Shown piece after piece: positions 1 through 64,000 of a stretch of 64,000 nt of DNA. Position 1 is the stretch's first letter. Each line of letters begins with the position of its first letter. Under the pieces are notes generated by a model. The model worked only from the letters and a program-made list of their open reading frames with translations, made no database searches and was not told where the DNA came from. The position numbers and the translations under genes are program-made. Source of the stretch: Narcine bancroftii (Eukaryota); the NCBI RefSeq assembly GCF_036971445.1, contig NC_091469.1, positions 88,784,001-88,848,000 on the forward strand, in the 5' to 3' direction.

Positions 1-530
1 TCGTGCACCCATTTTATTTTGTTGTAGTTTATATTAATGTTTGCACTGTGATGTTCCCACTAAAGAACTTTGTGACTTGTTCATGATAATAAATTCTGCT
101 TCTGCTTCTGATATTCTCAATTTACTAATATGCAAGACAAATACACAAAGGAACATGAAGCCTTATCACACAATGGTTCACTGTAGAGACAGTTCACAGC
201 TGAGTTAAATTCCAACTGGATCGATGGAAAACAACATTTCTACAGGAAGCATCACACCAGCTGGCAAGCACTTCCAATGCCAAAAAAAAGCCTTGCTATT
301 ATATGCCATTAAAGTGAACTTTAAAGTGAACAGGTGCCAATTTGTTATCAAAACTCAATGCAAATTTATTGATCAATTTCAGACATTAAGCAGTAAAGGG
401 ACAGTCTAACAGTATGTGGTCAACGAACCTGCCTCTGTTTAGAGACATAAAATTCTGCAAACACTCAGAGGGGTCAGGCAGCATCTGTAGTGTAAAACAA
501 AGTCAACTGTTTAGTTCAGTGAAAAAAAAA

Positions 531-1215
531 CTGGTGCGGAACTAGGAGAAACGAGGAGAGCAGGGTACGGAGACAGAGCGCAGCTCTGCAAGGTTCTACT
601 TCCCAGTCGTGATGCCAATGGCACCGGACAGGCTTTAAATGGCCTGTTAAAGGAGCTGACAGTGAAGTTCTTAAAAAAATCCGGCAACCATGGATGTCTG
701 TGCTGAAGATGGCAACGCCTGTGTGGGATTACAGTTTCCAGAGGAGGGGCAGACCAGCGCAGGGCACCAGGAACGGGAACAGCATGACTGGTTGGGGAAG
801 TGAATCCTGGGAGATGAACTTACAGGGAAGTTGATCGTGGCAGCAGACCAGCAAGGGGCTCAACAGTTGAAGGACTCATACAGGCTGTGGGCTGTTTGCG
901 ACTTGCAGTCAAAGGACCCACACAAGTTGTGGGCTGCTGGAGACTAGCTCATGGAAACCAGATATCATAACTGAGATTTAAGAGTCTGCTGAAGGCAAGA
1001 AGGGCTCCCAAAGGGCCTCAGGCACTGAAGCCTGTATTGTAGATTTGGACCTGTTGCTTGGGTTGCTGATGGATTAAACAGGTGTCTGTGCAACTGCAGA
1101 GGCAGCAGGTGCACTAGAGGCAAATCCACAGACACTTCGTGTCTCATTTGCTTCTCTTTCTCGTATTGTTTGCCTTACATTTTAACGTATTATTATGTGA
1201 CAATAAAACAAATCT
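531..1215 (+). mobile_element. Non-coding ~0.8 kb retro-type element, family copy 1
   Basis: Collinear similarity to 29140-29980, 34405-35110 and 58010-58555; ends in TGACAATAAA followed by a short repeated tail. Confidence 0.7.
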
Positions 1216-2251
1216 TGAAACTGTCATTAGAATAGATCTGTGAAGCATTTCCAGTACCTTGCACTTCAATTTCAGATATTCACCATCTGTAGTTGTCATT
1301 CCATGTAGGCTTTTTTTAAAATCAATTTGATCCATGCACTGCTCTGCCAATTCTAAAATAGAGCATGAACATGGGGAGGATGGCAGATTTCTTCTCCAGA
1401 CGTGAACCAAATGAGATTTTACAAAAATTCCAATTATTTATAATTATCATTGTTTCCCAAGACAAGATCTTTCTTTTAGTGCCAGATTATGACCTTGCTT
1501 GCAATTACACAGATGTCGTGGAAGATTTTGAACTAAGTTCTCTGGGGAGTCCAGGCCTCTGGATCATTCATCTGTCGCACCATTGGGTTACGTACGGAAT
1601 GGAACAACTTCATGGAGGATTTAAGAAGTGAACTGACCAAGTGTGAATTTAAAGTAGTCTTTGTCTGTGGGAAGTCAAGTTGAGAAAGGCCATTATAAAA
1701 ACAAAAGCATCCTTTGGTTCTATAGCTGTGGCAGAGATTAGGAATGCAAGGTAAACCTCATAGCCAGAACATGATTTTAAATTCTCAGATAAGCAAATTA
1801 GGAAGCTGTTGAAAGATTAGGAGTTTGAGAATATCCTCTTAGTTCAGATTTTCAGTTAGAGAGAGGCTGGAGAGGCTGCAATTACACTTCTTAGAGCAAA
1901 ACAAAAGGGGAGTTGAGAGTAGTATTGGAAACCCCAATTCATTTTTGAATTAATTGGGAGGGGAGCGATTTACGATCACAGCATCAAAGTTGGTGATTCT
2001 AGGCATGGAGAGGACAACAGGGACAAGATTGATGATGATTAAAATATATTTTGATCTGAAGAAGAAATAGGCCAAACACAGGTAAATAGGACTAGGCCAG
2101 TCAGAAAACCTGGTAAGCCTGGATGAATTGGATTGAAGGACCTCTTTCTGTGCTGAATAGCTCTATAATTTGATGACTGGGTCAATTTTGGTGAAATGTG
2201 ATGCAATGGAGGGCAAAGGATGCAAACTGTTGAAGTTATTCACATAAATCA

Positions 2252-2868
2252 GCAGTTTTCAAACGTTTTCTTTCCACTCACATCCCACTTCAAGTATTGC
2301 CTATGCCATTCTCCACACCCTGCTCTCCTCGTTTCTCCTAGTTCCGCACCAGTTTTTTTCACTGAACTAAAAAGTTGATTAGTAAGGGATTACTTGAGGT
2401 GGTATGTGAATTGGTAAAAAAAAAGGTTAAGAACCCAACTCTAGACCCAATTGTTACTGAAACATTTTGCTTGAGAAAAATTGTCATTGGCCTATTTCCT
2501 TTGGAGTTATCAAACTGTGCACATAATGAGTCAATTCTTCTTTGGCTTGGCTTCGCGGACGAAGATTTATGGAGGGGGTAAATGTCCACGTCAGCTGCAG
2601 GCTCGATTGTGGCTGACAAGTCCGATGCGGGACAGGCAGACACGGTTGCAGCGGTTGCAGGGGAAAATTGGTTGGTTGGGGTTGGGTGTTGGGTTTTTCC
2701 TCCTTTGTCTTTTGTCAGTGAGGTCAATACCATTAAAACAGTGGTTTTCAAATGTTTTCTTTCCACTAACATAACATTTCAAGTAATCCCTTACTTATCA
2801 CAGAACACCTATGGCATAGAGATTATTTAAGGTGCTCTATGAGTGGAAGAAAATTTTTGAAAACCACT
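2252..2868. mobile_element. Compound hAT-type MITE (two palindromic units around a ~110-bp spacer), interrupted by an RTE fragment and a templated insert
   Basis: Has CAG(TG)GTTTTCAAA...TTTCCAC and GTGGAA...TTGAAAACCAC ends; same structure and spacer as the uninterrupted copy at 53231-53594. Confidence 0.75.
2537..2722 (-). mobile_element. RTE LINE, short 3' fragment
   Basis: Near-identical to the 3' end of 11753-13265 (encodes LTDKRQRRKNPTP...SHNRACS, with the CGCGAAGCCAAGCCAAAG tail); possible GTCAAT TSD. Confidence 0.9.
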
Positions 2869-3224
2869 CACATACATCCTCTCAAACACTTAAGATTTTA
2901 ACATCCTTCCCAATCTGTGCTATCAGAATGGAGCAGAGTGTTCCAGCAATAAATCTTAGGTAGTGTATGATGAGATTTTCACAAATATCCTTGCTTTTGC
3001 CTCTCCAAATAAAATTGAAGGATGTCCATCCTGCACTGCTGCAGAGAAAGCAGCAATTACAGCTCTCAGGAGAGACATTGGCTCTATGGACAATGAGCAA
3101 TTTGGTCCAAGATCTCCTTTGATGCTCCACACAAAGAACAATGCACGGGAAACAACGTCATTACATGCAGTCCCGAATACATCAACCATAACGGCAGAAC
3201 TAAAACACAAAACTATCATGGTCA

Positions 3225-3560
3225 TCAGTCTTCACTACATCGAGGACAACTACAAGAGACAGTGTCTTAAGAAAACAGCCTCTATCCTCAAGGACCCCAC
3301 CACCCAGGTCATGCCCTCTTCTCACTGCTATGATCAGGAAGGAGGTACAGGTGCATGAAGATGAATACCCAGTGGTATAAGGACCACTTCTTCCTCTCTG
3401 CCATCAGATTTCTGAATGAACAATGAATCACAGCCTCTACCTCACTTTGACTTCTTTTGCATTTATTTTTAAATATAATTTCGAGCAATATTTGCTCTGT
3501 GACGCTGCTGCAAAACAACAAATTTTGTACATGTTCCTGACAGTAAATTCTTATTCTGAG
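3225..3560 (+). mobile_element. Rex1/Babar-type LINE 3' fragment
   Basis: Encodes HYIEDNYKRQCLKKTASILKDP, followed by the family 3' UTR ending GACAGTAAATTCTTATTCTGA. Confidence 0.75.
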
Positions 3561-3710
3561 GCACCGAGTTAATTTTTCAGTGTGGCTCAGTAAATTATGT
3601 TATTTTGTATTTTTTTCCAGGAAAAAGAAAGACCTTCTTTGATATTCAGTTGTCAATAGCTAAAAAATGACTATATGTAGTTCAATTTTCAGGCACTCGA
3701 ATGCAGCATT

Positions 3711-5761
3711 CAGGAGGGGCAAAAGGTTTGAGAGAGCCGTGGTTTTCAAGGAATATTGGAAACTTGGTTCGAAGAAAAAGGGAGGCGTACATTAGATATA
3801 AGAAGCATGGAGTTAAGGAGATGTTTGAAAGATACATTGAATGTAAGAGGAATCTTAAGAGAGGAATTAGGAAAGCTAAAAGAAGGTACGAGAAAACTAT
3901 GGCAAGCAGGGTGAAAACTAATCCAAAAGAGTTCTACAAATATGTTAATGGTAAGAGGAAAGCTAGAGACAAAATTGGTCCCTTAGAAAATCAGAGTGGA
4001 AAACTGTGTGTGGAACCTAGAGAAATGGGGGAGATATTGAACAGTTTCTTTTCTTCGGTATTCACTAAGGAGAAGGATATTGGGAGATGTGGGATAAAAA
4101 AAGCAACTTGGGTAAATATGGGGAATATAGAGATTACAAAAGGTGTAGTTTTAAGGCTTTTGAAGAATATAAAGGTGGATAAGTCTCCGGGACCAGACGG
4201 GATCTTCCCCAGGACATTGAGAGAAGTGAAGGAGGAAATAGCAGAGGCTCTGGCGGTAATTTTTCAAATGTCATTAGATATGGGGATAGTGCCGGAGGAT
4301 TGGCGCATTGCACATGTGGTTCCGTTATTTAAAAAGGGTTCAAGGAGGAAGCCTGGCAACTATCGGCCTGTAAGTTTGACGTCTGTGGTAGGTAAATTAA
4401 TGGAGAAAATTCTTAGAGATAGTACTTATAAACATCTGGATAGACAGGGTCTGATCAGGAGCACTCAACATGGATTTGTGGGAGGAAGGTCATGTTTGAC
4501 CAATCTGATTGAATTTTTTGAAGAGGTGACTAGGAATGTGGATGAGGGTAGCGCAGTGGATGTTGTCTATATGGACTTCAGTAAGGCCTTCGATAAGGTA
4601 CCACATGGAAGGTTAGTTAGGAAGGTGCAGTCTTTAGGTATAAATTTTGAGATAGTCAAATGGATTGAACATTGGCTGAAAGGGAGAGGCCAGAGAGTGG
4701 TAGTGGATAATTGTCTGTCAGGTTGGAGGCCGGTGACCAGTGGTGTGCCTCAAGGATCTGTATTGGGCCCATTGTTGTTCGTTATATACATTAATGATCT
4801 AGATGATGGGGTGGTGAATTGGATTAGTAAATATGCAGACGATACTAAGATAGGGTGGAATAGTGGATAATGAAGAAGGTTTTCAAGGATTGCAGAGGGA
4901 TTTGGGCTGCTTAGAAAAGTGGGCTGAAAAATGGCAGATGGAATTTAATGCTGATAAGTGTGAGGTGCTTCATTTTGGTAAGAAGAATCAGAATAGGATA
5001 TATGTGGTAAATGGGAGAGCATTGAGGAATACAGAAGAGCAGAAAGATTTAGGAGTGACGGTACATCGTTCCCTGAAGGTAGAAACTCACGTGAATAGGG
5101 TGGTGAAGAAGGCTTTTAGTATGCTGGCCTTTATCAATCATTGCATGGAATATAGGAGTTGGGAGGTGATGTTGAGATTGTATAAGACGTTGGTGCGGCC
5201 TAATTTGGAGTTCTGTGTGCAGTTCTGGTCGCCTAATTATAGGAAGAATATAAACAGAGTGGAGAGAGTGCAGAGAAGGTTTACCAGAATGTTGCCTGGG
5301 TTTAAGCATCTGGAGTATGGGGAGAGATTGGACAGATTGGGTCTTTATTCTTTGGAGCGTAGAAGGTTGAGAGGGGATTTGATAGAAGTATTTAAGATTA
5401 TGAAAGGGATAGTCAGAATGGATGTGGATAGACTATTTCCGTTAAGAGGAGGAAAGTTTAAAACAAGAGGACATGAGTTAAGAATTAAGGGGCAGAGGTT
5501 TAGAGGTAACATGAGGGGGAACTTCTTTACTCAGAGAGTGGTAGCTGTGTGGAATGATCTTCCGGGAGAAATAGTGGCGGCGGAGTCAATTGTATTATTT
5601 AAGAAAAGGTTGGACAGGTATATGGATGAGAAGAAGATGGAGGGTTATGGGCATTGTGCAGGGAGGTGGGATTAGAAAGGGGTGTTTGGTTCGGTGCGGA
5701 CTAGAAGGGCCTAATGGCCTGTTTCCGTGCTGTAATTGTTATGTTATTATGTTATTATGTT
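3711..5761 (+). mobile_element. CR1 LINE, 5'-truncated and young; RT ORF2 split by one frameshift near 4853
   Basis: ORFs 3701-4870 and 4863-5675 carry [46 protein letters not shown] and ERRRLRGDLIE. The element has a (TTATG)n 3' tail and an AGCATT TSD at 3705-3710 and 5762-5767. Confidence 0.95.
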
Positions 5762-6018
5762 AGCATTGGAAAATGTGGTAAAAGCGGATCCCATGATAAT
5801 CCTTTTCAAAAATTGGATAAAGAGTTGGGGAAAATTCTACTATCTTTGGAAAGAACCAGCATTGGGTTCCCTTGCTCAGTTCTTGACACTGAAATTCCAG
5901 TCAAGATTTTCAGCTCAAGACTTTCAGGTAGATTTAATTTATACTTATTCGGCATGTGAGTGTCCCTAGAGAATGTTTAATCACAATCTGGAATAGGTCA
6001 TTGCAGTGTTAAGGGTCA

Positions 6019-6600
6019 TGTTACCTCTCCAGTGAGAACCAAGTCAGAAGCCTCCACATCTGTCAATCAAATTCAGCACCTCCCATGCTGAGCAGTAGCA
6101 CTCACCTTGCAATTGGCCTTTTCAACAATCCACACTGGTTGCCATTGGCTCTATTAATCATCTAGCCTGGCCCCACTGACTAACAGAGGAGTATAAAGCC
6201 CAACACATGGAACCGCTGGGTTTCTTTTCCCCAAGGAATGAACCCAGCTCCACACCACGTCACAAGCCAGAGTGGATGCTGGAGAATCGATATCAAGGTG
6301 TGCGCCAGTAAAGGGTGCGGGACTTTGTGGTGCACACTGATTAACCATCATCGTACAGTGCATATTTTTCCTTATTTAGTTTTGGTGCCATACCTGCGCT
6401 AGTTTGAGGGGTGGTGGGTACTATTGTTCCATCTATATCTATTTTCTAGTTATTGCTTGTTTAGTTGCATCCGATATTTTATGTACTCTGTGAGAGTATG
6501 TGAATGAATGTGATTCCTTGTGGTGAATTTACTTTGCAGACAAATAAAGATTGTTTGGACTCATTGCTTCTCAGACCTGTTGAACATTCCTCACATAACA
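6019..6600 (+). mobile_element. Solo LTR (Gypsy/BEL/ERV-type)
   Basis: TGTTA...TAACA termini, 4-bp flanks GTCA/GTCC, TATAAA at ~6192 and AATAAA at 6543-6548. Confidence 0.7.
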
Positions 6601-7215
6601 GTCCAGACTCTACATTTATTGACCTGATATGTTTGTGAAGTGATAGCAACTGTTGCTGATATCTCTTTCCATCAAATCTGCCACATTTGGCCCCACTTCC
6701 ATTTGTAAGGTACTACAGTACTTGTTCAGTCAACTCACTTTGGGTGCCTTCTCTGTATCTGTGGGGCTCATTTCTTCCTCTGCAGTGGAACTGTCATTCA
6801 CAGTCAATGAAGCTAACTTCCAGCTGCAGTTAATTCATCTCCAATCAGATTGGAATATATTGTATTGTTTTTGCTGTTCAATTTTCAAACTTCACTTGTT
6901 TGGATTAAAAGGGGTACGCGATTTCAGAGAATCATGGGCCAAAAGAGAAGGTACTCCTTTTCCCAAACAATGCCAGTCGTCACTGCTTATCTTGCCCTTG
7001 AGTTGACAGTGATAAGGTATCATGGAGGTGGTGGTGTACCTTGTCCTAAGTGATAAAGATTGCAGCTTTACAAGGTGCATCTTTGGAAGCCTCAGCAAGT
7101 GATTAGATTGCTGTCATGGAGGAGAAGAGGGCATTGGGAATGAATATTTCAAGAATATGCAAGCCTGATGCATAATTTCTCATTTCATCTTCAATCCTGA
7201 TTGATGATATATATA

Positions 7216-7465
7216 TTAATTTTGACATTCGGCATGGTAACAGGCCATTTTAGCCCATGAGTCCAAGCTGCCCAATTTACGCTCAATTAACCTACACCCC
7301 CAGTATGTTTTGAATGGTGGGAGGAAATTGGAGCCCCCAGGGAAACACATGCAGACATGGGGAGAACATGCCAACTCCTTACAGACAGTGTGGGATTCAA
7401 ACCCCGGTCCCAATCACTGACACTGTAAAGGCATTGTGCTAACCGCTATACCAACCGTGCCACCC
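7216..7465 (-). mobile_element. tRNA-derived V-SINE (HE1-like)
   Basis: Minus strand has A/B-box-like GGCACGGTTGGTATAGCGG and GGTTTGAATCCC, then the V-core GGAGTTGGCATGTTCTCCCCATGTCTGC...TTTCCTCCCAC. Confidence 0.85.
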
Positions 7466-9054
7466 GTTGGCCCACAATTTCTGCCCATCACCTGAGTTAC
7501 GCCATATTTTAATCAAGTGCAATTCACACCAATGTTTTTTTTTCTGAAAAGTTGCACAACTCTTATTTCAGTGACCATCCTTATTCTTCAGAGAGTCAGG
7601 TTTCTCCAGGAGGCATGTAAACATTTTAAAAAATACCTTTATTGCTGAAGCTAATGATATAACACACACAAAAATGAATTCTTTCTGATCCAATTCCTTG
7701 GACTTGGCTGAAACCTTAAACTGGCCATCTCTCTCAAAACCTGATCCAGCCTTTCCAATACTTGCTCAAGATCATCAGACCAAAATATTGCATCGAATAT
7801 AGATGCTACCTGACCTGTTATGTATTTCCACTATTTCTTATTCTTAAATGGATGATCTGCAGTTTTGGTAAAATCTTTTAATCCAGTATGAGCATATTTA
7901 AAACTGTTGATCTTCCGGCATTTTCCTTGCTCATTCATATGGAATGTTAGCTGGGGGCTTCAGAGTGTAAATGGCATGCAATGCCAGAGTGCACCTAAAG
8001 TCCGGGCCGGGCTTTAGAACACAAAGGGTCAGGAACAAGGCGAAGCTTGGGGTCAATAGGATTTAATGCCTGTACGTTTTCCGCTGACTTTATACTCAAC
8101 AGGTTGACTGATTACGCTACTCATCAAAAATATTGCACATAAAATGTAGGGTAACATATTAAAAGTGAAATAAAAATGTTGGGACATTTTTGAGAACAAC
8201 ATTCTGGAAAGTGTGTCAGTCCAGAGGATGCCAGGTTATCAGAGTTTTAATGCATTTGACTTCAGTATGCAATTGCAAGGTGCAGATGAACATCACAAAT
8301 CCCAATTTCATCTTTGGTTATATTCTGAAAGTTAAAACTCTTTATATTCCTTCAAAGTAACATTAGCCAATGGAAACCTTGGTAATGTAGCACCAGCTGA
8401 AAGAGTGTTATTGTAAAATTGTCATTTAATAGAGAAGCAAACACTCAATTAGTAGCAGCAAAATTGATGTAGCTTGTGTCATTATAGATGTGCCCTTAGT
8501 TCAGCAAGTGTTGATGTTTCATATTGATTTGAACATGTAATACAGAGATGGTGCCTTTGCGATTGGCATCTAAAAATGTATCAATTAGGTAATGTCACAT
8601 TATATAAACTCAAAATCAGACAGGAGTCTGCCAGGGAGAAAATACGAGGCAAAAACCATGTTCCTGTGGAATATAAAAAGCTTGAAGCCATCCTTGGATT
8701 ATTGATATGCAATTCATGTTTGCTGTACCTTTCCAGTTACCACTTGTATCTTCATCTCCAGCTTTCTTTTCAGCAACTCTGGTTCACAATTTTAAATGAC
8801 AGCTCTGCAGGAAATCACCACCCTCCTGTTCTCCTTGGACATTTTGGATTTGTGCAGTACAGTGAGGAGGCACAGGACACACCTTGGGTTGGATGCCATT
8901 TTGAGATTGGACTCAGCAATGAGTCCAGCAACAGCTCCAGGAGTTGGATGCACTTTGCTTCTTGCCCATCTTTGGGATCAGAACCAAAGTGTATCCAGCC
9001 CCTGAGCTTATTTCGAGGCAACTGTGGGTAGAGTATTCATTGAAGACCCATTTA

Positions 9055-9255
9055 ATTCAAATTTTAATTTAAAGATACAGCATGGTAACAAGCCCTCTGG
9101 TCATGAGCATACGCCACACAAACCCCTTGTACCTTTGGAGCATAGTAGGAAACTGAAGCACTCAGGGGAAACCTACACAGTCACTGGGAGAAAGGACACA
9201 CATCTTGCAGACTATGCTGGATTCAAACCCAAGTCTCAAGCACTGTATTAGTGTA
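9055..9255 (-). mobile_element. V-SINE, degenerate
   Basis: Similar to 7216-7465. Confidence 0.7.
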
Positions 9256-9989
9256 TGCAAACATCTGATTGGGGCTGTCAAACTTCACAGAATAGTTTAG
9301 GGAAGTTAATTTATTTTTATTTTAGTATTAATTAATTAGAAACATAAATATCAATAGTAATTCACATTTATAACTTTTGTTTTTATTATCTTGATCCATG
9401 TGAACAGTGTATCAGAAGTTTCTGAATACCTAGAACAGTCATAAGTATCATAAATCCAATGACCTAACTTTGATCCAGATGATGGATTTTGTCTGTTTGC
9501 CCACTCTTCCTGTAACAGCATAGGTTTCTCCCAGCCACTCTAGGTTCACCTCACATCCCAAAGACAGACTGGTAGGTTAGCTGACAGCTGTAAATTTCCC
9601 CAACTGCTTTTGGAAGAGTTAAGGTCCACTTGGGAGAGAAGAGGTCACAGGGACTGTGATGGGTGGGAATGCCTCCTAATATCCTCCTTCAAACTGTTCA
9701 AGGAGAAATGGAAGAATGAGGCAAGCATTTGATAGCATGTAAGTGGTCAAAGATTCTCTGAGAGACCTCACTACCATTGGTTTGTGGCTGTCTTCCAACA
9801 GCAGACCATTGTCTTTGAGGTGGGGGCATGCAGTGGAGAATTCCAAAATAGCCCACCCTTCAGATGTTACAGCAGTTAAGTCTGGCCAGGAACTAGACTG
9901 TAGGTTGGATCAAGCATGATTCACCTCAGCCCTCTTTCACGTGGAGGGCATTTGCATGCTATATCCAAATAACCAGATGCCAGAATGTC

Positions 9990-10364
9990 CATGCTTGAAT
10001 ACCCAATAGCCAACCACTTCAATTCCCTTCAGCATCCCTGAATAAACATAGATTTCCTTGGTTTCAACCATTGCCAGGACGAGGCAAATGTAAATTTGAG
10101 GAACAACATATCATTCTTCCTGGATAGCTTTAACCCCATTGGCATGAATGCCAATGCTTCCAATTTGTAAGTAACCCCTACCTCTAACCAGTTCCACTGT
10201 TTCTATCTCTTCTTTACACTCTCTTGCTCTTGCTTCACTCTCTCACTGTCCCCCTCCCACTGCTCACTTCTTCCACCTGTCTCTTCACCTACCCCACCTC
10301 TCTTATCTCAAAGGCCCTACCAAGCTTCTTCTATCCTTTGAAATATCCCCTCCCATTTTTGACC
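9990..10364 (+). mobile_element. Penelope-like element fragment (GIY-YIG C-terminus plus pyrimidine-rich tail)
   Basis: Degenerate ANHFNS...EEQH-IF-L-S--P-GMN--SN coding remnant; resumes after the hAT insertion at ~10966. Confidence 0.6.
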
Positions 10365-10372
10365 CATTAAAG

Positions 10373-10957
10373 CAGGGGTGTCAAACTCAAATTCACCGAG
10401 GGCCAAAATTAAAAACTTGGACTAAGTCGAGGGCCGAACTAAATATTTATTGAAAATTTTCAACAACATCTGCATGTTTTCTCTCAACATATGTAATTTT
10501 AAACTTTTTCTTATTAAAATAAATGTTTAATAAAAGTTTTGGTTAAACTCTTTCCATAAGAAGCATTATCAAATAAGAAATAAAATATTCAATAAATAAT
10601 ATTTCTCTCTAGCCTTTAAGCCAAGGATCGCACGTTGCCGAGAAGCATGCCAGGGAGCGGAGGTCTGCAGGGATCCTTCCCCAGCCCAGCCAGCAAACCC
10701 GAGTGGCAACCCCCCCCTGCTCCCTCTCCCTCCTCCGCCTGCCGCAACCGCCGCCAACAACCCAAGGATCGGTGTACTGCTGTGCCTGCTGTGGAAGTGC
10801 TAAAAACTACTATGGTAGGGCTTGCTGCTGTGCATGTGCTATACTTGCGCGGCGGCCAGCGGGCCAACTCTAATATATATTTAATATGATCTTGCGGGCC
10901 AAATATAATTATATCGCAGGCCAAATTTGGCCCGCGGGCCAGAGTTTGACATGTGTG
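10373..10957. mobile_element. Non-autonomous hAT (Buster/Charlie-type) DNA transposon
   Basis: Ends CAGGGGTGTCAAACTC and GAGTTTGACATGTGTG; perfect 8-bp TSD CATTAAAG (10365-10372 and 10958-10965) with central TA; subterminal GCGGGCC repeats. Confidence 0.9.
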
Positions 10958-11099
10958 CATTAAAGGGTTGTGCCCCAAAATGTTGACTGACCATTTCTAA
11001 CAGTGGAGTTTTTCCAGCTTCTCATTGTTTCCCCTGCATTTATTCTCCTCACATTCTCAACAACTGCCCCAGATTCTTCCACTATCCACACATTGGTGT

Positions 11100-11285
11100 C
11101 AAATGACCTTCCAACCTTCTCCTCTGAGGGATATGTGGAGACAAAACTGGAACTCCCAGAGGAAACCCACAGAATCAGAGGGAGAGCATGCAAGCTCCAC
11201 ACAGATAACACCCAAGGTTTTGATTAAACTTGGGACTCTGGCACCCTGAGGCAGTGGCTCCATTGACTATGCCACTGTGCTCCCA
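11100..11285 (-). mobile_element. V-SINE, second subfamily
   Basis: Minus strand reads GGCACAGTGGCATAGTC...TGTGTGGAGCTTGCATGCTCTCCC...GTGGGTTTCCTCTGG. Confidence 0.7.
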
Positions 11286-11752
11286 CAATCAAAACTGTTG
11301 CTTCATTCATAGTTGAAGCCCATTGGAGTAATATTCTGAAAGCCATGATCAGCAAGGTTGTAGTGACACACCACAGGTGGGGTAAAGTGTTGGGAAATGG
11401 GGGTAGTGAGCTTAAACCAAGAACTGATCTTAACGGCATAGAGGAACTGCCAGGTAGAAAGTTTGATTGTTTATAGCTGACCGACAAGGTCCTCTCAGTT
11501 TTAACCTCACAGAGGATGACTCCTACTTTGTAGCTGAGCCTGTTGGAGGAACTCAGCAGGTCAGGCAGAATTCATGTGTAGCAATGGTCAGCCAACGTTT
11601 CAGGTCAGGACCATTCACAAGAGTTTGTTGTCATTCGCTAAAGATTTCAGCATTTGCAACAGAGCATCTTACGTCTTCACTTTTCACAAGCTTCTTTTCT
11701 CTCCTCCCCAGTTCTGATGGAGAGGTTTGGATGTGAACTATTTATAGTCTGA

Positions 11753-13265
11753 TTCTATTACCTAGTGTCGCTGAGAATATTCTCCCAGAATCACAGTGCG
11801 GCTTTCGCGCAAACAGAGGAACCACTGACATGGTCTTTGCCCTCAGACAGCTCCAAGAAAAGTGCAGAGAACAAAACAAAGGACTCTACATCACCTTTGT
11901 TGACCTCACCAAAGCCTTCGACACCGTGAGCAGGAAAGGGCTTTGGCAAATACTAGAGCGCATCGGATGTCCCCCAAAGTTCCTCAACATGATTATCCAA
12001 CTGCACGAAAACCAACAAGGTCGGGTCAGATACAGCAATGAGCTCTCTGAACCCTTCTCCATTAACAATGGCGTGAAGCAAGGATGTGTTCTCGCACCAA
12101 CCCTCTTTTCAATCTTCTTCAGCATGATGCTGAACCAAGCCATGAAAGACCCCAACAATGAAGACGCTGTTTACATCCGGTACCGCACGGATGGCAGTCT
12201 CTTCAATCTGAGGCGCCTGCAAGCTCACACCAAGACACAAGAGAAACTTGTCCGTGAACTACTCTTTGCAGATGATGCCGCTTTAGTTGCCCATTCAGAG
12301 CCAGCTCTTCAGCGCTTGACGTCCTGCTTTGCGGAAACTGCCAAAATGTTTGGCCTGGAAGTCAGCCTGAAGAAAACTGAGGTCCTCCATCAGCCAGCTC
12401 CCCACCATGACTACCAGCCCCCCCACATCTCCATCGGGCACACAAAACTCAAAACGGTCAACCAGTTTACCTATCTCGGCTGCACCATTTCATCAGATGC
12501 AAGGATCGACAATGAGATAGACAACAGACTCGCCAAGGCAAATAGCGCCTTTGGAAGACTACACAAAAGAGTCTGGAAAAACAACCAACTGAAAAACCTC
12601 ACAAAGATAAGCGTATACAGAGCCGTTGTCATACCCACACTCCTGTTCGGCTCCGAATCATGGGTCCTCTACCGGCACCACCTACGGCTCCTAGAACGCT
12701 TCCACCAGCGTTGTCTCCGCTCCATCCTCAACATCCATTGGAGCGCTCACACCCCTAACGTCGAGGTACTCGAGATGGCAGAGGTCGACAGCATCGAGTC
12801 CACGCTGCTGAAGATTCAGCTGCGCTGGATGGGTCACGTCTCCAGAATGGAGGACCATCGCCTTCCCAAGATCGTATTATATGGCGAGCTCTCCACTGGC
12901 CACCGTGACAGAGGTGCACCAAAGAAAAGGTACAAGGACTGCCTAAAGAAATCTCTTGGTGCCTGCCACATTGACCACCGCCAGTGGGCTGATAACGCCT
13001 CAAACCGTGCATCTTGGCGCCTCACAGTTTGGCGGGCAGCAGCCTCCTTTGAAGAAGACCGCAGAGCCCACCTCACTGACAAAAGGCAAAGGAGGAAAAA
13101 CCCAACACCCAACCCCAACCAACCAATTTTCCCTTGCAACCGCTGCAATCGTGTCTGCCTGTCCCGCATCGGACTGGTCAGCCACAAACGAGCCTGCAGC
13201 TGACGTGGACTTTTTACCCCCTCCATAAATCTTCGTCCGCGAAGCCAAGCCAAAGAAAAAAAAAG
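11753..13265 (+). mobile_element. RTE-clade LINE, 5'-truncated, with an intact 457-aa RT/C-terminal ORF (11830-13203)
   Basis: FVDLTKAFDTV, GVKQGCVLAP, LFADD and a C-terminal CNRC...H zinc-finger-like motif; AAAG tail; 13-bp TSD ATTTATAGTCTGA at 11740-11752 and 13266-13278. Confidence 0.97.
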
Positions 13266-13349
13266 ATTTATAGTCTGACCTGCTTTGTTTGATTTTATTT
13301 TAATTTCCAGCATCTGCAGTTGTTTGATTTTCCTCAACTTTTGACGCAT

Positions 13350-14790
13350 TTGGGGCAGTAGCTATGGCATTTGAATCCTCTTTGGCCTCAGGAGAGATGC
13401 CTGAGAATTAGAGAACGGCAAATGTAGTCCCCTTGTTTAAAGAAAGTAATAGGGAGAATCCTGTGAATTATAGACCAGTGAGTCTTACATCACTGATGTG
13501 CAAACTATGGAAGAACTTTCTTAAGGATAGGATCTTTGAGCATTTGGATAAGTACAGACTACTCAAGGCTAGTTAGCATGGTTTGTGAAGGGAAGCTTGC
13601 GCCTCGCAAGCCTAATTGAGATTTTTTGAGGAGGTAACAAAATAAATTGATGAGGGTAGGGTGGTAGATGTGGTCTACATGGATTTTAGCAAGGCATTTG
13701 ACAAGGTTCCCCCATGAGATACTCATCCAGAAAGACTTGAGGCACAGGATCAGTGGAGCCTTGGCTGTGTAGATAAAAAATTGGCTTGTAGGAAGAAAGC
13801 AGAGAGTAGTTGTGGAATGAAAGTTTTCTGCCTAAGGTCGGTGACCTGGATGAAAAAGCAGAAGGATGGGTCAGTAAATTTGCAGATGACACGAAAGTTG
13901 GAGGAGTTGTAGATGGAGCTGAAGGTTGTCGAAGGTTACAAGATGATAGAGACAGGATGCAGAGTTGGGTAAAAAAGTGGTAAATAGAGTTCAATTTGGA
14001 TAAGTGTGAGGTGATGCATTTTGGAAGGAAAAAGCTGAGTACAGGGTTAATGGTCAGTTTCTTAAGAGGATGAACTGAGAGACATTGGCGTTCAAATTCA
14101 TATTTACCTCAAGGTTGCCACACAGGTTGATAGGATAGTTAAGACTATGGGATGCTGGGCTTCATTAATAGCAGGATTGAATTCAGGAGTAGAGAGGCCA
14201 TGTTGCAACTCTACAGATCTCTGGTAAAACTATACTTTAAACACAGAGTACTGTGTTCAATTCTGGTCACCTCATTAAAGGATGGAGATGGAAGCTATGG
14301 AGAGGGTGCAGAGGAGATTTACCAGGATGTTGTCTGGATTGGAAAACAAGTGTTATGATGCAAGGTTAGTAGAGCTGTGTCTTTTCTCTTTGGAGCATGA
14401 AAGGATGAGAGGAGACGATAGACATCGTCAAGATTATGAGAGGCATAAGTAGGGTGGACAGCCAGCACTTGTTTTCCAGGGCAGGATCATAAAAAAAAAA
14501 CAGAAGACATGTGTACAAAGTTAAGGGAGGGAAGTTTAGGGGAGACACTAGGGGTAAGTTTTTTTTTACACAGAGAGTTGAGGGTGCCTGAAATGTCTTG
14601 CTGTGGATGCTGGTGGAGGTTGAAACATTAGGGACATTTAGAGACTCTTCGAAGGTACATGGATGAAAGAAAAATAGAGGATTTACGGGATAGGGAGGAT
14701 TTATTACTTAAATAAAAAGGAATATGTGGGCCAGCCAAACATCGATGGCTGAAGGACCTGTCCTTTGCTGTAATGTTCTATGTTCTAAGG
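13350..14790 (+). mobile_element. CR1 LINE, degenerate, with an internal deletion
   Basis: [22 protein letters not shown] and FADD remnants with stops; the GVPQGS block is deleted at ~13845; TTCTATG tail. Confidence 0.9.
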
Positions 14791-15241
14791 ACAATCCTTT
14801 CACCAACCTCCCATCCTGCACCTTGATATAAACTCCATCAAACCCTCAGAATGTAATTCCTGCCTCAGTTTCGTCTATCTCAAATAAATTAATGCCAGTC
14901 AACTCAGTCCACTTATTCATCCCTCATGGCTGAAATCCTTAGCATTACCTTTGTATCAGTCAACTCCATCTCAAGCACCACTGTTAGAAGAAACCACACC
15001 AACACGAGAAGAGTGGCATTATTGAACTTTTATATTTTCCTAAATGTCAGACTAATGTCATCAATCATCTGAAAGCCATGGTTTGTTTATAAATGAAATG
15101 TGCCAGGGTGATTTGCTTTTTTCTACATTGAGGCTGACCATTCTTGATTTTGTTTTTCAAAAAAATCCAGTTAGGTGCTTTGAGTCTGAGCAGAGTGCAT
15201 CTTTCAGGTCATATGAGAGAAGATTTTAACATTTTTTTCTG

Positions 15242-15805
15242 CTCTTGAAAAAATTGTCAAGATCAGGGTGTGCTGTTCTGATCTGGGTAAAAAACAGCTA
15301 TATGAACCAAGGGACAGTTCTAGCAAGAGTAATAAGTTGTTGGGTGTATGCACATCTCTTCATCAATTTCTCAGAAATCAAACTCACTTCAGAATATCAA
15401 GTAAATGCTGAATTTGTACTTAAAATAAAGGAAAGTCTTCTCAACAATATGTAAAACCATTGATTCAGGTCGGTAGAATCATGTTAACAATCTGATTTAT
15501 GTGTGTAACATGAAAGATTTAAAATCTTCTCTTGAAAAAATTGTCAAGATCAGGGTGTGCTGTTCTGATCTGGGTAAAAAACAGCTATATGAACCAAGGG
15601 ACAGTTCTAGCAAGAGTAATAAGTTGTTGGGTGTATGCACATCTCTTCATCAATTTCTCAGAAATCAAACTCACTTCAGAATATCAAGTAAATGCTGAAT
15701 TTGTACTTAAAATAAAGGAAAGTCTTCTCAACAATATGTAAAACCATTGATTCAGGTCGGTAGAATCATGTTAACAATCTGATTTATGTGTGTAACATGA
15801 AAGAT
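15242..15805. repeat. Direct tandem duplication, 2 x 277 bp with a 10-nt filler
   Basis: 15242-15518 equals 15529-15805; both give the same 69-aa ORF translation in the track. Confidence 0.95.
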
Positions 15806-15894
15806 AACCTTGGAGGCCCAGTAAGGGGAGAGAAAACATAAGCATTACTTTATACCTGGAGGTGATAAATTAATCTCAGAGGTTTAATTCTGGC

Positions 15895-16123
15895 TTTTCC
15901 TTTCATTTTCTCGCTCACTCTCTCTGTCTACACCCCTCTCTCCACTCTTTTCTGTCCACCCTTCTCTCTCCTCATTCCTCTCTATCCCCACCCTTCTCCC
16001 TCCATCTCCCACTCTCCATTCACACTATGACTCTTTGCCTCTTGATCAGCCTTTCTCTCTCTCCCTTCACTCTCCCATCTTTTTACAGTCTTCATCTTAC
16101 TCTCTCCCTATTTCTCTCTCTCC

Positions 16124-16181
<58 letters not shown>
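15895..16181. repeat. Polypyrimidine tract followed by a (CA)n microsatellite (16134-16181)
   Basis: Seen directly. Confidence 0.95.
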
Positions 16182-16185
<4 letters not shown>

Positions 16186-17624
16186 CAATGTGTCTTGCTT
16201 TTCTGAAATAATAAAATAATATGCAAACTTGCTAAGAAGGTAGAATATGCAATATGCAATATTCATCATTTTCCTATAGGTTCTTCACTGTCTCCACATG
16301 GCTCTCGAAATTTATTTCACTCATAATACATAATGGAAAAATATGAATTGAAACAAGTGGAAGAACTTTCTTTTCACAGAGCTCACCACAATCTACTGTT
16401 CCAAAGATTCCTACAGTCACATGGTGGTTACAGCATTTATCAGGGAGGAAGTAATGGGGTTAGTGGTACCTGCCAAGATTCCCCTCCCAGACAATGGCAT
16501 CGCTGCAGGTGTTAAAATACCTAAAATTCATAACTCAAATCTAATACACTGAGAAGTTGCCAGACTATTCCTTGCATATTTACTCTACTTCCAAATTCAT
16601 TTTATTGATTACTAGTAAAGGTGGTGAAGAGTTGCAACAAAATAGCTTCTTTTGCACAACTGACCAGGGGTGGATATCTAATCTTATATTAGATCCATAT
16701 AATTAATTAGACATGACTAACTTAAAGGCACTTTCTTAACCCAATGCTTACCAGTATTGAGTATCAAAATACTCAAAGAGCAAATCTCATTTTGCAATGA
16801 CAATGAATAACCCCAACTTCTGTGCCACAAGCCCTGTAAGTTATCAGTATAAAGGCATTTAACAGTGTAGGCAGAGAGAAGTTTCAAAAAGTATTTCCTC
16901 CAACAATGGAAAACAGGAGAGGAATATTAAATGAGCTCTTAAAAACATCAGGTTCAGCTGACTTGTATTAAACTCAGCAAGATTGAAATTTCTTCCCATT
17001 AAGATCCAAATTCCACACCATTCCTCTCATTCTACAGGACAACAGTCTACTTAATTTACTCCCTGGAGGTTTGATTTAAGTTATACTTCATATGGTTGTC
17101 CAACCATGCATTAGACACAAACATTGAGGTCACCAGGATTTAAGGATCATTCCAAATAGCTGCTGAGGTAACATTAGTGCTTCAAACTAAAGGTAACTCA
17201 GAAACCAACATTAACCAACTCAGTTAATCAGCCTCCTGCAGGACATTGATGCTGGTGGGCTAGTAGATTTTCTGGACTTTTGGCAAAAATTTCTAATGAT
17301 ATCCCAATACAAGTCATTTTATTTTAAAATGTTGTTTGATAACTTAACTGATGAAATTGGTCATTTTAAAAGGTGCACAGGAAATAAAGCAGCAAGTTGG
17401 TTTTAAGCGAAGGTGGGAGACTGGATCTGATAAAAGTCGAGGGAGTGCAGGAAATAGAACCAAGTGAATTTCAAACAGGGTGGATACATTTTGTTTTGAG
17501 GAAAGGCAGGAAACAATACCCACTGAGCCAGATTTAGATTCATTATGATTGCCAAGTAATTAGACAGTTGATTATATCAGAGATTCACTGCAGTTGCTCC
17601 CTCCCACCATCCAACTAATAGAGG

Positions 17625-17770
17625 ATTAGTTTAATTTTAATTTAGAGACACAGCACGATAACAGGCCCAATTACACCCAATTAACATTCAACCCCCAGTA
17701 TATTTTGGAGGAAAGGGTGAAACCGGATCACAAACAATGGCAGATTCGAACCCAGATCACTGTTACTTTA
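17625..17770 (-). mobile_element. V-SINE, internally deleted
   Basis: Shares its tail and B-box with 7216-7465. Confidence 0.65.
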
Positions 17771-18074
17771 TAGCTGTCATCACCAAATGGAGTCTGTTCC
17801 CTTTGCACCCATACTCAGCAATTTGATGGTTCAAAGGCCTGACAAGATTGTGCTACAATGTGGATCTGTGCTTATTAGTATGGCTGGTGTTGAGGGATTT
17901 TCTGATGCAGAAAATGTCCATGGAATTACATCAGCACACCAGCTCCAAAGCTATCCTTATTTTACATCACAGCCATGACCAACCCCAGTAAGGGAAGGAT
18001 TGAAAGATTTGGACAGTGACATAGCTATAAATTTTTTTTTAATAGGCAATTAAATCCTCATTATATGGAATTCA

Positions 18075-18508
18075 GCGCTGGATGGGTCACGTCTCCAGAA
18101 TGGAGGACCATCGCCTTCCCAAGATCGTGTTATATGGCGAGCTCTCCACTGGCCACCGTGACAGAGGTGCACCAAAGAAAAGGTACAAGGACTGCCTAAA
18201 GAAATCTCTTGGTGCCTGCCACATTGACCACCGCCAGTGGGCTGATAACGCCTCAAACCGGGCATCTTGGCACCTCACAGTTTGGCGGGCAGCAACCTCC
18301 TTTGAAGAAGACCGCAGAGCCCACCTCACTGACAAAAGACAAAGGAGGAAAAACCCAACACCCAACCCCAACCAACCAATTTTCCCCTGCAACCGCTGCA
18401 ACCGTGTCTGCCTGTCCCGCATCGGACTTGTCAGCCACAAACGAGCCTGCAGCTGACGTGGACTTTTTACCCCCTCCATAAATCTTCGTCCGCGAAGCCA
18501 AGCCAAAG
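18075..18508 (+). mobile_element. RTE LINE, 3' fragment
   Basis: Near-identical to 12821-13255; 12-bp TSD ATATGGAATTCA at 18063-18074 and 18509-18520. Confidence 0.95.
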
Positions 18509-19199
18509 ATATGGAATTCAAGGAACAGGCAAAAGAAAACAAATAAATAAAAATATTTTTATAATGTACAATATTGCAAATATTTAAAATAGTAAAATTA
18601 ATGCTCTCTGAAGCAACACACAACCCACTGGTGAAGATGGCAGCAAGCATTCAGCCAGCGGAGCACCCCAGTCTTGCTCCACCCGCAGCAGCTGTTTGAA
18701 TAAACTTTCAAATAAATGTTTGAGAGGTGCGTTATCACGTGCTTTTGCTGGTGTCTCAGACTGACAACCAGAAAGAGAGCCTGCTATCTCTGAAAATCAA
18801 ACTATGGTTTTCATGAATAACGTTTTTAAAAATGCTCTAATGGTACAATGAAATCAAATTTCTGACTGGAAAATTCAGCAGAAATAAAGTGCACAGAGAG
18901 TGGGAGCAGAAGCAGGCTCAGTGGGTCAGAGTCCAAAGAATTAAAAAAAGCAGCAAGGTAAAGCAAAATATTGTACATTGTTGAAATGTAAATCAAGAAT
19001 TAAAGGAATACATTGACACACATTCAAGGAAAATGTTTCATTGGGTTACATTGACATAAAGATCTGGATCAGAGAGAATTGGCAAGTGGAATGGCTATTA
19101 ACACTGAAAGAAAGAGGAAAGCAAATATTTTGACACAGAAAGCACTGAGTGTCTTTGACAAAAGAGAACCAAGAATGGCTGAAAGATGGCATGGAGTTT

Positions 19200-19910
19200 A
19201 AAGTTAAAACACAATGCTGGAGAAACTCAGCAGGTCAAACAATATGCTTTAAAAGACAAAGATAAATATACAAAATCAACATTTTTGGGCTTGAGCCCTT
19301 TATCAAAGTATGAGCAAAATGTAGGCAGGTGCCCGAACATGATGGAGGAGGGGAGGGCCAGAGGAGAAGAACAACAGCAGAGGGAGGGGAGATGGCTCTC
19401 TGAATGGAGCTGGAGGAATGAAGATGGAGGGATGGGGAAGAGGGAGAGAATGGGGAGGGCGGTGTGGGTTAGAAGAAAGCAGAGAAGTTGATGTTAATAT
19501 CATCCAGTTGGGGAGTGCCCTAAAGAAATATTAACTGTTGCTCCTCCAATTTATGGATGGTCTTAGTTTGATTTACACGAGGCCATGGACAGACGTGTCA
19601 GCGTGGTAGTAGTGTCCAGAATTGAAATGATTGGCCACTGGGAGATCCCCGTCATTCATGCAGACAGATCAGTGAAGTGATCTCCCAGTTGGCGTCCAGT
19701 CTCAATAATGTAAAGAAGGCCACAGCAGGAGCACCAGATGTAGCAGATGACTCCCGCAGTGAAGTTCTGCTTCACATGGAAGGGGGGTTTGGGGCCTCGA
19801 ATGGTGGTGAGGGATGAGGAGGTAAGGATGCAAGTGCGGCCGCAGGAGAAGGTGCCAAGGGGATGATTGGTGGGAAGGGATCAGAGGACAATGAGTTTGA
19901 AGGTGAGCTG
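19200..19910 (-). mobile_element. Penelope-like element fragment (GIY-YIG endonuclease plus tail)
   Basis: Minus strand encodes a VICYIWCSCCGLLY-ET-RQLGDHF remnant and ANHFN...EEQQLIF; purine-rich tail on the + strand. Confidence 0.75.
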
Positions 19911-20559
19911 GCACCATCTCATATGGATGGAAACAATGTAACTCTTTCCTAAGCCAAACCAATTCCCAACACAAATGGAATCAGTCCATTGGTTTTCCAA
20001 GTGACACATGAAGTTGATGAAATGCTGTTAACTGAGATGGAAGAGTCATTTAATATTGGAGATGTGCTGTAAATCCGTCACAGATATAGTCCATATTCAT
20101 ATCCCTGCAATTGTAATGTTATCAATGAATTGACAAAGGTGATAAAAGTATGATTTTAGACATATGTGACCTATAAAACACTGCACACAGTTCTCCATTA
20201 CAAGTCTACTAGATACATCATCCTATCATGATGTTAGATGATACAATGAATAAAGTGAAGCATAATTGTTAATAGAGATCACCAAGCTTTAACTCAAAAG
20301 GTTATGATGCAAAGCAGCCCAGAAAAATACTCACCAGGAAAAAAAAATAGTCCTTGGAGATTGTTACATCATTGGTTAGACAACTTCCTGATTGTTTAAC
20401 TTGTGGGTATAAGGCAGGAAAGATCAATCAGATCCACCAGATCTCAAAGCCCTGAGAATTGCCTCTACATTTGTAAGGATTCCTTGGGTAGAGGCAGTGT
20501 TTGGTCATGAACGGAGCTGCTCACTTGGTGAAAAGGTACAGATTGGGCAAAGAGAAACC

Positions 20560-21175
20560 CTCAAACTGCAAATTCTGGAACACTGAGGATACAATGGAAG
20601 GACTGAGAGGTAGAAATGGTCAGTCAATGTTTCGGTTCAGGACTCAGTTAAGAGGTGATTTCAACTAAGGGGAGATTTCAAAAAAAGATGGGGGGACAAA
20701 TTGGGGAGGAACTCCGAGATTATAGTGTATTCCCTAACATTTCAAATCCCTTCACAGTTCTCACATAAACGGCCTCTTCAGTTGCCAGGGTGAAGCCAAA
20801 TATGAAATGGGGCAACAGCATAACATGTTGTCCCTTGACAATCTTGAGCACAACAGCATGAACATCAATTTTTCTAATTTTAGGTAACCCCCTCCTCTGT
20901 CAGTTTGCACTATTTCCATCTCTTCTTTAGCTACACCTATTCTCATTTTTTCTCTCCAACACCTCTGCCCCCAAAATGATCCCCTTCTTGACATGTCTCT
21001 CACCTCTCCCACCTTCTGTCCAATAACCTATCACCTCTTAATCCTCCTCAGCTTCTTTCACTCCATGATATAGATGATACCTCTCCTTCCCACTTGAGAC
21101 TTGATAAACGGTCCCAAGCCAAACATTGACTAACATTTCCATCCATCGATGCTACCTGACCTGCTGAGTTTACAG
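20560..21175. mobile_element. Penelope-like fragments in inverted arrangement
   Basis: Minus-strand tail at 20560-20720 abuts a plus-strand GIY-YIG end (QQH...SMNINFSNF) and tail ending GATGCTACCTGACCTGCTGAG. Confidence 0.55.
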
Positions 21176-21696
21176 AGTTGGCAAGGTACTGCCTAATGAA
21201 GTATGATGCTTGAATATGTGGAAGTGTTCACTTTGGCAGGATTTTTTTTTTTAAAAAAAGCACAGCAGCTGAAGAACAGAGCTCTGAGTTGCAGAAAAAT
21301 CTATGTGACCTCGTGAATGATTCACAAAATTTTCTTTAATGAATGTTATCAGTTATTCTGCGGGCAACTGATGAGAACATAAGGGAATGAAAATCAAAAT
21401 AAGGAACTACAGGTGCAGAAAACCTGAAAGGTTAACAGTTTCACTTTCCAAGCCTGATGAGTTCTTCCAGCATTTTCTGGTTTTGTTAACAAAGGAGGAA
21501 GTTATGGCCCAAATCTCTGTCAGAAAATGTGAGACTGAATCAGGTGCACAAACTGCACTGATCTCCTTATTTAAGGAAAGAAGCAAACTAATTGGAAGCA
21601 ATTCTGAAAATGCTTACTGCACTCTTACCAGCAGAATATGGGGGCTTTGAAGATCCTAGATCTGATCTATTGGTTGTGAGATTGTTTAGCACTATT

Positions 21697-22807
21697 CTTT
21701 GGCTTGGCTTCGCGGACGAAGATTTATGGAGGGGGTAAAAAGTCCACGTCAGCTGCAGGCTCGTTTGTGGCTGACAAGTCCGATGCGGGACAGGCAGACA
21801 CGATTGCAGCGGTTGCAGGGGAAAATTGGTTGGTTGGGGTTGGGTGTTGGGTTTTTCCTCCTTTGCCTTTTGTCAGTGAGGTGGGCTCTGCGGTCTTCTT
21901 CAAAGGAGGTTGCTGCCCGCCAAACTGTGAGGCGCCAAGATGCACGGTTTGAGGCGTTATCAGCCCACTGGCGGTGGTCAATGTGGCAGGCACCAAGAGA
22001 TTTCTTTAGGCAGTCCTTGTACCTTTTCTTTGGTGCACCTCTGTCATGGTGGCCAGTGGAGAGCTCGCCATATAACACGATCTTGGGAAGGCGATGGTCC
22101 TCCATTCTGGAGACGTGACCCATCCAGCGCAGCTGGATCTTCAGCAGCGTGGACTCGATGCTGTCGACCTCTGCCATCTCGAGTACTTCGACGTTAGGGA
22201 TGTAAGCGCTCCAATGGATGTTGCGGATGGAGTGGAGACAACGCTGGTGGAAGCGTTCTAGGAGCCGTAGGTGGTGCCAGTAGAGGACCCATGATTCGGA
22301 GCCGAACAGGAGTGTGGGTATGACAACGGCTCTGTATACGCTTATCTTTGTGAGGTTTTTCAGTTGGTTGTTTTTCCAGACTCTTTTGTGTAGTCTTCCA
22401 AAGGCGCTATTTGCCTTGGCGAGTCTGTTGTCTATCACATTGTCGATCCTTGCATCTGATGAAATGGTGCAGCCGAGATAGGTAAACTGGTTGACCGTTT
22501 TGAGTTTTGTGTGCCCGATGGAGATGTGGGGGGGCTGGTAATCATGGTGGGGAGCTGGCTGATGGAGGACCTCAGTTTTCTTCAGGCTGACTTCCAGGCC
22601 AAACATTTTGGCAGTTTCTGCAAAGCAGGACGTCAAGCGCTGAAGAGCTGGCTCTGAATGGGCAACTAAAGCGGCATCGTCTGCAAAGAGTAGTTCACGG
22701 ACAAGTTTCTCTTGTGTCTTGGTGTGAGCTTGCAGGCGCCTCAGATTGAAGAGACTGCCATCCGTGCGGTACCGGATGTAAACAGCGTCTTCATTGTTGG
22801 GGTCTTT
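21697..22807 (-). mobile_element. RTE LINE, 5'-truncated, open RT C-terminal ORF
   Basis: ORF 21749-22864 is nearly identical to 11830-13203 from KDPNNEDAVY onward; 8-bp TSD GCACTATT at 21689-21696 and 22813-22820. Confidence 0.96.
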
Positions 22808-23148
22808 TACATGCACTATTACATGCTCAATTAACATGCAAATAGACGTGTCCTGTTGATTCACCAGGTTGATTCCTCAGTCTAGTCTATGCGTGAGGTT
22901 GCTCCTGTCATGCCTTCCTGCATTCAGCACTTGACCAGGGTTGACTGAATGACCATTCCAAATTCTTTTCATCACAAGGTACAGTGTAAACCTTATATTC
23001 AAGGCAAGGACCCAGTAGAGGACACATGTCATTAAATTAAAACAGAAAATGCTGTGCATTTCCAGTATTATTCCAAAATTTCTGGCATCTGTAATACTTT
23101 GCATTCTGACTATGCTTGGTGAGATGGGTTACACATGATGTTGGCAAG

Positions 23149-23193
23149 GACATGATTGTTTGGCATTGAACGACATGATTGTTTGGCATTGAA
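23149..23193. repeat. 22-bp tandem duplication
   Basis: GACATGATTGTTTGGCATTGAA occurs twice, separated by a single C. Confidence 0.9.
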
Positions 23194-25351
23194 GAAACTT
23201 AATCAACAAGTTGAACTGAGAAAATGTTTACACTAGTCCCAGAATAGTCTGTGAAGCATGTAATAAATTCAAAAGAAAGAATGATCAGATAGGATGTTTC
23301 TCTTTCAGGGGATGAATGCAAGGAAATAATACGTTTCAATACGTGCAATGTTTGACAATTTAAAGTGAGGTAAATAGTGAACTTATATTCAGTTTCAACT
23401 CCAAAGAGAGCAACACAGATATTTCTTCATTTTCAGCTCTTTTCCTCGGGTTTACAATTAATCTTGTAGCAGATTAACAGTATTTCCTTCCACTTCTTTT
23501 GAACAAAATAAATTTGAATTTCCTTGTAAATTAGCCATCAGGCTAATTGATATTTTATGGCCATGACAATGAAGCAATCCAAGAGTGAAGAGATTTTAAT
23601 TACGAGACATTACTATAATTTTTTTATAGGAGAGCAGAATATTCATATTTATGTTTTAGTCTTTGAATATAATGATTTTGGAAGAGACCCTTGTGGGAAA
23701 GCAACAATGTCCATTTGTGATATTCTGTAAAGCTTATATACCTTGTAATTAAATTCTGTTCATTTTCCTCAGTCTGTTCTTTGCATTATGATCAAGATCT
23801 ATTTCAGATAAAAAGACAAAAAAAAAATCAACTCAATTTTTAACAACACATCTGGAAAGGACTGGGCACCAGATTGACAATGTGAATGAGATGCCACTAA
23901 AGTGGGTACAGCTCAAGTGGTCAACGACAATGTCTCATTGAAATGTCCAAGACATAATGCAACTCTTGGTTCTCTTAAGCAAGTAAAACATGAAAGTCTG
24001 CCGACGCTGCGGTTGAAGTAAAAACACAATGCTCGAGAATCTCAGCTGGACAAACAGATATTTTATATAGAAAAGATAAAGATACATAACCAATCTTTTG
24101 CGCATGAGCCCTTCATCAAGGTATGGGAGGAAGGCAATGTAGCTGTGGAAACAAGTCTGGGTGATTACATGGCTGTAGAGATTGAGAGCAGCAGGGATTA
24201 CAGATGGGGAACAGTGAGAGAGAATCCCACAGAACTTCCTTTAGAGAACAAAGGAAAATGTTTTCAGGGTGGGCATCCTCAAAGAGAATTCACAGAGATT
24301 TTTAAAAAATTTCTTTCAGTTCTCTTAACTGGCATTTTCCTCAATGCATTCCACATTCCAAGATTGTTTGCAATTTTCTTAATTTCCCTCTAATTGACTC
24401 AAATTTCAATGTTTTTTTTCCATTATTGGGAAAATAGTTGAACAACTTTAGATAATTTCCTCTTTAAACCAAGCAAGAGGAGTTTACCAGCTGCATATTG
24501 TGACACCACAATTCAGTAAGGCAATAAAACAATATCAGAGCTATTAGAAATTAAAGACAATTGTCTGTAATTATGCTGAGTCACTGAGGTACATGGTCTT
24601 GTACAGTGAATTACTGCCTCAAATATATAGAAATTAGGTAAATAATGAATGATGAATGACATTCAGTACAGTATCATCTCAAAAGAGAGAGCAACACTGA
24701 TATTTTACATCAATAATAATGGAACACATAAGCATGAAAGGTACAAGACAAAATTACCAGCTCTGAAAGGGTTCAATGAGGGAATCAATCATCTTTGATC
24801 AATGCAAATTTACTCATATTAATTTTCCTCATTTAGCTCAACGTTAACATGTGAACAAATCATTGCATAATTATCTCAATCAAATAAAACACCATGAAAA
24901 ATTGTTGAATGTGATTAAAATGAAAAAAAAACATAAGCCATTCACATAAAATATGAAATTAAAATTTAGATTTCAAATTATTTGTTATTGTTACTCATTC
25001 TAATATTGAGGCAGTTCACTTGGATTTTATCAAATAACAAAAGAATCTCTGATTATATTCAAAGATTATTTGACAACAATCAGATTTTTAACTATTCAAT
25101 TAAGGCCAAATGAAATAAGAATTGCATCAGCTCACAAAAGTTTATATTGTGGGGCTGGATGGAAATAATGTGGAAAAACTCAACAGGGAAAGGGATTAAA
25201 AACTGCACTGGTTTCATGATATATCCCAATATTAATAATGAATCTCATTTCTGTCTTTCCTCCAAACATTCACCCAAACCTCTGTCTCATTTGTTAGTGG
25301 AAACAGCGTCATCCATCAATTTACAATTTACAGTACTGATAAAGTATTCTG

Positions 25352-25550
25352 ATAACTCAGTGGTTAGACCATTGGTCTTGTAAACCAGGGGTCATGAGTT
25401 CGTTCCTCGCTGGGGCCTCATTTCTGTGAGGGGTGCTGGACAAAGTGGTGACTCTCTGTCATCCTTATGGTAGACATAGCTAAAGAATTTCATGTATGTT
25501 ACATTCTAAATGTAATATTATTGACAATAATGGAAGCTTTACCTTTACCT
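25352..25550 (+). mobile_element. SINE with tRNA-Thr(TGT)-derived head
   Basis: 25352-25418 ATAACTCAGTGGTTAGACCATTGGTCTTGTAAACCAGGGGTCATGAGTTCGTTCCTCGCTGGGGCCT resembles vertebrate tRNA-Thr(TGT) lacking the 5' acceptor strand. It is followed by a ~130-bp body and a (CCTTTA)n tail, also present at 30408-30573. Confidence 0.85.
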
Positions 25551-26277
25551 GTAAGTAGAAATTCTGCCTAGCCCACAGGAAGAAGAATCACAGGGTTGTA
25601 TGTGATGTCATGTGTGTATTCTGACAACAAATCTGAACTTTGAACATCAATCACATGTTCACATGAATCCTAATTTTATTTTACCTACATTTCTATCAAC
25701 TGTTTCCAGATTCAACCACTCACTGACAAATTAACTACCACCCTGTGTTTCAGGCAGAAAATAGAGCACTCAAAGGAAACCCATGCAGTCACATAGAATG
25801 TGCCAAGGTCAGGATCAAACCCAGGTTGCTGGAGCTTTGAAACAGCAGCTCGAGAAACTTTGCCAAAGTTCTACCCATTTTAGATATTCCAACTTGAATT
25901 TATCTCAAGATGAAGTGATGCCTGCTCATTTGAATGCAATAACTGTACATTTCCTAAAACAGAGGTCAAAGAGAGGTATTGAAGGAGCATAAACCATCAT
26001 AACTTTAATATTTCCAATGTTCCATTTGGGAACATGATGGCTCGTCCAGTGCTAGATTTTGGACAACCAAGCGAAGAGCACAGAGAAAGTGGAGAGATCA
26101 AAGGAGATGTTAATACGGTATTTTGACCTTGGTGCTAATTGAAGCATGGATATAAAGGAAGAGAAAGAAGCAAGAATAAATTATTCATTGAAATATATTG
26201 GAATGTAAAGCTGTTGTGGGAGATTCTCAGGCATCAACTGGAGACCTGGTGCAAGACTTCTTCAACTGTAAATGGAG

Positions 26278-26525
26278 TAAATTTAAATTTTGAAATGCAG
26301 CATGGTAACAGGCTATTCCAACGATGAGTCCATGCCACTGAATACCCCAATCAACCTCCAACCCCTATATGTTCTGAAGGGTGGGAGGAAACCGGAGCAA
26401 GTGGAGGAAACCCATGCAGATGTGGGGATAATATACAAACTCCTTACAAACTGCACTGGATTTGAACCTGGGTCACTGGTGCTGTAATAGCATTACACTA
26501 ACCGCTACACTAACCGTGCTGCCCC
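26278..26525 (-). mobile_element. V-SINE, near full length
   Basis: Minus strand begins GGGGCAGCACGGTTAGTGTAGCGGTTAG, with GGTTCAAATCC B-box and V-core. Confidence 0.85.
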
Positions 26526-29139
26526 ACATATTGTGTTGAAGATATTTGTCATTTATCTCCCTCTTCGTGGCTGCAACTTGTAATGAGCAATAGAAAACTA
26601 GAGGCATAGACTATTTTTTTTAAAGCTCTTGATTAGAACCACCTGTGGCAGAAGAGGAAATTTGCTCAGGAAAAAAACCCTAAACATCATGTGGTTTAAA
26701 AAAAGAACAACAAATATGAATTTCTGAGTGAATGACATTATTAAAGGCATAAAAATGAAGACTTTGGCAATGGGACAATCGATTGGAGAGTTCAGTAGAA
26801 TTTTGGACAAGAGAAACAACACTTATTAATGGGAAAGCAATTTCCCAGTTCAATCGAGGTGAGGATCGGGGCAAGTGATGCTTAATGGTTGGCGCAAACA
26901 GCTTCATGATTGAAGATTTGCATCACGGGTGGCAAATGGGTCAGAAACCAGGACATGATGTTGGTTTATTTATAATTATGATGAGCTGAGATACTAGCAA
27001 TGATGAACAGCCCATCACAGACATCATGAAGTAGCCACAAAGTGCATTTAAGAGACTTGGAGGTAGGCATGTGAAAGTACAGAGAATAGAGGGGCGTGTA
27101 CCTTGTGCAAGCAGTCATGATTTAGTGTCATTTGACATCCTGTTTTGTGTGGACATCACGGGATTAAGGGGGTGTTCGTGTGCTATACTGTTCTATGGCT
27201 AATTCCACAATTTTTCCTATTACCCCACCAGAGAAGAACACAAAAATTGTAGAACAATCCCCATGTGTGAAAACAACTTAAAAATCAGTGGAGAATGGCG
27301 AGTGCTGGGTCTCACTTGGCACGTGTTATTTGAGGGCATTCCTCATGAGATGACCAGTTTTGGAAAACATTGGAAAATCACAAACAGCTCCCAACAAGTT
27401 CAGAACCAAAAGAGATGCACAGGAATTGTGAATACTTTTAAAAAAATCAGCTTACACTTTTTGATTTTCTGAATTATGCTGCATTGGGGTAAATTCATAT
27501 GACTGTTTATGGTGTATCTGACATACCTGTGTGGCTAAAGTAAGTAAGAAGCTTGATACATCTGTATATTTTACTTGTGTATATGACAATGAACTCTAAT
27601 ATCATATCAATTCCAAAATTGCAGGTTTATGTGTCAGCATGTGTGTGGATCTGTCAATTTTTATTGCAGAATCCAACCCATTATTTCTTATTAAAATGAA
27701 ACATAGTTTGTGAATTTATTTCCCTTTATCTTCAGAGATTTCACATGATCTGCAGAAAAGTTGCATGTTACTTTATCAGATAACATTTGAAATTACTCCA
27801 TTTCCATCAATTTACCACCAGCCAAGAGTACATGTTTCACTCTCAAAGAATCTAATATCACTCAGTGGGGAATCCAAAACCTTTCATGAAACACCATTAC
27901 TTTGAGAATTATTGCTTTTATAAGTATTAAATGAACCCAAATTGTTTTCTTAGTAATGAACTCCAATAACTGTTCTTCCAGTTACCTCATTAGTAAGATA
28001 TTAATTCTGAAATTACACAGATTTTTTTTAAAATCCCAAAATATTTCATTCATGCTTTGGGACAACTAATGAGTGCTGTCATTTGCTCCTGAACTGAGCC
28101 AGGGAAGTACCCCAAATTAATTTTTTTTAAATCATGAAATTTGCATTTCAAAGCAAATCACTTGCTTCTTTACCTGTCAATTTTTAAGTTAAAATATTGC
28201 CAGCGCTATTCCCAGTTGTACAGAGCTTGCAACTGCTGTTGGGAAGTGAGCCAGTGCTTCAAGTATCCTTTCTTGAGTATTCACGATACACGATCATCAG
28301 ATGGTCACGGAGGCAAAAAAAAGCTCCAAATCACACATTAAACCATCAGGAAGATGAGATCAAAGAGTAAAGCATCAACATTTTGTCACGGGCACTCAAG
28401 TTCACATGTGGTCGGGATGTGAAAAAAAACATAGGCTGCAAGCTGTGCTTCATTGCTCTTATTTTTACCATCAAGGCTGAAATAAGCATCAAGCACAATA
28501 GATGAGATCATCAAACGTGCATGATGCTGAGAAATGACTCTGCACTTGGGGAAAGTGTACTGTGAAGCATCCAGACCAGTGTGTGGAACTTCCAAAGGAA
28601 ATGGGCATAATTGTGCTAAAGCATCCCCTAAAAGGTTTCTAAGCACAATTTACAGATGAAAATGGACCCATTGCTTTGCACAGTTATTCTGCAACCTCCC
28701 CATTTACCGTATTTGAACAGAGGTGTTGCATTAACAGCTCCCTCAAACCATTCCCAGCATCTCTTTCATTGTCCATTGTGATATTCTACCCATGAGTTAC
28801 TGAATTGACTATTCGGTTTATTCAACATACTGGCTTTTATTTATATACCCCCAATCCAGTAGAGCAACTCTGGAATTAACTTAAGACAGGAGAAATATTG
28901 CCAAAAATTATTTTAATTACCCAATCCCCTCTGTCTTGCTTCCAGCAGTTCTGTGGGTTCTACCACTGATATACAGGTAAGTCTTGCAGTAGCAATGGAT
29001 TTGAAAACATCTCATTTAAGGATCTGATTCTTGAAGTGGAGGATGGCAAAACTGACAGAAAAGCACAGCTTTGTGAACTTGTCTGCCCAGCAGTGAAACA
29101 CAGACAGGTATAAATGTATTTAACTGTGCATCTCATCCT

Positions 29140-29980
29140 TAGCAGTACTGCTGGAACTGCTGCACTTCCACTGGTGTGGACCTAGGGAGAGGGGGAGCGG
29201 AGAGACTGCTCCTCCATAGGGTTCTATCACCCAGTCCAACTACTGATAGGTCCATACAGCCGATAAACTGTCTGCTAAAGGAGGAGAAGGTGTTTTATTT
29301 TAAAATCCCGTGACCATGGGGTCTGGCCAAATATGGCAGAGCCTGTGCTAGCAGTAGCCTCGAGGGGTTGCAGACTCTGGAGAAGCAGATGACTGGTGCA
29401 GGGCACCAGAAAATGGGGAGAACATTCCCCAATTAAGAAGAAAAAACAGAGGAGATGACCTACAGGATAGTGTCCAAGGTGGTGGACCAGTGAGGAGCTC
29501 TGAGATTGAAGAACACTGAGGCGGTGAGCTGTTGGCAACTCAAGATGAGGAACCCATGCAGGCAATGGATTGTTGATGATTTGCAGTTAAAAGACTCACA
29601 CCAGGTTTTTGATTGCTGGAGACTGGCTCGAGACTCTCCGAAGGGTTACCAGGCATTGGAATTAGGATGCAGGAAGGTGCTGAGGGCTGATGGTCGGGTC
29701 CAGAAGGCTTGCTGACTGTGTCGGAGGTTTGGATCTGGAGCTAGGATAGCCAATGGTTTGGACTGGAGTCTGTGTGGCTGTGGAGGCTATGGGGGTGCTG
29801 GAGGCGAATCCATGACACTCGGTGGCAGTGAAGAGACTCTTTTGCTTCTCTTTCTCTGTAAGGGGCACTGAGCAATTTCTGCTGATGACAAACCTTTGAC
29901 TGCTTTACAGCTGACTAAATGCGATTTTGTGTCATCTGTTTTAGTACATGAGAATAAAAGAACCTTGTAATCTTGAATCT
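29140..29980 (+). mobile_element. Non-coding ~0.8 kb element, most complete copy
   Basis: Collinear with 531-1215; ends CATGAGAATAAAAGAACCTTG...AATCTTGAATCTT. Confidence 0.7.
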
Positions 29981-30407
29981 TAATTTCAATAGTGGGGAAA
30001 TTAGTTTAAAACATATCTAAATTTTAAAATCCCATCTGAAATGTAATTTTCATCTAATGAATACTTTATCAATTTTCTTTTGTTTTCATTTAATCTCTCA
30101 TTTTGTTCCCTTAAGCTTTTAAAAATGATTTTGGTTTTTATTCTTCACTTTTGTTCAGATTTCCCATTTTTAGCCATGTACTTCCAGATTGAATACATTT
30201 GGTCCGTCACTTAATTCACTCTCAATGTATTTAAATTATTGTTCTTGCATGTATGTGTGAAATTCTTCTGTTGAATCTTCCTACTGTCATTTGATGACCA
30301 TTTGTTCAACTTCTTTCAATATATTTCATGGTGATTTTAAATCAAGCTGTTATATATAAGGTGATCAAGGAACTGAGACCACCCACAAATTGGAAGAACA
30401 ACATCTC

Positions 30408-30573
30408 AACCAGGGGTTTTGAGTTTTTTCCTCACTGGGGCCTCATTTCTGTGAGGGGCATTGGGCAAAGTGACGATTCTCTGTCTTCCTTGTGGTGGTC
30501 AAAGATAAAGAATTTCAGGTATGTTACATTCTAAATGTAGTATTACATGACAATAATGCAACCTTTACCCTTT
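30408..30573 (+). mobile_element. tRNA-Thr SINE, 5'-truncated second copy
   Basis: Aligns with 25383-25550, including the body and tail. Confidence 0.8.
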
Positions 30574-30574
30574 C

Positions 30575-30822
30575 CATCTTCCATTGGGCACCCTCCAACC
30601 GGATGGCATTAACATCAACTTCTCCAATTTCTGTGAGTGCCTCTCCCCGCCATTTTCTTCCCCTGTCTCCTTTCCTCTGCCCCCATCTCTCTTCCATTTT
30701 CCCTCTGTCTCCTTTCACAAAGCTTTTCCTCCTATGGATGCTGCAAGACCAGTTGAGTTCCTCCAGCATTCTCTGTGTCATGTTTCTATAATTACAGCGT
30801 CTGCAAACTTTCGTGTTTCACC
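30575..30822 (+). mobile_element. Penelope-like 3' fragment
   Basis: Encodes IFHLGTLQPDGININFSNF-type GIY-YIG end, followed by a pyrimidine-rich tail. Confidence 0.7.
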
Positions 30823-31349
30823 TCAAGAGACTTTGCATTCAAACAAGACATGCTCGAAGCTGCAAAAGAGCTTCCTCCTGATCTCACAGCCCAACCTCCA
30901 GCACAGAACCTGGCTGAAGATCAGTGTGGCAGTGAGTGTACCACTCTTGGAGGAGCCATCTGATGAATCAGATTCTAAAGTTGGGATCAGAATGGAATCA
31001 CAGATCGAAGAGGTGCTGCCACTCAGAGTCAGAGACCAGGGTTCATCCCAATCTATGGTGCTGTGTGTGAGGAGGACCAGTTTTCTCCTATGTGCTTAAA
31101 AAACAAACATGTCTCCTAGGTGAATCTGTCACTGTAAATGGCCTCTAGAGCGTAGCTAAATGGTAAAACCTGGTGGGAATTGATGAGAATGTGCAGAGAA
31201 TTAAAAATGGGATCAATATAGCCTGAGTGGAGATGGGTGGTTGATGGTACGTGCATACTTGGTTGGCTGACAGGCCTATTTTCATGTCTTATCTCTCTAA
31301 TTGACCACAAAGTAGCTGACAAAATCAATCACTTTCCTGAGCAGAGAAT

Positions 31350-32070
31350 AGCTGGAAGAGTTCAGCAGCAGCTATGGGTAAAAAGAGCAAAAGTTTCAGA
31401 TCTGAACCATTTATCGAGTCAAAAGTAACATCGGAAACACATAAAGGAGGAACAAACCTGGGGGAGGGGCCCAGAAGTGATAGTGTGGTAGGAGGAGAGA
31501 CAAGTGGAGGAAAGTGGGAAAGGAGGGAAGGAAAGAACAGTTAGAGAGAGAAAAAGATAGATACAGGTGGAGGTAAAGAAGAGATGAAAACAGTGGAATC
31601 AAATGAGTGGCAAGGGTTAACTAAAACTAGAACACAACGTTCATGCTGTTAGGCTTAAGGCTGTCCAGGGGGAATGTGATGTGTTATTCCTCGTGGACAA
31701 TTTTTGGGATGATTTTAGCTAAACCCCACACTCCTCTGATTCCATTTTTTAATCTCTTCTTGACCAACTCCTGCATTTATTTTTTCTCTCTCCCTAACTT
31801 TTTTTCTCTCCCTCTCCCCTTCCTAATGGTTCTCCCTCTACTTGGTTTTTTTTCCCTCTTTCTCTCTACCTCTCACACCTTATGTCCTATATCATCCTTG
31901 CGCCCCTCCACCAGCCTTTCCCATTATTATGTTATTAATTAATCTTCAGTTCCATGTAGAATTCAGACCCAAAATGTTACCTAACCATTTCTACCCCTGG
32001 ATGCTGTCTGACCTGCTGAGTTCTTCCAGCAATTCTTGGACGGCTCCAGATTCCAGCAACTGCAACGTTT
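31350..32070. mobile_element. Penelope-like inverted terminal pair
   Basis: Minus-strand tail and GIY-YIG end at 31350-31695, followed by a plus-strand tail at 31715-32070. Confidence 0.55.
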
Positions 32071-32502
32071 ATGTTACTCAATCACTTTCCTGGCTGACTG
32101 TAACATAGCAATTCAAAATGTTAGCTAGTAATACCAACAGAAAAAAAAACCTCCCCAATAAGAGACTATTTCCTTGCTTTCCTCATTTATCCTGTTCAGA
32201 TTAATAGAGAATATCAACCGTCTAAGGAAAAACAAATAATGTTTTTCTTCTCTCATTATTGCTGAGGACCAGAGTAAACAGGTGATATTCACAGAAAAGT
32301 GTGAGCATGATGTTATTTCTGGAAAAGCATCCCTTGCATGCAAATTGGAATAATTTATTATCAGCAGAAATTTCATTTATCAGAATGTTCCATGTCAGAC
32401 TTTGCACAGGTAACGGGTAAAGATGATGCATGGTAAATAGGTAACATCACTTTAATAAACATTGGCTACCTCAGAAATGAACATTTCTGAAGTGATGGAT
32501 AT

Positions 32503-33390
32503 AAAAACATAAGAAATAGGAGCAGGAGTTGGCCCATCATGCCTGCTCCGTCATTCAGTGGGTGATCTTATGATGGGGTCATCTGCACCTACTTGCCTTT
32601 TCCCCATATCCCTTAATTCTCTTCTATGTAAAAATCTATCCAAACTTGTCTTAAATATATTTAATGAAGGACCCTCCTCTGCTTGAATGAGCAGCAAATT
32701 CCATAGATTCACCACCCTCTGGATAAAGCATCTCTGTCAGAAACCACTTCCTCAAGTCCTGAGGGTGTGTCCCTAGTTCTAGTCTCCCCTACCACTTACC
32801 TATCTCTATGTTAGCTATTTCTTTCATAATTGTATACATTTCTATAAAATTCCCTCTCATTCTTCTAAATTCTAGCAAGAACAGTTCCAGATGCCTCAAT
32901 CTCTCCTCACAGACTAACCCCTCACCTCTGGAATCAGCCTGATGAACTGCTTTTGCACCACCTCCAATGCCAGTACATCCGTCCTCAAGTAAGGAGACCA
33001 GAAATCCATGTGTTACTTCAAATGAGCCCTCACCAGTACTTTGTACAGTTGCAGCATAATCTCCCTGCTCCTAAACTCAATCACTCTGGCAATAAAGGCC
33101 AATATTCATTCATCGTCTTGATAGTCTGCTGCACCTACAAACCAGCCTTTTGCAATTCATGCACAAGCACTCCCAAGTTCTTCTGCATGGCAGAGTACTG
33201 CAATTGCTTGCCCTTTAAATAATAATCAGATCTTCCATTTTTCCTTTGTAAGTGGATAACCTCACATTTATCAAAATTGTACACCATTGGCCAGACCCTT
33301 GCGCAGCTACTTAACCAATCTATACTTCTCTGCAGACTCTCCATATCTCCTGCACAATATGCTTTTCCACTTTATTTAGTTTCTGTTTCA
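32503..33390 (-). mobile_element. CR1 LINE 3' part, degenerate
   Basis: ORF 33135-33344 SLQRSIDWLSSCARVWPMVYNFDKCEVIH...QKNLGVLVH; CR1 3' tail at ~32505. Confidence 0.85.
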
Positions 33391-33943
33391 TCAACACTGC
33401 ACTCTGTACATTCATCACAATTGTAAAAAGTCTTCATTAAGGGAACTGTCTGAATGACTGATACTCACTGCATTGCATCAAGAACAAAAAAAAAACCAAG
33501 TTCAATTTATATTACATCCTGTCACGTTACTCATTCTTTCGAAGTTTCTCAGATCATGAAGTGCTTTGTAAGTACTGAGGCAATTGGTACATCACCAAAG
33601 AAAAGCTAATTTTATTGAAAACAATATGTCCAATGTCCAATCATGTTACGGTTAAATGAAGAACACAATTTCCTCATTCTTCTATGGATCATCAAACACT
33701 CTAGTAAACTCATCAAGAGTAGATGGAGCTGTTTGCACAAGTTATTGACTGCATACCTGGCACAGGATGTTGAACCACCAACGTTCCGACTCGGAACTTG
33801 GAGCTGATCTCAATGCACACAGTATATGATATGCAGAACTTTACATTTTAACCCCAGCCATATGAAAATGATTCTCTTCTCCAGCTTTGGATAGATCTTA
33901 ACTAAATTAATAATGTATAGCTTTCTGACATCAATTTTTAATA

Positions 33944-34831
33944 AACACTGACACCCTCTTAAATCCTGGATACGATACCTGCTGCTCTAAAGCCAGCCAT
34001 CGACAGTCTACAGCCTGGTGTGAGGCCTTTGGCCAACAAGCACCAAGATGGAGCCTAGTCCGCTGCTATGGTTTCTTCAAAGGCCCACTCCGAGGCTTCT
34101 CCTTCTCGGCAGGGGAATGTTCTCTCACTCTCGTGACCAGCACTCATCCCCTGCTTTGTCAGAGGCCACAACCTTTAAAATCTGGTCAACTTACATAAAA
34201 AATTATTTCTCAATGAAATCTCTTGGGCATTGCCTGATAAGTGGCAAGAAAAATCTCCAAATGAAGAGAATCCATCTATTTACACTTGACATTCAGTGGC
34301 ATTATCATTACCAATACCCCAACATCAATGCCCTGGGGTCACCATAGAAGAGAAACTCATTGGGTCTTGCCATGTAAATCCCATGGCGGCAAGAGCTGGA
34401 CAGTAATCTCAATGGCTCCTTTGTTGTAGCTGCTGTCACAGCAGCACTGCTGCTGGTGTAGACCCAGAAGCAGCTGTGTTCCCGCTGCCCGTCACCCTGC
34501 CAGATACCGTTTGCAGTTTTAAATTGCCCATAGAACGGGGCCTTTTGCATTGATGACCTTGGATGTCTGCCACCTACATTCTAAGTTGACCAGATTTTAA
34601 AGGTTGTGGCCTCTGACAAAGCAGGGGATGAGTGCTGGTCACGAGAGTGAGAGAACATTCCCCTGCCGAGAAGGAGAAGCCTCGGAGTGGGCCTTTGAAG
34701 AAACCATAGCAGCGGACTAGGCTCCATCTTGGTGCTTGTTGGCCAAAGGCCTCACACCAGGCTGTAGACTGTCGCTGGCTGGCTTTAGAGCAGCAGGTAT
34801 CGTATCCAGGATTTAAGAGGGTGTCAGTGTT
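33944..34831. repeat. Inverted repeat with 250-bp arms (33944-34193 and 34582-34831) and a 388-bp spacer
   Basis: Arms are reverse complements with one mismatch found by eye (GCCAT vs GCCAG). Confidence 0.95.
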
Positions 34832-35110
34832 GAGGAAGGCTTCTGAAGGCTAATTTATTTGTAGATTTTGATCCAAGGCCAAAAGGAGTGACTTGGATGC
34901 TTTGAATTCAGGTTCACAACTGGATTGGACACTCCCAGAGGAGGTGTCAGGATCTATGGACACTCAATGTCTCTGAAGGAACCCTCTTCTGCTTCTCTTT
35001 CTCATTTTGATATTGGTGCTGGGCTCATGGTGCTTCATTTTGTGAGCCTTCAAAGGCCAAACAAAGGAAAAAAAATGTTTTTATTTTGTCCATGACAATG
35101 AATGGGATCC
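34405..35110 (+). mobile_element. Non-coding ~0.8 kb element, inserted in an old L2/CR1-like LINE remnant (34210-34404 and 35115-35300)
   Basis: Same family blocks (CTGGTGTAGACC, GAGAACATTCCCC, GCTTCTCTTTCTC, CATGACAAT); the LINE remnant resumes after it. Confidence 0.65.
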
Positions 35111-37011
35111 TGAGGCCAATTATCCTGTGGCATATGACTTACTTCCTGACACCACAAGTCCTTTCCACCATCTTCAAGACTCAAGTAAAGAGTGTGATGG
35201 AATATTCCCCACTTGCCTGAATTATTGGAGCTCCAATTACTCTCCAGATATTTGACATCATCCAGGAACCAGCTCAGTTGTTGAGGACACCTTCGGCCTG
35301 GTTCCATCTGTAACATTTTATTAGGTTCATGGAAATAATTGTAGGATAGTTGACTTTTCTAGTTGAGAGCACAATGATGAAAGATGCAGCTACAGAACTT
35401 AAGGCAGGAAATTACATCTGAAGATGATGGATCAAAGGACATGATAGAGCTAAGAAAGGGACCAGATACTAAGGGGGTTGAAAGTCTGGAGTGAAAGACA
35501 CTGCTAAATTGGGAACCAATATTGGAAATGCAGCTAAAGCAATATCTGAGTTGGATCATGACTAAGGTTTTCAGTGGGGGAAATAGATGGCATCTTGATA
35601 AAAGCAGAAGGGTTTGATTTTAGAAAGTTGCCAAAGTGAAGAATGAACGAGTAACAAGAAAGCTTGTAATGAGGACCAAAGACATTGCCAACAACTTAAC
35701 CAGAGCAAGATTCTGCTCACCTCCTCTTAAATGCTGGTCTCCAGGTGATGAGGTAAGAATTGATGAAGTTAGCATGTATATCCTTGGTATGTTCATGGAA
35801 ACGAACACCTGTTTTAGATAATATTGTCAACGAGCAGAATGTAAATGGATAACAGGAGGAAACAAGGACTTCACTGGTAAAAAAATATGGGAGCAGGAAG
35901 GGAAGCTAGTCATTTGTTGACAATAGCTGCAGATGAAAATAGAATTGTGAGTGTTGAACTCCTGAGTTGGACAACAGAAGAGGAGCTTCAGAGAAGGATG
36001 GTGCTCATTTGCATCAAAGCCAGCAGACCACCCGAGAAAGGCAAAGGACAATCTACCCATGTACCATGTGTAATGTTTCACATTTCTAGTGTTTAGCACA
36101 ACTCTTATAACTTATGACAGGATTAAAAAACCATTCAAACCAAGAGTTTAAATTGCATTTTATGGTGATAGATCGTTTATAATGAATATTTTTTAAAATC
36201 AAATCAGCCCCTTCCATTAAAAAATTGTGCACATGTGCGCAAGAACAAAATTTAACATTTGTTCTTGTTAAAATTTGCAATCTTTTTAATTCAATGAAGT
36301 ACTCAGCATGTTGTTGTTTTATCATTGTCTTTTTTTTGGCGGCAGCAAGTAAAAATTTCAGCATATATGTACATTGTGCAGAGTGTCTGACAATCAATTC
36401 GTCATTGTCATCCAATCCCAATTCACCAACAGAAGTTGCAGTAATGGATTTCAATAAATAACAACATTCCTCCAAATGGTGAAAATATAGATTCACACGT
36501 TCACACTGTTTTAATGTGCAAGATCAATTCAATCACTTGAGCAGGGAAAGGTTGTAGCCAATTGCAGTGGTCAAGCTAGCTCAAATAAATGGCAGAAATG
36601 CATCTGAAAAAAAACAACCTGAATACAGAATAATATAATTTTGGATTAGAGAACAAGAGATAGTAATGTCATCAATTTGGCATCTTAAATCTGATACACT
36701 CCAAAAAAAAATGAAACAAAAATCTGCAAGCAGTTTGAAGTTGAAATGGATTCAAGCATCCACAAATATAATCTCACACAAAGCTGAAAACTTCCATCAG
36801 TTCAATGATTTCCCACCAGCATTAGTGTGGCAAAAGGAAATTTGCAGCTTTTAAAAATATAATTCACTCTGCAATAATTCTTGGACACTCTTAAAACATT
36901 TTCATAGGCGAATGAACAGACATAACACATTAAAACAAAGAAAATGCATTAATTTCTAATAATTCGCAACCTCTTGCAGATTTTTCTACCTTCATTTTTC
37001 CTGGCTCCATC

Positions 37012-37258
37012 TTGATTATACCTTCCCACACTTTTGTCCTTCCCTCTCATGCACACTGTCTCACCCCCCTCTCTCCCTCACCCTCTCTCTCACACACAAT
37101 CGTCTTTCTCACCCCTTCTCTCTCACACCCCCTCTCTCTTTTGCACCCCACACCCTACCTCTATCTCTCCCTCTCACCTCCTCTTTCTCACCCCCCCTCA
37201 CTTCCCACCTCTCTCTCACACATCCCCTCTCTCATACAGCTCTCTCTTTATATCTCTT

Positions 37259-37336
<78 letters not shown>

Positions 37337-37790
37337 ACACACACTCATCTCCCCACTCTGTCTCTCGCACCCTCTCTCTCTGTCACACACACACCCACTC
37401 TGTTGATCACACCCACTCTCTCTCACATCCCCACTCTGTTTCTTTCATCCCCACTGTCTCTCACACCCTCTTTCTCACTTTCTCTCACAATTTCTCACAT
37501 ACTCTCAATACCCCACTCACACCCCCCTCTCACACACCCCCTCTCTCTCACCCTCACTGTCTCACACCCTCACTCTGTCTCTCACACTCCCACACTCTCT
37601 CTCTCACACTCCCACTCTCTCTTAACACTCATACTCTCTCATACACACTTACTCACACACACTGTCTCTCATACATACTCTCGCTCACACTCTTTTCACT
37701 TTCTCATAATCTCTCTCCCACACCCTTTCTCACACACTCTCTGTCTCATTCCCTCTCACATTTTCTCTCCTACACCCTTTCTCACACACT
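37012..37790. repeat. CT/CA-rich low-complexity block with a (CA)n core at 37263-37342
   Basis: Seen directly. Confidence 0.95.
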
Positions 37791-38324
37791 CTGGGAGTCT
37801 GCTCAACCCAGAGTTCCTCCAATTGGTTGCTTAATGCCTCAGATTGAGTACCTGCATTCATACGTCTCTTGCATTAATTCATATTTTTGCCAGTGGAAAA
37901 AAAAGTTTCTATTTATGAGTTATGAACCAGAATCTTCTTCCTTAAAAAATGGTGGAAGCAAATTCAATTGTAATTGATGAAAAAATATTAATGTAAGGAT
38001 GATACTGAAAATTATGACTTGGTAATCTCTCGAATCTTTCAGTTCTGCAACAATAACAATAAACAACATGCCTCCATTAAGTACATCATTTGACAATCAC
38101 TTGTTTTTTTTGTTTGCCATCAATGGAGATTATCCCTACATTTTTTAAAATCTTAAAATAATTAATCCAATCTTGGACTTATAATTTTCAATTTTTTAGA
38201 ATTATAATTAACAAATAATAACATAGCTTAATCTGCATGTATAGAAACAAAATAGCACATTTAAACCAAAACCAGTTTAAATGGTGCAAGAATATGTATC
38301 CCATCAAAGAAAAAGACAAAGACC

Positions 38325-38670
38325 AGCTGCAATTATCAAAGATCCACACCACTGCTACCATCAGGAAAGAGGTACAGTTGCCACAAGACTCGCATCACCA
38401 GGTTCAGGAATGGCTGTTACCCCTCCACCATCAGAGTCTTCAACGACCAACTCAATCAGGGACTCATCCAAGGATACTTACCTTTGCACTTAATTGTTTG
38501 TTTTTTTTTAAATTTTCTCTCTGCATGGCATAATCAGTTTGTTTACATTGCTTTATTTCTTTACATGTTTACGTTGCGAACAGTTTATATTTTTTCACTA
38601 CAGGAAAAAAAGAATCTCAGGGTTGTATGTGATGTTAATATGTACTCTGATAATAAATCTGAAATCTGAA
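38325..38670 (+). mobile_element. Rex1/Babar-type LINE 3' fragment
   Basis: AAIIKDPH...LLPSGKRYSCHKTRITRFRN remnant; tail GATAATAAATCTGAAATCTGAA. Confidence 0.75.
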
Positions 38671-38924
38671 AATAATAATCACACACACATTTGCACTTAC
38701 ATTTTAACCTTTCAACACAAGTGCACTCTTCATAAGAGAAAGTGGTCAGGTAGCCAACAGAATGGGTAAAATAGTTTTCCGTACAAGAACTAATTTGGTG
38801 TTCATTCTCATTTTGCCTCATCTTTTACTCAGACTTCCAGAATAAACAGGATATGAAGAGTAACACTTTTATGTTATTTGGAATTGTTTTTTCAGCTAAT
38901 CCATCAAGATATTAAAGAAAATAT

Positions 38925-39390
38925 TGAAGTTTGTCACCGAATGCTCTTGAAAATTTTAGAGGTGTATCATGGAGAGCACATTGGCTGGTTGGATTGCTGT
39001 CTGGTACAGCGGTGCTAACACTCAGGACAAGAAAAATCTCCACAGGGTGCTTAACTCAGCATGCAAAATCACAGTCTTCACTCCATCAAGGACATCTACA
39101 GGAGGCAGCGACTTAAGAAAGCAACCTCTAACCCAGGCCATGCCCTCTTTATTCTGGTACCATTGGGAAAAAGGTATAGGAGCCTGAAGCCGGGCACTCA
39201 GCAGCACAAGGACAGCTTCTTCTCCTCTGCCATCCGATTCCTGAATGAGCAATGAACCACAGACACAGAATAACTTTGTCTTTTTCTTGCAGCATTTTTA
39301 TTTATTTTGTAAAATGGTTTTTATGAATGTTTGCACTCTGATGCCTCCACAAAACAACAAATTTTGTTGTTTCAGATTCAGATTCTGAAA
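38925..39390 (+). mobile_element. Rex1/Babar-type LINE 3' fragment
   Basis: ESTLAGWIAVWYSG...LHRVLNSA and HSIKDIYRRQRLKKA...SFFSSAIRFLN; (GATTCA)n tail. Confidence 0.85.
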
Positions 39391-41131
39391 ATAACTTCAG
39401 CTATTGTCTCCACACATTAAAGGTCCTCACTCCCTTCATTGTCTTTCTAAACTGGACAGGGATATTCACCAATTAGCCTCTTGATTGATTTCCTTGGATA
39501 ATTAGCTTTCAAATGCACAACAGAACATGACATACCTCTTCAAAGTAACATGCCTTCCCTGAAGAAATTAAATTGACTTTCTGCTAAAAGGGCACAAGGC
39601 ATCTTGTCTGCAGAGTTAATTGCAATTCCAAAAGAAAGTGGGCATAAAGCTCAGAAAGCTTGCCAAGAAAATGCCGAAAATCTTAAAAAGCTCCATTGAT
39701 CATCTCTAATTTTGCTGAGATTAGAAGTTCATGAGTTTTCTTTTGTGTTATACTGAAATTTCAGTGCATAAAACCTATCTACTTGTGGGTCAATTTTCAT
39801 GCAGGAGAATTGTAACATTCCACACATCAAAACTATCATATGTGTATTACAGTCAAATAAACAATGTTAATATCAGCTACTGGTAAATGGAAATTAGATA
39901 CTCTGAGCACTTCAAATAGAAACATGGAACATTACAGCACAGAAAAACAAGCCATTTGATCCTTCTGGTCCGTGCTGACCAATAAAACTAGCTAATCCCA
40001 CTGACCTACTCTCATTCCATATCCCTCCAGACCACACCTATCCATGTATTTATCTATTTTATTTTTAAAGCTCAAGAATGAATCTGCAATCACTATATCA
40101 GATGACAGCTCATTCCACTCTCCCACCCTCTCTGACTAAAAAACTTTCCCCTAATGCTCCCCTTATATCTCTCCCCTTTCAGCCTAAAGCTATGACTTCT
40201 CATATTTACCTCCCCCAATTGAAGTGGAAACGTCCTACTCACATCTACTCTGCCTATACCCTTCATAATCTTATAGAGTACTATCAAGTCTCCCCTCATT
40301 CTTCATTCCACGGAGTATAGTCCTGTTTAATCTTTCCTGGTAATTCAACTCCTGAAGACCCGAAAACATCTTAGGAAATCTTCTCTGCCCTCTTTCAATC
40401 TTACTGATCTCTTTCCTGCTGCTGGATGAACAGAACTGCACACAATATTCTAAATGTAGCCTCATCAATGACTTGAATATCTTCAACATAACATTCCAAC
40501 TTCTATACTCAATACTTTGATTTATAAAGGCTAAGATGAAAATACTTTCTTTATAACCCTGTCCACATGTGACACCACCTTCAGGGAGCAATGTATATGT
40601 ATTCCCAGATCTCTTTACTCCTCCACACTCTTCAATGGCCTACCATTTACTGTGTTCATTCGACCCTGATTCGCTCTTCCAAATTGCAACACCGACACCT
40701 ATCTGCAATAAATTCCATCAGCCATTTACTGGCCCAATTTTCCAGCTGGTCCAGATCCCTCTGAAAGCTTTGAGAATCTTCCTCACAGTCCACTATGTTT
40801 GTGTCATCAGCAAACATGCTGATCCAATTCACCACGTTATCATCTAGGTCATTTATATAGATAACAAACAATAATAAGCCCCCCCCAACACAGATCCTTG
40901 AGTCACACCACTCGACACAGACCTCAAGTCTAAGAAGCAACCATCCACCACCACTCTCTGCTTTCTTCCACCAAGCCAATTTCGAATCCACTTTGCAACC
41001 TCACTATGAATACTTAGTGTCCTAACCTTTTGAACTAACCTCTCATGTAGAACCTTGTCAAAGACTTTACTAAAGTCCATATAAACAACATCCACAGCCT
41101 TTTCCTCATCAACCTTCTTGGTAACTTCTTC

Positions 41132-42040
41132 TGTTATGCAGTCCAGCAGCAAATGGGAGGCACATGAATGAATGAGTTAAATTTAACACAAAATTTATTA
41201 ACCAAACTAGCAATAATAGAATTATCTTAAACTTAACACCTGAACACCAGCCTTAATGGCAACTCTATATCAACAACAGTGTATATGGAAAAAAAAACAG
41301 ACCATTACAGTCCAGGCTGAAATGCCCCAAAAATCAACAAAATTCCCAAAAATCACCAAAATTCCCAAAAATAAACCACAAAAGCAAAGCCCCCAACATC
41401 AGTCATGTCAAATCTGTCAGGGGAACACAATACTGCCTTGGGGTTTGAATAGGCTACCACTGCCCTTCACTTCCTTTATCCGGGAATGTGCACAATGACC
41501 TCCTGGTCACTATATGAGGTTCACGCCTCTGAAGCGCCCTTCTGGCATGCAAGCCCTCTTCTTTGGACACCTTGTCCTGAGTGGTCTGGTGAACCTCCAA
41601 AGCCCTCCTTAGGGTTCACAACTGCCCTTCTGGCACATGAGTCCTCTTCCTTCAAAGGGGACAGGAGAAGCACTAGTTAGTCCCGCACACTCCACCAACG
41701 AATCCTCTCCTGAACTAACAATCTGGGTTTTTTAAGCTACCCAGCGCTGCCTGCAGCTTTCCCCATTGGTGGAGAGGTTAGCAGCTGCAGGCTTGCTCTC
41801 ATGCGAGCCCATGGATTTCTAGTGTTAGTGTGTGGTTCCAAAGCTTAGATAGCTGTCAAAATTTCCTAGTGGAAACTTAGCATTACGACAGCTCCGAGCA
41901 GCTGTCAAATGCCCCATAGCAAGTTCAGACCTTTGACTGCTGTCAAAGTCCCCTAGTGGTAGCTTAGTGTTACTACAGCTGTCAAATCACCTGCAGTAAG
42001 TTCAGTCCTGTCAAAAAACTAAATAGTCAAGTCCATTACA
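41132..42040 (-). mobile_element. Solo LTR nested in CR1
   Basis: TGT...ACA termini; 4-bp flanks CTTC/CCTC; on the minus strand CCAAT (~41765), a TATA-like TTAAAAAA (~41730) and AATAAA (~41195) lie in LTR order; U3-like tandem repeats at 41850-42015. Confidence 0.75.
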
Positions 42041-42478
42041 CCTCACAAAAAAAAACTACAAGATTTGTTAAACATGACCTACCGTGCATAAATCCACACT
42101 GACTGTCCTTAATCAGCTGATTAATATCTATATATCCCATCTCGCGTAAATCCTTCAAATAATTGACATCAGACTCAACTGGCCTAAAATTGCCTGGTTT
42201 ACATTTAGACTCCTTCTTAAATAGCAGGACAAAATGAGCTACTCTCCAATCCTCTAGCACCTCCCCTGTGACTAAGGACATTTTGATTATATCCACCACA
42301 GGCCCTGCAATTTCAGCAGGTCTCCCGCAAGGTGCGGAGGAATATCATATCTGGTCCAGGGGATTTGTCCTTTTACAAGACAGCAAACATCTCCTTCTTC
42401 TTAAACTCCATATGTTCCATGACACCTCTATTTGTTTCCCTTCCACTCTTATTCACTGTGCCAGTTTCCTGAGTAAAT

Positions 42479-42827
42479 CTTTTCTCTTTGGCTTGGCTTT
42501 GCGGACGAAGATTTATGGAGGGGGTAAATGTCGACGTCAGCTGCAGGCTCGTTTGTGGCTGACAAGTCCGATGCAGGACAGGCAGACATGGCTGCAGCGG
42601 TTGCAGGGGAAAATTGGTTGGTTGGGGTTGGGTGTTGGGTTTTTCCTCCTTTGCCTTTTGTCAGTGAGGTGGGCTCTGCGGTCTTCTTCAAAGGAGGTTG
42701 CTGCCCGCCAAACTGTGAGGCGCCAAGATGCACGGTTTGAGGCGATATCAGCCCACTGGCAGTGGTCAATGTGGCAGGCACCAAGAGATTTCTTTAGGCA
42801 GTCCTTGTACCTTTCCTTTGGTGCACC
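42479..42827 (-). mobile_element. RTE LINE 3' fragment nested in CR1
   Basis: GAPKERYKDCLKKSLGACHIDH...SHKRACS; slightly more diverged than the other copies; no clear TSD. Confidence 0.93.
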
Positions 42828-43428
42828 GATGCAAAAAATATCACCCCCACTTAGTTGACTACTCTTCTTTTCTTGGGGTCCAATTTTATCCCTTACTATG
42901 CTTTCATTCTTAATATACTTGTAGAAACACTGTGGATTTTCCTTTGCATTATCTGCCAAATCACCTTCATATCTTTTTTTTTTTGCTTTCCTAATTTCCT
43001 TCTTAAGCATTCTGTTTCTATTTCTATACTTTCCAAGTAGATAATTTGCTCCTTTTCTTAACCAGCTTTCCAATATCCCTTGAAAACTAAGGTCCTCTAT
43101 GTCTGTTAACTTTGCCCTTATTCCTGGTAAGAAAATGCAATCTCGGCAATCGCCTGAAACATTAACTGTTTCTCTTTCTACAGATACTGCCTGACTTGAG
43201 TATTTCCAGGATTTTCTCTTGCTTTTATGAGACTGGACAACAATTTTTTTTTTCAAAATAATTTCAGATTTGTTGTATCACGTAGGAAGTTGAAGAAACA
43301 TTAAATTAACTTTTATTGAATTTAGCATGTTTAATCACATAATGGAGCTGACACATTGCATTCGTTCAACTGACCTTTTGGTACTGATTTTCTTTTGTAC
43401 TTGGAATATGATGCCTCTTGTGTCCCCA

Positions 43429-43818
43429 GGCCCTTTTAAATTGCCTTGTAAAACGGGGTTAACCAGACAATTCCCTAGGTTGAAGACCCAGGCTATTTGA
43501 AAGGGCCAAACTAGGCAAGCCCAGTCAAAATCCATCCAGGTGCCAGACTTACCTCAGAGGTGGTCAGGAAACCAAGTAAAACTTACTTGGGTGTTCTCCT
43601 CTGCCTATTTGAAAGGGGAAATGACTCATCTGGTTACTCTGGAACTTTAAACCAAAAGGGGACATAAAGATCTCAGGCAGAATCCCCCTTAAATTGCTGG
43701 GTTAGTGATTTAACAGGTAGGTTAGGCTGCTATTTGAAAGGTTCAGGAGGCACACTCAACCCAATAATCTCATCCGGAGCCCACGAGGGCTACCCTGGTG
43801 CTGCAATTTGAAAGTGCT
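43429..43818. mobile_element. PIF/Harbinger-like MITE
   Basis: Imperfect TIRs GGCCCTTTTAAATTGC and GCAATTTGAAAGTGCT; internal CTATTTGAAAGG repeated at 43493, 43605 and 43730. Confidence 0.55.
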
Positions 43819-44024
43819 TAGTGTCCCTCAATAATCAGAGGCTTTGATGGATTCCAGTTGCCCTGATACTGCTTTTGCATGATCACAATGTTCTGGTTCA
43901 TCACTGACTGCACCAAGATCACCAGGGAAGAAGTCCAAGAGCGAATGCAGAAAATGAATTTTCGATGACATGTCGCACCTGTCCTGGAACCTCCATGATG
44001 ATGCAATCACAAAGTAGGCTCGCC

Positions 44025-44760
44025 AATGGCTATACTTCGTGAGGTGTTTGCAGAGATTCGGAATGTCACCAAAGACTCTCCGACGCTTCTACATGTGTAC
44101 TGTTGAGAGCATTTTGGCTGGTTGTATCACTGTCTGGTATAATGGCACCAACGTTCAGGACAAGTAAACAACTCCAGAGGGCTGTTAACTCGGTTCGCGA
44201 CAACATGGGCACCAGACTTCACTCCATCGCGGACATCTACAAGAGGTGTTGTCTTAAGAAAGTAGCCTCTATCCTCAAAAACCCCCACCATCCAGTCCAT
44301 TCCCTCTTTACTTTGATATCATCAGGAAAAAGTTATAGGAGCCTGAAGATGAGCAGTCAGTGGCATAAGGACAGCTTCTTCCCTGCTGCCATCAGATTCC
44401 TGAACCAAAGACACTGCCTTACTTTGCTTGACCTCCACATTCCAATGACCCTGATGATCTCATCTTGTCCATCGTATCTGAGGATGACGTAAACTCTGTT
44501 TTCAGTAGAGTGAATCTGAGGAAAGCATCTGGCTTGGACGGAGAACCTGACCGAGTATTAAAAATCTGTGCTGACAAACTTACCAATGTATTCACGGATA
44601 TCTTCAATATCTCACTCCAGCAGGGTGTGCTACACACCTGTTTCAAACAGGCAACAATCATAGAGGTGCCCGAGAAGAGTGTCAAAACCTGTCTTAATGA
44701 CTATCGACCAGCAGCAGCTACATCAGCAGTGATTAAATATTTTGGAAAGGCTGGTGTTGA
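44025..44760 (+). mobile_element. Rex1/Babar-type LINE fragments (C-terminal part, then a more upstream RT part)
   Basis: LQRAVNS...CLKKVASILKNPHHP...SFFPAAIRFLN, followed by SEDDV...RKASGLDG...VFTDIFNISL...CLNDYRP. Confidence 0.85.
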
Positions 44761-45489
44761 CAGGCCGCATTAAGCTCATGTGAGGCCTGCAGCATATGTT
44801 ATAAACGGGCCCTATTTTTTTTAAAAATCACATAAATATTAAAACAGCTAGTTTATCTAAAGACATATAAGCTCCATGAACTATATTAAACTGTATTCAA
44901 GAATGGTGTGCACAAAATGAAGTATTAACTAATCTCATAAATCTTCCCCATGTTTCTGGAGATAATGTTAATTGAAGTTCCAATTCCCACGTTTGTTGAA
45001 ACTTATCCATGGGAAATAAAATCTATATGAATATTTTCACTGTGATGCTGCCACAAAATAACAAATTTTGTCACTTGCTCATGATAATAAATTCTGATTG
45101 GTTTTGATTTTTTTCATACAATCTCTGCAGAAGTGAATTTTTCCACTCACAAGATAAACTATTTCTTCTTAATTTCCAATGTTACACCAACGGACTATAT
45201 TGTTTCCCTCCCACAAATGAAAGTTACAATATGTCAAAATTTTACACAACATTAAAGATCATTAATGGAGAAAAAGTGATGTTTAAAGAAGTGCAAGATT
45301 TAACAACAGTACACACCATCACTGGTTTGCTCTCCGTTTGACAAACAGCAGAGGTCGATGCACAATCCACCAACCAATGTTGAACTTGGTATTCAAGTAG
45401 ACTTGAAATCGAGCAACGGCCCTTGGAGATCTGATGAAACATGCCCATTTACTGCATCCCCGCACCTTGATTATTCTAATTATGAAAGT

Positions 45490-47400
45490 AAGCTATAAAT
45501 AGACCCAAAGTCTTATCAATAGAGATCTAAATCTTCCTAACATTTTGTTTGATTTTTTTTTCCAAACTTGGAAAGAACATAATATCTAGTAACCATTTTC
45601 TTTTTTCCATTTAAGCAATATTCCTCTTCAAGCCAGTAATGTAGAAAATGCTAAGACCTGTTTTTGGTTAGATGTTAAATATATATTTACATCACGAGAA
45701 GCTAAACATTGCAATCAACGGACATGGATCTAGATTGATCCCAAAAATAGCCAAAAATGTTCTGGAAATAGCTGTCCAATATTCTGCTAAATTGGAACAA
45801 AACCAAGGCATATGAATCAAAGAGGCTTCAAATGTCTTACATTTGTCACACAATGAGTTGATATCTGGGTAGATTTGAGTGAGCTTAACTTGAGAAGAAT
45901 GCACTCTATGCACCACTTTAAATTGAATCAAACTGTGCCTCACGCATAGAGATGAATCATGGATAAGAGCCAAAATTGAAATCCTATCTTCTTCTGAAAT
46001 AGACATATTAAGATCATTCTCCCATTCAGTTTTCATTTTAATTAAAGAGGCTGTTTTTAAATTCATTATTTTATAATATAAGGCAGATATTATACCTTTA
46101 TGTACAAATTGTAATCCAAACATTCGTCTTTGAAATTCAGATCCAGAAGAAATGGAAACACTGAGTTTAGAACAAATAAAATGTGAAATTAAATAGTACA
46201 TTAAAAAATATCTGTTTGGCAGATTAAATGTCAACCTCAATGGTTGAAAAGGTGTAAAATTTTGTTAACTAGAAAGATCGTTAGAAGTTTTAATTCCCAG
46301 CCATTCTTCATAGTTTGCATCTAAAATGGTGGGATGGAAGAAATGACTGAGTGGAATAGGACTAGTAAAATTAATTCCCATAATTACAAAAAATATATAA
46401 ATTGAATTCAAATCTTCAATCTATGTCTCATTATTAAATTCTTTGTTAGTTTTGAATCAAACCATCCATAAGGAATTATTCTTAAGGGACTTCAATTCTG
46501 TTTCCATTCAATTGGGGCAGTCATCTCTATGACCAAATGGAAAGAATAATGACATATTCCTTATATTCATTGCCCAACAATAAAATATAATATTAGATAA
46601 TGACAGTCCTCCATCATTTCTTGTGTTCTGAATATAACTTTTATTTATTCATGATTTCTTTCCTTGACATGTATATGACATAGTAGATTATTCCAATGTG
46701 TCAAAGAAAGAAATAAAAATTGGTAATGATTGAAATAAATATAATTTTTTTGTTAAATACTATTTTTTATCAAATTCATATGGCCTATTAGAGTGAGGGA
46801 AAGTGGTGATCATCCAGAGAGTATTGTTTTAGTCTGATTAAATAAAACTACAAAGTTTTCTTTAAAGAGGATTTGAAAATCCTTGGTTATCATAATACCG
46901 AGACATTTACTTTGATATTTCACTATTTTAAAAGGATAATTAGAAGATAGAGTATGTGGGCCTTTTAGTGGTGATTGTTCACTCTTCCGCAGATTAAGTT
47001 TATATCCTGCGAATTTCCTAAAACATGTAAGTTACGACAATATGTTTGGTATGTATACCTCTGGAGTGAACACAAAAAGTAAAAGGCCATCTGCATATAG
47101 AGATAACCTATGTTCAATAGATCCTCTCAACAAGTCTCTAAAATCTTCATTTTCTCAGATAGCAATAGCTCGGGGCTCAACCACTAAATCAAAAAGCAGA
47201 GGGCTTAGGGGAGCCACCCTGTCCCATGCCTCATTATAATTGTAAAAACTTTGATTATTGAGAATTACTACGAATTTATACTATTGGAGACGCATATAAA
47301 AGTTTTATCTATTGAATGAATTTGGTCCAAAATTAAATTTTACTCAAGTGGCAAATAGGAATTTCCCAATCTACTCTCTCAAACACTTTTTCAGTATATT
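45490..47400 (-). mobile_element. L1 LINE ORF2, degenerate
   Basis: Minus strand has PLSPLLFDLVVEP and SLYADGLLLF (RT) and WENDL...QFKVVHR...CDKC...LIHMPWFC (Cys-rich C-terminus). Confidence 0.85.
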
Positions 47401-47538
47401 TTGTATTTCTATACTGCTTCCATTAAGGTTGCAGTTTACATGGGGATGTGCTTTTCCCTTCAGAAGGAAAGCCTTCATATTGCAGATGTATCTATCATCC
47501 ACCACCAACTCTTAGTACTTAACTCAATCAATATTCTT

Positions 47539-48927
47539 TTTTTTAATATTTTATTTATAATTTTAAGTCATATGACATTAATTGTAACCTATTGATACAA
47601 ATATCATATAATTAAATAAAATCCCCCCCAACATCCCTCATCTATCCAACTAACACCCTCCCTCCTCCCCTACCCAGCTAAAAAGAAAGAAGAAAGGAGA
47701 TCCTCACTGAGGCCGATAATAATCAACTTTTTTAGCTGTGGAAACTGAGATTTCCACCAGAGCAGACCAGGAGATTAAATTTTCATATCAAGAGTTTTTA
47801 AACATGCGCTCTATACTTTTACAAAAAAATGACATTTATCCCTCAAATTATACATTATATTTTCTAGAGGAATACAGAATTTCATTTCAGTATGCCATCT
47901 TTGCATTTCTAAAACTAAATCAGATTTCCAAGTAACAGCCAAACATTTTTTAGAAACAGTGAAAGCCAAACGTAAAAATTCAATTTGGTACAAAGTCATT
48001 CTCAACCTTAAAAAAATTGACTTAATGTTCCCTATTAAAACTAATATTGGATCAAACAGTAAACTTATTTTAATAATTGCTCCAGAAACAATTTAACGTG
48101 TATCCAAAAATCTCTAACTGTAGAACAAGTCCATGTCGAATGAAAAAAGTTCCTATTTCTTGTCCAAATTTGAAGAAATTAATTCAAATTTATTTAATTT
48201 CTGAGGGGTTAAATACAATTGATGTAAAATTTATATTGTACGAATCTATCTCATATATTTATAACCTTAATCATACTTTCCTTACCTATGTTTCTCAAAA
48301 CATTTTCATCTATCTTTCTATTTAAATCAAGTTCCCATTTCATTCTTGATTTATAAACATTCAATGTAGGCATTTTATTTTGTAATAACTTGTACATCTC
48401 AGAAATAAATTTATTTGTTTCTTTCTCAGTGAGCAATAATTCTAAAGCAGATTGTCTAGGTAATTTTAAACTATGACCTAATTTATCCAATAAAAAAGTT
48501 TTAACCTGATAATAACAAAAAAAAGTATTACTGGGAACTTAAAACTTCTCCTTCAATCAATTGAAAGATTAAAAACTTCCCTGCTTCAAAACAATCTTCA
48601 GCTTTTTTAACTCCCAATTGATTCCATATTTAAAAAAACTGACTATTTACAGTAAAATGAAAATAGTTTGTTTTGATATAGAGGCATTTTCGCTGAGATC
48701 TTCCTTTCCCTTTCCATCTATCTGATAATCAATTTTATTCCATTTTACAATTAAATGTTTCAAAATTGGTACATCTTACCAATTAATAATTTTAAATTCC
48801 ACTTATAAATAAATTCAGTCGTAGACTTCTCATCAATTTTATCTAACTCTATATTCACCCAAATTGAAGATTTACTTAAATCAAACATTGCATTAATAAA
48901 TTTCAATTGAGCAGCCTTATAATAATT
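47539..48927 (-). mobile_element. L1 LINE 3' part, degenerate (second family)
   Basis: KWELDLN and AKKCLAVTWKS...CIPLENIMYNLR-type remnants; poly(A) at ~47540; 16-bp TSD with 2 mismatches, CTCAATCAATATTCTT (47523-47538) and CTCAATAGATATTCTT (48928-48943). Confidence 0.85.
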
Positions 48928-49619
48928 CTCAATAGATATTCTTCATATCTTCTTTGTTCCTGTTTCTCATTGCAAGGCAAATCTAAGTCATGTTTTGACA
49001 TTTCAATTCAATAATAAAGTTAGAGCTTCACCTAATTGAAACAGCCCTTGGGAAGATAACGAAGATGAATAAAAACCACAAATACAGGGATGTTGCACTT
49101 TTGCTGGAGGAATTGTTTATTTTGAACTCTTCACACATGTGACAATTTTTCCCCACAATTGGAGCAGATGAATGCATATCCACAAAAATGATTGTTGAAC
49201 TCTTCAGAGGATGAAAAGCTCTTGGAAGATTAAAAATTGTGACAATGCACAATATGCACTGTCCACAAAGTTAAAAAGCAGAACATTAATACACTGAACC
49301 TTCAGAACAAGTTAGCATCATGTTCTCAACACAATACAATTTTTCTCTGAAACAGGTTTTCAGATTGTCAGATTCTCAAGATGCACAATATTGTATTGTG
49401 CAGAGGGCAAGGAATGAATCCAGAAGTATGACAAAGAGAAGCTACAGAAACCCAAACTCCATAATTCCACCAGAACTGAGTATTAGAAATTTATTAAGAC
49501 TTCAACAGAAAACATTTGCCAAAATTTGAATTTCCTAACAGCTTAACAAATAAATTGCAATTCTTAAATTTTTGGACCAAATAAAACAAATCTCCGTGGC
49601 TGTACTGTGGTTTCTCTAC

Positions 49620-50135
49620 CAGTATACCAAAGACTTCAGCAGGTGCACCTGGAATACTGGTCACAGTTCTGTTCTCCTTACTTCAGAAAGGATACACTGG
49701 CTTTGGAGGCAGTGCGAAGAATGTTCATCTCCAGAGGAGAGATTGAATAGCCTGGGGCACAACTCATTGGAGTTGAGAAGGATGAGCAAAGATTTCATAT
49801 AAAATTATGAAAGAAACAGATATGATCAAAGCTGGGCGCTGGCTTCAACTGGCATGAGATGGCAACTAAGGGTCATAGGCTCAAAGTTTGAGGAAGTAGA
49901 TTTAAGCCGGAAAAGGAGAAACTGCTTCTTCCAGAGATTCATGGATCTATGGAATAGCCTGCCCAAGGAAGCAGCAGCAGTTGTCTCATTGACTGTGTAA
50001 AAGACACAGATGGATAGATTTTTGAATAGGAGAATGAGGGTTATAGGGAGGAGATGGACTCCACCGCCAACTCAGCCATGAGCTTAATGAATGGTGGACC
50101 TGGCTCAACAGGCCAGATGGTGACTTCTCTTGTTA
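49620..50135 (+). mobile_element. CR1 LINE 3' fragment, old
   Basis: RCTWNTGHSS...EERLNSLG..SLELRRM remnant plus a CR1-type 3' UTR. Confidence 0.7.
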
Positions 50136-50699
50136 TTTCTATTGTCATGTCCTTATTTCAGCCAATACTTGAATTCAGTCTATGGTTATGTAAAACAGAT
50201 AACAACTTGCACTGATGTGGAATCTTTTCAGGTTGTTCAGAAATATCTCAAAGTGCTTCGCACAAAAATATATCACTTTAAAAGTGCAACAATAAGATGC
50301 ATATGGAAATGAGTCATTGTTTACTCAACCACAAGAAGCAAACAGAAAAACAATCTCTATTGGATAGTGTTTATTCACAAAACCACAGTAGCCCAAAAGA
50401 TTACTGCAGAGAGTGATGCAATTATACACATCCAGTACAATTTTATCAATGCACAGCCTGCTTCTAGAAATAGAACTGCTATTTTGCACAATTTAAAAGA
50501 TGCACATTTTTTTTCAGTCACACATCTGCTGCTCTATGTTGGATTCAGCTGCAGAAGTAGTTTTTAAACAAAGGGTTAAGACCTGCTTCCTCAGTGTATC
50601 ACGTAGCCTCCTGGCTTGGCCGGATACCAAAGAGTTGTGCAGCAAAGGATAGAAAATGATGCGTTTGATCTTCACACTATGAGAGACCACCCCTATCTT

Positions 50700-51858
50700 T
50701 TTTTTTAAATTTTTCACACTATGAACCATACTGACCAAAATACACACAAACATTTCCCTCTTGAATATACACAGTGTTATTTTGTCCCCGTTTCCCCCCT
50801 CCCTTCCCTCCCTCCCCTCCCCACCCACTCAACGTTTAACATATATGATACATTAAACAATGTCATCACACAATGAAAATAAACAAGAAATTTGTGTCTT
50901 CTACTTTTACATATTGGGTCAGTTCATTTCGTCTTCTCCTCCTTCTGTCATTTTAGGTGGTGGAGGTCCGCGGTAGGACTTCTCTGTTGTGTTCCATGTA
51001 CGGTTCCCAAATTTGTTTGAATACTGTGATGTTATTTCTTAAATTATATGTTATTTTTTCCAATGGAATACATTTATTCATTTCTATGTACTATTGCTGT
51101 ATTCTCAGACTATCTTCTAATTTCCAGGTTGACATAATACATTTTTTTGCTACAGCTAAGGCTATCATAATAAATATTTTTTGTGCTCCATCCTTTCACA
51201 ATAATCTTTCCTTTAGAGAATGGGAGAGAAAAAGGATCAAAAGAATAGAAAATTGTTTTTCGGGAAATAAATTATTATCTTTTGAACAAATGAAGGACAA
51301 ATATGGTATAACTCACAGGACAATGTTTGCATACCACCAACTGAAAACCTACTTGAAGGACAAATTGGGAAGCAGGCTGAGGTTACCAGAAGGAAGCAGC
51401 TTTGAATATGTGATTACAGACACAATGATAATTAAAAGATTTATAACAAATATGTACATCAAACTGCAAGAGAAAGAGAATGAGGAAACAAGCTGTAAAC
51501 CCAAACAAAAATGGGAACAAGATCTAAACATAAAGATAAAGAATGAAACATGGGAAAAGCTATGCTCCGGATACTATGAGAAATACAATAAACACGAGGT
51601 TACGCATGATACAATATAATTGGTTACACAGGCTATACACCATGCCCCAAAGGTTAAATAAATGGGACCCAACAGTATCAGACAGATATTTTCGCTGTAA
51701 GAAGGAAATGGGAACAACAGTACATGCAATTTGGGCACGTGAGAAAGTGGAAAAATTTTGGGAAGATCTAAACCAGGTATTAAATAAAATCACAAAAAGC
51801 AACATACCAAAAAATCCAGAGATCTTTCTTCTAAGTAATATAAGAAGTAAAGAACTTG
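50700..51858 (-). mobile_element. L1 LINE insertion, 5'-truncated and 5'-inverted
   Basis: 15-bp TSD GACCACCCCTATCTT (50685-50699 and 51859-51873). Segment 50700-51193 on minus holds the ORF2 end DGAQKIFIMIALAVAKKCIMSTWK...WEPYM..., the 3' UTR and poly(A). Segment ~51190-51858 on plus holds the preceding ORF2 part, ending NPEIFLLSNIRSKELG. Confidence 0.92.
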
Positions 51859-51959
51859 GACCACCCCTATCTTGAAGTCTGTACCCACTCTTACTGATGT
51901 CCTGTCTTAGAAAGGTTTTCTGGATTTTTACTGCTTCCTGCTATTCAAAAGCAAACTAG

Positions 51960-63875: not shown

Positions 63876-64000
63876 AATAAATGGAGATGGAATTTAATCC
63901 TGATAAGTATGAAGCGATGCACTTTGGGAGGATTAATAAAGATAGGACAAAATTCTAATGAGGAACAGTAGTACCTTGGCAAATAAGTCTAAAGATCCAT

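Follow-up and report, generated by a model that had tools for sequence, protein, structure and literature searches.

The stretch of DNA analyzed here, hereafter the window, comprises 64,000 nucleotides of Narcine bancroftii and raises a mechanistic question at positions 50685..51873: How did two L1 pieces come to lie on opposite strands between the two copies of a single target-site duplication (TSD)? The earlier note on this locus had proposed twin priming, a model that reportedly goes back to Ostertag and Kazazian 2001. We are confident that the locus is one dead L1 insertion whose front part was inverted within a single 15-bp TSD, likely by twin priming, and whose geometry is common to 25/98 sister copies.

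The 15-mer constituting the TSD matches the window at exactly two positions, even if up to two mismatches are allowed (chance mean 0.09), and its exact copies bracket two opposite-strand L1 pieces of one family. The following features were assigned:

50685..50699: TSD, copy on the tail side (3' end of the element); exact 15-mer, terminal TT assignable equally to the tail
50700..50714, minus strand: A-rich tail with a TTT interruption, as in most copies of the L1 family
50715..50952, minus strand: L1 3' UTR with a G-rich tract, aligned to the 3' end of the full-length copy L127
50953..51193, minus strand: non-inverted piece, carrying the C-terminus of ORF2 (DGAQ through family stop; tblastn against P0001 aa 1187-1252, E 8e-19)
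51192..51193: inversion (inner) junction with the 2-nt microhomology CC
51192..51858, plus strand: inverted piece, ORF2 stretch immediately upstream of the non-inverted piece, with one frameshift (tblastn against P0001)
51859..51873: TSD, copy at the 5' end of the element; its leading GAC is also the L1 sequence after ELG (3-nt priming microhomology)
60572..60958, minus strand: astrotactin-2 exon, aa 146-274, the sole exon found in the window

The minus-strand piece extends as a whole over 50700-51193 with its DGAQ start at 51192, and the IRSKELG end of the plus-strand piece adjoins the distal TSD. The parts named in the earlier note are confirmed, including the ORF2 terminus, the G-rich tract (50786-50830) and an A-rich tail; a portion of this A/T tail is common to the family. 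On a reference based on L127 the inverted piece corresponds to 4864-5539 and the non-inverted piece to 5547-6074; against the fish-type ORF2 protein P0001 (tblastn), the plus-strand piece reaches aa 1179 and the minus-strand piece covers aa 1187-1252. The stop codon TAA at 50953-50955 is that of the family (A in 70/72 and 71/72 aligned copies). The copy is dead, with a premature stop in the minus-strand piece at 51091-51093, where most copies read TGG, and a frame change in the plus-strand piece near 51566-51572. Two nucleotides past the TSD, a flanking 12-mer (50671..50682, minus strand) is identical to the element's 3' end at 50713-50724; a search for it in 99 loci yielded one other locus that reached 10/12. 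The 12-mer could stem from a previous mini-insertion, without a tail, at this nick.

The astrotactin-2 exon is 98-99% identical to its counterparts in rays and a sawfish, 97% to those of sharks and 90% to that of Callorhinchus; by this exon, the host is an elasmobranch, likely a ray. As no other exon turned up in the window, the insertion probably lies in an intron, oriented in the sense direction of the gene. The open frames beside the TSD were considered as a possible exon and rejected, as they have neither a Pfam hit nor an astrotactin-2 match. For the insertion taken by itself, no function is apparent.

Full-length sister copies of the element measure ~6.0 kb. With sister copies L078 and L077 as queries, the APE endonuclease (EN; E 6.5e-31) and the reverse transcriptase (RT) region (E 1.3e-61, vs 6.5e-16 for R2) have human L1 ORF2p as their best PDB match. 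The RT region is moreover 41-56% identical to ORF2 proteins of 1250-1280 aa, of which the named ones are mostly teleost. ORF1 resembles L1 ORF1 weakly: Transposase_22 was hit at E 0.016, below the cut-off, and human ORF1p was the top PDB hit, also at E 0.016; in other family copies no L1-type ORF1 was hit at E 0.01. A TSD of 12-18 nt flanks 5/7 full-length copies, which carry an A-rich tail. With EN and RT closest to L1, an A-rich tail and a long TSD, the family probably belongs to the L1 clade (L1 or possibly Tx1). The family resembles fish L1-clade retrotransposons in the identity of its ORF2 RT, its ~6.0 kb length and its A-rich tail, and differs from them in the G-rich 3' UTR tract; such tracts in L1 are, according to passages of PMC5381506, mostly known from mammals.

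How often the family shows this geometry was determined in sister copies that were selected by their 3' end only. The 45-mer at the 3' end of the family has 924 exact matches in the genome, and the first 100 by position on one contig (C1, 2.8-271 Mb) were each read over 8.2 kb upstream. Leaving aside the window copy and one further copy (read in L060), which is also inverted, 98 copies were classified: 25 are 5'-inverted, 66 truncated and 7 full length, an inverted share of 25.5% (Wilson 95% interval 18-35%) that applies to one subfamily, picked by identity to the 3' end of this insertion, on one contig. Another 29 loci, picked by likeness to the inverted piece, were kept out of this rate, and inversions shorter than 25 nt were not counted. 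Among the 22 truncated copies with a TSD there is one candidate for an 8-nt micro-inversion, L082: the 8 extra bases at its 5' junction (~7670-7677, element orientation) match inverted L1 13 nt upstream (11-nt match), and 25% is therefore possibly an undercount. When the sample is confined to copies with a TSD of at least 10 nt (A/T-only matches removed), 19/46 are inverted, which does not differ significantly (P=0.15) from the 639/2068 TSD-flanked L1 copies of human and chimpanzee, with 30.9% given for human, in the passages of PMC2912911 used here. This suggests that twin priming is likely about as frequent in Narcine bancroftii L1 as in human L1.

The TSDs bear directly on whether the inversion belongs to the insertion event. 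A TSD of at least 10 nt abuts the 5' end in 19/25 inverted vs 22/66 truncated copies (P=3.5e-4), a score that 7/297 mismatched flank pairs reach in the control; low complexity marks two or three of these 19 TSDs, and 6/25 inverted copies have no TSD above the threshold. This adjacency largely refutes the alternative that an ordinary 5'-truncated L1 was inverted afterwards by DNA repair or recombination, since one breakpoint would have had to hit the edge of the TSD exactly, both at the locus and in the 19/25 inverted copies. Moreover, the breakpoints at the locus carry no inverted repeat. What a later inversion would account for is the repair-like appearance of the inner junctions: 13/25 carry extra bases (1-2 nt only in 9, at least 6 nt in 4), and some of these are apparently templated. 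In L080 and L114, the 16 and 41 extra bases are partly copied from nearby antisense L1, which looks like templated end joining; the extras of 1-2 nt are possibly later mutations. In the family, L121 has its TSD together with a 71-nt inverted piece twice in tandem, and L002 shows a local inversion within an L1 copy, an independent event with a breakpoint ~60 nt from that of the window insertion. A later inversion should also have struck other retrotransposons of the same genome, yet none of 58 CR1-type copies shows it, and we consider this alternative very improbable.

The comparison with other elements rests on the two further RT-bearing families of the window (RVT_1), which we take to be CR1-type and RTE-type from their protein and tail motifs. 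Both were sampled as L1 was, on shorter stretches of contig C1 (51 Mb and 5 Mb) and with shorter upstream views. For the CR1-type family, the 5' end was out of view in 12 of 70 loci, none of the remaining 58 is inverted, and no TSD of 10 nt was found. L226, a head-to-head pair of 5'-truncated CR1-type copies, was rejected as an inverted copy because it carries its own 3' end and counts as two copies (1/58 if it were included). For the RTE-type family, 3 of 70 loci were out of view and 4/67 are inverted, while a long TSD is present in 25/67; the length of the overhang is thus not sufficient for inversion. The inversion rate of L1 differs from that of the CR1-type (P=5e-6) and of the RTE-type family (P=0.001), and the latter two do not differ significantly from each other (P=0.12). 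In the window itself, the CR1-type LINE lies at 3671-5760 and ends in a TTATG-repeat tail (3' 41-mer: 5,306 exact matches), and RTE-type copies lie at 11737-13268 and 21686-22876; the 3'-end 38-mer of the RTE-type family has 64,879 exact genome matches, indicating a recent expansion on a very large scale.

That twin priming operates in this fish lineage, as the earlier note had proposed from the one locus, is well supported by the predictions borne out at the locus and by the 25/98 inverted sister copies. The junctions of the inverted L1 copies give a more differentiated picture. The two breakpoints lie at most 50 nt apart in 20/25 inverted copies and at most 10 nt apart in 9/25, and in three copies 480-590 nt are missing between the pieces. 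At the outer junction, a microhomology of at least 2 nt is present in 7/19 copies vs 8.4% at random (P=6e-4), and one of at least 1 nt in 11/19 vs 29% at random (P=0.008); for the latter, the difference from truncated copies (6/21, one more unresolved) is not significant (P=0.11). The inner junction is not enriched, with at least 1 nt in 7/25 copies vs 45% in simulated blunt joints, which were generated without divergence. Divergence may account for part of the weak microhomology and of the extra bases.

At the locus itself, the relation between the two pieces was resolved by colinear copies, for which the animal's own genome (3.33 Gb) was searched; 40 of 7148 candidates were scored. In these copies both pieces stand in line, 10 nt apart, and read ...ELG-GAC-TCGATTT-GGATGG..., which makes the inverted and the non-inverted piece neighbours on one RNA. 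The gap of 10 nt opens with GAC, the start of the distal TSD; consequently, 3 nt are common to target and L1 and 7 nt were lost, and the loss between the pieces at insertion amounts to 7-10 nt. The earlier note had predicted that ELG and DGAQ would prove close on the element and that both junctions would show microhomology, and this is borne out by GAC (3 nt) at the outer and CC (2 nt) at the inner junction. Furthermore, the two pieces deviate from the family majority in 17/671 and 11/462 columns (2.5% and 2.4%; median of 67 family copies: 3.2%): they are equally old and of one subfamily.

These observations weigh against a head-to-head landing of two L1 copies, whether inserted independently or made from two RNAs during a single event. 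The family is abundant, and head-to-head pairs do occur, as the CR1-type pair described above illustrates; the plus-strand piece, however, has neither a tail nor a TSD of its own, and the two pieces are equally diverged and separated by 7-10 nt when mapped to the family. Such an origin is less probable still than a later inversion, two RNAs of the same family in a single event being a remote possibility. An assembly error at this repeat is no more credible than a double insertion, since, even if none of the short-read contig records listed bridges the inner junction at 51192-51193, such contigs match both outer junctions without differences and the 25 other copies have different breakpoints. 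One contig (50100-50724) runs from unique flank through the tail-side TSD into the tail and another (51832-52300) crosses the distal TSD with 27 nt of plus-strand L1, both with zero differences, in runs that may derive from the assembled individual itself. Because the right flank is joined to plus-strand L1 and the left flank to the minus-strand tail, the opposite orientations are fixed. The left flank is single-copy, which argues against a paralogue. An empty allele was not found, as no skip joint occurs among the records listed for the short reads of one organism; the short reads of two further organisms contain the L1 family and do not cover the insertion flanks at 85% likeness.

Twin priming would produce this end product by the following steps, which we infer from the published model as given in passages of PMC2912911 and PMC4245944. 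The endonuclease would nick the target at TCTT/GA; the TT end thus released would prime a first cDNA on the tail of the RNA. A second nick, 15 nt away, would then free an overhang ending in GTC. Base-paired to GAC within that RNA, this overhang could prime a second cDNA. The first cDNA would halt at DGAQ and the second would extend for ~670 nt, before end joining unites both cDNA ends via CC. The nick site is the one given in the earlier note, which had regarded it as a variant of the L1 consensus TTTT/AA; rather than deviating, TCTT/GA fits the commonest nick site of this family. Across 47 TSD-bounded copies (window included), the commonest site is TC|AA (16/47), with TT|AA in 6/47; T is favoured at -2, C at -4 and C at -1 (25/44 non-A, P=8e-5), a position that the method biases against A.

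The mechanism is known and the lineage new, and a rate can now be given for it. That L1 of an elasmobranch is inverted about as often as human L1 argues for a great age of two L1 properties, the second-strand nick and internal priming. This rate, together with the contrast between clades, is the part worth following. Hundreds of natural events become available, on which L1, RTE and CR1 can be compared within a single host. For repeat annotation it implies a warning, as about a quarter of these L1 copies show up as two opposite-strand fragments. We tentatively propose, at slightly less than an even chance, that frequent twin priming is ancestral to jawed-vertebrate L1 and not a mammalian peculiarity: elasmobranch L1 is inverted as often as human L1, the frequency of inversion in a single host goes with the clade of the element (L1 26%, RTE-type 6%, CR1-type 0%) and the cDNAs are joined with little microhomology, although one family in one genome does not separate ancestry from convergence.

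A passage of PMC4476161 presents the model as one proposed for the L1 copies of mammals. No paper on inverted L1 in cartilaginous fish was among the literature matches listed, and the passages of PMC5389967, PMC6007223, PMC13174262, PMC4476161 and PMC5381506 contain no such report; nor did the literature searched yield a report on 5' inversions of fish L1, the zebrafish L1 integration studies, and with them possible earlier reports, lying outside that search. A close experimental system is that of PMC4245944, with LINEs inserted into chicken DT40 and into HeLa cells, in the available passages of which inversions are almost confined to human L1 in human cells, the exception being one zebrafish Nimb-2 insert in DT40. 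5' inversion is proposed there to need L1 features plus human-type host factors; in contrast, a non-mammalian host and element give inversions often here. The model of the same passages, in which second priming needs a long overhang, fits L1 (long TSD, 25/98) vs the CR1-type family (no long TSD, 0/58).

The features of the family match those given for twin priming in passages of PMC2912911, PMC4245944 and PMC11702581. Like human twin-primed L1, the elasmobranch copies combine the inverted geometry with a TSD of 10-20 bp, close breakpoints with a short deletion or duplication and microhomology at the 5' junction; inversion is likewise linked to a long TSD and occurs at a similar frequency. They differ in a weaker outer microhomology (at least 1 nt in 11/19 vs 577/605 human junctions in the passages of PMC2912911; 71% of human junctions have at least 2 bp in those of PMC11702581), in the lack of enrichment at the inner junction, in wider breakpoint offsets (9/25 within 10 nt) and in a nick that falls mostly at TC|AA and not at TT|AA.
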